The notes beneath the pieces are model-generated. The model did no database searches, was not told the DNA's origin, and saw only the letters and a list, made by a program, of their open reading frames with translations. A program made the position numbers and the translations under genes. A DNA stretch of 64,000 bases, taken from NCBI GenBank assembly GCA_965206645.1, contig CBDBKE010000003.1:544001-608000 (forward strand), in the 5' to 3' direction. The stretch is from Terriglobia bacterium (GTDB lineage Bacteria; Acidobacteriota; Terriglobia; JAJPHL01; JAPKYU01). This document shows, piece after piece, positions 1 to 64,000 of the stretch; within the stretch, counting starts at the first letter, position 1; each line of letters opens with the position of its first letter.

Positions 1-437
1 TGCTGCGAGTGATTCTGGAGAACCCGGCGGCGCGGTCAAGCCTGTTGCAGGTTTTATCCGAGGCTGACCTGTGGGCCGATTGGGTCACTCGGCCCATCTT
101 TTCCGCCCTCTCGGCCCTGGACTTGCCCTCGGGAGAAGCTTTGGACGTGACAGCCCTGTTCGACCGGCTGGAGCCGCCGGATCGCGCGCGTCTAGCCGGG
201 ATCGTCCATCAGGAGGCAGTGGAACTGATCGCGCCGGACAAGGCGCAGCAGTATGTTGAGGAACTTCGCCGGTTAGGTCAATTGCGGCGGGTCCGGGAGC
301 AGAAGCGTCGACAGCTGGCAACTGCTGGGTCCCCGCGCAGTGCGGAGGAGGCGCGGGGACAAGCCCAAATTGCGTTGGAAATCAACCAGATTGATGCCCA
401 ATTGAATGCTCCTCACCACTTGCTCCGCCAAGGCTAA
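1..437 (+). CDS. dnaG: DNA primase, C-terminal part (5'-partial)
   Basis: Helical ORF running in from the window edge directly upstream of rpoD (canonical dnaG-rpoD order); no catalytic motifs visible, so the call rests mainly on synteny. Confidence 0.6.
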   Translation, partial: LRVILENPAARSSLLQVLSEADLWADWVTRPIFSALSALDLPSGEALDVTALFDRLEPPDRARLAGIVHQEAVELIAPDKAQQYVEELRRLGQLRRVREQKRRQLATAGSPRSAEEARGQAQIALEINQIDAQLNAPHHLLRQG

Positions 438-542
438 GCCTGGTTGAGCTAAGCTAAGCCTGGTTGAGCTAAGCCTGGTTGAGCTAAGCCTGGTTGAGCT
501 AAGCCTGGTTGAGCTAAGCCTGGTTGAGCTAAGCTTGGTTGC
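433..542. repeat. 15-bp tandem repeat GCTAAGCCTGGTTGA, about 7 copies
   Basis: Copies at 433, 453, 468, 483, 498, 513 and a degenerate one at 528, with a 5-bp partial at 448; first copy contains the dnaG stop codon. Confidence 0.95.
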
Positions 543-625
543 TCCCCCAAGGCCAAGCCTGGCCCAACAGGCTGGCGCGTCCCTCCTGAACCGCCCGCCA
601 GAGCACGACGATTCCCTGGAATTCG

Positions 626-655
626 TTGACGAAATGGTTCCTTTGTGATTATTAT
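626..655 (+). promoter_or_regulatory. Putative sigma70 promoter of rpoD
   Basis: TTGACG (626-631), 18-bp spacer, TATTAT (650-655) in an AT-rich stretch. Confidence 0.4.
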
Positions 656-775
656 AAGAGATTCTCTTCCTTTTGAAACTCTGGTGGGGGTTAAGTCGTC
701 TAATCTAAAGGGCTGAAGTGTGTCTGTGCCAGCCCACCCCTGGCCGGCGGCGTTCTGGAGAGGAGTTGGCAGGTT

Positions 776-2479
<1,704 letters not shown>

Positions 2480-2610
2480 CCCTGTCCAGTCTGGCAGTCC
2501 CCTTCACCCGCTCCTGCTTGTGCCAGGCCCCCCCCGGGGCCATTGCGCGGCAGGGGCCGACTTCCTCATTGCAACTGTAAACCTTGGATAGGGCGTTCTC
2601 TGGGAGAGGA

Positions 2611-2678
2611 TGGATTGCGTCCAACGCGCGTCTTCACCTGTCAGCTGCCTGAGCCGTCCGCGCGTTGGACGCAATCCA
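2611..2678. repeat. Perfect 20-bp inverted repeat with 28-nt loop (REP-doublet-like or bidirectional terminator)
   Basis: TGGATTGCGTCCAACGCGCG (2611-2630) and its exact reverse complement (2659-2678), between convergent rpoD and cas6. Confidence 0.85.
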
Positions 2679-2702
2679 AAGTCAGTACACACATTCCAGG
2701 CA

Positions 2703-2738
2703 AATTCAGTCCCCTCTTCTTCGGGGGCACTATTATAC
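2703..2738 (-). CRISPR. Solitary CRISPR-repeat-like unit (not an array)
   Basis: Minus strand reads GTATAATAGTGCCCCCGAAGAAGAGGGGACTGAATT: 36 nt, 5' GT, CCCC/GGGG hairpin, 3' ACTGAA-type tail; overlaps the cas6 stop codon; one copy only. Confidence 0.45.
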
Positions 2739-3764
2739 CCTCAGCGCGGCCTTGCGTTGAGTTTCTGGCTGGGCTTCGCTCGAGAATTCTCTACCCTGTA
2801 TTTCGTACCAGCCGTTGCCCCACACCGCATGTTTGCCCACGTGGAGGTATTGGCCGATGTGGAGCAGAGGAAGGAATTCGGCAAGGGCGTCGGCGGTCGG
2901 GGTGCCGAAGAGGGATTCGCCGAGGAAGCCGCCGATTGAGTGGCGGCGGCCGGTGCGGGCCGAGCGGCGCTGGCGCTCTTCCCAGTGCAAGTCCCGGCGA
3001 AGGCAGCCCACAGCCCGAGCGCGCTCAGCCAGTCCCCGGAAGTCCAACTGTAACGGACCGCCGCAGTAAAACGTAGCCAGCGCGTTCAACCGATCCCGCA
3101 GGCGACGCACCAGGTGATGGAACTCGGGCTCACGCACCTGCTTGTCCTCGAAAACCAGATCGGTCGGGGTGAGGAACCTTACCAGGACTTGCGATTGCGG
3201 ATTCCGAATTTCGAATTGGCTAAGTGGAGCCAGCTGCTCGACGCGCTCCAGGCGACAGCGGGCGCGGTTGAGCCCAAGGCCGGCTTCGGCTAGCCGGTCG
3301 AAGCTGAGCAAGAAATGGGGCAAGAGTTCGGTGATGCGGCCCACCAGAATCAGACCAAATTCCAGAGTTTCTCCAGGCGCATATTGGGTTTTTTCGTCAA
3401 TCTCAATGACGCCATTCTGTTTCGTTACCGGCGGCCGAATGACAAAGGGGCGAGGAATGGCCTGGTAATTGGACAGGGCGGGGGAGCCGGGCGGTGGTGC
3501 TGGCTCAAACACCTGAGCGTAGGGGCAGGTGGCGCGCAAATCGCAGCTGAGCGCCCCGGGACATTGCGGGTGGCAGCACTGCGCGCGCAGCGTCGTGCCG
3601 AGCGCGCCGCGCAAGACGTTGCCCTTGTTGCGCGCCGGCATGAACAGCGTCTGCTCGGGCACCAAGCGCAGGCGAAACTGAGCGAATTGCAGCCGGGAAA
3701 ACATAGGTCCGGGGAAGCCGGGCCGCATCCTACGCCGCCAGAGATGGGTTTGCAAGTTCGGCAT
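2733..3764 (-). CDS. cas6: CRISPR pre-crRNA processing endoribonuclease Cas6 (RAMP, Cys-rich DUF2276-like type), orphan
   Basis: GNVLRGALG, Cys cluster CCHPQC..C..CPY, PRPFVI, RFLTP, GFLG, C-terminal Gly loop HVGKHAVWGNG; true start may be ATG 3704. Confidence 0.85.
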   Translation of the reverse strand: MPNLQTHLWRRRMRPGFPGPMFSRLQFAQFRLRLVPEQTLFMPARNKGNVLRGALGTTLRAQCCHPQCPGALSCDLRATCPYAQVFEPAPPPGSPALSNYQAIPRPFVIRPPVTKQNGVIEIDEKTQYAPGETLEFGLILVGRITELLPHFLLSFDRLAEAGLGLNRARCRLERVEQLAPLSQFEIRNPQSQVLVRFLTPTDLVFEDKQVREPEFHHLVRRLRDRLNALATFYCGGPLQLDFRGLAERARAVGCLRRDLHWEERQRRSARTGRRHSIGGFLGESLFGTPTADALAEFLPLLHIGQYLHVGKHAVWGNGWYEIQGREFSSEAQPETQRKAALRV

Positions 3765-3805
3765 GAGACCGGAGACTACAAACTGAAGACTGGAGACCCG
3801 TGAGT

Positions 3806-4328
3806 TTAGCGGCGGGGCAGCAAACGGGTGCGACCAGAGGCGTTCACGACGGTGATCCGGCGAAAGCCCTCCGCGTAGGTGGGCGGGCGCAGCTTGCGCA
3901 CCATGCGCAGCATGACCTCCCGCGGCACGCGGCGTCCCCGGCGGGCGTTGCGCTCCCGGCAGACCTCGAGCGGCACATCGAAGAAGACCGCGTCTACACG
4001 GCAGTCGAACAATGCGGCCAGGCGGAAATAGCCCCGGCGCTCCTGGCGGTTCAGGTTGGTGGCGTCCACATAATGAACGCGCCGCCCCAGTCCTAGGCGC
4101 AGCCGCAGCAGCCAGCGCAGTGCCGAGAAAATCGCGGTCTGCTGCGACTGGTCGGTAACGTCATCGAGCAGCAGCTGGCGCAGCAGGTCGCTGGAGAGCG
4201 GCTGAATGCGGCGTCGGGCGAACCAAGTGGACTTTCCTGAGCCGGGGAGGCCCACAGCCAGAACAATTGTAGATTCCGGATTGCGGGATGAGGATTTCGA
4301 CTTCGGGCTTTGGACCTTGGTCTTTGGA

Positions 4329-4336
<8 letters not shown>
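3806..4336 (-). CDS. Stand-alone Pnkp-type polynucleotide kinase / AAA_33-like P-loop kinase
   Basis: Walker A GLPGSGKST, SSDxxR, DATN, CRERNxxR, EGF, as in the kinase module of bacterial Pnkp; probable TTG start at 4336 overlapping the upstream gene end. Confidence 0.8.
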
Positions 4337-6098
<1,762 letters not shown>

Positions 6099-6131
6099 TT
6101 CTAACTCCTCGGTTTCCTCGGCAACGTAGCG

Positions 6132-6187
6132 CCCGTAGCGGCAGGCTTTACCCTGCCACGTGGCGCTGTAAAGGGCGCCGCTACGGG
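6132..6187. repeat. GTAG-type REP-like doublet
   Basis: CCCGTAGCGGC...GCCGCTACGGG outer inverted repeat enclosing two short hairpins. Confidence 0.6.
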
Positions 6188-6220
6188 AGGCTCTTTCTAT
6201 CGCGCTCCTGTATTTGTCTT

Positions 6221-6296
6221 GTCATTTCGAAGCGAGGAATCTGCTTCTAAGGGGGCATGCCCCGAACAGCAGATCCCTCGCTTCGCTCGGGATGAC
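6221..6296. repeat. GTCAT...ATGAC palindromic interspersed element
   Basis: Arms CGAAGCGAGGAATCTGCT (6228-6245) and AGCAGATCCCTCGCTTCG (6268-6285), bounded by GTCAT/ATGAC. Confidence 0.7.
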
Positions 6297-6351
6297 TCGG
6301 ACTCGAACTGCAAGCAGTGCCCGTTTGTGGCACAGGTCTTGCGTGGCGCCG

Positions 6352-7542
6352 CTACCCTCCCAGGTTCTCGAAAATTCCGGCAGCGCCCATACCCCCGCCA
6401 ATGCACATGGTGACCATGCCATAACGCGCCTTGCGCCGCTTCATTTCCTGCAGCAGGGTGGCAGTCAGCTTCGCGCCGGTGCAGCCCAGCGGGTGACCCA
6501 GGGCGATGGCACCGCCATTGACGTTAACGCGGGCCGGATCCAACTCCTCCTGACGCATCACCGACAGCGCCTGCGCGGCGAAGGCCTCGTTCAGCTCGAT
6601 CAGCTCCATCTGGTCCAGCGTCAGACCGGCCAGCTTTAGCGCCTTGGGAATGGCGAAGGCCGGGCCAATGCCCATTTCCTCGGGCGGCACGCCGGCGGTG
6701 GCAAAAGCCAGGAATCGCGCCAGCGGCTTCAGGCCGAGGGCGCGGGCGCGCTCGGCCGACATGACCACCGCGCCGGCGGCCCCGTCGCTCATCTGGGAGG
6801 AGTTTCCCGCCGTCACCGTGCCGTTGGCGTGGAAAGCCGGCTTCAGTTTCGCAAGGGCCTCCATCGAGGTGTCAGCTCTTGGGCCTTCATCCACTGCAAA
6901 GGTGCCGGTGCGTGTGACAGGCCCGACCTGTCCTGGCGGGCCGGGCTCGGTGAGGCTGACCTCGAGCGGCACAATCTCCTCCTGGAAGCGGCCAGCCTGG
7001 ATGGCGGCCAGCGCCTTGCGATGGCTCTCGCAAGCAAAGCAGTCCTGCGCCTCGCGGTCGACGCCGTACTTGCGGACCAATCGCTCGGCGGTCAGCCCCA
7101 TCGAGAGGTAAGCGTCGGGATAGGTGTCCACCAGGTGCGGATTCGGCGCCGGCTTCTGGCCTCCCATCGGCACCAGGCTCATGGACTCGGTTCCGCCGGC
7201 CAAAATGACGTCGGCAAAGCCGGCCATGATCCGCTCGGCGCCCAGGGCGATGGACTGCAGGCCTGAGGAGCAGAAGCGGTTGACGGTCATGGCGCTGGTG
7301 GTGACGGGCAGGCCGGCCCTGAGGGCTGCGATGCGCGCCACGTTCATCCCCTGCTCGGCTTCCGGCATGGCGCAGCCCAGGATGACGTCTTCAATCTCGG
7401 CAGGGTCCAGGCCGGGCGTGCGCTGGAGCAGCGCCGAAAGCACGGTAGCGGCCATGTCGTCCGGACGCGTTGCCCGCAGCGTGCCTTTGTAGGCCTTGCC
7501 CACCGCGGTCCTGGCAACGGAAACAATGACGGCTTCCTTCAT
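6352..7542 (-). CDS. fadA: Acetyl-CoA C-acyltransferase (thiolase)
   Basis: NRFCSSG, NEAFA, GHPLG, CIGGGMG. Confidence 0.95.
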
Positions 7543-7599
7543 CTGAAGGTCCTCTGCATCCGTAAGAGTCGGCAGGCAAGAATGCCTGCCCACGGGCAA

Positions 7600-10023
<2,424 letters not shown>

Positions 10024-10124
10024 TTTCGACGGTTCAAAAGTCGAGGCAATGATCCTTGACACGGACCCCACTCAATCTCTGGTTCAGGGCTCGTCACTTT
10101 TTTCTCTCGACTCCCATGGCCGGC

Positions 10125-10661
10125 TTATAGGATTTGTTCCAGCAGGCTGGCGAGGTAATTTTCATCCACGTAGCCGCTCTTGTAAGTGCGGCCATTCCAG
10201 TACATCCAGGCGCCCTGGGCCCCTTCGCCCGGGCAGAAGAAGATGCCGTGTTCCTCGACACGCTCCTCCTCCAGCAATTCCTGGTTGAAGAAGCGCACCT
10301 CGCCCTCCAGGATGTACGGCTTTTTGAAATTGTCGTTGGCCACCAGGTCGGCCGGGGCTCCGATGTCCAGCAACAGGATGCGGCCTCGGACGTTCATCAG
10401 CAGTTGCAGCTGGTTCTCTTCCGGGAAGTCGCCGGGAGGCTCGGGCGGCGACAGTTGCAGTTGGTCGTGTTCGACGTAAGAGTTCAGGTGGCTGGCGAAA
10501 CCGCTGCAGACGTGCCACAGATGCTGGACGGGCTCGGTCCGCCGCTGGCCGATCTGCCTCCGGTGCTCCTGTGCGGACTCGTCTTTGCGGCGCAGTTCCT
10601 CAATACGGCGCGCCAGCTTCTGAAAACGTTCATCGCGCGGATGTCTACCGAAGGCGATCAT
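10125..10661 (-). CDS. Hypothetical protein
   Basis: 178-aa ORF with 4-bp overlap with the ROK gene and host-like codon usage. Confidence 0.7.
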   Translation of the reverse strand: MIAFGRHPRDERFQKLARRIEELRRKDESAQEHRRQIGQRRTEPVQHLWHVCSGFASHLNSYVEHDQLQLSPPEPPGDFPEENQLQLLMNVRGRILLLDIGAPADLVANDNFKKPYILEGEVRFFNQELLEEERVEEHGIFFCPGEGAQGAWMYWNGRTYKSGYVDENYLASLLEQIL

Positions 10662-11623
10662 GGCTGCACCTCCAGCGCTTGCAACGGCAGGTAGGCGGCG
10701 CCGTAGAGGCCTGCTTCGCTGCCCAGTTGCGAGCGGGCGATCCGGGTGCCCCCGGCGCGGTAGACGAAGGAGCGGCGCTCCACTTCGGCCAGCATCACCG
10801 GGGCAAACAAATCCCAGGCTTTGGTTACCCCGCCGGTGATGGCGTACAGGGGGAAATTGAAAATGTTCACCAAGTCGGCCAACGCGATGCCCAGGGCGCG
10901 GCCGACGACCGTGAAGATGTCGCGCGCGGCCTCCTCCCCTTCCAGTGCCTTGCGGTGGACCATCTCGGAGGTCAGTTCAGAGCACTCACGAGCTAGCTGG
11001 GCGAGCGCGGGACTCCTTCCCTCGCGGATAGCTTCGTGGGCCATCCGCACGATGGCGGTGGCCGACGCCAGCTGTTCCAGGCAGCCGTGGTTGCCGCAGC
11101 CGCAGCGGGGCCCGTCGGGGTTGACGGTGATGTGGCCGAATTCGCCGGCCATGCCCAGGGCGCCGTGCCAGACGCGTCCGTTCTGCACCACGCCGCCGCC
11201 CACTCCGGTTCCCAGCGTGAGCATGGCCAGGCTATCCACGTCGCGCCCCAGCCCCATCCACTTCTCTCCCAGCGCCGCGGCGTTTGCGTCGTTGTCGAGG
11301 AAGACCCGGACGCCCAATTGCTGCTCGATCTCGTCACGGATGGGATAATTTTCCCAGCCCGGCAGGTTCGGGGATTCGCGGATTCTCCCTTCCTCTGCGT
11401 AAATGATCCCCGGCACGCCGAGGCCGATGCCCGCCAGAGCCTGGGAAGAGTGGGGGGCGCGCAGTTTGTCCACCGCAGCTGAGATTTCCTGGAGCACAGC
11501 TTCGCGGCCTGCCCGCAGGTTCGTCTTCAGGCGGGTTTGTGTCAAGATCCGTCCCTGCACGTCGATAGTGGCGACACGCAGGTTGGTCCCGCCGAGATCC
11601 ACTCCGATAGCGAAATAACTCAT
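10658..11623 (-). CDS. ROK family sugar kinase (glucokinase-like)
   Basis: GVDLGGT, NDANAAALGE, GTGVGGG, EFGH, CGCGNHGCLE. Confidence 0.93.
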   Translation of the reverse strand: MSYFAIGVDLGGTNLRVATIDVQGRILTQTRLKTNLRAGREAVLQEISAAVDKLRAPHSSQALAGIGLGVPGIIYAEEGRIRESPNLPGWENYPIRDEIEQQLGVRVFLDNDANAAALGEKWMGLGRDVDSLAMLTLGTGVGGGVVQNGRVWHGALGMAGEFGHITVNPDGPRCGCGNHGCLEQLASATAIVRMAHEAIREGRSPALAQLARECSELTSEMVHRKALEGEEAARDIFTVVGRALGIALADLVNIFNFPLYAITGGVTKAWDLFAPVMLAEVERRSFVYRAGGTRIARSQLGSEAGLYGAAYLPLQALEVQP

Positions 11624-11705
11624 AAAGACAGGCGCTTAGGTCTCAGGTTTCAGGTGTTCGCCTGACAATCATACCCCATGCCTGGCGCCAGGAACTTGGC
11701 CCCTG

Positions 11706-12620
11706 TCAGTGACGCTGGCAGCGTGGGCAAAAAGTGCTGCCGCGGCCAGCGACCAGCAGGCGCCGAAGTGTCGCGCCACATCGCCGGCAGGGCTGGCCGT
11801 CCCGCCGGTAGACCTGATGGAATTGCTGAAACGTGCCAGCCTGCCCGAGGGCATCCAGGTAATTGGACACGGAGGAACCGCCGCGGGCGATCGCCTCCTC
11901 CAGCACGGAGCGTGTAGCACAGAACAAGGCGGCGGCCCTTCGGGCAGAGACGCGGCGGGCGCACGCAGCTGGATGCACGCCGGCGCGGAACAGGCATTCA
12001 TCGGCGTAGATGTTTCCCAGGCCTCGCAGGAAGTGCTGGTCAAGCAGCAACGACTTCACCCGCGCGGTTCGTTGGCCCATCCGGCGCACGAATTCCGACT
12101 CCGGGATCGCCAGCGGATCCGGCCCCAACCGTTCCAAGCGCGGCGGAAGGGCATTGTTGCCATCGGGAGCGGAGATCTCCATCCGGCCGAATTGCCGGAT
12201 GTCGGTGTAGCGCAAGACTTGCCGGGCCACCTGCGCGCGCCTGCCTTCGTCGGCCGGTTTGTTGGCAGCGATCTTCTGAATGGGTTCCAGCTCGAACCAA
12301 GCATGGGTATGCCGGGGTAGCTCGTGCCAGGAGGGCTCGCAGACAAACTGCCCGGTCATGCCCAGGTGGACAACCCACCAGAAGCCGGTTTGTCCGAGGC
12401 GACCCCTCTCACCCGGTGCCATGCGCAGCAGGATGTGTTTACCGTATCGTTGGATAGCCACTACCGAGGCTCCTTCCAGTGCCTGGACGAACTCCGCCGG
12501 CGGCGTCTGCAGGATGTGCGCCGCGGCGGCCGGCCCCACCATGACTCGCGCGATGCGCCGTCCAGGCAGGCAGGTGCGCAGCCCGCGCACAATGGTTTCC
12601 ACCTCGGGCAGTTCCGGCAT
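11706..12620 (-). CDS. mutM: Formamidopyrimidine-DNA glycosylase
   Basis: N-terminal MPELPEVE, HLGMTG, GLGNIYADE, C-terminal zinc finger CRRC..CPRCQ. Confidence 0.97.
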   Translation of the reverse strand: MPELPEVETIVRGLRTCLPGRRIARVMVGPAAAAHILQTPPAEFVQALEGASVVAIQRYGKHILLRMAPGERGRLGQTGFWWVVHLGMTGQFVCEPSWHELPRHTHAWFELEPIQKIAANKPADEGRRAQVARQVLRYTDIRQFGRMEISAPDGNNALPPRLERLGPDPLAIPESEFVRRMGQRTARVKSLLLDQHFLRGLGNIYADECLFRAGVHPAACARRVSARRAAALFCATRSVLEEAIARGGSSVSNYLDALGQAGTFQQFHQVYRRDGQPCRRCGATLRRLLVAGRGSTFCPRCQRH

Positions 12621-12698
12621 AACAACTCCAAAGATAGCAGAGGACCCTGGATCAGCGAGGGCGAGTGATTTCCAACCGGGGAAGAGTTCGGACCGGCG

Positions 12699-13742
12699 CT
12701 AGGATTTCCTGAATCTCAGCTCTACATTGCCCATGCGGAGGACATCGTTGTCCTTGAGTACCACCGTCTCGTCGCCAGACATTTGTCGCTCATTGATCAT
12801 GGTTGGATTGGAAGTTTCAGGGGCCAGATTCACCAGCTTGAATTGCTTGTCCGAAGTGGAATAGGACAGGCGTGCCTGGTTGCGGCTCAAGGTGTTCGTC
12901 TTATCCTTGATTCGGATTCCGCCGGCAATGTCTGGGCTGTCGCGGCCGATTTCGATCTCATCTCGGCCGGACTGATCCGAAAGGTAAATCGTGTCGGTCT
13001 CCTGCCCATTCTCCAGGATGACCAAGGTGCCCGGTAGAACTTTGGAGGTCGTGAACACCCTGACTGTCTTGAAGTCCTCCACAGTTGAGGAAGCAACCTG
13101 GGCAGTTGGGAAGGCAACCGAGCCACTCTCAGCGGATGGTATGGGGAGAGGAGCAGGCTTGTAGGGGCGCCCAGGCTCAGGAGCGGGAGCAGGCTTGTAG
13201 GAGGGGACAGGTCCGGAAGCGGAAGCAGCCGGAGCAGCTTTTCTCCGCCTCAGCCTCACAACCACCCACAGCAGCGCAATCGCGATGGCGCCGATGAGAA
13301 TCAGGTTCTCTGTTGAAGGCAACTCCAGCGGCTGCCGAGCTGCTTCCTCTGTCTCCTCCCCAGCTGAGCCGACCTGCTTCCGCTTCGTTTCACTTATGAA
13401 AAATCTTTTGGAATCGGCATCCACCAGCGCCACACCGGTGACCAGCACCTCGGAATTAATCTGGGGTACCTTGTTGACTGTGCGGACAACAATGGTCGCA
13501 CCGTACCTGTCTTTCAGGTAATATGCCTTGAAGCTAGTCGAGGAAACCCGCTTTTCTGCCAAGACCCAGCCCCGGACTGCAACTTGCTCATTCTTATAGC
13601 GTGAGTGAAAACCGCGTACCAACTCACGAACGCTGATGGAAGTTTGGGCGTTGATCACACCTGCGAACAAGACAACGGTTAGAAGGCGGCACACCAAGGC
13701 TGCTACGGCCACGCCCCGAGTGAATAAGAAATCCATCCCCAC
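12699..13742 (-). CDS. Membrane protein with N-terminal OB-fold-like domain, TM helix, Pro-rich linker and C-terminal FHA domain
   Basis: Signal-like N terminus, VAVRGWV..YYLKD..G, TM LILIGAIAIALLWVVV, FHA motifs IGRD, SRNQA, NPTMIN, LKDNDVLRMG. Confidence 0.75.
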   Translation of the reverse strand: MGMDFLFTRGVAVAALVCRLLTVVLFAGVINAQTSISVRELVRGFHSRYKNEQVAVRGWVLAEKRVSSTSFKAYYLKDRYGATIVVRTVNKVPQINSEVLVTGVALVDADSKRFFISETKRKQVGSAGEETEEAARQPLELPSTENLILIGAIAIALLWVVVRLRRRKAAPAASASGPVPSYKPAPAPEPGRPYKPAPLPIPSAESGSVAFPTAQVASSTVEDFKTVRVFTTSKVLPGTLVILENGQETDTIYLSDQSGRDEIEIGRDSPDIAGGIRIKDKTNTLSRNQARLSYSTSDKQFKLVNLAPETSNPTMINERQMSGDETVVLKDNDVLRMGNVELRFRKS

Positions 13743-13934
13743 TGGGGCAATTCTACCCCCAACATATTGAAGTGGGAATGGAGAGAATGGGAAGAGGTGC
13801 CAGCGGCCACAACATTATAACGTCTCCCCTAAGGCCGCCCAGAAGGACTTGGGATCCCGCGCAAACGGTTTCCCCTTCGGGCTGTTCTGGCATATAACCA
13901 TCAGACAACAGAAGACAAAACGCGGGACAGGAGT

Positions 13935-14798
13935 ATGAGCATGAATCCAGAACGGGATCTCATCCGCCGAGTTGCCCAGGCAGTTGCCGGAAGCAAGGTG
14001 CGCATCATTGACCTGTCGCAGCCGTGGAGAATCGGCATGCCGCATTGGCCGACGCACCCGCCGTTCTTGTTCAGTTTAGCCAAGGGGCACGGGGACATCG
14101 TGCTGGAGGGCGGCGTCAGTTCGGCATCGGAGGTCATTACCCTGGGGGGCCACGTGGGAACGCACATCGACGCGCTCTGCCATTTCTCGCGGAATGGGCG
14201 CCTGTTTGGCGGGGCGGAGGTTGAGCCGAACCAAACGGTCGAACGCGGCCTGGCGGTGGGTAGCATTGATCAGGTTGTACCCATCGTGCGGCGCGGTGTG
14301 CTGCTGGACGCAGCGACGCCAGCCGCTGCGTCAAACGAAGATGCTGCGTCAAACAAAGCCGCGACAGAGGCGACAGGAATTCTGCCCCCCGCCTACGCCA
14401 TCACTGCCGCCCACCTTGAGGAGGCAGCAACGCGGGCTGGGGTGGCCGTCGAGTCGGGGGATGTGGTGTTGATCCGCACCGGGTGGGGCAGGCTCTGGGA
14501 CCGGCCGAGGGAATTTGTCGGTCACGGAGGCGCTCCGGGCGTGGACTTGAGCGGCGCCCGCTGGCTCAGCGGCAGCGGAATTTTTGCCGCCGGCTCCGAC
14601 ACCCTGGCCTTCGAAGTCACCCCCGGCAACTTCCCTGTCCATGTGCACCTGCTGGTGGAAAAGGGGATCCACATCATAGAGGCGCTGAACCTGGAGCCGC
14701 TGCACTCGGCGGGCATCCATGAGTTCCTGTTTATTGCCTCGCCGCTGAAAATCGTGGGCGGGACAGGCTCGCCGATTCGGCCATTCGCGCTTGCCTAG
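13935..14798 (+). CDS. Cyclase family (kynurenine formamidase-like) metal hydrolase
   Basis: IDLSQP, HVGTHIDA, LIRTGW, IIEAL, GGTGSPIR. Confidence 0.9.
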   Translation: MSMNPERDLIRRVAQAVAGSKVRIIDLSQPWRIGMPHWPTHPPFLFSLAKGHGDIVLEGGVSSASEVITLGGHVGTHIDALCHFSRNGRLFGGAEVEPNQTVERGLAVGSIDQVVPIVRRGVLLDAATPAAASNEDAASNKAATEATGILPPAYAITAAHLEEAATRAGVAVESGDVVLIRTGWGRLWDRPREFVGHGGAPGVDLSGARWLSGSGIFAAGSDTLAFEVTPGNFPVHVHLLVEKGIHIIEALNLEPLHSAGIHEFLFIASPLKIVGGTGSPIRPFALA

Positions 14799-14836
14799 CG
14801 GCGCAGGGACCAAGCCAGAGCGGCAAGGGGGAGGTA

Positions 14837-15694
14837 CTACTGTTCCACGGGGAACTCGGGGCGGGAGCCCCAGTCCAGCCAGGAGCCGTCGTAGTTGCGC
14901 ACCTTTGGGTGGCCCAGCAGGCGGAGGACGAAGTAAAGCTGGGAGGAGCGAGTGCCGCTGTTGCAGTAGGTGGCCACCTCGCGGTCGAAGTCCAGGCCGC
15001 GCTCCTGCAACAGGTGGCGGAGCTCCTCGGAAGTCTTGAAGCGGCCGTTCTCGGTGATGGTCTCGCGCCAGTCCAGATTCACCGCGCCGGGGATGTGGCC
15101 CCCGCGCATCCCTGCACGTGCCATGTCGCCAGCGTATTCCTCGGGCGAGCGCGCATCGAGCACCAGCGGGGGGTTTTTCAGCTCCAGTCGCTGGCGGATC
15201 CACTCGGCGGTGGCGATGCGGTTTTGGTTGGCCCGCGGCTGGAAGCTGCCAGCCGACACGGGGCGCGCTTCGGTTTCCACTGTCCCGCCTGCTTGCTGCC
15301 ACCCCGGCCAGCCGCCGTTGAGTACCCGTACGTTCGAGTGGCCAAAAAATTCAGCGAAATAGAAGAAGCGTGCAGCGAAGCGACCGCCATGGTTGTCGTA
15401 GGCGACTACCATTCGATCGGCGTCAATGCCCAATTCGCGAAACAGCGCCCGGGCCTGCTCCAAGGGCAGGGGTAAGCCGGCGCGATTGGCCTCCTGCTGG
15501 TCCAGCCTCCGTACGAAGCAGTGGACCGCGCCGGGAATGTGGCCCCGCTGGAAGGCTTCGGCCGGTCGTAGATCGACCACGCGAACCCGGTCCAGAGATT
15601 GCTTGAGTTCCTTGGGTTCGATCAGTAGAGAAACATCGCAGGGGGCCGCAACGACCCACGCCACCAGACCTACCAGCAGCATCCATGGCCGCAT
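14837..15694 (-). CDS. Tandem-domain rhodanese/sulfurtransferase with predicted signal peptide
   Basis: GHIPGA twice, LNGG, active-site YCNSGTRS, YDGSWLDW; hydrophobic N terminus. Confidence 0.9.
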   Translation of the reverse strand: MRPWMLLVGLVAWVVAAPCDVSLLIEPKELKQSLDRVRVVDLRPAEAFQRGHIPGAVHCFVRRLDQQEANRAGLPLPLEQARALFRELGIDADRMVVAYDNHGGRFAARFFYFAEFFGHSNVRVLNGGWPGWQQAGGTVETEARPVSAGSFQPRANQNRIATAEWIRQRLELKNPPLVLDARSPEEYAGDMARAGMRGGHIPGAVNLDWRETITENGRFKTSEELRHLLQERGLDFDREVATYCNSGTRSSQLYFVLRLLGHPKVRNYDGSWLDWGSRPEFPVEQ

Positions 15695-15696
15695 AG

Positions 15697-15924
15697 TTAG
15701 CTCTTAGCGCCCAGCAGTCTGCGCGCTTCGGCGAATACTTTTTCCTCAGCCGCAGCGCGCGTGCTCTCTTCGGTGGAGGCAATGCGCGCCCTGGCGCCGG
15801 GCACCGGCACCTCCGCCTTGGCGTCATAAGTGCTGCCGAGCCGGTAAGAGGTGATGGTCACCGGATAGTCGCCGATCGTTTCGGTCCGCTTGGAATATTC
15901 CTCTGGTACCAGTTCACCTGCCAT
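15697..15924 (-). CDS. Small hypothetical protein (75 aa)
   Basis: ATG at 15924 after GGAG; fills the gap between co-oriented genes, ending 2 bp before the rhodanese start. Confidence 0.6.
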   Translation of the reverse strand: MAGELVPEEYSKRTETIGDYPVTITSYRLGSTYDAKAEVPVPGARARIASTEESTRAAAEEKVFAEARRLLGAKS

Positions 15925-15969
15925 TGTTTGCTCCGCGGCTTGGCATCCCAGCCACAAGCAACGTCGCCG

Positions 15970-16737
15970 TTACCCGCCGACGAAAACCGGGTAGTGGCTG
16001 GCGGCGGCCATGAAGAACAGCATGGGGATCGAGAGCCAGGCACTGGCGCGCGAGACCAGAAACACGCGCCGCGCCAGTGTGGCCAACTCCGGGGGAACAG
16101 CCGTACCCTTCTCCGCGTTTTCCTGGGTCCAGGCGATGATGCGCTTCTGCGCCGGCCAGATAATGCCCCACACGTTAAACAGCATGATCATCCCCATTCC
16201 GCCGCCCACGCCGATCGAGAGGGCCCGGTTGCTGGCGCCCTCGTAGGTGTTGAACCGCACAACCAAGTGGATCATGATCAGAATCAGCACCGCGAATATG
16301 GCGCCGAACAACCAGCCATTCTTGACTAGCGCCGGGACGCGGAGCAAAAAGAACTCAATTTTAAAGGTGACCAGCACCAGCACTAGCCACACAATAAAGG
16401 TCTTCCAGAAAAACTGGCCCGGATTCTCCGGCGGCTCGGTGAGCAGGATGTAAAAGATAAAGTAGAGGAGGCCTGCCAATACGGTCACCAGGCCTGTCCA
16501 GCGAAACCACCACAGCGCCGGGGGCAGCAGCGCCGACACCACCTTGCTCCTGGTTGGGTCGTCCAGCTTCTTCATGAACCCCACGTTGACCAGATTGAAG
16601 AAATACAGCAACCCGACCCAGGTGATTCCGGCCAGAAAGTGAATCCAGCGCAGAAGCATCTGCAGGTTCGTGCCCAGGTCGCTGGGCGGCAAGACCATCT
16701 GTTGCGCCAGGGATTCAAAACCGCTCGCGAGAATCAT
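15970..16737 (-). CDS. Urate oxidase N-terminal-like (PuuD/DUF989-type) membrane protein without cytochrome c domain
   Basis: RWIHFLAGITWVGLLYFFN, ALWWFRW, IMLFNVWGIIWPAQK, SIPMLFFM; no CxxCH. Confidence 0.75.
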   Translation of the reverse strand: MILASGFESLAQQMVLPPSDLGTNLQMLLRWIHFLAGITWVGLLYFFNLVNVGFMKKLDDPTRSKVVSALLPPALWWFRWTGLVTVLAGLLYFIFYILLTEPPENPGQFFWKTFIVWLVLVLVTFKIEFFLLRVPALVKNGWLFGAIFAVLILIMIHLVVRFNTYEGASNRALSIGVGGGMGMIMLFNVWGIIWPAQKRIIAWTQENAEKGTAVPPELATLARRVFLVSRASAWLSIPMLFFMAAASHYPVFVGG

Positions 16738-16843
16738 TGCTCTTCCTTAAAGAGGTGACATTCAGTTGGATGGTAGCCTGACGCACGCTCTACCCAGCGA
16801 TCCCCGATTCCTATGCCCAAGGTGCGCCCACTCATGGCGGCGA

Positions 16844-17861
16844 TCAGCGCCGATCGAATTCGAGGTAGGTCTTCTGCACGTTCCAGAGGTGAAAACCCGC
16901 TAGGAGCTGATCGAATTCTGTCAGACCTGCGTCGGCCGGTGGACGGTACTTCTTTCCCAATGGCAGACCAGCCAGCGTTCGCTCAAGGCTTTGCCCGGCC
17001 TGTACGGCCTCTTGCACCGACTGGAGGAGTTCGGTCAGATAGCTCATGTAACGTCCGAGAATTCGACTCGAGGAGGGAGCACCATGGCCGGGGATGATGC
17101 GCTCGACTGCGAGCGTCCGAGCAAAGCGGGCAATAGTTTGCAGGTAGGCGCGTGGTTTGCCCGCAACCAAGAAAGGGTTCATTCCTTCGCCCAACACCAG
17201 GTTGCCGGTCCAAGCAACGCGCGCTTCCGGGACGTAGATCACAGTGTCGCCAGGTGTGTTGCCATGGCCGAAGTGGTAGAGCTCCACCGCGCGGCCTCCC
17301 AAGTCGAGCCGCAGGTAGTCGTCAAAGACCACATCGGGCAAACGCAAGCGCGCGGTGGCGTATAGCGTTTGATCGTTGGTTTACAGTGGGCAACAGGAAC
17401 TGTTTCTCTTCCTCGAAGTCGCGCATACGCTTGGCCGTCTCGCGGTGGCCTACGACCAGCGTGGTGTCGGGGAACGCATAGTTGCCGAAGGTGTGGTCGC
17501 CGTGGAAGTTGGTGTTGACCAGGTAAAGAATCGGCTTGTCGGTCACGCGGCGAACCGCCGCTTGGATCTTCCTCGCCATCTCCCCACTGATGTGGGCATC
17601 AATCACTAGCACGCCCCGTTCCCCAACGATGAACCCACTGTTATCCACCGGCGGCTTGGTCGAGAGCAGGGCGTAGACGCCCGGTGCCAGCAGTTTTGTT
17701 TCAAGTTCTGCGCCGGCCGGATGGAGGGACGGCAGGATGAAGCCTTCTGGTCCTTGAAAGCCTGTTTGCTCTTGGGCAACCAAGGGCAATGCCAATGCGA
17801 TCAGTAGGATGATTGAGACTATCGTGACAGTCTTGCCGGTAGATCCAGGTACGAGAATCAT
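16844..17861 (-). pseudogene. Secreted MBL-fold metallo-hydrolase split by a 1-bp frameshift
   Basis: N part has DNSG, LVIDA, NTNFHGDH; C part has GNTPGD, WTGNL, IPGHG; removing one base near 17379 gives continuous LLPTVNNDQTLYATARLRLPD. Confidence 0.8.
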
Positions 17862-18079
17862 GGGTTTTCCTTCTCCGTCATATGGTTAACTTTCTGTGTC
17901 TCACCGCACGACAATTCATGCCGTGGGCTTCTTTGCATGCGCAGTACCAAGTGATTCTCATGCACCGGCAGACCGTTGGCGTCAAGGTCCGAGTGCCCTC
18001 CGGCTCCCTCCCCTAGCCGCGGCCAGCGAAGATGGCTCTCCGGGAAGGCGAGAACGGGAGCGAGGACGCTGCGAGGGCC

Positions 18080-18229
18080 GATGTGCTGGCGATGTCCTTT
18101 CAGAACCCGGAAGTGCGGCCGCTGATGGAACTGGAGGGGCTGAAGCAGTGGCTTCCCGGGCGCGTCAGCGAATACGCCCAACTGGAAAAAGCCGTAGAAA
18201 AGTTCCGATTCTATGGGCCCGGTGGCTGA
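18080..18229 (+). pseudogene. C-terminal remnant of a PhnD/SsuA-like substrate-binding protein
   Basis: LAMSFQNPEVRPLMELEGLKQWLPGRVSEYAQLEKAV..F.FY resembles the C terminus of that family; no N-terminal part upstream. Confidence 0.45.
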
Positions 18230-18260
18230 CAAGAAAAAATGGCCGTAACCCGGCGTGGGA

Positions 18261-18806
18261 CTATTCTGTGGGCTTCCCATCCCTTTTGCAGTCCCGATTT
18301 CGCGCCAAAATCATGTTCTCGATTTCTGCTTTAGAGGTGATCCTTTTCTGCTCCAAAACTTGAAGAAGCGTATTGAGCAATTGAACCATGCTCTGCACCA
18401 TGCTCTCGTAGGTCGGGCCTGCTAGCTTGCCCAAAGCCTGTCCCGAAAGGCGCCTCAGCAGCTTTTCCAGCTGTGCGCGGCCGCGATCGCTCATGGAGAT
18501 GAATTGCAGACCCATGCCCATGCGAGGCGCGGAGAACTTCACCTCGGCGGTCGCCTCGAAACGTTCTTTTTCAATTTCGAGGCTGATGTGAACCCGGAAG
18601 TTCAAGGGGCTCGGTGCCAACATGTCAAGATAGCAACCGCCCAAGCCAATGTCGGCTAGGCGCGCTTGGGCTGGTGGACCGCCACTCAGGTCGCTGATGT
18701 TGGCCGTCGTGGACCACTCGAAGCGAGGATAAACGCGACGCTCGGAACTGCGGCGGTCGGCCTTTAATGCGTGGGCGTTAGTTTGTTCTTGAACCGGGGT
18801 ATTCAT
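18261..18806 (-). CDS. PilZ domain protein
   Basis: RRVYPR (RxxxR), DIGLGGC (variant of DxSxxG), GMGLQF. Confidence 0.85.
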   Translation of the reverse strand: MNTPVQEQTNAHALKADRRSSERRVYPRFEWSTTANISDLSGGPPAQARLADIGLGGCYLDMLAPSPLNFRVHISLEIEKERFEATAEVKFSAPRMGMGLQFISMSDRGRAQLEKLLRRLSGQALGKLAGPTYESMVQSMVQLLNTLLQVLEQKRITSKAEIENMILARNRDCKRDGKPTE

Positions 18807-18858
18807 TCTGGAACGGTGGAACTCAACAAGCCTTGGCAATGTACGAGCTTGGGAGCGC

Positions 18859-20478
18859 TCAACGGCGACGTCTCAAGGTGGACGCCGAAGCTGTTGGACC
18901 GCGGGCGCGATCCAGCAGCTCGCGTACCTTGCGCGCCAGCGTCTCGGTGCTATAAGGCTTTTCCAGAACTGCGGCACCCTGCTCCGTCATGCGGCTGGGC
19001 AGCGCGGTCTGAGCGCTCCCCCCGGTGGTGAAGATGACTGGCAGGCGAGGCTTCAGCGCACACATGCGAGCGTAAGCGTCAGGCCCGCTGAGTCTGGGCA
19101 GCAGCACGTCGAGGACGACCAAGCTGATGCTTGCGTGCTGGGCCTGCGCTAACCGAACCGCTTCCTGTCCGTCACTGGCCAACAGCACCTGGTACCCCAG
19201 ACTGGCCAGCGTCTCCCTTGCCACCTCGCGGGCCCCCTCGCGGGCCCCCTCGTGATCCTCAGCCAACAGAATGGTTTCCGTGCCGCCGCCCGGCGGTCCG
19301 ACTGCCGCTTTCCTTTCCCGTTTGTTGGGGGCAGCCCCGGCCCCCGGGAAGTAGATGCGGACGCGGGTGCCCCGTTTGGGCTTGCTCTGGGTATCGATGA
19401 ACCCGCCGTGTTGCTTGACAATCCCATGAACCACGGCCAGGCCCAGACCGCTGGCCTGGCCCACTTGTTTGGTGGTGAAGAACGGCTCGAACATGCGCCT
19501 CGTCGTGGCGGCGTCCATGCCGGTGCCGTTGTCGGAAACGGCCAGCACCACGTAGCGCCCCGGCCGGGCGCCGGCGCGGCGCCGGGCTTCATCCCCAGTA
19601 AGATCCACGTTGCGGGTTTCGATCACTATGCGGCCGCCGTCGGGCATCGCATCACGGGCATTGAGGCACAGGTTGACCAGTACCTGCTCCAGTTCGGCCG
19701 GGACCGCCCAGGTCTGCTCCAGATTCGGCGCCAGTCCGGTTTCCACCCGGATTCCTTGGCCGAGGATATTTTCCAGCAGGCCGATCACACGGGCCACGGT
19801 CTGGTTCAGATTCACCCGGTACGGTTCCAAAACCCGATGGTTGGCGAAGGCAAGCAACTGCCGGCTCAGGCCGGCCGCGTGCTGGGCTTGCTCCTGAATC
19901 TTCTGGAGGTGCCTGCGCGAAGGGCCCGCAGTTGTTTTCTGCAAAGCCAGCTCCGTCCAGGCCAGAACGGCGAGCATCGTGTTGTTGAAGTCGTGGGCTG
20001 TCCCGCCTGCCAGCAGCCCGAGGGTCTCCATCTTTTGCGCCTGGCGAAGTTGCTCTTCGAGTTGCTTGCGCTCGGTAATATCCAGCAAGACCGAACCGAG
20101 ACCCACCGGTTTCCCACTGGGGTCGTGAATTAAGTTTTCATGAATTTCCAGCATTAGCCGGGAGCCGTCTCGGCGAACGTACTCGCGTTCGAAGGGGACC
20201 AGGCGCTGTTTGCCGGAGATCTTCCAGCGCACAGCTTCACGGCTGGTTTCCCGTTGCTCGGGAACCAGCAGTTCCCAGACGGGCTTGCCCAGAATTTCCT
20301 CGGCTTTCAGACCCAGAAGAGCGCACTCAGCGCGGTTGACGCGCCGCACGATTCCCTTGCGGTCGGTCTGATGGTAGGCGACCGGCGCCTCCTCAAATAG
20401 GCTGCGGAACTGCCCTGCGGCTCCTCCTGACTCTTGCTCAGGAGCCTTCCGGTCCTCCAGAAATCCCCACGCTCGCAC
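18859..20478 (-). CDS. PAS-HisKA-HATPase-REC hybrid sensor kinase
   Basis: PAS, LAGGTAHDFNN H-box, NLCLNARDAM, SDNGTGM, FEPFFTTK, receiver with LLAED and VVLDVLLP. Confidence 0.93.
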   Translation of the reverse strand: MRAWGFLEDRKAPEQESGGAAGQFRSLFEEAPVAYHQTDRKGIVRRVNRAECALLGLKAEEILGKPVWELLVPEQRETSREAVRWKISGKQRLVPFEREYVRRDGSRLMLEIHENLIHDPSGKPVGLGSVLLDITERKQLEEQLRQAQKMETLGLLAGGTAHDFNNTMLAVLAWTELALQKTTAGPSRRHLQKIQEQAQHAAGLSRQLLAFANHRVLEPYRVNLNQTVARVIGLLENILGQGIRVETGLAPNLEQTWAVPAELEQVLVNLCLNARDAMPDGGRIVIETRNVDLTGDEARRRAGARPGRYVVLAVSDNGTGMDAATTRRMFEPFFTTKQVGQASGLGLAVVHGIVKQHGGFIDTQSKPKRGTRVRIYFPGAGAAPNKRERKAAVGPPGGGTETILLAEDHEGAREGAREVARETLASLGYQVLLASDGQEAVRLAQAQHASISLVVLDVLLPRLSGPDAYARMCALKPRLPVIFTTGGSAQTALPSRMTEQGAAVLEKPYSTETLARKVRELLDRARGPTASASTLRRRR

Positions 20479-20740
20479 GCTTCACCCTCAGGCCGAGGAA
20501 CTGCACTTCGCCACAGCACAGGCTGCTAGGCTCTAGTTCGCGCAATCCTGAGTCTGCGAACTCCAGTGCCCAGCTCAGGGACGCCCCTACCCCGAACTGG
20601 CCCTTGCAACGCGAAGTCCGTTCTCTTCTGGTTTGCCTGCAATGGATTAGGGAACAGGCTGCAACGAGGGGGACCAATTTGAAACTACTATTCCGGTTTT
20701 GGAACTGACCCCTGCCAATTCGGCAGACGTCGGGCACCCG

Positions 20741-21343
20741 CTAGGTTTCCCGGGGTTGTAGCGGGTTGGGCTGTCCGCTGGAGAGGTTTCCGCGGAGGCC
20801 AAGCTGGTCGGCGACTGTTTTCATCGCTTCGATGCAGAAGCCGATGTGCTGGTCCAAGTCTACGGTGAGTTCGGCCGCCCCGCGGGTGATGTCGTCACGG
20901 TTGACCGAGCGCGCGAACGCTTTGTCCTTCATCTTCTTCCGCACCGAGCGCGCTTCCACCTCGAAGATGCTCTTGCCGGGCTTCACCAAAGCCACGGCGG
21001 TGAGGAAGCCGGCCAGCTCGTCGCAGGCGTAGAGCACCTGGGCCATTCGGGTGTCGCGCGGCACGCCGCTGTAGTTGGCGTGGCCCAGGATGGCGAGCCG
21101 CACGTCTTCCGGGTAGCCGCGCTCGGCCAGAATCTGGGATCCCTTCGTGGGGTGTTGATCGGGAGTCGGATAGCGCTCGTATTCGAAGTCGTGAATCAGG
21201 CCGACAATCCCCCAACGGGTTTCATCTTCGCCGTAGTGGCGGGCGTAGGCGCGCATGCAGGCCTCCACCGCTAGGGCGTGCTTGATCAAGCTTTCGCTCT
21301 GGGTGAACTCGCGAAGCAGGGCAAAGGACGAATGGCGATCCAT
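20741..21343 (-). CDS. HD-superfamily predicted hydrolase
   Basis: KHALAVE, IHDFEYE, ILGH, ACDEL, KKMKDKAFAR. Confidence 0.85.
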   Translation of the reverse strand: MDRHSSFALLREFTQSESLIKHALAVEACMRAYARHYGEDETRWGIVGLIHDFEYERYPTPDQHPTKGSQILAERGYPEDVRLAILGHANYSGVPRDTRMAQVLYACDELAGFLTAVALVKPGKSIFEVEARSVRKKMKDKAFARSVNRDDITRGAAELTVDLDQHIGFCIEAMKTVADQLGLRGNLSSGQPNPLQPRET

Positions 21344-21595
21344 GGTCCCAGTCTAAGCTCCGAAGTCCAAACTTCAAAGTGTCAGTCCGGAGTTCCGAGT
21401 CCCGCCTTTCGATCTTGGCCTTGGAATCTTTTGCATGCAGGTGTACCACAGCGGAACGAAAGGAGGACACCTTGACGATAACCCGAAAGGGAAGAAGTTG
21501 GGTACTCGACGGGAGACACAAAAAGTATACACGGAAAATATAAAACCCGGAATTATATACTTGACAAGCCCATAGGGGTCTGAGACACTAGTGGC

Positions 21596-22570
21596 ATGGA
21601 GAAGGCCATGAACCTAGTTGGTTTTGCTCAGCACTTTAGCGATGAAGACAAAGCCCGCGAGTTCTTGGAAAAGCAACGCTGGCCAGAAGGTCCATTCTGT
21701 CCACACTGCGGCTTGCTTGGGGACGCCTACCGGCTGAAACCGACCGGAAAGGGCAAGACCCATGTCCGCAAGGGCGTTTGGAAATGCGCTGGCTGCCGCA
21801 AAGAGTTCACCGTCACGGTGGGCACAATCTTTGCTGATTCCCATATCCCTCTAAGCAAGTGGCTGCTGGCGATACACCTGCTTTGCTCCAGCAAGAAGGG
21901 CATGAGCGCCCACCAGCTACACCGGATGCTTGGCGTCACCTACAAGAGCGCATGGTTCATGGCCCATCGCATTCGGCATGCCATGACTCAGGAGCCGTTA
22001 TCATCGAAGCTCACCGGAACGATTGAGATAGACGAAACTTACATCGGCGGAAAGCTGCGCGTTGGTCCGCAGGTCACCAAGCCCGGAGAGAGGCCAAAGG
22101 ACCGCCTCAGCGCGGTTGCGAACAAGGCCGCTGTGGTTTCTCTCTTACAGCGCGGCGGCTCTGTGCGTTCTCGCCATGTGGGGCGCGTCACAGCCAAGAC
22201 GCTGAAGCCAATTATTAGGGAGATGGTCGCTGAAGACGCGCACCTGATGACTGACACTTCTACCGTGCTGGCGAGCGTGGGAAGGAAACGGAGGCATTCC
22301 CAAGTGAACCATTCCGCCAAAGAGTACGTTCGCTTTGAGGATGGCGTGTGCATCAGCACGAACACCGTTGAGGGGTACTTCGCGACCCTGAAACGGGGTA
22401 TCAACGGAGTGTATCACCACGTTGGGAAACAGCATCTTCACCGCTACCTGAGTGAGTTTGACTTCAGGTATAATGCCCGAAAGATTGCCGATGGCGAACG
22501 GTCGGCGTTGGCAATCAAGGGGACAGGTGGAAAGAGACTGATGTACCGGGACTCATGCGGGAAAGCGTGA
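21596..22570 (+). CDS. IS1595 family (ISXO2-like) transposase
   Basis: Zn ribbon CPHC..CAGC, HTH, EIDETYIGG, LMTD, VNHS, TNTVEG, YLSEFDFRYN. Confidence 0.95.
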   Translation: MEKAMNLVGFAQHFSDEDKAREFLEKQRWPEGPFCPHCGLLGDAYRLKPTGKGKTHVRKGVWKCAGCRKEFTVTVGTIFADSHIPLSKWLLAIHLLCSSKKGMSAHQLHRMLGVTYKSAWFMAHRIRHAMTQEPLSSKLTGTIEIDETYIGGKLRVGPQVTKPGERPKDRLSAVANKAAVVSLLQRGGSVRSRHVGRVTAKTLKPIIREMVAEDAHLMTDTSTVLASVGRKRRHSQVNHSAKEYVRFEDGVCISTNTVEGYFATLKRGINGVYHHVGKQHLHRYLSEFDFRYNARKIADGERSALAIKGTGGKRLMYRDSCGKA

Positions 22571-22751
22571 ACCCGACAACGCAAGGGCCGTGGAATCGGA
22601 AATCCACGGCCGAGAAAACCTGACTAAGTGCTATCAGCCTCGCAAGCTGCGGCACGCCTCTGCGTATCTGCCTGTGGCGCTCGCGACGCCTCACGCAGAT
22701 GGCCTAGTCTTTGTGTCTACCCAGGTCAAATTATACACGACGGGGGCATCC

Positions 22752-23570
22752 ATGGCTAGAATGCGTTTCGAGATTGTGGGCGAGTCCGGTGGCGTTTCCC
22801 TACCGACTTATTCTACTACAACTTTCAAACTTCTCCAACTTCTAAGGGAGATCGATTCGGCTATATCTGGCAAAAGTGGCGGCATGGTTAGTTGGTATGT
22901 CGTGGACCTTAAAAAAAACGGAACTCTGGCGTTAGAGATCGAATCGCGTCTCAAGAAACCTCCCAAAAGGCGGCGCGTGCAGATTCGAGATACTGCACCC
23001 GCAGTTTCCCAGTCTCTTGTCACCGGATTCGAGAATATGGAAATCCGTGGCATCAGTCCCCCGTATTTGTCGGAATTTGGATTGGCTAAGTTACAAGGCA
23101 TGATGGGTCTCCTGCAAAAGAACGGTGCACGGGGATTCATCGCTACCGCTGTTGAGGAGCATCGAGCTGTATCCGTGACAGAAAAGAGCGCACGGACACT
23201 AGCGGAATTACTACCTCCCCGTCGGGAAGAAAGGGCCTCGGTAGAGGGCGCATTAGAAACAATATCGATCCATGGAAAGAAAAGATTCATCGTCTACGAC
23301 TCGATTACCCGAAAGGGAGTGACTTGCATTCTTGGCGAGGAAGAGGACCGTCTACAGGAAGTAACTGCCGTTCTCGGTCGCAAGGTAATCGTGTCTGGAG
23401 TAGTACATTACAATATCAAGAATGAGCCGGTTCGGATAGCAGTTGAACGGCTCCGCGTTCTCCCTCCCGATAAGACGATTCCGACTGCTAAACAGCTAAC
23501 TGGTTCTGACCCAAACTTTACCGGAGAAATGACAACGGAAGAATATATTCGGAGTATCAGGCGTGCCTGA
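22752..23570 (+). CDS. Hypothetical passenger protein; possible C-terminal OB-fold and antitoxin-like tail
   Basis: ATG 22752 after GGGGG; overlaps the PIN gene start; C terminus LTGSDPNFTGEMTTEEYIRSIR. Confidence 0.7.
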   Translation: MARMRFEIVGESGGVSLPTYSTTTFKLLQLLREIDSAISGKSGGMVSWYVVDLKKNGTLALEIESRLKKPPKRRRVQIRDTAPAVSQSLVTGFENMEIRGISPPYLSEFGLAKLQGMMGLLQKNGARGFIATAVEEHRAVSVTEKSARTLAELLPPRREERASVEGALETISIHGKKRFIVYDSITRKGVTCILGEEEDRLQEVTAVLGRKVIVSGVVHYNIKNEPVRIAVERLRVLPPDKTIPTAKQLTGSDPNFTGEMTTEEYIRSIRRA

Positions 23571-24054
23571 GCCGTTATATAAGAAGCCCTACTTTGATTC
23601 CACGGTCCTTATCGCGTGGATCAAGAATGAGCAGATGGACGCGAATGGTGTGTCTGTAACCTCAAGCGGCAAGCCAGTCGCTGTTGAGCGCGGAAAGATT
23701 GGTGAGCATCTTCTGACGCTGTCCGAGCAGCGCGTCTTCCCGGTGGTCATCTCAGCCTTAACACTTGCAGAGACACATAAGAAAAAAGGGAAAGAGAAAC
23801 TGAGAGAGGAAGAAAACAAAAACATCCTCCGATATTTTCAGCATGACTTCATAGTCATAGTGCCAGTTGACCGCGCAATTGGCGAAGAAGCGAACGCATT
23901 GTGCCGAAAGTACGAGGACGAGGGTCTATCACCTGCTGACGCGATTCATCTAGCGTGTGCCAAGAGTGCAGGGTGTGATATCCTTTTGTCCTGGAATGGG
24001 GTTCTAAACAAGATTACTGATCCTGCGATAAGGACTGAAGAACCCGTGGCATGA
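23563..24054 (+). CDS. PIN domain (VapC-like) ribonuclease
   Basis: YFDSTVLI, ISALTLAE, DAIHLACA; terminal SWN where D is more usual. Confidence 0.85.
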   Translation: MPEPLYKKPYFDSTVLIAWIKNEQMDANGVSVTSSGKPVAVERGKIGEHLLTLSEQRVFPVVISALTLAETHKKKGKEKLREEENKNILRYFQHDFIVIVPVDRAIGEEANALCRKYEDEGLSPADAIHLACAKSAGCDILLSWNGVLNKITDPAIRTEEPVA

Positions 24055-24112
24055 GTTCCTCCAAAGCCACCTCTACAGGAAAAGCTATTTCCCGAGAGTC
24101 TAGGTGCATCAA

Positions 24113-24280
24113 ATGAAGCAAATAAACGCAAGGCCGCTCTCCCTGCGCCCACTATCCTTCAGGGAAGCAGTCACGGACCTCCTGAAGGTCAAGCCGGAGC
24201 CGAAGCACCGCAAGCCGAAGGCACAGGGAAAGGGAAAGGGCCGCAAGAAGGTAGCTAGCGGGGCTAAACCTCGAAAGTGA
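24113..24280 (+). CDS. 55-aa basic protein inside the IS1595 element (absent from ORF track)
   Basis: MKQINARPLSLRPLSFREAVTDLLKVKPEPKHRKPKAQGKGKGRKKVASGAKPRK; AGGT upstream of ATG. Confidence 0.55.
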   Translation: MKQINARPLSLRPLSFREAVTDLLKVKPEPKHRKPKAQGKGKGRKKVASGAKPRK

Positions 24281-24395
24281 ACCACTCGCCCGGAACGCGG
24301 GTATAGTTTTTTGGCCCTCCGGGACTCGTGAGTATACACCCATCTGATTCAATCCGTATTTGGGCTTGTTAAAGGGATAATTCCGACAAAACCTG

Positions 24396-24424
24396 TTGAC
24401 AATGTTTGATCGGAACCCCACAAT
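24396..24424 (+). promoter_or_regulatory. Putative sigma70 promoter of the XRE regulator gene
   Basis: TTGACA (24396-24401), 17-bp spacer, CACAAT (24419-24424). Confidence 0.5.
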
Positions 24425-24456
24425 GGTGCCCGGCGATCTTTCTCGGCACGAAGCGT

Positions 24457-25104
24457 TTGGCCTTAAGCGAAGCTGTTCTCACTCCCGCTCCCGCCCAAAT
24501 TTCTAACCCTGCCCCAACTCCGGCAGCCTGTGAGGAACGCCCGGTGGAACGGTGTCCGCGCTGCCGAATGGTGCAGTACCTAACGGCGCTGAACCGCTGC
24601 CGTCGCTGCTATTTGTCGCTGGTCGTGCCGGTGGTGGCCCCGCCCGAGCCGCGCGTGCCCACGCGGCCTGACGTGGCCGCCGGAGTCCGGGGCTGGCGCC
24701 GCATCCGCGGGCTGACCCAGAAGCAGCTTGCGGTCGGCGCGCGCCTGCCGCGCACCTATGTCTCCCGCATCGAAAATGGCCGCATCATCCCCGGGCTGGT
24801 CACCCTGGAACGGGTCGCCAATGCGCTGAAGGTTGCCCTTCCAGCACTGCTGGCTCCCGCGCCTCCGAATGGAAGGTCTTCGGGCAACGGGAACGGACAT
24901 AGCCTGGCGCGGGGAAACGGCAATGGGAACCATCTCAACTTTGCAACACCTCCCGCAAACGGCGGTGCTGCTCCATCCTCGGCGGTGGATGCGGAGGACT
25001 GTTTCCAGGAAATCCTGCAGTCCAGCGGGTTGCTGAACGGGCCGCAGCGTATGCAAGTGCTGCTGCGCCTGCGGGAACTGGTGGCCCCTCGACTGGCTCA
25101 CTGA
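24457..25104 (+). CDS. XRE-family HTH regulator with N-terminal Cys4 zinc-finger-like motif
   Basis: CPRC..CRRC followed by GLTQKQLA..RTYVSRIENG; start uncertain (TTG 24457). Confidence 0.85.
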   Translation: MALSEAVLTPAPAQISNPAPTPAACEERPVERCPRCRMVQYLTALNRCRRCYLSLVVPVVAPPEPRVPTRPDVAAGVRGWRRIRGLTQKQLAVGARLPRTYVSRIENGRIIPGLVTLERVANALKVALPALLAPAPPNGRSSGNGNGHSLARGNGNGNHLNFATPPANGGAAPSSAVDAEDCFQEILQSSGLLNGPQRMQVLLRLRELVAPRLAH

Positions 25105-25367
25105 GCCCGACCTGATCGGGCCAGTTCGGTCACAACCCATCCCCGTCGCCAACAGGACCAGCGGCGCCAGCGGATGCCCCATAAACAGCACCAAGCGCCT
25201 TTGTCCAACTGTTTCCCGACGTTTGCCAAGCTCACGCGCACACGAAGTTCGCCCAGCCGGAAATCTCATCCGCTCCTAGCAAGTTGACTCCTGAGTGTGG
25301 TTGATAGACTCGTCGGGGAAGAAGAAGTTGCGGGAAAACCTTGGTGGCGGGTGGCGCAGTGCGCAGG

Positions 25368-25784
25368 CTACGGTGAGTGCCCGTGATCGCCTTTTCCCTC
25401 CAGCGGACAGGTCATTTTGCCGACAATCTCGTCAAAGCGGTGCCGCTGCTCCTCGTCAAAAATGTCCCGGATGCTGGTGATGCCTTCCTCCCGGATGTGA
25501 TGGGAGAAGGTGTGCAGATCGTGGTATTGCCGCAGGGTAGCATCCAGAATCGCTTCCATTTTTCGGCTCTGGGTTTCGGTGAGTTGGAGTTCTGTCTTGA
25601 TCTGCTCGATGTAGTGGGCGCGGTCGGCCTGGTCCCAGCTGGCTGCGGTGACGACGTGCCCCCGTGGGTGCAGCCAGAGGTGCTCCCGCAGATTCATGAG
25701 CAGCGCTCCGGCCACTATGCCCGCGAGGAAGACGACGGCGCTGTAGAGAATGGCACGGCTCCGGTTGGACATCTTACTCCCCAT
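25368..25784 (-). CDS. Membrane-anchored Spy/CpxP-like accessory protein
   Basis: TM VVFLAGIVAGALL, ELQLTETQ, IRDIFDEEQ; third gene of an ECF operon. Confidence 0.65.
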   Translation of the reverse strand: MGSKMSNRSRAILYSAVVFLAGIVAGALLMNLREHLWLHPRGHVVTAASWDQADRAHYIEQIKTELQLTETQSRKMEAILDATLRQYHDLHTFSHHIREEGITSIRDIFDEEQRHRFDEIVGKMTCPLEGKGDHGHSP

Positions 25785-26262
25785 GCTGCCGGCCGGCCGG
25801 GGTCAGGATGGCCAGCAGCACTCGCTCGCGGTTAACGTGAGAATCGGCCGTGAGAGCTGGAGTCTCCGCATGAATGATGGGAGCATCCTGCATCAATGCG
25901 GCCGTCGCCGTGCCGCGTTCCGTCCGGCTAAACGTGACAAAATATGTGCTCAGCAACAGCAACAGCGCCATAACAGCAAGGCCAAGCTGCTGGGTGAATG
26001 CGGGAAACAACTGCCAGAAGGGCCATATCTGGCTTTTTTCGGCCTCCACCCGGGCCTGCACCCGGGCGTAGAAACCGGGAGTCGGCGCGACCAGTTCTTT
26101 CGTCACCAGGGCCCTCATCCATTGGCGCGTTTGGCCAAGCGCCTCCAGCTCCAGACGACAACTCGGGCAGGCCTCCAGATGGGCCTCCAGCTCCCGCCGG
26201 GCCGAGGGCAGCAAACTGCCATCCAGGCTCGCTTCCAAATAAGTTCGAACTACCTTGTGCAT
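25774..26262 (-). CDS. Zinc-binding anti-sigma factor (zf-HC2)
   Basis: HLEACPSC (HxxxCxxC) plus single TM helix. Confidence 0.88.
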   Translation of the reverse strand: MHKVVRTYLEASLDGSLLPSARRELEAHLEACPSCRLELEALGQTRQWMRALVTKELVAPTPGFYARVQARVEAEKSQIWPFWQLFPAFTQQLGLAVMALLLLLSTYFVTFSRTERGTATAALMQDAPIIHAETPALTADSHVNRERVLLAILTPAGRQHGE

Positions 26263-26278
26263 TGCCTTTTCTTCCTCA

Positions 26279-26350
26279 TTTAGAAAACCACAGGCCGGCC
26301 TCTTTAGAAAACCACAGGTCGGCCCCTTCAGGAAACCAGAGGGCGGCCGT
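26279..26350. repeat. 24-bp degenerate tandem repeat, 3 copies, across the ECF sigma stop codon
   Basis: TTTAGAAAACCACAGGCCGGCCTC / TTTAGAAAACCACAGGTCGGCCCC / TTCAGGAAACCAGAGGGCGGCCGT. Confidence 0.8.
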
Positions 26351-26972
26351 CACGCAGCATTCCGGATTTCTTGGCGGCTTTCACCAATTTTTGCCGGGCC
26401 CGAAACAGCTTCACTTTAACGGTGTTCTCATTCATGGACACCATGCGGGCCAGCTCCTCGACTGCATACCCCTCCATTTCTTTCATAAACAATAAGTACC
26501 GCTCTTCCTCGGAGAGTTTGTCGAGGAGTTTCGTCACGTATTCTCGAAGTTCGGCGCGGCGATCCAGGTCTTTCGCCCGATTTCGGCCGCGGCACTCCAT
26601 GTTATCAATGCGGCGCAGGTCATTCTCTTTCAAGTCGGCTTCGAAGGTCAGTGGCCGTGCCTTTTGCTTGCGCAAGTAGTCATAGCACTCGTTCACCGTG
26701 ATCTTATAGATCCAGGTGACCAGAGCGGAGCGAAAATCAAACTTGGGCAAGGAGAAATATGTCTTGGTAAATACTTGCTGGGCAATATCTTCCGCATCAT
26801 TCCGGTTACGTACAATGCCGCGGATGATGGAGAACACCTTGGCCTGGTAGCGTTCCACGATCTCGCGGAAGGCTTCCTGATCGCCTTTTTGGGCCCGGCG
26901 GATGACCGCTACCTCGGGCTGGACCGCCGGCTGAGTGGCTACGCTAAGCCCCTGTTCCATCACCCATTCCAT
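26328..26972 (-). CDS. ECF sigma-70 family factor
   Basis: DAEDIAQQVF, TWIYKITVN, TVKVKLFRAR. Confidence 0.93.
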   Translation of the reverse strand: MEWVMEQGLSVATQPAVQPEVAVIRRAQKGDQEAFREIVERYQAKVFSIIRGIVRNRNDAEDIAQQVFTKTYFSLPKFDFRSALVTWIYKITVNECYDYLRKQKARPLTFEADLKENDLRRIDNMECRGRNRAKDLDRRAELREYVTKLLDKLSEEERYLLFMKEMEGYAVEELARMVSMNENTVKVKLFRARQKLVKAAKKSGMLRDGRPLVS

Positions 26973-27076
26973 ACACCTACACGGACGTAAGGCGACCGCG
27001 CGGCGTTACTTGAAATTAGCCCCCCTCAGTTCGATACAACAGTAACAGCCCGGCTCCCGGCACTGCCCTCTGGGGG

Positions 27077-27104
27077 CCTACTCCCACTCGCCTACTCCCA
27101 CTCG
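27077..27104. repeat. 14-bp duplication of the guaA 3' end
   Basis: CCTACTCCCACTCG twice (27077, 27091), including the stop codon. Confidence 0.85.
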
Positions 27105-28624
27105 ATGGTGCTGGGAGGTTTCGAGCTGATGTCGTACACAACTCTATTAACCCCAGGAACCTCGTTGACGATGCGGTTGGATAGGCGGCCGAGGAGGGTA
27201 GGGGGGAGAAGTACCCAGTCGGCGGTCATCCCGTCTTCGGACTGTACGCAGCGCAGGGCGATGGTGTAAGCGTAGGTCCGCTGGTCCCCCATCACTCCCA
27301 CGCTCCGCACTGGTAAAAGCACCGCAAACGATTGCCAGACCTTATCATAGAGGCCTTCCCGGCGAATCTCCTCCAACAGCACAGCGTCGGCATCCCTCAG
27401 GATAGCCAGCCGCTCCGGCGTCACTTCCCCCACGATGCGCACGGCCAAGCCTGGTCCAGGAAAGGGTTGCCGCTGCAGGACCCACTCCGGCAGGCCGAGG
27501 TCTCGGCCCACACGACGTACTTCGTCCTTAAATAGATCGCGCAGGGGTTCAATTAATTGCAGCTTCATTTCTTGCGGCAGTCCGCCGACATTGTGGTGCG
27601 TCTTGATGGTGGCCGATGGACCCTTAACTGACACTGATTCAATCACATCGGGATAGAGCGTTCCCTGAACCAGGTGTTCCACCGGACCCAGCTTGCCGGC
27701 CTCCTCTTCGAAGACGCGAATGAACTCCTCCCCGATGATGCGGCGTTTCTGCTCGGGATCGGTGACGCCGGCCAGCCGTTCCAGGAAGCGGCGCTCGGCG
27801 TCTACCCCGATCACGTTGAGCCCCAGCTCTTCCCGCAACAGTGCCAGCACGGTGGGGAACTCGTCTTTGCGCAGCAGCCCGTTGTCGACGAAGACGCAGG
27901 TCAGCCTCGCTCCAATCGCCCGGTGGACCAGCGTGGCTGCCACCGTCGAATCCACTCCTCCACTCAAGCCGCAAACTGCGTGGCTTGCCCCAACCTGCTC
28001 GGCGACCCGAGCAATCGTTTCCTCAATAAACGAGGCCGGGGTCCAATCCGGGCAGGCGCCGCAGATGTCCACGACGAAGGTGCGGAGGATCTGGGGTCCC
28101 TCAGGTGTGTGGTGGACTTCCGGGTGGAATTGAACTGCGTAGAGGCGCCGCTGCTGGTCCTCAATGGCGGCCACGGCATTCGCCGTGCGTCCGGTGGCCC
28201 GGAAACCCGGCGGCAGCGCTTCCACCTCATCACCGTGGCTATTCCAGACCATAAGTGTGGGAGGCACATGGGCCAGCAGGGCGGAGCCGTCCAGTACCTC
28301 AAGCTGGGCGCGGCCGTACTCGCGGCGCTCGGCGGGTCGCACCCGTCCGCCCAATTCGTGGACTAGCAACTGCAACCCGTAGCAGATGCCTAGCACCGGC
28401 ACCCCCAGCTCAAGGATTTGCGGCGAGCAGCGCGGTGCCCCCTCGTCAAAAACGGAACTGGGTCCCCCTGACAGAATGATGCCGCGGGGATTCATTTGCC
28501 GCAGCTTTTCGATTGGGGTGTGGAAGGGCAGGATGAGGCTGAAGACGTTTTGCTCGCGAATCCGCCGCGCGATCAGCTGGGTATACTGCGACCCAAAATC
28601 CAGAATGACGATGCTCTGGTGCAT
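27092..28624 (-). CDS. guaA: GMP synthase (glutamine-hydrolysing)
   Basis: [47 protein letters not shown]. Confidence 0.99.
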
Positions 28625-28982
28625 GAGAATGCCTAGGCCACATTGTACCTAACCTGTCTGGCTGCTCGCACCACCTGGGTCAGCGACCCAGAAACCAGGT
28701 GTTCTGCGCTTGGATGTCCGATTTGGGAGTTGGCCGCGACTTTCCTTTGGCGATGCCCTGGCGCCTTTCCCTTGACTCTGTCCTGAAGACCAGAAAAAAT
28801 CTTATCGGGACGGCTTATACGTCTCAAGGATGGGCATCAAGGAACGGGGCACCATCGGCAACAGCGATTTCCTGGAGTACACCTGGAGTAGAAGAGATGC
28901 ACGCATCCGGAGCACGGCTAACGTTGGCGATCCGCTGCCTGCCCCCATTCAGGCATAAGGGAGAATTGGAGCCAAGCGGAAG

Positions 28983-29327
28983 ATGAGCCTGTCGCGGCGG
29001 CAATTTTTCGAACGCTTCCGAGAGGTGGCCGAAGGGCCGCTCCGCTGGCGCGAACGGCGTGTCACCGAACTGCGCGAGTATGCCCTGAAGCAGATGCCCG
29101 CCGAGTGGACGCCCGAGCAGCGCGAGGAGGCCAGCCGGGCGGTGGAGCGCCGCTTGATCTACCTGAGCGACGAATCGCTGCGGACACCGGAGATGTACAA
29201 ATACGTCGTGGCCATCCTGGGCAGCAAGGAGCTTTTCTTTGAAACCACCGAGGTCTTTGAAACCACCGAGGCTGAGCAGGACTACCACCACCGCGAAGAT
29301 CCCTATTGCGAGGACTACTCCGGGTGA
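28983..29327 (+). CDS. Hypothetical protein
   Basis: 114 aa, host-like codons; begins SRRQFF without a hydrophobic h-region; internal 18-bp duplication. Confidence 0.65.
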   Translation: MSLSRRQFFERFREVAEGPLRWRERRVTELREYALKQMPAEWTPEQREEASRAVERRLIYLSDESLRTPEMYKYVVAILGSKELFFETTEVFETTEAEQDYHHREDPYCEDYSG

Positions 29328-29418
29328 GCCGCCGGCCTGGAAACCTCCGCGCGTTCCGCTAGCATCCTGAAAAGCACCCCTCCGGGCTCACGCGCCGCAG
29401 GGCTGGCCCGGTGCTAGA

Positions 29419-29970
29419 ATGCCGGCTGTGGAGCTTCCCTGGGAGCGGCCGGAAGGGGACTGGCAGTCAGTCTCACGCGCGGCGTTGGTGGGCTGGGTGG
29501 CCTTCTACGCGTTGTTCCTGCTGCACGCAGCCACCGATCGAGACGGCTTCCTGCTGATCGACAACGTCAACCTGATCATCCACGAGGGCGGCCATTTCCT
29601 TTTTGGTTGGTTTGGGTACACGATCGGCATCCTGGGCGGGACGCTCGGCGAGTTGCTGGTCCCGCTGCTGATTGCAATCTATTTCTTCTGGCATCGCCAG
29701 ACCGCGGCGTTGGCCTTCGCCGCCTTCTGGTTCTTCGAGAACTTCCCGTACATCGGCACCTACATGGCCGACGCGCGTACCCAAGTGATCCCGCTGGTGG
29801 GTACGGGTGAGCACGATTGGGAATTCTTGTTCAGCCATTGGGGTGTGCTGGGGCACGACCGCACGATCGGCGGCCTGACTCGCCGCCTCGGCTGGCTCGG
29901 CATGCTTGCCACCGTTGGCTGGCTCATCTGGATGAGCCGCCGGGTGCAACGACACGCTTCCAGTTCTTAA
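29419..29970 (+). CDS. Membrane protein with HExxH motif (M50B-like)
   Basis: IIHEGGH, GGTL, YMADA, HDW; several TM segments. Confidence 0.75.
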   Translation: MPAVELPWERPEGDWQSVSRAALVGWVAFYALFLLHAATDRDGFLLIDNVNLIIHEGGHFLFGWFGYTIGILGGTLGELLVPLLIAIYFFWHRQTAALAFAAFWFFENFPYIGTYMADARTQVIPLVGTGEHDWEFLFSHWGVLGHDRTIGGLTRRLGWLGMLATVGWLIWMSRRVQRHASSS

Positions 29971-30082
29971 CAAGTGACTTGGCTGTAACCAAAGCGGCGG
30001 CGCTGATTGCCCAACGCTCAGTCTGCAAATATACTGTTCACAGAACGGATTACTGGACCCGGGCGAAAGGGGAAAGGATCTG

Positions 30083-30769
30083 GTGACGAAAGAGCGGAGA
30101 TCCTATCAACGCAGCGGCCGAGACCGTCGCCGGCGATACATACCCGTATTGATTGAACGGCGCAGGGGAAGGAGGGATCGGCGCGACGAGACGGATCGCC
30201 GCAGGATAACTCTGAAAGATATCGTACTGCATTCGCTTGCAGGGGTGGATCCAGACCGTTTCGCTGGTCAGTTGGTGGAGCTGAAAGTGTTTCCTTCGGT
30301 TGAAGCGGCCCACCGTGCCTTGGTCCAGACGCCTGCCGTCCTGGCCCGTTACGTGGGTGACGAGACCTCCTTTGCGATCTGCTCTTCCCTGAAGGGGACC
30401 GGCGCGGATGTCGACTTGCGAAACTCCCACGTAAACTGCCGCCACTGCGCATTTCCCGTGCCTTGCGAGGGAGCGCCCGCTCGTTCGGGGACAGGTATTA
30501 CGTTCGCCTGCCCGTCCTGCCATGGCCTGACCATGCTCGACGCCCGGGACCGCAGCTTCCATCCATTACTGCGCTGCAGCGCCTGTCATTCGCTACTGAA
30601 TCTCCCAGTCAATGCCCGGGAAGGCAAGTACCGCTGCCGCTGCGGCCAGGTCCTCAGCTATAGCGGCGTGAAACTTGACATGGAACTGACTGCAGATTCC
30701 GATGAGGAACCCCCGCTTCCAGGAGCAGACAAAGAACCCAAACCTCCAGAACGTCCGCCAGAACTTTGA
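30083..30769 (+). CDS. Hypothetical protein with Arg-rich N terminus and multiple CxxC motifs
   Basis: ERR/DRR repeats; CRHC, CPSC, CSAC, CRC. Confidence 0.65.
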   Translation: MTKERRSYQRSGRDRRRRYIPVLIERRRGRRDRRDETDRRRITLKDIVLHSLAGVDPDRFAGQLVELKVFPSVEAAHRALVQTPAVLARYVGDETSFAICSSLKGTGADVDLRNSHVNCRHCAFPVPCEGAPARSGTGITFACPSCHGLTMLDARDRSFHPLLRCSACHSLLNLPVNAREGKYRCRCGQVLSYSGVKLDMELTADSDEEPPLPGADKEPKPPERPPEL

Positions 30770-30879
30770 ATGCCGGCCGGAGTGCGTTTGCTGATCGCGG
30801 CCGGCTAATGCTCTCCTACCACCAGGTGGCATCGCTGTTCCGCAGCCAGCTCCAAGGCCAGATCCAACGCTACACGACA

Positions 30880-32007
30880 CTAGCCGGGCGAAACCAGGGG
30901 AGTTTGCGAATAGGCCTGGGCGCGGCGGATGCGTTTCTCCACCGAGGGGTGGCTGTGGAAGAGGAACTCCAGTAGCGGATGGGGGCGGCGCTCGCTCAAG
31001 TTCTGAGCCGCTAGTTTCTCCATGCTGGAGATAAACGGATCAACCCGAGAGATGGCGCGCAGGGCGTAATCGTCGGCCTGCCGCTCAAAATAGCGGGAGA
31101 CGCTGTTCACCACCGGGAGCAGCACAAGCGAAAGAGCGGCGCCGACCAGCGCCAGCAGCGGCAAGTTGGCGAAATCGTCCAGGCCGAGGAAGCCGAACCG
31201 AGGCGTGAAGACACGCAAAGCCACGTCGGCCAGCCAGAACCCAGCGAAGCCGGTCGCCGCCTGAAGCGCCAGTGACTTGCCGATGTGATGATGGACGTGA
31301 TGCGCCAGCTCGTGCGCCAGGATGGACTCAATCTCCTCCGGCGAGTAGTTTTCCAGCAGAGTATCGGCCAGCAGGATGCGGCGCGTGTTGCCCCAGCCGG
31401 TCAGCGCGGCGTTGGCCTTGCGGCTCTTCGCGCTCAGCTTCCACTCGAAGATGCCGCGGACGCGCGTTCCGGCGCGGTCGCAGAGGCCGAGTAGCCGCTG
31501 GTTGATTTCCTTGTCCTGGAGCGGGCGGAACTTGTAAAACAGCGGGAACAGCAACACTGGGGCCAGGTTTGCCAGGGCTACCACGAATAGCAGGAAGACA
31601 GCCCAGGCGATCAGCCACCAGTGTTCAGGGAAGGAGCGAAGCAGGCGGTAGAGGACCTGCGTGGCCACGAGCGCCAGTGCAACACCCAGCGCGAAGCCTT
31701 TGGCTTGATCTTTCACCCAGGCCGCGCGGGTCTGGTTCGAAAGCCCGTAGCGGTGTTCCAGTACGTATCCGGAGTAATAGTCCAGCGGCAGTCCCAGGGC
31801 TTTTCCCAGCAGCGCTAGCAGCGCGGTGTAACACAGCAGGGCGACGCCGAAGTTGCGGGCCATTGCCCAGGCGAAGTCGCAAAGGACGGCTGACCAGCCC
31901 AGCAGCAGCAGCGCTGCCAGCCAGACCCAGCCGAGCAGGAAGTCGGCCAGCCGGAGGTAGCGCCGCGCGCGCTGGTAGCGCCGGGCGCGCGCCTCCTCCT
32001 TAAGCAT
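30880..32007 (-). CDS. M48 family (Ste24-like) metallopeptidase
   Basis: ANAALTG, LAHELAH, ERQAD, HSHP. Confidence 0.93.
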   Translation of the reverse strand: MLKEEARARRYQRARRYLRLADFLLGWVWLAALLLLGWSAVLCDFAWAMARNFGVALLCYTALLALLGKALGLPLDYYSGYVLEHRYGLSNQTRAAWVKDQAKGFALGVALALVATQVLYRLLRSFPEHWWLIAWAVFLLFVVALANLAPVLLFPLFYKFRPLQDKEINQRLLGLCDRAGTRVRGIFEWKLSAKSRKANAALTGWGNTRRILLADTLLENYSPEEIESILAHELAHHVHHHIGKSLALQAATGFAGFWLADVALRVFTPRFGFLGLDDFANLPLLALVGAALSLVLLPVVNSVSRYFERQADDYALRAISRVDPFISSMEKLAAQNLSERRPHPLLEFLFHSHPSVEKRIRRAQAYSQTPLVSPG

Positions 32008-33421
32008 TCCGGACCAGTTCCTCCATCTGGCTCAGGATGGCCGCCACTGCGTCGGCGGAAGGCGCTTCGGCGTAGAGCCGCAGCAGCGGCTCGGTGCCGG
32101 AGACGCGCACCAGAACCCAGGCGCCGGGTTCGAGCAGGAACTTGATGCCGTCCAGCGTTTTGACCCCTGTCACGCGGAAACCCGCAATGTTCGCGGGGGC
32201 CCGCGCCAGAGCCGCCACTGCTCGCTCTTTCTGCCCCGGCGACAGATGCAGATCCAGCCGGTTGTAAACCTGCGGCCCGTAGCGGCGGTGCAGTTCGCCC
32301 ACCAACTCGCCCAGGGTTTTGCCGCGGTCGGCCATCAGCTCGGCCAGCAGGAGGGAGACCAAAATGCCGTCGCGCTCTGGCAGGTGCCCCTTGACACCGA
32401 TGCCCCCGCTCTCCTCCCCGCCGATCAGGATGTCGCGCTCCAGCATGAGGTCACAGATGTGCTTGAAGCCGATGGGGGTCTCGTGCAGCTTCAAGCCGTG
32501 GCGCACCGCGATGCGGTCTACCATCTTGGTGGTGGAAAAGGTCTTGGCCACTTCGCCGCGCAACCCGCGCTGCTCCAGCAGGTATTCGAGCAGCAAGCTG
32601 AAGATGCGTTGGGAATCCACCATCTCCCCGGTCCGGTCAATCGCCCCCACCCGGTCGGCATCGCCGTCCAGAGCAAAGCCGGCGTCGAGGCCGTCTTCCA
32701 CGACGGCGCGCCGCAACTCCTCAACGTGCGGCTCGATGGGTTCCGGATTCAGGCCGGGGAAAAGCGGGTTCCGCACGCCATGCACTTCCCGGTTAGGAAT
32801 GCCGTGCTGCTCGAACAGCGCCGGTAGGTAGCCGCGGGAGGCGCCATACATGGGATCCACCGCCAGCCTCAGACCGGCGCTGGCGATCTTCTTCAGGTTG
32901 GCCAGTCGTGCCACGTGTTCCAGGTAGGGCGCGCGGAAATCCGCGTGACGGATATCTCCGCCGGGCTGTTGCGGCACCGGGAGGTCGATCGCGGCTTCAA
33001 TCTTGCGAACAATTTCCGGCGAAGCCGAACCTCCGTAACTCGCTTTGAATTTGACGCCGTTCCACTGCCAGGGGTTGTGGCTGGCGGTAATCATCACCGC
33101 ACCGGCCGTCTGCCAGTGGCGCACGGCGTAGGACACGGCCGGTGTCGGGGTGTGGTCGGCCGCCAGCCAGACGCGCAGGCCGGCACGGGCCAGCTCCTCG
33201 GTAGCCGCCTGCGCGAAGCGCTCCGAGCCAAAGCGCAGGTCGTAGCCGATGGCGACCCCGCGCTCCGGTTGCTCGTAACGCTGAATGTAGGCCGCGACCG
33301 CGCGCGCCACCCGGCGCACGTTGTCGGTGGTGAAATCGTCGGCGATGACGCCGCGCCACCCGTCGGTGCCGAACTTGATCCCGGCTACAGCAGCTTCTCG
33401 CGCTTGTTCTTTTCCAGCCAC
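32000..33421 (-). CDS. Phosphoglucomutase/phosphomannomutase
   Basis: FGTDGWRG, TASHNP, DGDADR, GEESGG, SGTEP. Confidence 0.95.
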   Translation of the reverse strand: MAGKEQAREAAVAGIKFGTDGWRGVIADDFTTDNVRRVARAVAAYIQRYEQPERGVAIGYDLRFGSERFAQAATEELARAGLRVWLAADHTPTPAVSYAVRHWQTAGAVMITASHNPWQWNGVKFKASYGGSASPEIVRKIEAAIDLPVPQQPGGDIRHADFRAPYLEHVARLANLKKIASAGLRLAVDPMYGASRGYLPALFEQHGIPNREVHGVRNPLFPGLNPEPIEPHVEELRRAVVEDGLDAGFALDGDADRVGAIDRTGEMVDSQRIFSLLLEYLLEQRGLRGEVAKTFSTTKMVDRIAVRHGLKLHETPIGFKHICDLMLERDILIGGEESGGIGVKGHLPERDGILVSLLLAELMADRGKTLGELVGELHRRYGPQVYNRLDLHLSPGQKERAVAALARAPANIAGFRVTGVKTLDGIKFLLEPGAWVLVRVSGTEPLLRLYAEAPSADAVAAILSQMEELVRNA

Positions 33422-34512
33422 GCCACCACCTTCGCCACGTCCTGAGCCCGATCGCGGCGCGCGATCAACAACGCGTCGCGGCAGTCTACTACCACCAAGT
33501 TTTCCACCCCGATGGCCACAACCATCTTTTTGGGCCCCTTGCTTCCCGGCACCCCCAGCACGTCCAGGTAGTTGCCCCGGGCGTCGAGCAGCCAGGCCCG
33601 GCCGCGCACCGCATTGCCGTCCTCGTCGTGTGGCAACAGCTCATAGAGGGCGTTCCAGCTCCCCACGTCATTCCAACCCATTTCGCAAGACAGGCCCACG
33701 ACCCGCCCCGCAGTTCCGGCTTTTTCCAGCACCGCGTAATCCACCGAAATGTTGTCGCACCTCGGGTAGAGGCGCGCTAGCGTTGCCGGCCGGAAATCCC
33801 CGGCGATTTCGGCCAGCGCCGCTGCAGTTCGCGGCAGGTATTGTTCCAACGCGTCCAGGATGGTTCCGGCAGACCACAGGAACATTCCGCTGTTCCAGAA
33901 GTGCCGCCCGCTGCGCAAGAAACGCCGGGCGGTCGCCATGTCCGGCTTCTCGCGGAAACGCTCGACAGGCTGGAGCCGAAGTCCGCTCGAGGGGCGGGCC
34001 ACGAACTGGATGTAGCCGTAGCCGGTTTCCGGCCAGCGCGGGCGGATGCCCAGGACCACCAGGGACCCGGCGGCAGCGGCGCGCGATGCCACCCGCAGCG
34101 CTCTATGAAACTGGACCGGGCGGGCCACGACGTGGTCGGACGGAAAAACCCCAAGCAACACCTCCCGGCCGGCCACGCGCGCAATCAATTGTGCGGCCAG
34201 GCCGATGGCCGGGGCTGTATTGCGCTGGGCAGGCTCGGCGATCACCTGCGACGGCGGGATGGCCGGAAGCTGCCGCAGGATGAGCTCACGCAGGTGCTGG
34301 TTGGTAAGGATCCAGGTGCGCCTGGGTGGGACGACCGGTTGCAGCCGCTCCAGTGTCTGCTGGATCAGGCTTCCGCGGCCCAACACGGGCAGCACCTGCT
34401 TGGCCCGATGCCGGCGGCTGAGAGGCCAGAAGCGCGTGCCCCGCCCGCCCGCCAGAATCACGGCGTGCAACGGGATTTCGGATTTCAGATTTCGGTTTGC
34501 GGATTTATTCAT
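33385..34512 (-). CDS. manC: Mannose-1-phosphate guanylyltransferase
   Basis: ILAGGRGTRFWPLSR, RNTAPA, ETGYGYI, FREKP, WNSGMF, ISVDYAVLE. Confidence 0.93.
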   Translation of the reverse strand: MNKSANRNLKSEIPLHAVILAGGRGTRFWPLSRRHRAKQVLPVLGRGSLIQQTLERLQPVVPPRRTWILTNQHLRELILRQLPAIPPSQVIAEPAQRNTAPAIGLAAQLIARVAGREVLLGVFPSDHVVARPVQFHRALRVASRAAAAGSLVVLGIRPRWPETGYGYIQFVARPSSGLRLQPVERFREKPDMATARRFLRSGRHFWNSGMFLWSAGTILDALEQYLPRTAAALAEIAGDFRPATLARLYPRCDNISVDYAVLEKAGTAGRVVGLSCEMGWNDVGSWNALYELLPHDEDGNAVRGRAWLLDARGNYLDVLGVPGSKGPKKMVVAIGVENLVVVDCRDALLIARRDRAQDVAKVVAWLEKNKREKLL

Positions 34513-34590
34513 ACACGAAGAGGGCCGAAACCATCTTCCACCACAGAGCCAGGTGAGGGCAAACAATCCCAAATCCGAAATCCAAAATTG

Positions 34591-35487
34591 TCAGAGGTCT
34601 TCAATCGCGATCCTCCTCTGCTGCTCCCCGGGCACTCCTGCTCGCTTGAGTGTGGCCCGGAATCCCTCGACGCTCGCTGGCACATAAGCCGTCAGCCAAC
34701 TGGTTGGGCGGCTGGGGACCACGGCATATTTCTCCAGGGTCTCCGGCAGACACCACGCTTGCTGGCGACCGTAAGGTGCCTGAAAATCTCCCGCTGCAAT
34801 CTTTCCTTCGCCCTCCAGGAAAATGAGCACCTCAATGCGGGTTGCTTCCTTTCGGCTGCAATAGGTGCGCGCTGCCGAGAGGCGCTCCAGAGCAAAGTGG
34901 CGGCAGCCGACCAGATAGTCGTGAGTTAGCTCAGCCGGGCCCGCCCGGGCAGGCCGAACGCGCCCGGCAGCCGGATGGCGCCGCATCACCTCAAGTGCCT
35001 TTTCCAAATGAAGCTCCCGCGGGCGCCCGTAATCGTAGAGCCTGTAGGTGATGTCGCTGAACTGCTGGATCTCGCACAGCGTCAGTCCCGGCCCGATGGC
35101 ATGGACGGTGCCCGCCGGTACAAAGATGAAGTCACCTGGATCGACCGCGAGCCAGTTCAGTTCTTCTTCGATGGTTCCCCCGCGCACCCGTTCCCGAATT
35201 TCCTCGTGGCCCATGTCCCGGCGGAACCCCACGGCCAGTTGCGCGCCGGGCTCGACTTCCATCACGTACCAACATTCGGTCTTGCCAGCGCTGTTCTCGT
35301 GCTCGAGGGCGTAGGCGTCGGCCGGGTGCACCTGCACGGAGAGCTTTTCGCTGGTGAAGAGGAACTTCAGCAGCAGCGGGGGCGCCGGAAACCAAATCTC
35401 GCCCAGGCGCCGCCCATCGCGGAACTGCCCCCAGACTTTTTCGTAGTAAACGGGCGCAATGGGGAAGGGCTGCTGCTCGAGGTCCAC
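34591..35487 (-). CDS. manA: Class I mannose-6-phosphate isomerase
   Basis: LSVQVHP, GKTECW, GTVHA, EIQQ.SD.TYR.YD. Confidence 0.92.
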   Translation of the reverse strand: MDLEQQPFPIAPVYYEKVWGQFRDGRRLGEIWFPAPPLLLKFLFTSEKLSVQVHPADAYALEHENSAGKTECWYVMEVEPGAQLAVGFRRDMGHEEIRERVRGGTIEEELNWLAVDPGDFIFVPAGTVHAIGPGLTLCEIQQFSDITYRLYDYGRPRELHLEKALEVMRRHPAAGRVRPARAGPAELTHDYLVGCRHFALERLSAARTYCSRKEATRIEVLIFLEGEGKIAAGDFQAPYGRQQAWCLPETLEKYAVVPSRPTSWLTAYVPASVEGFRATLKRAGVPGEQQRRIAIEDL

Positions 35488-35492
35488 GCCTA

Positions 35493-35547
35493 CCTCAACT
35501 TAGCCTCAACTCGGACCCAACTCGGCCTCAACTTGGCCTCAGCTTGG
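35493..35547. repeat. 11-bp degenerate tandem repeat, 5 copies, across the aminotransferase stop codon
   Basis: CCTCAACTTAG CCTCAACTCGG ACCCAACTCGG CCTCAACTTGG CCTCAGCTTGG. Confidence 0.8.
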
Positions 35548-36709
35548 CGAAGAACTGGCGCATTCGCTCCAGACCCCGCTCCAGCTCGCGGATCGAGGTG
35601 GCATATGAAAGCCGCAGGTGTTCCGTGGTGCCGAAGGCCTCGCCCGGCACCAGCGCCACCTGCGCTTCGCGGAGAAGGCGGCCGACCAGCTCCATGGTGG
35701 AGGTACCCCCGTCAATCTTCAGGTAAGCGCCCACGTTCGGATACACGTAGAAGGCGCCCTGCGGCATCGGGCAACGGACGCCGGGGATGTCACGCAGCCC
35801 CTGCACCACGAAATCGCGCCGCTGCCGGTATTCCGCGCACATCTGGCCCACCGAATCCTGGGGGCCCCGCAGCGCCTCGATGGCCGCCTTCTGCGCGATG
35901 GAAGTGGTGTTGGAGGTGCAGTGACTCTGCAGCTTTAACATAGCCTGAATGATCTCGGGGCGTGCCAGCGCGTAACCCACCCGCCAGCCGGTCATGGCAA
36001 AGGTCTTCGAGAGCGAACCGACCACGATGGCCTTTTCGCGAGCGCCGGGGAATGCCCCCACCGAGAAGGGCTGGCCTTCGTAAACAAAGTGCGAGTAGCA
36101 CTCGTCGGAAAGCAGCAAGACGCCGCGCGCGGCGGCCAACTCATAAAACTGGCGAAACTCCTCGAGCCCGATCACCGCCCCGCTGGGGTTGCTGGGGGAG
36201 TTGAGAATCAGCAAGCGCGTGCGCTCCGTCAGGGCCTGCTCGACAGCTTCCAGCCGCAACCGGTAACCGGCTTCTTCATCGGTCGGCACCAGGACCGCGC
36301 GCCCGCTCGCGTACTGGATAATGTCGCGGAAGCTGACCCAATAAGGCACCGGAAGCACCACCTCGTCGCCGGGATTGACCAGCACCGAGATGGCGTTGAA
36401 GATGGCGTGCTTGCCCCCCACGGTGACCAGCACTTCGGCCGGCGTGTATTCGGTGCCGAACTGCTGATGGTGCCAGTCGCAAATGGCCCGTTTCAATTCT
36501 GCGACTCCGCCAGTCGGCGTGTACTTGGTAAAGCCCTCCTGGATGGCGCGGATGGCGGCTTGGCAGATATTGTCGGGGGTGATGAAATCCGGCTCACCCG
36601 CGCCGAAATCCACCAGGTCGGCGCCCGCCGCCCGGGACCGTTCGGCCTCCACCACCACGGCCTGCGTGGCGCTCACAGAAATTCGCGAAATACGTTCGGA
36701 TAGTTGCAT
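35528..36709 (-). CDS. PLP-dependent class I aminotransferase (aspartate aminotransferase-like)
   Basis: GEPDF, NSPSNPSG, SDECY, SKTFAMTGWRVG. Confidence 0.95.
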   Translation of the reverse strand: MQLSERISRISVSATQAVVVEAERSRAAGADLVDFGAGEPDFITPDNICQAAIRAIQEGFTKYTPTGGVAELKRAICDWHHQQFGTEYTPAEVLVTVGGKHAIFNAISVLVNPGDEVVLPVPYWVSFRDIIQYASGRAVLVPTDEEAGYRLRLEAVEQALTERTRLLILNSPSNPSGAVIGLEEFRQFYELAAARGVLLLSDECYSHFVYEGQPFSVGAFPGAREKAIVVGSLSKTFAMTGWRVGYALARPEIIQAMLKLQSHCTSNTTSIAQKAAIEALRGPQDSVGQMCAEYRQRRDFVVQGLRDIPGVRCPMPQGAFYVYPNVGAYLKIDGGTSTMELVGRLLREAQVALVPGEAFGTTEHLRLSYATSIRELERGLERMRQFFAKLRPS

Positions 36710-36737
36710 AGGTCGCTCAGTTCAGCCGGTGCCAGAG

Positions 36738-37226
36738 TCAGACTGGAACCTTGGTTTTCAGCCGTTCCACCACGATGGGCGGCACCAGGTCCTTGATGTC
36801 GCCGCCCAGCAGGTGCACCCCCTTGACCAGCCGCGAACTAATGTAGCTGTAGGTTTCGGCCGGCATCATAAACACGGTTTCCACTCGAGGGTTCAGCTTG
36901 CGGTTCATCAGAGCCATCTGCAGCTCGTACTCGTAGTCGGAGATGGCCCGGATGCCCCGCAGAATGACGTTGGCCTCGGAGCGGGCGGCGTATTCCACTA
37001 GAAGCCCGTCAAACGCCTCCACGCGGACCCGGCCCAGCGGTACCGTCACTTCCCGCAGCATCTCCATCCGCTCTTCCAGCGAGAACAGGGGATGCTTGTC
37101 TGGATTGCGGAGTACCGCAATGATCAGCTCATCGAAAATCTCAATGCTACGCTCGATCAGATCCAGGTGGCCGTTGGTGAGCGGGTCGAATGACCCTGGG
37201 TACACGGCCCGCGTGTATTTGGCCAT
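36738..37226 (-). CDS. coaD: Phosphopantetheine adenylyltransferase
   Basis: YPGSFDPLTNGH, RGIRAISDYEYE, ISSRLVK. Confidence 0.98.
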   Translation of the reverse strand: MAKYTRAVYPGSFDPLTNGHLDLIERSIEIFDELIIAVLRNPDKHPLFSLEERMEMLREVTVPLGRVRVEAFDGLLVEYAARSEANVILRGIRAISDYEYELQMALMNRKLNPRVETVFMMPAETYSYISSRLVKGVHLLGGDIKDLVPPIVVERLKTKVPV

Positions 37227-37331
37227 CCCACGCATTCTAGGGGGCGCCGCGTAGCCCCGTCAACGTCCTCACACCGTTTCGCTCTGGAGACCCTGAGATT
37301 GACGGGGATGGGCGAGGCGCAATAAACTCAA

Positions 37332-38924
37332 TTGATGTGGTTTTCCGGGGACGCCGTTCGGTGGCGGAAGCGCGCTGCGGCAGCCCTCGTGGCCTCGGCG
37401 TGCTTTCTCGCTGGCCTGCCGCTGCTGGCGCAACACCCAGCGCGGGTCGACAGCAGCCTGCCCCTGTTCGTGGTGATGGCCGCCATCAACGCGGCCGGCT
37501 ATGAGGCGGGTGTGGATTCGCCGCACGCCAGCCCCGTGCGTCGGCTGGTTCGCCAACAGGTCGCCGCGGCCAAGCCGGCCAGCCTGGAAGCCTTGCGGGC
37601 CTTCTACGTGGCCCAGCGCCACCCGGACCCGGCGTTCGACCTCAGCCAGTACATCTCCTTCGCGCTGTTGATCGGCGGTCCGCCGGACTTTCCCTTCCGG
37701 GTGCAGGAATCGGAGCTGCCGCCTGAGGTTTCCGCGCTGCGCGACCTGCGGCCTCTGCTGGCTGCCTTCTACCAGGAGGCCAACCTGGAGGCGCTGTGGG
37801 AGGAATACCGCCCCGCCTACGAGCGGGAGCTGGATCGATACAACGAAGGTTTGGGGTACCTGATGTTGGAGCTGAACGGCTACCTGCGCATCGCCTCCTC
37901 AGGTTTCCTGGGGCGTAACTTCTGGGTTCACGTCGACCTGCTAGGAGCCCCTGGGCAGGCGAACGCGAGGGGATTCGGGCGCGATTACTACGTCGTGGTC
38001 AGCACCGCCCCCGAGCTGAAACTGAAGGAGATCCGCCACGGTTTGCTGCACTATCTGCTGGAGCCGCTGGCCCTCAAGCACAGGAGCTTGGTGCGCACGA
38101 AATCGGACTTGCAATGGTTTGCCGAAGCCGCGCACGGGCTGCAACCCGCATTGCGCAAGGATTTCCGGCTGTTGCTCTCCGAATCGCTCATCCGCGCGCT
38201 GGAGCTGCGGCTGGCCGAAGACACCCCGGCCGCCAAGCAACAGCGCCTGCGCGAGATCCTGGAAGGAGGGCATTTTCTGGCACCCTATTTCTACGAGGCG
38301 CTGGAGAAGTTTGAACAGCAGGAGGCCGGAATCCGGATCTATTATCCGGAGATGCTGGAGAAGCTGGACGTAGGACACGAGCGGAAGCGGCTAGCCGGAG
38401 TCCAATTCCGGGAGGCCACAGAAGCCGATGGTCTGGGGCACCTGCGGATGCCTGCGATGCCGGTGGCGGGCGCAACCGACTCCACCCCCAACGCGTCGGA
38501 AGAAGAAACGGTGTTGGCCCAAGCAGAGGACGCAATGGCCCGCCAGGATTTCGCTCAGGCTCGCCGACTATTTCGCGCCGCGCTGGAAAAGAACGGCGCA
38601 TTGCAAGCACGAGCCCTCTATGGCCTGGCCCTGGTAGCTACCCAGGAAAGGCAACCGGAACTGGCCAGGAGCTACTTCGAGCGCACCCTGGAGGTCAGCA
38701 AAGACCCCCACCTGCTGGCCTGGTCGCATATCTACCTGGGACGCATTTATGATATGAAGCAAGAGCGCGAGCTCGCAGTCGAACACTACCGGCAAGCGCT
38801 GGAGACTCAGGACGTGGAGGCGGCGACCCGTCGGGCAGCCGAACTCGGCCTAGAGGCCCCGTTCCGCCGGGAGACATTGCGCGAACAAGGCGGGGACAGC
38901 GGGAAGAAGAACGGATCGTGCTAA
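37332..38924 (+). CDS. Secreted protein with C-terminal TPR repeats
   Basis: Signal peptide; C-terminal ALYGLA.., YLGRIYD TPR-like helices. Confidence 0.8.
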   Translation: MMWFSGDAVRWRKRAAAALVASACFLAGLPLLAQHPARVDSSLPLFVVMAAINAAGYEAGVDSPHASPVRRLVRQQVAAAKPASLEALRAFYVAQRHPDPAFDLSQYISFALLIGGPPDFPFRVQESELPPEVSALRDLRPLLAAFYQEANLEALWEEYRPAYERELDRYNEGLGYLMLELNGYLRIASSGFLGRNFWVHVDLLGAPGQANARGFGRDYYVVVSTAPELKLKEIRHGLLHYLLEPLALKHRSLVRTKSDLQWFAEAAHGLQPALRKDFRLLLSESLIRALELRLAEDTPAAKQQRLREILEGGHFLAPYFYEALEKFEQQEAGIRIYYPEMLEKLDVGHERKRLAGVQFREATEADGLGHLRMPAMPVAGATDSTPNASEEETVLAQAEDAMARQDFAQARRLFRAALEKNGALQARALYGLALVATQERQPELARSYFERTLEVSKDPHLLAWSHIYLGRIYDMKQERELAVEHYRQALETQDVEAATRRAAELGLEAPFRRETLREQGGDSGKKNGSC

Positions 38925-38952
38925 CAACAGCGTGGAAGGAGAGCAACACCCC

Positions 38953-39780
38953 ATGCGAAGGATGAAAATGAGGACGGCGGCCCTCGCCCTGTTGGTTGGT
39001 CTGCTCATCGTCCTGGCCCCGGCGCAGGAGCCGCAGCAGACCCCAGACACCGGCCAGCCCGACCAGCAAGCGCCAAGCGCCCCGAAGGGGCCCATGGCCG
39101 AAACCGAAGAGGAGTTAGAGGCGTACCAGAAGCTCCTCGATGCCTCCCTGACCGCCGATCAGATGATCTCTCTGGCCGAGGAATTTGTGCAAATGTTCCC
39201 GGACAGCGAGCTGAATAGTTTTGTCTACCTGAAAGCGATGGAAGGCTACCGGCAAAAAGGCGACTTTCCCAAGCTGCGTGAGTTCGGCGAGAAGTCGCTC
39301 GCGATAGATCCGGAAAACGCCCAGGCCTTGCTCTGGCTGGCTCTGTTTATCCCGGAACGGACGAAAAATACCGATCTGGACCGGGAAGAGAAGCTGAAGC
39401 AGGCCGAGGACTACGCCAAGCGCGCCCTGGCGGCCATCGAAAAGAAGGAGAAACCTGATCCGGAAATGTTAGACACCGTATGGGAGGGAGCGGTCAACGA
39501 CATGCGCGCCTCGAGTTACGATGCCCTTGGCCATGTGGCCATGAAGCGCGGGCGGTATGAGGCGGCTGCGGACTTCTTCAAGAAAGCGATCGCGCTCGAG
39601 GTCGAGAAAAATCCCATAGTGCTTTGGCGCCTCGGGCTGACGTACCGGATCATGAAGAAATACGAGATGGCCCGCGACGCGTTGAAACAGGCGGTGGATG
39701 CCGGAGGCATCAGGCATGGCACGCGCGACTATGCCGCCGAGGAGTTGCAGAGGCTTGAGGAGTTGCTGAAAAAACAGTAA
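38953..39780 (+). CDS. Secreted TPR protein
   Basis: Signal peptide and TPR-like helices (IDPENAQAL, DALG, WRLG); start uncertain. Confidence 0.8.
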   Translation: MRRMKMRTAALALLVGLLIVLAPAQEPQQTPDTGQPDQQAPSAPKGPMAETEEELEAYQKLLDASLTADQMISLAEEFVQMFPDSELNSFVYLKAMEGYRQKGDFPKLREFGEKSLAIDPENAQALLWLALFIPERTKNTDLDREEKLKQAEDYAKRALAAIEKKEKPDPEMLDTVWEGAVNDMRASSYDALGHVAMKRGRYEAAADFFKKAIALEVEKNPIVLWRLGLTYRIMKKYEMARDALKQAVDAGGIRHGTRDYAAEELQRLEELLKKQ

Positions 39781-39874
39781 GGTGGCCTGCACGCCGGCAT
39801 CCGGCAATTGCCGACGCGGATCCAGGAACGGGGGAGTGCGAAGGGTGGAGTAGAAGGAGTCCTCCTCGCCGGCA

Positions 39875-39986
39875 CCCCATGCACCAGCGACCCCATGCAC
39901 CAGCGACCCCATGCACCAGCGACCCCATGCACCAGCGACCCCATGCACCAGCGACCCCATGCACCAGCGACCCCATGCACCAGCGA
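39875..39986. repeat. Perfect 16-bp tandem repeat CCCCATGCACCAGCGA, 7 copies
   Basis: Seven contiguous identical units with no spacers, upstream of rnc. Confidence 0.97.
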
Positions 39987-40067
39987 CGGGGGATGCTTTC
40001 GTTAGCGAAGGGCCGAGTGGCGCTGGGTCCGGAGTAGCTGCATCCCAGATCCGAAAGCGAAACCCAC

Positions 40068-40799
40068 GTGGACGACCTGAGCGAATTAGAAAAGGCCATC
40101 GGGCACACGTTTGCCCGGCGGGAACTGCTGCTGCGGGCTCTGACCCACAGCTCCCACAGCCACGAGCGCAGAGAGAGCGGCGTTTACCACAACGAGCAGT
40201 TGGAGTTCCTCGGAGATGCGATTTTGGGATTTCTGGTCAGCCGGGAACTGGTGGAGCGCTTCCCGGACTACTCGGAAGGTCAGCTGTCAAAGATGAGAGC
40301 GCACCTGGTGAGCGCAACGCACCTGGTTTCCATTGCCAGCCAGTTGCGCTTGGGCGCGTTTCTGCAACTGGGGCGGGGCGAGGAGAAGAGCGGCGGGCGT
40401 CACAAGCGGGCGCTGCTAGTGGACGGGCTGGAAGCGCTGATTGCCGCCCTCTACCTGGATGCTGGGCTGGAGAAGACGCGCGAGCTGGTCAGCCGCTTGG
40501 TGCTGAGCCACTGGCTGGAACGTGGAATTGAACAGTTTCCCCTGAGCGACTTCAAGTCGACGCTCCAGGAACACCTGCAAGCAGCGCACCTGCCGCAGCC
40601 GCGCTACGTCGTGGTTGGTGAGCGTGGCCCAGAGCACCGCAAGACCTTTACCATCGAGGTCCGGATCGGCAAGGAATTTGTCTCCCAGGCCGAGGGCGCA
40701 ACCAAGAAGGCCGCCGAGCAGGAAGCGGCCCGCGCCGCCCTGCTCCACTTCCAGCAGCGCACCGCGCAGCTTGCCTCCTCGCCGGCTGCAGCAGGTTAA
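40068..40799 (+). CDS. rnc: Ribonuclease III
   Basis: ALTHSS, NEQLEFLGDA, EGQLS, dsRBD with DFKSTLQE and KKAAEQEAA. Confidence 0.97.
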   Translation: MDDLSELEKAIGHTFARRELLLRALTHSSHSHERRESGVYHNEQLEFLGDAILGFLVSRELVERFPDYSEGQLSKMRAHLVSATHLVSIASQLRLGAFLQLGRGEEKSGGRHKRALLVDGLEALIAALYLDAGLEKTRELVSRLVLSHWLERGIEQFPLSDFKSTLQEHLQAAHLPQPRYVVVGERGPEHRKTFTIEVRIGKEFVSQAEGATKKAAEQEAARAALLHFQQRTAQLASSPAAAG

Positions 40800-40810
40800 C
40801 GCAGGTTAAA

Positions 40811-41614
40811 ATGGCGACGACCGAAACCGACGCGAGGAAGGCCCAAAAGACCACCGAGACCTCGCCGGCGCCCGGTGGCGCGGGTCGAAAGTCCACTTTC
40901 CGCGAGTATTTCGAATCCATTGTGGTGACTGTGATCCTGGCGCTGTACGGAACCACGTTCGCCATCCAGGCCTTCAAGATTCCCTCCAGCTCGATGGAAA
41001 ATACGTTGCTGATCGGCGACCACCTGATGGTGGACAAGCTGGCCTATGCGCCGCCCGACCGCTGGCTGGGACCGCTGCTGCCGTACCAGGAGGTTCAGCG
41101 CCGCGACATTGTGGTCTTCAAATTCCCGGTGGACCCAAGCAAGCATTATGTCAAGCGCGTCGTCGGAGTTCCGGGCGACCGGCTGCGAATGGTCAACCAG
41201 CAGCTGTACATCAACGGCCATCTGGCCGACGAAGGCTACAAGGTGCACAAGACGGGCAGCTTGGATGTGTACCGGGACAACTTCCCTGCTTCGGCTCCCC
41301 GCGCTATCTATCAGGACTGGGCGGAGGCCCTGCCCTGGCACGTGGAAGATGGTTGGCTGGTGGTTCCGCCCGGCCACTACTTTGCAATGGGGGACAACCG
41401 GGACAGAAGCGAAGACAGCCGCTTCTGGGGCTTTGTCCCGCGGGAAAATATCCTGGGCAAGCCCGTATTGATTTACTGGTCGCTGGAGAGCACCAGCGCC
41501 GACTACCGTCACCGTTCGCTTTGGAAACGCGTCGCGGGCATCTTGAAAACCATCGTGCAGTTTCCGTTCAAGACCCGTTGGGAGCGGATGTTCTTGCTGA
41601 TTCGCCCCAACTAG
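40811..41614 (+). CDS. lepB: Signal peptidase I
   Basis: IPSSSM (Ser), YVKR (Lys), MGDNRDRSEDSRFWG. Confidence 0.97.
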   Translation: MATTETDARKAQKTTETSPAPGGAGRKSTFREYFESIVVTVILALYGTTFAIQAFKIPSSSMENTLLIGDHLMVDKLAYAPPDRWLGPLLPYQEVQRRDIVVFKFPVDPSKHYVKRVVGVPGDRLRMVNQQLYINGHLADEGYKVHKTGSLDVYRDNFPASAPRAIYQDWAEALPWHVEDGWLVVPPGHYFAMGDNRDRSEDSRFWGFVPRENILGKPVLIYWSLESTSADYRHRSLWKRVAGILKTIVQFPFKTRWERMFLLIRPN

Positions 41615-41675
41615 AAGATTCCTGGTAACTTTAAGAGATTCGATGCTGCTTGAAGACAACTAGCTGGAATCGTCC

Positions 41676-44216
41676 TTGCCGCGCAAGCGCACCATTTTGA
41701 CTGCCGCTGCGGCCACTCTGGCCGTTGCGTTCCTGTTGCCATCTCTCGTGAATGTCAACCGCTTCCGCAGCCAGATTGTCGGTGCGCTGTCAGCCGGCCT
41801 GGGACGCCCGGTTCAGGCCGGCCACGTGCGATTGAAACTGTTCGGTGGCCCGGGCTTTGATCTTGAGAACGTCAGCGTGGCCGACGACCCGGCATTCGGC
41901 ATTGAACCCTTCGCCCGCATGCCTACCCTGCGCGCCACCCTGCGCCTGCGCTCGCTGTGGACCGGGCGGTTGAGTTTTTCTTCGTTGATCTTCGTGCGAC
42001 CGAGCCTGAACCTGGCCCGCAATGCGGATGGCCGCTGGAATGCCGAGCCGCTGATGAGCCGCGCCGCTGTCACCTCGCTCCACCCCAACGCTCCCGCCTA
42101 CGTCGAACTGCAGGATGCCAGGATCAACTTCAAGTCTGGTAACACCAAAAGCGTTTTCTTTCTTTCCGGAGTAGATGCGGCGCTTTATTCGACCTCACCC
42201 CCGGACGGCGGCAGCGCCCCCGCTCGCTGGAATCTGCGGTTTACCTGCTCCCCGGCGCGCACGGACCGCACGCTGACCGACGTCGGGCGGTTGCGGGTGG
42301 AAGGCTCGTTTGCGCCCGCACCAGCCGGCGCCCCTGACACCGGCTCCGACCTGCAGCTGCAAGTTAGTCTTACCGACGCTTACCTGGCAGACTTGCTCGT
42401 GCTGGCCTCTGGCACCGACCACGGCATCCACGGTGTGCTGGAGGTACAGGCCGCGCTGCGAGGGCACCCCGAGGCGCTACAAGCCAACGGGACACTGCGC
42501 CTGCGCGACCTACACCGCTGGGACATGCTGCCTCCGAAACGCGGTTCTTCTGTGGAGCTGCGCTACGAGGCCCTGCTCAACGGGCCGGCGGGCCGGCTCG
42601 AGGTTGAAAAGTTGGAGGCTGCTTTAGGCAGCGGAAGCCTGGAGGGGAGCGGCTCGGTGGTCCGTTTGCTGGATCACCCCGAATGGAAATGGCACTTGCG
42701 CTTCTCCGGCGCGAGCGTAGGGAATGCAATGCGGGCGGTGCAGCACTTTTCGCCGTGGCTCTCCCGCACCCTGAGGCTGGGCGGGATTCTGGATGGGGAG
42801 TTGTTCCTTGAGGGTCCCCCGCTCCAGGTTCAGGGTTTCGTCATGGGCCACGAGCTGGAGTTCGAGGACAGCGGACTGCCGCAGCTGCGGGCAGCACAGA
42901 CGCGGCTGAATCTGAACGGTTCCACAGTCAGGCTTGCCCCGACTGCCGTGGAACTGGAGCGTGGCCGGAACTTGGATCTGGGGGCGACCTGGAACTGGCG
43001 GACTGGGAAAGGCGAGTTTTCCGTTGCCGGGCGCGGCCTCCCCTTGCGGGCGGTCTCCCCTCTCTTGCAGGCCGCCGGAGCCGATCTGCGGCCGGCCCGC
43101 ACCTCCCTGCCTCAACCTTCCTTGCCTCAAAAAGGCTACCTGGCCCTGAAATTGCGCGGGCAAATCGCGCGCGACACCGCACCGAGCGTTTCCGGATGGG
43201 GACAACTAGCGCGCGCGCGGTGGGTACCTCCTGGCCTGTCCACGCCAGTTCTCTTGCACACCGCCCGGCTGGACTTTGGGAGCGATCAAGTCCGTGTAAG
43301 CCGCCTGGTGGCTACCTGGGCTGGCGCTACGATTACCGGCAGCGGGCGCATTCCCTTACGTCCGTCGCCCGTGTATTGGGCGGATTTGAAGGTAAACGAA
43401 TGGGACAGCGCAGCGCTTGCCGAGATCCTGCGGCCGGCGCTTCGCCACGCGCGTCCGGCTCTGTTGGGCGCACGTAGGCAGGCTGGGGTGGAGGCTGGTT
43501 CCTCGCCATCGGCTGCTCGGACTCCCGCTGCGTCCCCTTTTCGTGCCCAAGGGCGGCTCAGGGTCGGACGCCTGCGCTTGCCGAGGCTCAAGGTGAAGGA
43601 GATCGAGACAGCTTTCCGCCTGACGGGCAGGAGTTTGCGATTGGAACAAGCCCGTGGCGCTTTCGCCGGAGGCACTTGGACCGGCAACTCGCGGCTCGAT
43701 TTCCAAGCGCGCGGCCCGCGCTATCAGGTAAACGGGCTCGTTCAAGGCGTGGACCTGGCCACACTAGCTGCCTTATCCCCGCGACTGGAAGGCCTTGCAG
43801 CCGGCCGGGCTTCAGGCTCCCTACGGCTCCTCACCTCGGGCTGGGAAGCGTCCGACCTGCTGAACAACTTGAACATCGAGGTGCAGTTGGAGGGCCGCGA
43901 TCTCGACTTGCACAATGTGGACCTGGCGGCTGCCGCCACGGGGCAGCCTTCCATTTCCAGAGGCATCAGCCGCCTCGTTTCCTTCAGCGCCGATCTGGCA
44001 GTCGAACAGCGTCGGGTGCGCTTGCGGAAGCTTATCCTGGAAGCGCCTTCGGTGACCTTCCAGGCCAGCGGTACGGTGGGGTTTGACCATGTGGCCGATA
44101 TCCTGGTTTTGCCTCTCGACAGCACTTCACTCAGTTCCTTCCGGCTGATAGGTCCTCTGGAGTTGCCGCGGCTCCTCGGGCCGGAAGTAGCCCGCAGGGC
44201 AGCGGGTGGCAATTAG
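41676..44216 (+). CDS. AsmA family protein
   Basis: N-terminal TM, LGRPV, PSLNLARNADGRWN, long beta-rich body. Confidence 0.8.
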   Translation: MPRKRTILTAAAATLAVAFLLPSLVNVNRFRSQIVGALSAGLGRPVQAGHVRLKLFGGPGFDLENVSVADDPAFGIEPFARMPTLRATLRLRSLWTGRLSFSSLIFVRPSLNLARNADGRWNAEPLMSRAAVTSLHPNAPAYVELQDARINFKSGNTKSVFFLSGVDAALYSTSPPDGGSAPARWNLRFTCSPARTDRTLTDVGRLRVEGSFAPAPAGAPDTGSDLQLQVSLTDAYLADLLVLASGTDHGIHGVLEVQAALRGHPEALQANGTLRLRDLHRWDMLPPKRGSSVELRYEALLNGPAGRLEVEKLEAALGSGSLEGSGSVVRLLDHPEWKWHLRFSGASVGNAMRAVQHFSPWLSRTLRLGGILDGELFLEGPPLQVQGFVMGHELEFEDSGLPQLRAAQTRLNLNGSTVRLAPTAVELERGRNLDLGATWNWRTGKGEFSVAGRGLPLRAVSPLLQAAGADLRPARTSLPQPSLPQKGYLALKLRGQIARDTAPSVSGWGQLARARWVPPGLSTPVLLHTARLDFGSDQVRVSRLVATWAGATITGSGRIPLRPSPVYWADLKVNEWDSAALAEILRPALRHARPALLGARRQAGVEAGSSPSAARTPAASPFRAQGRLRVGRLRLPRLKVKEIETAFRLTGRSLRLEQARGAFAGGTWTGNSRLDFQARGPRYQVNGLVQGVDLATLAALSPRLEGLAAGRASGSLRLLTSGWEASDLLNNLNIEVQLEGRDLDLHNVDLAAAATGQPSISRGISRLVSFSADLAVEQRRVRLRKLILEAPSVTFQASGTVGFDHVADILVLPLDSTSLSSFRLIGPLELPRLLGPEVARRAAGGN

Positions 44217-44316
44217 CGGCGCCGTTTTCCGCTCGTGGGACTGGTCGGCCGGGTAGCCACCCTTTGCGGCCGGCGGCACCGAGCTGTCCTCCCCCTGCGT
44301 CTAACTCATTGTTCCG

Positions 44317-44943
44317 GTGATGAAGCTCCTTCTTGCGGTGCCGCTGATGATGCTAGCTCTGCTCGGAGGTCCGGGGGACGAACGTCGGGCCAGCGAACCG
44401 GAACTCTCAGAAGCGCTGGCCGAACAGATGGCGAAGAAGCTGGCGCGAATCACCGACTGGGCTGCCCGAGCCGAGGCTGACGCAACTAACCCCCGCAACT
44501 CTCGGGTAGTGACAGTTCTGCTGGAAGAGGAAATCAATTCCTATTTCAAATACCGGATGAGCGGGAAGATTCCGGCCGGAGTCTCCCAGGTGCGTTTCCA
44601 TCTGCGCCCCGAGCGTCCTTCGACAACCGCCCTGGTGGACTTCGACCGCTTCAAAGCTGCCTCGCGCCGACCCATTCATCCCCTCCTGGACGCGTTGCTG
44701 CGTGGCCGGCACCCGGTCGCAATGCGCGGCCGTTTTACTTCCTCAAACGGCGCCGGGGTGTTCCATCTCGAGGAGGTCTCCATCGGGAGCTTGGCCCTCC
44801 GCGGTGCCCTGCTGGAGTTGCTCGTCACCCATTTCATCCAGCCCCGCTATCCCACGGCCGCAATCAATCGCCCGTTTGCTTTGCCGGCCAGAATCGACCA
44901 GGTTGTGGTGGAGCAAGGACGCCTTCTCGTCGATCAAAAGTGA
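44317..44943 (+). CDS. Hypothetical secreted protein
   Basis: Signal-like N terminus, EEEINSY motif. Confidence 0.7.
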   Translation: MMKLLLAVPLMMLALLGGPGDERRASEPELSEALAEQMAKKLARITDWAARAEADATNPRNSRVVTVLLEEEINSYFKYRMSGKIPAGVSQVRFHLRPERPSTTALVDFDRFKAASRRPIHPLLDALLRGRHPVAMRGRFTSSNGAGVFHLEEVSIGSLALRGALLELLVTHFIQPRYPTAAINRPFALPARIDQVVVEQGRLLVDQK

Positions 44944-44994
44944 TGGGCAGAAATGATCGGCAGAAGTGATGGGCAGAAATGATGGGCAGAAGTG
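44938..44994. repeat. 13-bp tandem repeat AA(G/A)TGAT(G/C)GGCAG, 4 copies plus partial
   Basis: Units at 44938, 44951, 44964, 44977; first contains the TGA stop of the upstream ORF. Confidence 0.9.
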
Positions 44995-45040
44995 CCCCGT
45001 ACGACTATTCAGCAATGAAAATGAGAAAGAGCCGGCAATG

Positions 45041-45067
45041 AAAAGGGGATCCGCGACGGGATCCCCT
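45041..45067 (-). terminator. Rho-independent terminator
   Basis: GGGGATCC/GGATCCCC stem followed by TTTT on the minus strand, downstream of the micropeptide gene. Confidence 0.7.
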
Positions 45068-45146
45068 GTGGGTTGATTTCAGCGCCTGCGGCGGCGGTGG
45101 TTCCGAAAAGCCGTCGGCGAGGCGCGGGCTGCGTTCGCAGTCAGGG

Positions 45147-45203
45147 TTATTTGCGTTTCTTCTTTGCTTTCTTCACTGCTTTCTTCTTTGCTGTCTTCTT
45201 CAT
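45147..45203 (-). CDS. 18-aa Lys/Ala-rich micropeptide MKKTAKKKAVKKAKKKRK
   Basis: AAGGAGG at 45213-45219, ATG at 45203, TAA at 45147; isolated unit with a terminator downstream. Confidence 0.7.
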   Translation of the reverse strand: MKKTAKKKAVKKAKKKRK

Positions 45204-45558
45204 GCTGCGCATCCTCCTTCGCTAAATTCTCCCTAATGTGAGCCGATGGGTCTCTTTCCCGCCGGCGGGAAATACTCAACATGTTGAGCCTTCCCCGAGA
45301 TTAGCCACAGTGTACAGACTTGCGGCTCCCTCTTGTCAAGAACAAAATTCGACAAAGATGTTTTATGGCAACGGCGCGCTTTTGCCAAACCCATTCGTCG
45401 CTGTTAGCACTCCGCCAACCTTTTGGTTGCCGAAGTGGGCTCGAACTTCTTAGGTGAGAGAGCCGGATGGCCACGGCTAGACGGGGGGGGGCCAGAAGCA
45501 AGGGCGGGCTGCGCGGATTTTTCCCGGTGTCTGGCAACTGCCAGTTGACAACCAGTAG

Positions 45559-45587
45559 TTGACAAGCGGCCAGGTGCGTTCTATGGT
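45559..45587 (+). promoter_or_regulatory. sigma70 promoter of the porin operon
   Basis: TTGACA (45559-45564), 17-bp spacer, TATGGT (45582-45587). Confidence 0.65.
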
Positions 45588-45596
45588 TCGTGAACC

Positions 45597-47009
45597 ATGG
45601 TATTGTTCATTTTTGAACCCAGGTTAAAGAAAATTGTAACAGCCTGGCTCTTCTTCCTGCTTGCCGGTGCAGCCGTTGCGCAGCAATCCGCGGACCCGGC
45701 CCCGGGCCCGCAAGCGCGTATCCGCGCTCTGGAGGAGCAGGTGCGCCAGTTGGAAGAACGGCTCGCCCGGCTGGAGGCGGGCACTGCGCCGCCACAGGCG
45801 GCGGTTGCCGTCTCGGCTCCGGCGCCGTCAACTGGGGTGGCTCCCGAGGTTCCCGTGTTGCCGCCCGGGGTTCCCGTGTCGCCGGTGGAAGCGCCTGCCA
45901 GCGCCGCTGCGCCGGTGCAGGCTATTTCTGTGACTGCCACCTCCCCTCCGATCGATGATTCCGAGGAAAGCGTCCGGCTGCCCTTCGCAGGCTACATGGA
46001 ATTTCATCTGAACAAGCCTCGCGGGGAATCCGGCCAGTTCGACTTTCACCGGTTCGTGCTGCTGTTCGGTCACAGTTTTTCCTCGCGCATCAAGTTCTGG
46101 TCAGAGCTGGAGCTGGAACACTCCTTGGTTGAAGGCGGCGAAGAAAAGGGGGAGCTGGAGTTGGAGCAGGCCTACCTGGATTTCCACCTGAATCCCTACT
46201 TCAACCTGCGCGGGGGAATGGTGCTGGCGCCGATGGGGGTGATCAACGAGCGGCACGAGCCGCCTGCCTTCTTTGGAGTCGAGCGCCCGATGGTGGACAC
46301 GGTGATCATCCCCAGCACCTGGTTTGATCTCGGCGTGGGAGCTTGGGGGGATTTGGGGCGGGGCTTCACCTATCGTTTCTACCTGATGTCACCGCTCGAC
46401 GCCGCCGGCTTTAGCGCGGACGAGGGTCTGCGCGGCGGCCGCCAGAAAGGCTCCCGCTCCAACCTGCGCAACGTGGCCAGTACGGCGCGAGTGGAATACC
46501 GCGGCATCCCTCGGCTGACGCTGGGCGGCAGCATCTGGGCGGGCCGCACCGGGTTCGACACGCCAGACCTCAACGTGCCGGTGCGCCTGGGGAGCTTTGA
46601 CGGGCGCTACTCCTGGCATCGCCTGGAGTTCCGCGGCCAGTACGCGCATGGATGGATGCGGGAAGCGGGATTGCTCAACCGCGTGCTGCAACGCCGCCGC
46701 GGCACCAACCCCAACATCGCCCGTCAGATTCGTGGCTTCTACCTGGAAGGCGGCGTCTACCTGTTGCCGTTCCACAGTTCCCAGAATCTGGCGGTGTTCA
46801 CCCGCTACGAGAATTTCGACACGCAGTACCGGATGCCGGTTGGATTCTTGCCTCTGAAGCAGTTCGACCGCTCGAGCTGGACGGTGGGCGCCAGCTACTT
46901 CCCTCATCCGGATGTGGTGTTCAAGGCCGACTACGTCTTCAACCGCAACGCCAGTCAGGTGATCGGCACCCGGGACCAGTTCAATCTTGGCCTCGGCTGG
47001 TGGTTCTAG
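45597..47009 (+). CDS. Outer-membrane porin (OprO/P-like) with N-terminal coiled coil
   Basis: Signal peptide, coiled coil, SELELEH, LEQAYLD, INERHEP, terminal aromatic GLGWWF. Confidence 0.8.
   Translation: MVLFIFEPRLKKIVTAWLFFLLAGAAVAQQSADPAPGPQARIRALEEQVRQLEERLARLEAGTAPPQAAVAVSAPAPSTGVAPEVPVLPPGVPVSPVEAPASAAAPVQAISVTATSPPIDDSEESVRLPFAGYMEFHLNKPRGESGQFDFHRFVLLFGHSFSSRIKFWSELELEHSLVEGGEEKGELELEQAYLDFHLNPYFNLRGGMVLAPMGVINERHEPPAFFGVERPMVDTVIIPSTWFDLGVGAWGDLGRGFTYRFYLMSPLDAAGFSADEGLRGGRQKGSRSNLRNVASTARVEYRGIPRLTLGGSIWAGRTGFDTPDLNVPVRLGSFDGRYSWHRLEFRGQYAHGWMREAGLLNRVLQRRRGTNPNIARQIRGFYLEGGVYLLPFHSSQNLAVFTRYENFDTQYRMPVGFLPLKQFDRSSWTVGASYFPHPDVVFKADYVFNRNASQVIGTRDQFNLGLGWWF
45613..45628. promoter_or_regulatory. 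Candidate DtxR/MntR-family operator
   Basis: Imperfect palindrome TTGAACCCAGGTTAAA (12/16 positions symmetric) in AT-rich flanks just downstream of the promoter. Confidence 0.5.
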
Positions 47010-47080
47010 AAAATTGGATCAGTGAGGATTGGTTCATTGACGATTGGAGCTTTCGAATTTCTTCTGATGGAGGCAACCAG

Positions 47081-47434
47081 GTGATTCCCTACGCAGTACC
47101 GGTGTTGCTGTTGTTCCTGCTGGGCCAGGCGGGGCCGGAGCCGGCGGAGCGTGAGCCGAAGCGCGTGTGCCTGCGCGCAGAACGCTTTAGCTTCACACCT
47201 TCGCGGATCAAGCTGCAGAAGGGGCAGCCGCTGGAGCTGACGATCGTCAGCGAGGATACCCAGCACGGGTTCTGGATTCGCAAGCTAGGGATCAACTATT
47301 TGATCCCGGCCCGCGGCAAGGGAGAACTGAAGCTGAAGATCCCGCCGCTCGAGCGCGGCCAGTATGTCATCGAATGCTCGCGTGCTTGCGGCGCCGGGCA
47401 CAACATGATGCGGGGCGTGATCATGGTCAAGTGA
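47081..47434 (+). CDS. Small secreted cupredoxin with CuA-type motif
   Basis: GTG after GGAGG; DTQHGF and CSRACGAGHNMM (CxxxCxxxHxxM). Confidence 0.85.
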   Translation: MIPYAVPVLLLFLLGQAGPEPAEREPKRVCLRAERFSFTPSRIKLQKGQPLELTIVSEDTQHGFWIRKLGINYLIPARGKGELKLKIPPLERGQYVIECSRACGAGHNMMRGVIMVK

Positions 47435-47556
47435 AGAGGAAAGGCAAAGGTCGGAAAGCTTGGGCTGCGAGCAGCAAGCATCAGCAAGTGGCTCCTTGCG
47501 GTACGACAGCGCGGTACGACTGCGATGACGGCGGGTTTTGGGCAAAGGAGGCAAAG

Positions 47557-48774
47557 ATGACCAGCAAGGTGCTGGGCTTGGGGCTGTTGCTTGTCGTACT
47601 GCTGGCAGCTCCGGGGGTGTACTGGCTCGGCGGTTCCTCGGGAGGCGCCCGCGCCGCCGTAGGGGTGGGCGAGCCGCAGTTCGGCGACCCCGTGCCCGGC
47701 CTGACTCCGTTTGAATTCGAGCTGTTCCGGTTGGGCCTGGAGGATTTCCTGGAGGTGGAGGAGCCGGAGGATGGGCTGGGTCCGGTCTTCAACGGGCGCT
47801 CCTGCGCCGAATGCCACAGCATTCCGGCCGTCGGCGGTTCCGGCACAATCCTGGAACTCCGGGCTGGGCTCCGTAACGAGGATGGCAGTTACACCGAGCT
47901 GCCCGGCGGCTCTGTCTTTCAGCTCTTCTCCATCCCGCCGCACGGCTGCCACAAGCTGATTCCGCCGGAGGCCAACGTGTTTTCACGACGCAAGTCGCTG
48001 CCGCTGTTTGGCAACGGGTTGATCGAAGCGATTCCTGAAGAGGTGCTGCTGCTGCACGCTGCCGCCAACCAATTCCATCCGGATGGCATCGGCGGGCGCC
48101 CGCACATGGTGGTGGACGTCTCGACCGACACAACCCGCGTGGGCCGCTTCGGCTGGAAGGCGCAGCAGGCCACTCTGTTCACCTTCGGCGCCGAAGCCTA
48201 CCTGGAGGAGATGGGCATCACCAGCGACGTGTTCCCCCAAGAAGTGGAGGCGGGCTTCGACGACCCACGCAAGACGCGCGACTGCGACCCGCGCCCCGAT
48301 CCTGAGGATGCGCGCGAACCGCTGACAGGCCTGCGCGGCATTGATAACTTCGGAAATTTCCTGCGGATGCTGGGTTCGCCTCCCCGTGGGCCGCAAGACG
48401 CGTTGACCGCGGCCGGCGCACAGGTTTTCGAGCAGATCGGCTGCGCTGCCTGCCACCTCCCGGTAATGCTTACGGGTCCGGCGATGCAGCCGTGGCTGGA
48501 CCGCCAGCCCGTGCGGCTTTACTCCGACCTGCTGTTGCACGACATCGGCACCGGCGACGGGTTGCCGCAAGGTGACGCTTCCGGCGATGAGTTCCGTACA
48601 GCGCCCCTTTGGGGGCTGCGGGTGCGCTCCCCGTTTCTCCACGACGGCCGGGCGCCGAGCATTGAGCAGGCCATTCGTATGCACAAAAACCAGGCCGAGC
48701 AAAGCGGCCGTCGCTTTGAGGCTTTAGCAGAGCAGGAGCGCGCTACTTTGCTACAATTCCTGAAGTCGCTGTAG
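47557..48774 (+). CDS. Di-heme oxidoreductase-like protein (DUF1111/DHOR)
   Basis: GLGPVFN..CAECH, GRFGWKA, CAACH, YSDLLLHD, RTAPLWG, LHDGRA; AAGGAGG RBS. Confidence 0.9.
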   Translation: MTSKVLGLGLLLVVLLAAPGVYWLGGSSGGARAAVGVGEPQFGDPVPGLTPFEFELFRLGLEDFLEVEEPEDGLGPVFNGRSCAECHSIPAVGGSGTILELRAGLRNEDGSYTELPGGSVFQLFSIPPHGCHKLIPPEANVFSRRKSLPLFGNGLIEAIPEEVLLLHAAANQFHPDGIGGRPHMVVDVSTDTTRVGRFGWKAQQATLFTFGAEAYLEEMGITSDVFPQEVEAGFDDPRKTRDCDPRPDPEDAREPLTGLRGIDNFGNFLRMLGSPPRGPQDALTAAGAQVFEQIGCAACHLPVMLTGPAMQPWLDRQPVRLYSDLLLHDIGTGDGLPQGDASGDEFRTAPLWGLRVRSPFLHDGRAPSIEQAIRMHKNQAEQSGRRFEALAEQERATLLQFLKSL

Positions 48775-48882
48775 GGCTGCCATAAGAGGCCGCCATATCG
48801 CCCGGGTGCCGGATGGGTTGTCCGGCTGGGTTGCCCAGCACGGAAGCCGGGCGCTACATTAGGTTGCAGGAAGGAGGCTGGC

Positions 48883-49572
48883 ATCAGGGGCAAACGCAGA
48901 CCGCCGCGGGTCCCGCTGGGAGAGGCCGTTGAAGACTACCTGAAGACGGTCTATCAGCTCACGGTCGGGGAAACACCGGTCTCGACCAGCGCTCTGGCTG
49001 AGGCGCTGGAGGTGTCGCCGGCCGCCGTCACCAAGATGCTCCGCCGCCTCGGCGCCCTGCGGCTGGTGCATCACTCCCGCTACCGTGGTGTCCGCTTGAC
49101 GACGGCGGGGCGGCGAGTGGCTCTTGAAATCGTTCGGCATCACCGCCTGCTGGAACTTTACCTCAGCCACGCGCTCGGCTATCCGCTGGAGCGCGTACAC
49201 GCGGAAGCGGAAATCCTGGAGCACGCCATCTCGGAAGATTTCGAAGAAAGCATTGACCGCCTGCTGGGCCACCCACAGATGGATCCGCACGGCGATCCCA
49301 TTCCCACGCGCTCCGGCTCTATCCCCAAGATCCTGGGCGGAATGCTGGCGGATGCCGAAGTGGGCGAAAAACTGGAGGTCTGCCGCGTGCGCGATAATGA
49401 CGGGGAACTGCTGCAGTACCTGGTTTCGCTGGGATTGGTCCCGAAGACCCGGCTGGAAGTGGTGGAAAAGCTTCCCTTTGGCGGCCCCGTGAGGGTGCGC
49501 GTCGGCGGCACCGGCGTCGAGCAGTTCGTTGGCCACGAGGCTGCCTGCAGCGTCTTCGTCGAGCGCCGCTGA
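48883..49572 (+). CDS. DtxR/MntR family metal-dependent repressor with C-terminal FeoA domain
   Basis: EDYLKTVY, VTKMLRRL, RHHRLLELYL, AEILEH, DPHGDPIP; frame is open upstream of the tracked GTG and the RBS points to ATC at 48883. Confidence 0.9.
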   Translation: MRGKRRPPRVPLGEAVEDYLKTVYQLTVGETPVSTSALAEALEVSPAAVTKMLRRLGALRLVHHSRYRGVRLTTAGRRVALEIVRHHRLLELYLSHALGYPLERVHAEAEILEHAISEDFEESIDRLLGHPQMDPHGDPIPTRSGSIPKILGGMLADAEVGEKLEVCRVRDNDGELLQYLVSLGLVPKTRLEVVEKLPFGGPVRVRVGGTGVEQFVGHEAACSVFVERR

Positions 49573-49640
49573 AAGAAGCGCTGGGCACGGTTCCGTTCCT
49601 GTTCGCCCTTCCTTAACCTTTCTGGCACTATAATTTCTTT

Positions 49641-50075
49641 ATGCTCGCGCCGATTCTGCTTTCCCTGTTGTTGCTACAGGAAAAGCCCCCTCAGGACCCG
49701 CCCCAAGAGCCGGCAAAGAAGAAGCCGGAAGTAGTGCTCGTCGACCCCAGCGCGCCCAGCTCCGAGCCGGATGGCGAAACGACGGTGGAGTACGCCTTGA
49801 ATCCCCGCCAGGCGAAGAAAGAGATGAAGGTCGGCAATTTCTACCTGAGAAAGGGCAAGTACACCGCCGCAGTGGCGCGCTTCCGGGAAGCCCTGAAGTG
49901 GCATCCGCGCCTGGCGGCGGCATATTTCAAGCTGGGACGAGCCTATGAGGAGCGGGGCGAGCTGAGGAATGCCCTGGAGAGCTATCAGAAGTATCTGGAG
50001 CTGGAACCCAAGAGGAAGAAAGCCAAGAAGGTTCGCAAAGCTATTGCCCGCCTGGAGCGCGAACTGAAGCAGTAG
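49641..50075 (+). CDS. Secreted TPR protein
   Basis: VGNFYLRKG, AYFKLG, YQKYLELEP; TATAAT at 49629-49634 suggests a leaderless transcript. Confidence 0.8.
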   Translation: MLAPILLSLLLLQEKPPQDPPQEPAKKKPEVVLVDPSAPSSEPDGETTVEYALNPRQAKKEMKVGNFYLRKGKYTAAVARFREALKWHPRLAAAYFKLGRAYEERGELRNALESYQKYLELEPKRKKAKKVRKAIARLERELKQ

Positions 50076-50192
50076 CGTCCTGCTCAGAACTGCGAGGAGC
50101 GTTTGGCCAGTTTGCGGCGCAAGGCCGCCAGCCGCGACTGCCTCGCCATTCTCTTCCCCCATGGCCTAGGCCTGTGCCAAACTGCTTGCCGC

Positions 50193-51167
50193 ATGCGGAT
50201 CGTGCTGACCGGAGCGGCCGGCCTCATCGGCTCCCACCTTAGCGATTTGCTGCTGGCACGCGGCGATGAGGTGGTCGGGGTGGACAACTTCCTGACCGGT
50301 GTTCCAGAGAACCTGGCGCACCTCGCCTCCCAGCCCCGCTGGCAGTTCCGCGAGCACGACCTGGTGGAGCCTCTGCAGGTAAAGGGTCCGGTGGATTGGG
50401 TTCTGAACCTGGCTTTGCCCGCCAGTCCTGCCGACTACCTCCGACATGGTCTGGAGACGTTGCGGGTGGGCTCGCTGGGCACACAGAATGAGCTGGAGTT
50501 GGCGCGGGAAAAAGGAGCGCGCTTCCTGCAGGCCTCGACCTCGGAGTGCTACGGCGACCCGGAGGTGCGTCCGCAGCCAGAAACCTATTGGGGGAACGTT
50601 AATCCGGTCGGGCCGCGCTCGGTGTACGACGAGGCCAAGCGCTACGGCGAGGCCCTGACCATGGCCTACCACCGCTACAGCGGGCTGGACACGCGCATTG
50701 TGCGCATCTTCAATACCTACGGGCCGCGCATGAAGCTGGGCGACGGGCGCGTGATTCCCAATCTGTTCCAGCAGGCGCTCTCCGGCCAGCCGCTGACGGT
50801 CTACGGCGATGGGACGCAAACCCGCAGCTTCTGCTACATCTCCGACCTGGTGGAGGGCATGACCCGCGCGATGGCCAGGGCAATGGAGCGCCCGGAGCAC
50901 CTGCCCATCAATCTGGGCAATCCACAGGAGATGAGCATCCTGGAACTGGTCCGGCTGGTTCAGTCGCTCACCGGCAACCGTTCGGGCATCAAGTTCCGCC
51001 CGCTGCCGGAAGACGACCCCAGGCACCGCTGCCCGGATATTTCCCGCGCGCGCCAGTTGCTCGGCTGGGAGCCCCGTGTAGGGCTGGAAGAGGGGTTGCG
51101 CCTGACCCTGGAGTTAAGGTCAGCCAGCGGACCGCCTAGCGGCCGGCTAGGGCGAACTGCGTCGTAG
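50193..51167 (+). CDS. UDP-glucuronate decarboxylase-like SDR epimerase
   Basis: [37 protein letters not shown]. Confidence 0.92.
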
Positions 51168-51175
51168 GGGCAGTG

Positions 51176-51838
51176 CTACGGATCGGCGGATTCCGAGCGA
51201 AGGGCGTCCAGCAGGGCGCGCGTGCGCGGGGCGGGTGCAGCTTCGCGGGCAAAGCGCATCAGGTCTTTCCATTCATCCAGGTCGTAGCAGGGGGCCAGCG
51301 ACGCGATCGCGAGGCCGGCGGCAGCGGCGGCTGCGCACGTCTGCTGGAAGACGCGAGCGCTTCCCCATTCCACCCCAGCAAACACCGCAGGTGAAAACCG
51401 CCCCGCTCGGCAACCCACCAGGTAATACCCGCCATCATCGGTTGGACCCAGCACCAGGTCGGCGGTGTCCAGTGCCTCGACAGCTTCCGAGATGCGCGAC
51501 GGAGGTAGGTGCGGGCTGTCGCTGCCCAGCACGATCGCTTTCTCGGTGCCCCCGGCGAAAGCGTCTTCAATGGCGGCGACCAGCCGTGCCCCCAGATCCC
51601 CCTCGGCCTGGCGTCCGACTTCGATGCTCTTGGGAAAGGCCATCGTCGCCGGCGCTTCGCTGAACAGGATGCGGCGCTGGGCCTCCAGGGGCAGGGTGGC
51701 GACCATGGCGGCCGTATCGGAGATCATGGCCTGGTGCAGTTCGGCGGATTGCTGGGCGGTCAGACGCCCGATCAGCCGCGTCTTGACTCGCCCGGCGGCG
51801 GGCGTCCGCGCGAACACGATCACCTCCAGCGCAACCAC
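51176..51838 (-). CDS. DUF2064/TIGR04282-type glycosyltransferase-like protein
   Basis: GRVKTRL, GDLGARL, GSDSP, GPTDDGGYYL, DLD. Confidence 0.85.
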   Translation of the reverse strand: MVALEVIVFARTPAAGRVKTRLIGRLTAQQSAELHQAMISDTAAMVATLPLEAQRRILFSEAPATMAFPKSIEVGRQAEGDLGARLVAAIEDAFAGGTEKAIVLGSDSPHLPPSRISEAVEALDTADLVLGPTDDGGYYLVGCRAGRFSPAVFAGVEWGSARVFQQTCAAAAAAGLAIASLAPCYDLDEWKDLMRFAREAAPAPRTRALLDALRSESADP

Positions 51839-52131
51839 CCGGCCAGCTTAGCAAATGTTCCTGGGTTTCCCAGGCCTTACGGCCTGGGCCATTTTCTTTC
51901 GCTCCGGGGAGCTTGAATCTCGCGAGAAATTCCGACTAGCGGAAGTAATACCGGAGCGAAATTAGGATGACCGCCAGGACGACGGCAAGTACCGCCTGCC
52001 GGTGGCCAGGTCCACTGCTGGCAGTGGAGAGGGATGAAGAGATGCGCTTGCCGGAGAGGCACCCCTATTGCTTAGCGATATAATAAAGAATTGCCCTGGC
52101 GCTGGGATTTTGCGCAGGGGACTCGGCTCAG

Positions 52132-55121
<2,990 letters not shown>

Positions 55122-55125
<4 letters not shown>

Positions 55126-56453
55126 GTGCAATCCAACTCGATTACGGCAGGCTTTGGCGGAGCGCGGCCTGTGTGGTGCTTCTGGGAAGCTGCCTGTTTG
55201 CCTCCCAAGACAAGCCTGCCGAAGGGCCGGTCTCCCAGGAAGCGATCATAGAAGACGCCATCGTAAAAGCCGAAAAGGCACTGGACGCCAAGGACTACGC
55301 CGCCGCCGTGACGCTCCTGAAGGAGCTTACGGCGCAGGAGCCAAAGAATGACCGTGCCTGGTTTGATCTGGCCTACGCGCACACCATGCTGGGGGAGCGC
55401 GGCGAGGCGATTGCCGCCTACAAGAAAGCCCTGGAGCTTCGGCCGAAACTCACTCAGGGCAGCCTGAACCTGGGAATCCTGCTGTTGGAAGAGAAGCAGG
55501 CGGCTGAAGCGGTCCAGCATCTGGAGGTAGTGGTGGCCGCCCGTCCCAAGGACGCCCCGGCCCACTTGCTGCTGGCCGACGCGGTCGCGGCCAGTGGCGA
55601 CTCGGCCCAGGCGGTTGAGCACTACCGCAAAACCCTCGCCCTGGACCCCAAGTCCCACCCGGCCCACTACGCCTTGGGCAGGCTGCTGGTGGAGCTGAAA
55701 AAGCTTGAGGAAGCTGAGCAGCATCTAGCCCAGGCCATCCAGTTGGAGCCGACAGACACCACGGCCCGTGTGGAAATGGCGCGGCTGTTGGAGCGGACCG
55801 GACGAGAAGAGGAGGCCCAGCGGTCCTATGCCGAATTGGTCGAGCGCGAGCCCTCCAATGTGGCCGTGCGCCGCCGCCTGGGAGCGCTGTTGCTAGCGAA
55901 CGGGCAGTACGCGGAGGCGGCGGCCCAGTATGAGGCAGCGGCGCAGATAAAGCCCTCGCCCGAAAACGATTGGAACCTGGCACGCGCCTACGTTGGGGCG
56001 GAACGGGCAAAGGATGCCACTCCGCTGCTGCAAAAGCTGGCTGCCGCCGATCCCCGCAACTACGATGTCCGCCTGCTGCTTGGAAATATGCTGAAGGCAC
56101 AACGGAATTTCCCGGCAGCCCAGAAGGAGCTGGAGGCTGCCGTCGCTCTGCGGCCCGATCTGCCTAATGCGTATGTGGATCTGGCGAATGTCTTGTACCT
56201 GCAACAGAATTTGCCTGCCGCGTTGGTGATGCTGGATCGTGTGGCGCGCGTGGCGCCGGAGACCCCTTGGTTGCACTTCCTTCGCGCCATCAGCCTGGAT
56301 AAACTGGATCACGTGGAGCGGGCCGTGAATAGCTACGAGCGCTTCTTGGCCATCAGTCACGACCAATTTCCCAACCAGGAATTTCAGGCCCGTCAGCGCA
56401 TCAAGATCTTGAAGCGACGTCTGCAACGAGGCGACAAGGGGAAAAGACGGTGA
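55122..56453 (+). CDS. Secreted TPR protein
   Basis: Signal peptide and many TPR-like repeats; ATGA overlap with uvrA. Confidence 0.85.
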
Positions 56454-56950
56454 GCTTCCTCAGGAGCCAAACCTTCCGGGTAGCGGCCTTGCTGGCCCTG
56501 GTGCTGGCCCTGGCCGCCGCGCTGGCGGTCGCCGGCGACCGTGCTGCCGGCGACCGTGCTAAGGTCGAAGCCAAGCTGGCCCGGCAGTATGACCCCATTA
56601 AGAAGGCCCGCCTCGAAGTGCAACTGGCCGAAATCAGCTTCAAAGAGGCTCGCAAGCTGTATCTGGAGGGCGACTCGGAGAGTGGGCTGGAGAAACTGAA
56701 GGAGATGCTTTCTTGGAGCGAGAAAGCGCACGACCGGTTGTTTAAGACCGGGCGCAATCCTCGCAAGAAGCCAGGCGGCTTCAAGGACGCCGAGATCACG
56801 CTCCGCAAACTGGAACGCCGGCTAGCGAACTTTCGCCTGGCGGTGCCTCTTCATGATCGCGAAGAAATTCAAAAGATCACCGCCCGCCTAACCAAACTCC
56901 GCGAGGACCTGCTGCTGGGCATCATGAGAGGGAAGGAGAAGAAAAAATGA
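56450..56950 (+). CDS. Hypothetical secreted helical protein
   Basis: Signal peptide; 4-bp overlaps with both neighbours. Confidence 0.7.
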   Translation: MSFLRSQTFRVAALLALVLALAAALAVAGDRAAGDRAKVEAKLARQYDPIKKARLEVQLAEISFKEARKLYLEGDSESGLEKLKEMLSWSEKAHDRLFKTGRNPRKKPGGFKDAEITLRKLERRLANFRLAVPLHDREEIQKITARLTKLREDLLLGIMRGKEKKK

Positions 56951-57474
56951 GTCCTCACCCCGCGGCGCTAGTGCTGGCCGTCGCGCTGGCTCTGCCCGTG
57001 CAGGCGCAGTGGCGTGAGTTCCTGACCCCCGGCGAAATCAGCGAGATTCGCAAGGCCCAGGAACCGAACATGCGCCTGAAGCTGTATGCGGGATTTGCGA
57101 GGCAGCGGTTGGCTGCAGTGGAGAAGGAACTGGCTGGCAAAGATGCCCGTCGCGCGCGGCGAATTCACGCCAGCCTTTCGGAATACGACCAAATCCTTGA
57201 CGCCATTGAGGCGAACGTCGAGCAAGCCGTGGACCGGCGCGATCCTGTGCGCAAGGGAGTAGAACGGGTGCTGAAGGCCGAGCCCGAATTCCTGAAGCTG
57301 CTGGAATCCTTCCGGGCCCTCAACCCCAAGGACTTGATCGACTACCGCTTTATCCTGGACCAGACGATTGACACTACCCGGGACAGTATGCAGCGGTTGC
57401 GGAAGGTTCTGGAGAAGATGCCCAAAGGAAAGAAGCAGAAAAGAAAGCGAGCGGAAGAAGCCCAACAGGACTAA
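56947..57474 (+). CDS. Hypothetical secreted helical protein
   Basis: Signal peptide; FLT..E..IR..QEP..RL.LY motif. Confidence 0.7.
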   Translation: MSPHPAALVLAVALALPVQAQWREFLTPGEISEIRKAQEPNMRLKLYAGFARQRLAAVEKELAGKDARRARRIHASLSEYDQILDAIEANVEQAVDRRDPVRKGVERVLKAEPEFLKLLESFRALNPKDLIDYRFILDQTIDTTRDSMQRLRKVLEKMPKGKKQKRKRAEEAQQD

Positions 57475-57535
57475 TCACTGGACTGGCTGTCGACCTCCAC
57501 CCGCTCGATGTTCGGCGAAGGCGAGGATGGCGGTT

Positions 57536-58843
57536 TCAGGCCGACTGCAACGCGGCTACCGGACCCAGCTTTTTCAGCAGGCTGTCAATGGCGGAGGTGG
57601 TGACCCGTCCCCCTGATCGGTCCAGCAGCGGGCCGAAGACACGCAGCGGTTGTTGCTTGTCCGGGTCCCCGTTCTTGTGCGCCTTTCCGTTCTTCTCCCT
57701 GGATTCGACTTCGCTACGGCACTGCTTCAAGAAAGCGCGCACCACCGCCGGTTCGAACTGCTCGCCGCTACAGCGCACCAGTTCTGACAGGGCTAAATCC
57801 AGCGGCATTCGGTTGCGGTACGGGCGGTTGCTGGTCATGGCGTCGAAGGCGTCGGCGAGGGCCAGCACGCGCGCGGGCAGTGGAATCTGGTTGCCCTGCA
57901 GGCCGTCGGGGTACCCGCTGCCGTCCACGCGCTCGTGGTGCGAGCGGACTACGCTGCGAACTTCCGGCCAGGGGAAGCTGGCCGCCGAGAGCACCTCGTC
58001 GCCCACCAGGGGGTGGTAGGCCACCTCGCTTCGTTCATCGTCGCTGAGGCGGCCGGTCTTGTTGAGCAGGGCGCGGTCCAGGACGATCTTGCCGATGTCG
58101 TGCAGGTAGGCGCCGATGCGGATGCCGGCCGCCGCCTTGCGGGGCAGTTGCAGGCGCTCGGCCAGCGCCGACGAGTAGCGCGCCACCCTCACGGAGTGGC
58201 CGCGCGTGTAGACGTCCTTGGCGTCAATCGCGGTAGAAAAAGCCTGCACCGTGTCGAAGTAGGTGCTGGCCAGGGTCTCACACAGGCGCACGTTCTCCTC
58301 GACGGCCGAGCGCAGCGTTTGCATCAGATCGTGCTGGTAGAGCAGCACGGCGGCGTACCGCCCCAGCGTCTCCAGGGCGCCGCGCTCGTGCACAGTGAGC
58401 GGGGCAGCGTTGAGGCGGCTGCCAAGGCCCAACAGGCCGGACAGACGTCCGCGCATCACCAGCGGCAGCACCTGCGTCAGCCCGGTACGCGAGAGGTAGG
58501 TGCGCAGCGCGGTGGGCAGCCTCTTGTCATTGGCGGCCAGCAGTTCTGGAGTCTCCAGAAACTCGGCGGCTTCGTTGCGCTTGAACATCGGCAAAGTGCG
58601 GTCGAATTCCGCCCCGCGCCGGGCACCCGTCGGTCCGCCCTTGATCGCCATCGGGTGCAACCGTCCAGCCGCATCGCAGCGCCACAAGGCCCCCCGGGGA
58701 ACGCCGACCGAGCCCAGCAGCAAGTACAGGATCGAGCGGCTGGCCGTCGCAAGCTCACGCGTCTCCACAGCCTGCTGGCTCAGGTCGGTGAACGCATCCA
58801 GCGTGAACAGCAGCCGCTGATATTCTTTTGCGCTCGCCTTCAT
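57536..58843 (-). CDS. GAF-like plus HD-GYP phosphodiesterase
   Basis: HSVRVA, LHDIGK, HHERVDGSGYP, ADAFDAM, RPYR. Confidence 0.92.
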   Translation of the reverse strand: MKASAKEYQRLLFTLDAFTDLSQQAVETRELATASRSILYLLLGSVGVPRGALWRCDAAGRLHPMAIKGGPTGARRGAEFDRTLPMFKRNEAAEFLETPELLAANDKRLPTALRTYLSRTGLTQVLPLVMRGRLSGLLGLGSRLNAAPLTVHERGALETLGRYAAVLLYQHDLMQTLRSAVEENVRLCETLASTYFDTVQAFSTAIDAKDVYTRGHSVRVARYSSALAERLQLPRKAAAGIRIGAYLHDIGKIVLDRALLNKTGRLSDDERSEVAYHPLVGDEVLSAASFPWPEVRSVVRSHHERVDGSGYPDGLQGNQIPLPARVLALADAFDAMTSNRPYRNRMPLDLALSELVRCSGEQFEPAVVRAFLKQCRSEVESREKNGKAHKNGDPDKQQPLRVFGPLLDRSGGRVTTSAIDSLLKKLGPVAALQSA

Positions 58844-59163
58844 AGTTGACGCACTGGCACCCGGGCACAAATTCCTAGGAGGTTAAACAGTTCCAGCATG
58901 TGCTCGGGGACTCGCGAAAACTCCAGCTGTCTGGCGGTGTGCTCCGCCTCTTCGACAATGTCCAGCAGGAAGGAGATGCCGATGCTGTTCACCAGCGAGG
59001 CGCCGGCAAAGTCCAGTTACAACGCGCGGATTCCGCGGGCGAACAGCTTTTCGCACTCCTGGGTCAACAGCTCTCCTCCACTCTCGTTCAGGTAGCCGTG
59101 AAAAAAGACGACCGCGCGTCCTTCAATTTCTTTCGATTCCAGGTGTAACTTTCTCGTCGGTAG
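58840..59163 (-). pseudogene. STAS anti-sigma antagonist domain with internal TAA and no start codon (absent from ORF track)
   Basis: ..VVFFHGYLNESGGE..GIRAL*LDFAGASLVNSIGISFLL..ELFNLLG..; TAA at 59017-59019; terminal TGA overlaps the HD-GYP ATG. Confidence 0.8.
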
Positions 59164-61156
59164 AAGACCCCGAGTCCCCGGCGGGCTGGCCGGTGGTAAA
59201 GCGCTTGGTCATGCGGATCGTCGTGCCGTTCAGGTCGCTGGAGAAGCTCACCCGGTCCGTCAAGGAATGGATGATCTTCAACCCGTGCCCGCGCTGAACA
59301 CCGGCCCCATCGGCTTCCTGTCCGGCCTGGGGCTGGAAGGGAGCGCCGGGATTGGTCACCGCCATCTCCACGATTCCCGGAGTGACGCTGAGCCGGACCT
59401 CCATTTGCGCTGGCATTTGCGCCGGCATTTGTGCCGGTTGCGCCACGGGGCCGGCGCGGCCGTGCTCGATGGCGTTGAGGCAGGCTTCCACCAGCGCGAT
59501 GCGTGCCTGGGCGGCGGACCGCTTGTCGCAGTTGTGCTGCTCCAGCAACTGGTCCAGCACGCGCACGGCAGCAATCTCGAAATCGGGCTTCATGGGCAGC
59601 GTGAGCACTACCTCGGAAGAGGACTCGCCGACCGGCTCCTGTTCCGGCTGCGTGGCAATCAAGCGATTGAACAGGCCGAACTCCAGCAGGCGCACGCCTG
59701 CGCGCTGCGCCTGCTCAAGATCCGACGGGCCAGGGTTTTTCAGCACCACCCATTTCTCAGCGGGATTGGGGGCACCGCTCGCCTCCGTTGGCAGCGCCGC
59801 GGCTGCGCGCCGGTTGAGCTCCTCCAGTGCCGGCGCCAGGTGTGCCTCATCGCCCAGAACCGCGACCGCCAGCAACGACGCCACTTCCAAGTGTCGCCGC
59901 CCTTCAGAAAAACCGTAACAGAGGAACAACTGGCCCTGGGCAAACTCTTCACGGGCAACGTGGCAGACTTCCGGCACCTGCGCGCCGGGGAGGCCGTTCT
60001 CGGCAAGCCAGTCGGCAGCCGTTGGCATCAGTCCCTGCAGGCCCGCGGCAATGTGGGAAGCCACCTGCGCGGTTCCACAGACGCGACGAGCTTCCTCCAA
60101 GTCGGCCAGCAGGCGCAGCGTCAGCAGGCCAGCCGCGCGATCCGGCACCTGCGCGGATGCCTCCAGCGTTGCCCAATCTCGCGCCGCCGGCCAGGAGCGC
60201 AGCGCCCAGTGGGCGCCGCGCGCGCTTACCCAGCCGCCTTGCTGCATCTGGTGGAGCAGGTCATCCACGGCAATGCGATGGCGCCAGCGAGCCAACCGCG
60301 AGGCCTCCAACGTGCCGGCCGACAGCGTCTCCAGCGCGAAACGGCGCTCCAGGCTTCCCGGCTCTGCCGGCAGGCGCTCCCGGAAATAGGCAGCCAGGCT
60401 GCCCTGCCATAGCTGGTCCAGGTACGCGCGGACGAAGGCAGCAGGGCTGTCCAGCGGCGTGCCCGCTGCAGCGGCGCCACGCACCACCGACTGCAACACG
60501 TACGGGTCGCTGCCCGTGTAGGCCACGAATGGCTCGGCGGCTTCCCAGGAAAAGTTAATTCCCAGAACGCGCGCCAGACTCTCCGTCAGCAGTAGCCTTT
60601 CGCGCACCGTAAGTTATTCCAGCGCCAGTACTTGAGCCGCGGAGGGAACGGCCGGCGAGACGGGCGCGGCCACCGTAGCCAGCGCCGGCGAGGCTACTGA
60701 GGCCGCTGCACGCAACCATTCTTCCGGAGCGTCATCGAGTAGCAGACAGATGGGGCCCACTCGCTCGGCCAAAACGGCCGCCGCCGAAAAGAAGTGCTCC
60801 GCTGGCGGGGAGCCGCTGCCGGCTGCGAGAAATTCATGCCAGATGGCCGCGTCCTCACGCTCAGCCAGCAATGCGCGATCCAGAAGAACTGCGGGCGAGC
60901 GCAGACGCCCTTCGGCAAACCCAAGAAGTTGCGCCGCCGCCTGCTCGACCGCGCCATCGAGCAAGCGGCGGCCGCCCAGCCTCAGTAGAACCGGGGCCAC
61001 GGCGCGCTGGCTCAGTAGCACGCCAAACAACTGGCGCAGGAAATCGCTCTTACCGCGGTGGGGTGGCGCTTCCAGACAGATCAACCCCGGGACAAACGGG
61101 GTGCTCAGCAATCCGGCTAGGCGGACCGCCTGTCGCCGCGGGAACCTCCCGGCCAT
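59123..61156 (-). pseudogene. P-loop NTPase-like to RsbW-type HATPase multidomain protein interrupted by one in-frame TAA
   Basis: ORFs 60614-61156 (APPHRGKS, LLLDD) and 59123-60607 (EACLNAIEHG, NPG, RGHGL) share a frame, separated only by LE*LT at 60614-60616. Confidence 0.7.
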
Positions 61157-61319
61157 GTGCTCACCCTAGCACAGGACAGCGCCAGAGACAACAGTTCAGC
61201 ATAATTATGTTTAGAACATTTCTCTATTGAACCGTTTCAAATTCGGGGTGGCGCAGGGCCGGTCGAGCAGCGCCAGCCAGATGAGCGGTTGGGGGAATCA
61301 CTACCGGTTGGCCGCCGGA

Positions 61320-61455
61320 CTACTGCGCTGCCCGGTTGCCGCCCGCTTTTTGCTGATCCCGCTTTTTGCTGATGCAGAATAGCGTCTTTTCGCTGCGTAT
61401 GAGGATTTTCCCGTCGGCAATGGCCGGGGAGGAAAAGATGGGCTCGCCAATCGGA
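61320..61455 (-). pseudogene. C-terminal remnant of a PQQ-type beta-propeller protein
   Basis: IGEPIFSSPAIADGKILIRSEKTLFCI is a typical last propeller blade. Confidence 0.6.
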
Positions 61456-61618
61456 ATGTCCTGTCCTGATACCGAGCGCACAGGTCGCCGACCTCGCCGA
61501 GGAGCCGCATTACGCTCCTTTTTGCAACTCCGGTCATGCGCACGGTGGACCGAATCGAGCACCCTTCTATCAGACAACTAATAACGCTTGTTCGTTTTTC
61601 AATACTTAGCTCGTTCAT
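61452..61618 (-). pseudogene. N-terminal fragment of an IS1-family-like transposase
   Basis: MNELSIEKR..VISCLIEGCSIRSTVRMTGVAK.SV.RLL..G..C..YQD HTH; no DDE domain follows. Confidence 0.7.
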
Positions 61619-61733
61619 AATCTGGAATATATACTAATGCTGTTTAGCATGTAAGGTGAAATTTTGAATTATATAACCTGTAGTATCAATAGCTTACGAA
61701 CAGGCCACTTTCGCTGCTATCCGCCTTGGAGGA

Positions 61734-61767
61734 TACTACAACTGCAACATTAGTTGCAGTTGTAGTA
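61734..61767. promoter_or_regulatory. Perfect 15-bp inverted repeat, probable TA operator
   Basis: TACTACAACTGCAAC-atta-GTTGCAGTTGTAGTA upstream of the HTH gene. Confidence 0.65.
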
Positions 61768-61841
61768 GTTGTAACGGATATGCCAGTTGAAAGCATCTAA
61801 CGAAGTGGAGTAGTCTTAACAATGAAAGGGGGTATCAACCA

Positions 61842-62312
61842 ATGGCCACAATGCCTAGTGGAGTTCAGAGCAATGAAGTGCCCATTTCCCCCGCGCAGCA
61901 AAGAGAAATTCAAGACCTGTATGAGAAGCTGCGTCAGATGGAGGCGAAACTAATTGGTCCAGACGGCACAACTGAGGTCTTGCCGAACAACATAACCTCG
62001 TTTCTGTACGGACTACTGAAAGACCTGCGGGCTGGCTACTCTGTTACGATTTTGCAGCTTGGCGCTGCATTGACGACCACTGATGCAAGCAAACTGCTTG
62101 GGATGTCGAGACAATTCTTAGTTAAGCTGTTAGAAAAAAACGAGATTCCTTTCCATTACGTCGGCACCCATAGGCGCATTTATGCTCGCGATGTGTTGGC
62201 ATACAAAGCAAAGCGCGATGCAGTTCGTAGAAAAGCGTTAGACGATCTAGCGCAGGACGAGTATCAGGAAGGGCGCTACACAATTCCTGATGATTTTAAC
62301 GCTGGACAATGA
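61842..62312 (+). CDS. Excisionase-family HTH protein, putative antitoxin
   Basis: LTTTDASKLLGMSRQFLVKLLE..IPF..VGTHRRI; overlaps the PIN gene. Confidence 0.85.
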   Translation: MATMPSGVQSNEVPISPAQQREIQDLYEKLRQMEAKLIGPDGTTEVLPNNITSFLYGLLKDLRAGYSVTILQLGAALTTTDASKLLGMSRQFLVKLLEKNEIPFHYVGTHRRIYARDVLAYKAKRDAVRRKALDDLAQDEYQEGRYTIPDDFNAGQ

Positions 62313-62712
62313 ATGGTCTGCAGTGTTGGATTCGTGCGTCTTGATCCCAATGCCTCTGTGCGCCACGCTACTGAGACTGGCGGTAGAGCCCGCACTCTAC
62401 AGACCGCTATGGAGCGAACGAATCCTTCGGGAAGTGGGTGACGCTTTAGAGACCAAGCTCGGATTAACCAAAGAACAGAGGGGAAAGCGTATCGCTAGGA
62501 TGCGGGCGGCCTTTCCAGAGGCCGTGGTTGCGATAACCAATGAGATGGTCACTGCCCTCACCGGCTTCCCCGATCCGAACGACTGTCATGTAGTAGCGGC
62601 TGCTATCATGGGCCACGCTAATGCAATCGTGACCTGCAATACAAAACATTTTCCGCCTGAATGCCTGCAGCAATATGGCGTTCTTTGCCACCATCCAGAC
62701 GACTTCTTGATC
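62290..62712 (+). pseudogene. PIN domain toxin (PIN_3-like) interrupted by IS3 element
   Basis: VLDSCVL, WSERILRE, DPNDCHV, IVTCN.KHFP, HPDDFL; the stop is the first TGA of the IS. Confidence 0.85.
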
Positions 62713-63992
62713 TGACCTGCCGGCTTTCTTCGGACCACCGATTACTGGAGAACAGCGCCAGTCGGCATGGTTAAGTCGCTCTCGTGTTCTTCTTGGTCAG
62801 CGTGAGCCGGCATCGCCGGCGAGCGCCCACCGTCATCCGAGCCAGCACGGAGCTGCGCTTTGAACTCGGCTGGCGTCAGATAGCCAAGGCTCGAGTGCGG
62901 TCGCACGTCGTTGTAGTGCCGTCGCCATTGCTCGATCCCCACCTTCGCGTCCACGCGGTTCCGAAACCACTGCAGGCTCAGATACTCGTCGCGGAACTTC
63001 CCGTTGAACGATTCGTCGGTCGCATTCTGCCACGGCTTGCCCGGCTCGATGAGCGCGGTTTCGATCTGCGCCTGGAGCAGCCACCGGAGAATCGCACCCG
63101 CGACAAACTCGGGGCCGTTGTCGGACCGGAGGTAACGTGGGGCTCCGTGGACGCTCACGAGCTGCGTGAGCACCTCGATAACGCGCCCGGACCGAATGCC
63201 GCCGGCCACGTCGATCGCGAGTGACTCGCGGGTCCATTCGTCGACGACGGTGAGGCACTTGAGCGTCTGCCCATTCGCGCAGGTGTCGAACACGAAGTCG
63301 TACGCCCAGACGTGATTGACCGCAGTGGCGGGCACCGGGCGGGGCCGGCTCAGGGCGACCCGGCGCCGCGGCCGCCGCCGAGGCACCTGCAACCCCGCCT
63401 GGCGCCAGAGGCGATGGGTCCGGTCCGTGCTCATCGTGTGCCCTTCGCGTTTTAGGAAAATCCGAATCCGGCGATAGCCGTACCGCGGATACTGCGCCGC
63501 CAGACGACGCATCGCGGCCAGCGCCGGGGCATCCCGGTCGACCAGCCGCGACTGGTAGCCCAGCGTGGACCGTGCGACGGAGAGCAAGGCGCACGCGCGG
63601 CGACCCGACAGACCGCGTGCACGTGCATACGCGACCTGCGGCCGGCGCACGCGTGCGCCTACCATTTTTTTCGGGTGATCTCCTTGAGCACGTCGATCTC
63701 CAGATCTCGATCGGCCACCATCTTTTTCAGCCGGCCGTTCTCCTGCTCGAGCTGCCGCAGCCGCTTCACATCGGCGGGCTCCAACGTGCCGAAGTGTTTC
63801 CGCCAGGCGTAGAGCGTCTGGGCGCTGACGCCGTTCTTTTTGGCCACCTCCGGAACGGGCCGCTGATCGGCCTCGCGGAGGATCGTCACCATCTGCTCTT
63901 CGGTAAACCGGGTCTTCTTCATGGCTCCCTCGTTTCTCCGAGGGCGCCATTCTCTCAGGCTTCAGCTGGTCCGGAAATCGCCAGGCAGGTCA
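62713..63992 (-). mobile_element. IS3-family insertion sequence (IS407-like), complete, 1280 bp
   Basis: TG...CA ends; IRs TGACCTGCCGGCTTTCTTCGGACCA and TGACCTGCCTGGCGATTTCCGGACCA; GATC duplicated at 62709-62712 and 63993-63996. Confidence 0.95.
62742..63922 (-). CDS. IS3 transposase OrfAB via programmed -1 frameshift
   Basis: OrfA MKKTRFTEEQ..(63659-63922); A7 slippery run at 63665-63671; OrfB with WAYDF, SDNGPEF, ESFNG, RPHSSL. Confidence 0.93.
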
Positions 63993-64000
63993 GATCCATC

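What the first reader, a model, noticed from the sequence alone, without database searches (positions are those of the whole stretch)
2703..3764. Orphan cas6 with a single CRISPR-repeat-like hairpin overlapping its own stop codon
Seen: a Cas6 with intact Gly-rich loop sits among housekeeping genes, with no other cas gene or array in 64 kb. Its last codon and stop (GTA TAA) begin a 36-nt unit GTATAATAGTGCCCCCGAAGAAGAGGGGACTGAATT. Established: Cas6 cuts at the base of such repeat hairpins, leaving an 8-nt 5' handle, and solitary repeat units and mini-arrays can be regulatory. Inference: this is either a minimal Cas6 module that processes its own mRNA 3' end or releases a crRNA-like RNA (handle ACTGAATT plus TGCCTGGAATGTGTGTACTGAC...), or the scar of a deleted CRISPR locus. 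The TATAAT in the unit could also act as a -10 box for a small RNA.
Basis: partly seen in the sequence, partly recalled or inferred. Interest (0 to 1): 0.75.

Follow-up and report, generated by a model that had tools for sequence, protein, structure and literature searches.

The report
Lone cas6 with conserved CRISPR-repeat RNA
A stand-alone cas6 gene in a soil acidobacterium is followed by one genuine CRISPR-repeat hairpin that opens a small conserved RNA element, apparently a regulatory CRISPR-like RNA that outlived the CRISPR system it came from.

Summary
ORF 2733-3764(-) is a full-length Cas6 (PADLOC E 5e-74). The 36-nt unit at 2703-2738(-) is a true CRISPR-repeat relative. A covariance model built only from repeats of arrays next to Cas6 homologues in other genomes hits it at 29.4 bits (E 1e-5 in the window). 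It is the only hit in the 4.4-Mb genome.

The unit is not an isolated hairpin or a fresh scar. It opens a ~125-nt element: TATAAT-like box, repeat hairpin, 8-nt tag, ~22-nt linker, 19-20-bp hairpin. This element is kept in 5 of 7 genomes of one Terriglobia family and in 6 metagenome contigs. It always lies convergent to the rpoD 3' end where that flank is known, but not always beside cas6.

Array-bearing relatives place similar solitary repeat units just downstream of cas6 in type I operons, with self-targeting pseudo-spacers (CreA/CreR type). This genome lacks that type I effector and any matching array. cas6 is under purifying selection (dN/dS 0.21). An array-less cas10-csm2-csm3-csm4 module lies 390 kb away.

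Best reading: an exapted CreR-like RNA processed by Cas6. Its present target is unknown. It is a new variant of a known kind.

The parts
2733..3764 (-). cas6 (longest ORF, 343 aa; the true start is possibly an internal Met, since homologues align from about residue 21)
   Evidence: Pfam PF10040 E 2.7e-14. PADLOC Cas6 E 5.2e-74, full length. 622 homologues at E<=1e-10 among the 8000 candidates scored. dN/dS 0.21 against the G003 orthologue.
2703..2738 (-). Solitary CRISPR-repeat-derived unit (pseudo-repeat): 5' part GTATAATAGTGC, stem CCCC/GGGG with an 8-nt loop, and the 8-nt tag ACTGAATT
   Evidence: Model R1, built from repeats of other genomes: 29.4 bits, E 1.2e-5. It is the only hit in the genome. 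It is kept in G003 with 1 mismatch in 26 nt.
2711..2726 (-). Repeat hairpin: 4-bp G-C stem and loop GAAGAAGA. Predicted Cas6 binding site, with the predicted cut between 2711 and 2710.
   Evidence: The stem is invariant in the 10 aligned elements. The stem covaries (C-G to U-A) among the true repeats. The cut site is inferred from what is established for other Cas6 enzymes; it was not tested here.
2732..2737 (-). TATAAT box, a -10-like hexamer inside the 5' part of the unit. Its TAA is the cas6 stop codon.
   Evidence: Conserved as TATAAT, TACAAT or TATACT in all lineages, including those where it is intergenic. The scan found no -35 partner. Promoter function is inferred, not shown.
2681..2702 (-). 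Linker or pseudo-spacer TGCCTGGAATGTGTGTACTGAC. Its 3' half (TGTAYTGAC) is conserved and its 5' half varies.
   Evidence: Alignment A3. No complementary site was found in the genome, in window 1-9000, or in phage or plasmid records.
2611..2680 (-). Long hairpin with a 20-bp stem and a 30-nt loop. It is unique in the genome.
   Evidence: Folding: -61.2 kcal/mol for the whole element, z -6.0. The 19 aligned pairs are 98.9% paired across 10 sequences; 8 pairs change on one side only and stay paired. No other copy was found.
2608..2742 (-). Whole conserved RNA element as matched by model R2
   Evidence: R2 hits G000, G003, G001, G004 and G006 only, that is 5 of 151 genomes of the class sample, all in family f1. 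Six metagenome contigs also carry it.
776..2479 (+). rpoD, convergent with the element. It is the element's constant neighbour.
   Evidence: tblastn finds rpoD next to the element in G003 and G001, in L115-L120 and in G006, where the rpoD stop lies 8 nt from the hairpin.
3806..4396 (-). AAA_33 kinase-like gene upstream of cas6. This is housekeeping-type context, syntenic in G003, G001 and G004.
   Evidence: Pfam PF13671 E 1.7e-23. Synteny.

Best explanation
The 36-nt unit is a real descendant of the 37-nt repeats that Cas6 proteins of this family process in related Acidobacteriota. It is the 5' module of a ~125-nt RNA gene read on the cas6 strand. The gene comprises the pseudo-repeat (whose 5' part holds a conserved TATAAT box), the Cas6-type 4-bp hairpin, the 8-nt tag ACUGAAUU, a ~22-nt linker and a 19-20-bp terminal hairpin.

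The element most likely derives from the CreA/CreR-type crRNA-like genes that sit immediately downstream of cas6 in type I (I-A/I-B-like) operons of relatives. In this Terriglobia family the type I effector, the adaptation genes and the arrays are gone. cas6 and the cr-like RNA have both been kept under purifying selection.

Proposed working (inferred, not shown):
- The RNA is made as the 3' extension of the cas6 mRNA and/or from the embedded -10 box.
- Cas6 binds the hairpin and cuts between 2711 and 2710.
- One product is a cas6 mRNA that ends in a Cas6-bound hairpin, which would give product feedback on its own message.
- The other product is a ~100-nt RNA with a 5' ACUGAAUU tag, protected at its 3' end by the long hairpin.

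The present target of this RNA is unknown.
For: 1. Cas6 identity.

2. Repeat identity:
- Arrays were found on the same strand as cas6 homologues in 19 of the 85 loci scanned. Most have repeats of the form ...CCCCGATGAAGAGGGGACTGAAAG.
- Model R1, built from 14 of these repeats, hits the window unit at 29.4 bits, and that is the only hit in the genome.
- G003 and G001 each have exactly one hit, after cas6. G004 has one hit, 2.4 kb downstream on the same strand.

3. Conservation beyond neutral expectation:
- Element identity is 118/135 to G003, 88/119 to G004 and 95/123 to L115.
- For cas6, the proportion of synonymous differences to G003 is 0.457 (dS 0.70). dS exceeds 1.1 to G004 and G006.
- Sequence just beyond the long hairpin does not align between G000 and G003.

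4. Strand and transcription unit:
- All one-sided changes in the long stem keep a pair as G-U or U-G on this strand.
- L115 folds at -59.9 kcal/mol on this strand against -35.3 on the other.
- In L117 the element is followed by its own hairpin plus UUUUUU, while rpoD has a separate terminator on the other strand.

5. Origin:
- L040 shows cas6-cas3-cas8-cas7-cas5-cas1-cas2-cas4-array.
- R1 finds solitary or paired units 100-400 nt downstream of cas6 in L087, L076, L084, L096 and L102.
- In L087 and L076 the pseudo-spacer matches 14/16 and 15/16 a site on the other strand, right after the cas6 stop and within a promoter-like TTGACA...TAAC(C/A)T.
- This is the published architecture of CreA between cas6 and cas8 (10.1101/2023.03.10.532045, passages read) and of the repeat-like elements enriched near cas6 of type I-B loci (PMC10120712, passages read).

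6. cas6 is maintained:
- ORFs are intact in G000, G003, G004, G006 and G010, with dN/dS 0.21-0.27.
- In G001, cas6 is split by an insertion carrying a DDE transposase and the hairpin has lost 2 nt of its 5' arm. Joint decay would be expected if the two work together, but this is a single case.

7. Weak RNA hint: one 151-nt contig of a metatranscriptome run covers 2665-2815 without a difference. It joins the cas6 3' end, the unit and the linker.
Against: - No cleavage, RNA end or binding was observed. The RNA-library contigs have depth 2-5, and DNA carry-over is not excluded.
- No target for the linker or pseudo-spacer was found in the genome, in the window, or in phage or plasmid records.
- The cognate type I effector was not found: tblastn at 1e-3 with the 7 proteins of L040 gave no hit. 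The known CreR mechanism therefore cannot operate.
- cas6 is not beside the element in G006 or in the 6 metagenome contigs. The tightest linkage is to rpoD, not to cas6.
- cas6 orthologues in G005 and G010 have no detectable unit.
- Covariation in the long hairpin is not significant by shuffling (113 of 500 shuffles reach the observed value). The 10 sequences represent only about 5 lineages.
- No -35 box was found. A start about 7 nt after the -10 box would fall inside the stem.
- The last two tag positions differ from the family consensus (AATT against AAAG).
Confidence: 0.6

Rival explanations
1. Inert relic. The unit is the last repeat, or a regulatory mini-array, left after deletion of a type I locus. 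It has no present function, and its similarity among relatives reflects only common descent.
For: - The type I effector genes and matching arrays were not found in this genome.
- Other CRISPR remnants in the same genome show ongoing decay: the I-E remnant and a Cas1 fragment.
- In G001 both cas6 and the hairpin are damaged.
- Shmakov et al. judged mini-arrays near type III loci to be degraded and non-functional (PMC10120712, passage read).
Against: - The unit is kept nearly unchanged (hairpin stem invariant, AAGAGGGGAC invariant) in lineages whose cas6 has dS above 1.1 and whose rpoD protein is only 78% identical.
- The flanks on both sides cannot be aligned.
- The upstream neighbour has been replaced several times while the element stayed whole.
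- cas6 itself has dN/dS 0.21-0.27.
Confidence: 0.12
2. The element serves rpoD. It would act as a convergent antisense or 3'-end element: a barrier or terminator for rpoD read-through, or an antisense RNA acting on the rpoD 3' UTR. The repeat hairpin would be retained as a structural or protein-binding module, whether or not Cas6 is involved.
For: - rpoD is the neighbour in every lineage where that flank is known: G000, G001, G003, G006 and L115-L120.
- In G006 the rpoD stop lies 8 nt from the hairpin.
- The cas6 side is variable.
- In G006 the element folds slightly better on the rpoD-sense strand (-55.4 against -50.8 kcal/mol).
Against: - In L117 rpoD has its own canonical terminator, separate from the element.
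- The G-U changes and the L115 folding energies favour the cas6-sense strand.
- This reading gives no reason for keeping a Cas6-type hairpin plus tag at 21 of 22 identity to CRISPR repeats.
- All 5 genomes that carry the element also carry cas6, one of them disrupted.
Confidence: 0.15
3. Single fixed guide of a domesticated type III system. The Cas6-cut RNA (tag plus linker and the 5' arm of the hairpin) would be loaded into the array-less Cas10-Csm2-Csm3-Csm4 complex encoded 390 kb away and direct it to a conserved RNA.
For: - The four-gene module is conserved in gene order in 7 loci of the order. No interspaced repeat was found in the fetched flanks.
- Csm3 is found in 8 of 10 relatives of the order and in 0 of 30 genomes of other families in the sample.
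- Cas10 keeps the GGDD motif (sequence printed).
- The genome has no other R1-type repeat. The generic repeat scan found no array other than the 3-repeat I-E remnant.
- That type III complexes use crRNAs cut by a Cas6 shared with type I systems is recalled from the literature. It was not checked here.
Against: - The four f2 genomes have the module but no element.
- G005 has the module and cas6, but no element was found.
- G004 and G006 have the element, but no Csm3 was found. They are only 72% and 71% complete.
- In G001 the module is intact although cas6 is disrupted.
- The part of the pseudo-spacer next to the tag is the least conserved part.
- No target was found.
Confidence: 0.12

Closest known systems
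CreA/CreR cr-like RNAs (degenerate mini-CRISPRs) of type I-B loci, for example between cas6 and cas8 of Haloarcula hispanica (10.1101/2023.03.10.532045, passages read)
   Same: - A degenerate repeat lies directly downstream of cas6 on the same strand.
- It has a Cas6-type hairpin with an 8-nt tag, followed by a short pseudo-spacer.
- Relatives of this cas6 (L087, L076) show the full circuit, with the pseudo-spacer matching a promoter-like site just after cas6.
   Different: - There is one pseudo-repeat, not two.
- No cognate Cascade or Cas3 genes were found in the genome.
- No promoter target was found.
- A long 19-20-bp hairpin follows.
- The element is inherited vertically across genera next to rpoD, and in some lineages without an adjacent cas6.
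Standalone repeat-like elements in CRISPR-cas loci (Shmakov et al. 2023, PMC10120712, passages read)
   Same: It is a repeat-like sequence outside an array, near cas6 of a type I-B-like lineage. That paper reports 27% enrichment near cas6 in I-B loci.
   Different: That survey scanned inside and around complete CRISPR-cas loci. Here nothing of the locus is left but cas6. The element's position is conserved among related genomes, unlike the type III-associated mini-arrays that the paper dismisses. The paper's supplementary files could not be opened, so I cannot say whether this lineage is listed there.
Racr / solitary repeat units of phages and plasmids (PMC10651486, listing and start of abstract only)
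   Same: A single repeat mimic that is expected to bind Cas6 or Cas proteins.
   Different: This one is chromosomal, syntenic and vertically inherited among housekeeping genes. It sits next to the host's own cas6, and no mobile-element context was seen.
Degenerate terminal repeat of a CRISPR array
   Same: The 3' end of the tag departs from the consensus, as terminal repeats often do (recalled knowledge).
   Different: - No second repeat was found anywhere in the genome.
- The unit is conserved at high divergence.
- In relatives the arrays lie 3-10 kb from cas6, whereas solitary units lie 100-400 nt from it.
Type III-A/D (Csm) effector modules
   Same: Cas10 with a GGDD motif, Csm2, Csm3 and Csm4 are present in the same genome.
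   Different: The module is not linked to cas6. The flanks hold no array, csm5, csm6 or adaptation genes. No HD-domain family was reported for Cas10 by the Pfam scan. A link to the element is not shown.

Membership tests
Cas6 (Pfam PF10040 / PADLOC Cas6) | Profile match over the whole domain, above the curated cut-off | tested here: met
   PF10040: 54.1 bits against a cut-off of 25. PADLOC PDLC01477: E 5.2e-74, residues 24-323.
Cas6 (Pfam PF10040 / PADLOC Cas6) | C-terminal glycine-rich loop | tested here: met
   HVGKHAVWGNGWY is present. G304, H308, G310, G316 and G318 are invariant in the 29 sequences of A1.
Cas6 (Pfam PF10040 / PADLOC Cas6) | Endoribonuclease activity on a repeat hairpin | not testable with these tools
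   No assay is possible. The only solved relative by sequence is the MMB-1 Cas6, at E 0.0012 over the C-terminal loop.
CRISPR repeat of the cas6-linked 37-nt family | Sequence and hairpin match to the family model | tested here: met
   R1: 29.4 bits, E 1.2e-5 in the window and 8.3e-4 in the genome.
CRISPR array | At least two or three repeats separated by unique spacers | tested here: not met
   There is one unit only in the genome, and no direct repeat of it in the window.
CreR/CreA regulatory cr-like RNA | Degenerate repeat(s) beside cas genes, outside the array | tested here: met
   The unit abuts cas6. Analogous units lie downstream of cas6 in L087, L076, L084, L096 and L102.
CreR/CreA regulatory cr-like RNA | Pseudo-spacer partly complementary to a promoter of cas or toxin genes | tested here: not met
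   No site with at least 12 of 16 matches in window 1-9000. No genome site better than 15 nt, E about 0.1. The feature is met in L087 (14/16) and L076 (15/16).
CreR/CreA regulatory cr-like RNA | Cognate type I effector (Cascade) in the same genome | tested here: not met
   tblastn with Cas3, Cas8, Cas7, Cas5, Cas1, Cas2 and Cas4 of L040 gave no hit at 1e-3. The RAMP family search hits only Csm3.
Type III CRISPR-Cas system | Cas10 plus Csm/Cmr backbone subunits | tested here: met
   Cas10, Csm2, Csm3 and Csm4 at C3:154322-159651. This lies outside the window.
Type III CRISPR-Cas system | An associated array that supplies crRNAs | tested here: not met
   No interspaced repeats in the module flanks of 7 genomes. 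No array in the genome except the 3-repeat I-E remnant.
Intrinsic terminator | G+C-rich hairpin followed by a U run | tested here: inconclusive
   G000: the long hairpin has no U run. G006: UUUU follows the hairpin. L117: a separate hairpin plus UUUUUU follows the element.
Sigma-70 promoter | -35 and -10 hexamers at 16-18 nt spacing | tested here: not met
   The -10 box is a perfect TATAAT, but the scan found no -35 partner.

The most novel reading that the evidence does not exclude
A whole Terriglobia order carries a vertically inherited, array-less type III module (Cas10-Csm2-Csm3-Csm4). In one of its families this module would be programmed by a single, fixed, genome-encoded guide. That guide would be the Cas6-cut cr-like RNA next to rpoD, salvaged from a lost type I system. 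This would make a CRISPR effector domesticated for a housekeeping RNA-directed task, possibly acting on convergent rpoD read-through transcripts, which are the only perfectly complementary RNA the genome can make.
Probability: 0.12. Interest if true: 0.85.

Novelty: new variant of a known kind. Interest (0 to 1): 0.6.

Why it matters
Cr-like regulatory RNAs (CreA, CreR, crlRNAs) are known as accessories of complete CRISPR-Cas loci. Here the pair 'cas6 plus one cr-like RNA' appears to have outlived its effector, its adaptation genes and its arrays. It has been kept by selection across genera, beside the gene for the primary sigma factor.

If Cas6 still processes this RNA, it would be a clear case of exaptation of CRISPR parts for a non-immune role, and a natural minimal Cas6-substrate pair. 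Together with the conserved array-less Csm module in the same order, it gives a concrete, testable place to ask what CRISPR components do when there is no array.

If the element proves inert, the finding still documents how type I loci decay in Acidobacteriota.

Tried and rejected
- Rfam alone could not settle repeat identity. CRISPR-DR32 aligned end to end at only 19.6 bits against a gathering score of 48, E 1.2. I replaced it with my own model R1.
- The two attempts to run the Rfam family through the genome search gave a machine error and were not repeated.
- I considered the long hairpin as a repeated REP- or MITE-like element. It has no other copy in the genome, so I rejected that.
- The 15-nt match at C3:482281-482295 lies inside a coding-looking stretch and reads as chance.
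- I considered a degenerate second repeat in the loop of the long hairpin (GGTGAAGA). That stretch is missing in G004 and in the metagenome lineage, so I rejected it.
- RNAalifold proposed an outer helix GGUA/UGCC around the repeat hairpin. It does not covary and is broken in G004, so I left it out of R2.
- Searches for a target of the pseudo-spacer found nothing usable. Phage records gave a best E of 0.8, in Klebsiella and Streptococcus phages. Plasmids gave a best E of 2. The IMG/VR exact pattern gave 2 unrelated low-GC contigs in the same sense.
- The simple promoter and terminator scans found nothing at the element. The terminator in L117 was seen only by folding.
- Parts of cas6 lack cover in the two RNA libraries and the depth there is low. 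I draw nothing from that.
- The conserved block downstream of csm4 is a tRNA gene, not a cr-like RNA (read by eye; ARAGORN was not run).
Supplementary files of papers were closed, so the supplementary tables of PMC10120712 may list loci of this kind that I could not see.
- Literature: 'orphan cas6' matched 0 papers. The search on Cas6 / standalone / solitary repeat / crRNA-like returned 8 papers, of which I saw the listing only. None is, by title, about a cas6-plus-solo-repeat pair kept without an effector. I do not claim more than that.
Full report
WHAT IS THERE. On the minus strand an ORF runs from 3764 to 2733 (343 aa). It is a Cas6: Pfam PF10040 E 2.7e-14 and PADLOC Cas6 model PDLC01477 E 5.2e-74 over residues 24-323. 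NCBIfam gave no match. A database search returned 622 homologues at E<=1e-10 among the 8000 candidates scored, all carrying PF27225 plus PF10040. In a 29-sequence alignment the window protein keeps every invariant column, including the Gly-rich loop. The ORF ends GTA TAA, and these six bases begin the 36-mer GTATAATAGTGCCCCCGAAGAAGAGGGGACTGAATT (2738-2703). The stem is CCCC/GGGG with an 8-nt loop, followed by ACTGAATT. rpoD (776-2479, +) converges on it. An AAA_33 kinase-like gene, an acyl-CoA dehydrogenase and a thiolase lie upstream of cas6.

IS THE UNIT A CRISPR REPEAT? The unit is unique in the window and in the 4.41-Mb, 4-contig genome (28-nt core, up to 6 mismatches). Rfam gave only a sub-threshold end-to-end alignment to CRISPR-DR32 (19.6 bits, gathering score 48, E 1.2). 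I therefore asked which repeats the relatives of this Cas6 actually sit next to.

The search for related loci returned 74 loci with up to 10 kb of flank. By their record titles they are mostly Acidobacteriota and Nitrospirota. A k-mer array finder found arrays in 19 of the 85 loci scanned. The typical repeat is GTTGAAGAGTCTTCCCCGATGAAGAGGGGACTGAAAG. All 263 matches of the later model search lie on the cas6 strand. Fourteen such repeats align with a covarying stem, C-G to U-A.

A covariance model of these repeats (R1, window not included) hits 2705-2738(-) at 29.4 bits, E 1.2e-5 with filters off; the next best hit scores 11.7 bits. In that alignment 21 of 22 positions from the stem through ACUGAA are identical. 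It is the only hit in the genome (E 8.3e-4). The unit is therefore a genuine relative of the repeats this Cas6 family processes, on the correct strand, with the hairpin and six of the eight tag positions intact. E-values from these models are rough by the tool's own account.

THE GENOME IS NOT FREE OF CAS GENES. A RAMP search found Csm3 at C3:156.6 kb. The locus reads Cas10 (531 aa, GGDD present, no HD-domain family reported by the Pfam scan), Csm2, Csm3, an ankyrin/DUF2059 gene and Csm4, then an IS transposase. A tRNA gene follows csm4 (read by eye). There is also a type I-E remnant at C4:~1993 kb, with a Cas1e C-terminal fragment, Cas2e and three repeats, flanked by transposase genes. A 41-aa Cas1 fragment lies at C3:432.3 kb. 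My array finder saw no other array; its other hits are Sel1-type protein repeats. The proteins of a typical type I operon headed by a homologous cas6 (L040: cas6-cas3-cas8-cas7-cas5-cas1-cas2-cas4-array) have no tblastn match at 1e-3 in this genome.

THE UNIT BELONGS TO A LARGER CONSERVED ELEMENT. Orthologous cas6 genes exist in the genus (G003 78% aa; G001 89-94% in two pieces), in the family (G004, G005, G006 at 61-65%) and in the order (G010 56-59%).
- In G003 and G001 the region is syntenic from rpoD to the thiolase.
- In G004 the kinase, the dehydrogenase and cas6 are kept together.
- The G000-G003 alignment shows cas6 at about 82% nucleotide identity. The stretch from GGTATAAT through the long hairpin is far better kept (118/135). 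Everything beyond the hairpin cannot be aligned.
- In G003 a 9-nt duplication places the cas6 stop 12 nt before the unit, so the overlap with the stop is incidental.
- In G004 the complete element lies 2.4 kb downstream of cas6, beyond a TPR-repeat gene: TACAAT box, CCCC-UGUCAAGA-GGGG, ACUGAAGU, linker and long hairpin.
- A pattern from the conserved hairpin arm found 6 metagenome contigs. All carry the whole element convergent to rpoD (78-93% aa identity). None shows cas6, the kinase or the dehydrogenase on the contig, and their upstream contexts differ.
- A model of the whole element (R2) finds it in G000, G003, G001, G004 and G006. That is 5 of 11 genomes of the order and 5 of 151 of the class sample, all in family f1.
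- In G006 the element lies 8 nt from the rpoD stop and cas6 is on another contig.

STRUCTURE AND STRAND. The element folds into the repeat hairpin and a 19-20-bp hairpin (-61.2 kcal/mol, z -6.0). Across 10 sequences, 99.1% of cells are paired, against 31-51% when the partners are slid. In the long stem 10 pairs never vary, 8 vary on one side only and stay paired as G-U or U-G, and 1 changes on both sides. Shuffling does not make this significant (113 of 500), and the 10 sequences represent only about five lineages. The G-U pairs would be A-C mismatches on the rpoD-sense strand. L115 folds at -59.9 against -35.3 kcal/mol, G000 at -61.2 against -54.2, and G006 at -50.8 against -55.4. In L117 the element is followed by its own strong hairpin plus UUUUUU, while rpoD has a separate terminator on the other strand. 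The element is therefore best read as a transcription unit on the cas6 strand that ends just after the long hairpin.

SELECTION. The cas6 ORFs are intact in G000, G003, G004, G006 and G010. Nei-Gojobori estimates give dN/dS 0.21 (dS 0.70) for G000-G003 and 0.23-0.27 (dS above 1.1) against G004 and G006. At these distances the element keeps 87%, 74% and 77% identity, with invariant blocks at GGTA.AAT (the variable position being the T/C of TATAAT/TACAAT), CCC, AAGAGGGGACUGA, UGACUUUGGAUUG and UCCAACGCG; the first and third of these blocks are counted on the 10 sequences of alignment A3, which does not include G006, whose box is TATACT and whose tag begins ACCGA. In G001 cas6 is split by a 2.7-kb insertion carrying a DDE transposase, with 8 bp of the window (3218-3225) aligned on both sides of the insertion, as a target-site duplication would give. 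In that genome the hairpin has also lost two C of its 5' arm.

ORIGIN. R1 also finds solitary or paired units just downstream of cas6, outside the arrays, in L087, L076, L084, L096 and L102, and upstream of cas6 in L075. In L087 and L076 the sequence after the tag matches 14/16 and 15/16 a site on the opposite strand. That site lies right after the cas6 stop, inside a TTGACA...TAAC(C/A)T promoter-like stretch. In L087 the unit ends in a hairpin plus a U run and is followed by cas3. This is the architecture published for CreA/CreR: a degenerate mini-CRISPR between cas6 and cas8 whose RNA guides Cascade to repress the cas promoter (10.1101/2023.03.10.532045, passages read). It also fits the enrichment of repeat-like sequences near cas6 in type I-B loci (PMC10120712, passages read). 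The simplest history (an inference) is that a type I locus of this kind lay next to rpoD. Everything downstream of the cr-like RNA was lost, while cas6 and the RNA gene stayed. Later cas6 was separated from it (G004), moved or lost nearby (G006, metagenome lineage), or disrupted (G001).

HOW IT LIKELY WORKS NOW. Shown: a maintained Cas6; a maintained Cas6-type hairpin and tag on the same strand; a conserved downstream RNA structure; no cognate type I effector found; no self-target. Inferred: Cas6 binds the hairpin and cuts between 2711 and 2710. This would leave a cas6 mRNA that ends in the hairpin, and a ~100-nt tagged RNA capped by the long hairpin.

The TATAAT box varies only at hexamer positions 3 and 5 (TACAAT, TATACT). 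It is the 5' border of conservation in lineages with unrelated upstream DNA. This fits a -10 element of an autonomous unit. However, no -35 box is seen, and a start 7 nt downstream would fall inside the stem. In this genus, read-through from cas6 is equally possible. One 151-nt contig of an RNA library spans 2665-2815 without a difference, but at depth 2.1, and DNA carry-over is not excluded.

The downstream role is open. I rank the options as follows:
- Cas6-dependent processing with feedback, plus a tagged small RNA of unknown target (confidence 0.6).
- A role tied to rpoD (0.15).
- An inert relic (0.12).
- A fixed guide for the Csm module (0.12).

THE CSM MODULE. cas10-csm2-csm3-csm4 is conserved in that order in G000, G001, G003, G005, G007, G008 (csm3 interrupted by a TAA) and G009. 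No interspaced repeat was found in the fetched flanks. Csm3 is found in 8 of 10 relatives of the order and in 0 of 30 genomes of other families in the sample. Genes inserted between csm3 and csm4 differ: ankyrin/DUF2059 in G000, a Ser/Thr kinase-TPR gene in G003, and none in G001 or G005. R1-type arrays occur in only 4 of 40 relatives (G008, G019, G023, G035) and in none of family f1. The module's distribution does not track the element: f2 has the module without the element. This counts against the single-guide reading, but the module is itself an unusual, apparently vertically inherited, array-less type III set.

VERDICT. What lies at 2703-3764 is a maintained stand-alone cas6 plus the first part of a family-specific, CRISPR-derived RNA element. 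I rate it a new variant of a known kind (CreA/CreR-like cr-like RNA), without its effector and exapted or at least long retained. Interest 0.6.

Noticed in passing
G000:C3:154322-159651 (outside the window; L024 4322-9651): Array-less type III module cas10(GGDD; no HD-domain family in the Pfam scan)-csm2-csm3-[ankyrin/DUF2059 gene]-csm4. It is flanked by an rve transposase and a tRNA gene. The four-gene core is conserved in gene order across the order, and different genes are inserted between csm3 and csm4 (a Ser/Thr kinase-TPR gene in G003).
   Followed up: partly
G000:C4:~1993121-1993960 (L025 7121-7960): Decayed type I-E locus: a Cas1e C-terminal fragment, Cas2e, and three repeats GTTTCCCCCGCACACGCGGGGATGGACCCG (the third degenerate), between transposase genes.
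   Followed up: partly
G000:C3:432293-432415 (L002): A 41-aa Cas1-like fragment (Pfam PF01867, 28.5 bits) surrounded by stop codons. It appears to be a pseudogene remnant.
   Followed up: partly
L104 10445-13168 (G001): cas6 of the sister species is interrupted by a 2.7-kb insertion. The insertion carries a DDE_Tnp_1_4 transposase and a xylose-isomerase-like TIM-barrel gene; 8 bp of the window (3218-3225) align on both sides of it, as a target-site duplication would give.
   Followed up: yes
L087 11160-11340; L076 3480-3745: Complete CreR-like circuits in type I loci of other Acidobacteriota. A solitary or paired pseudo-repeat lies after cas6, and its pseudo-spacer matches (14/16 and 15/16) a promoter-like site just after the cas6 stop.
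   Followed up: partly
window 417-556: Seven tandem copies of a 15-nt unit (AGCTAAGCCTGGTTG) between the upstream ORF and rpoD. On the other strand they read as a PGLAQ peptide repeat.
   Followed up: no
window 39858-40003 and 44935-44999: Tandem repeats: a 16-nt unit ACCCCATGCACCAGCG in about 7 copies, and a 13-nt unit in 4 copies.
   Followed up: no
window 2753: A strain variant in DNA run X4 carries a 15-nt in-frame insertion in the non-conserved C-terminal tail of cas6. The tail also differs among genera.
   Followed up: no
window 2504-2570 (between rpoD stop and the long hairpin): A G+C-rich palindromic stretch (GGCCCC...GGGGGGGGCC) that does not align with G003. It may be the rpoD terminator region.
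   Followed up: no
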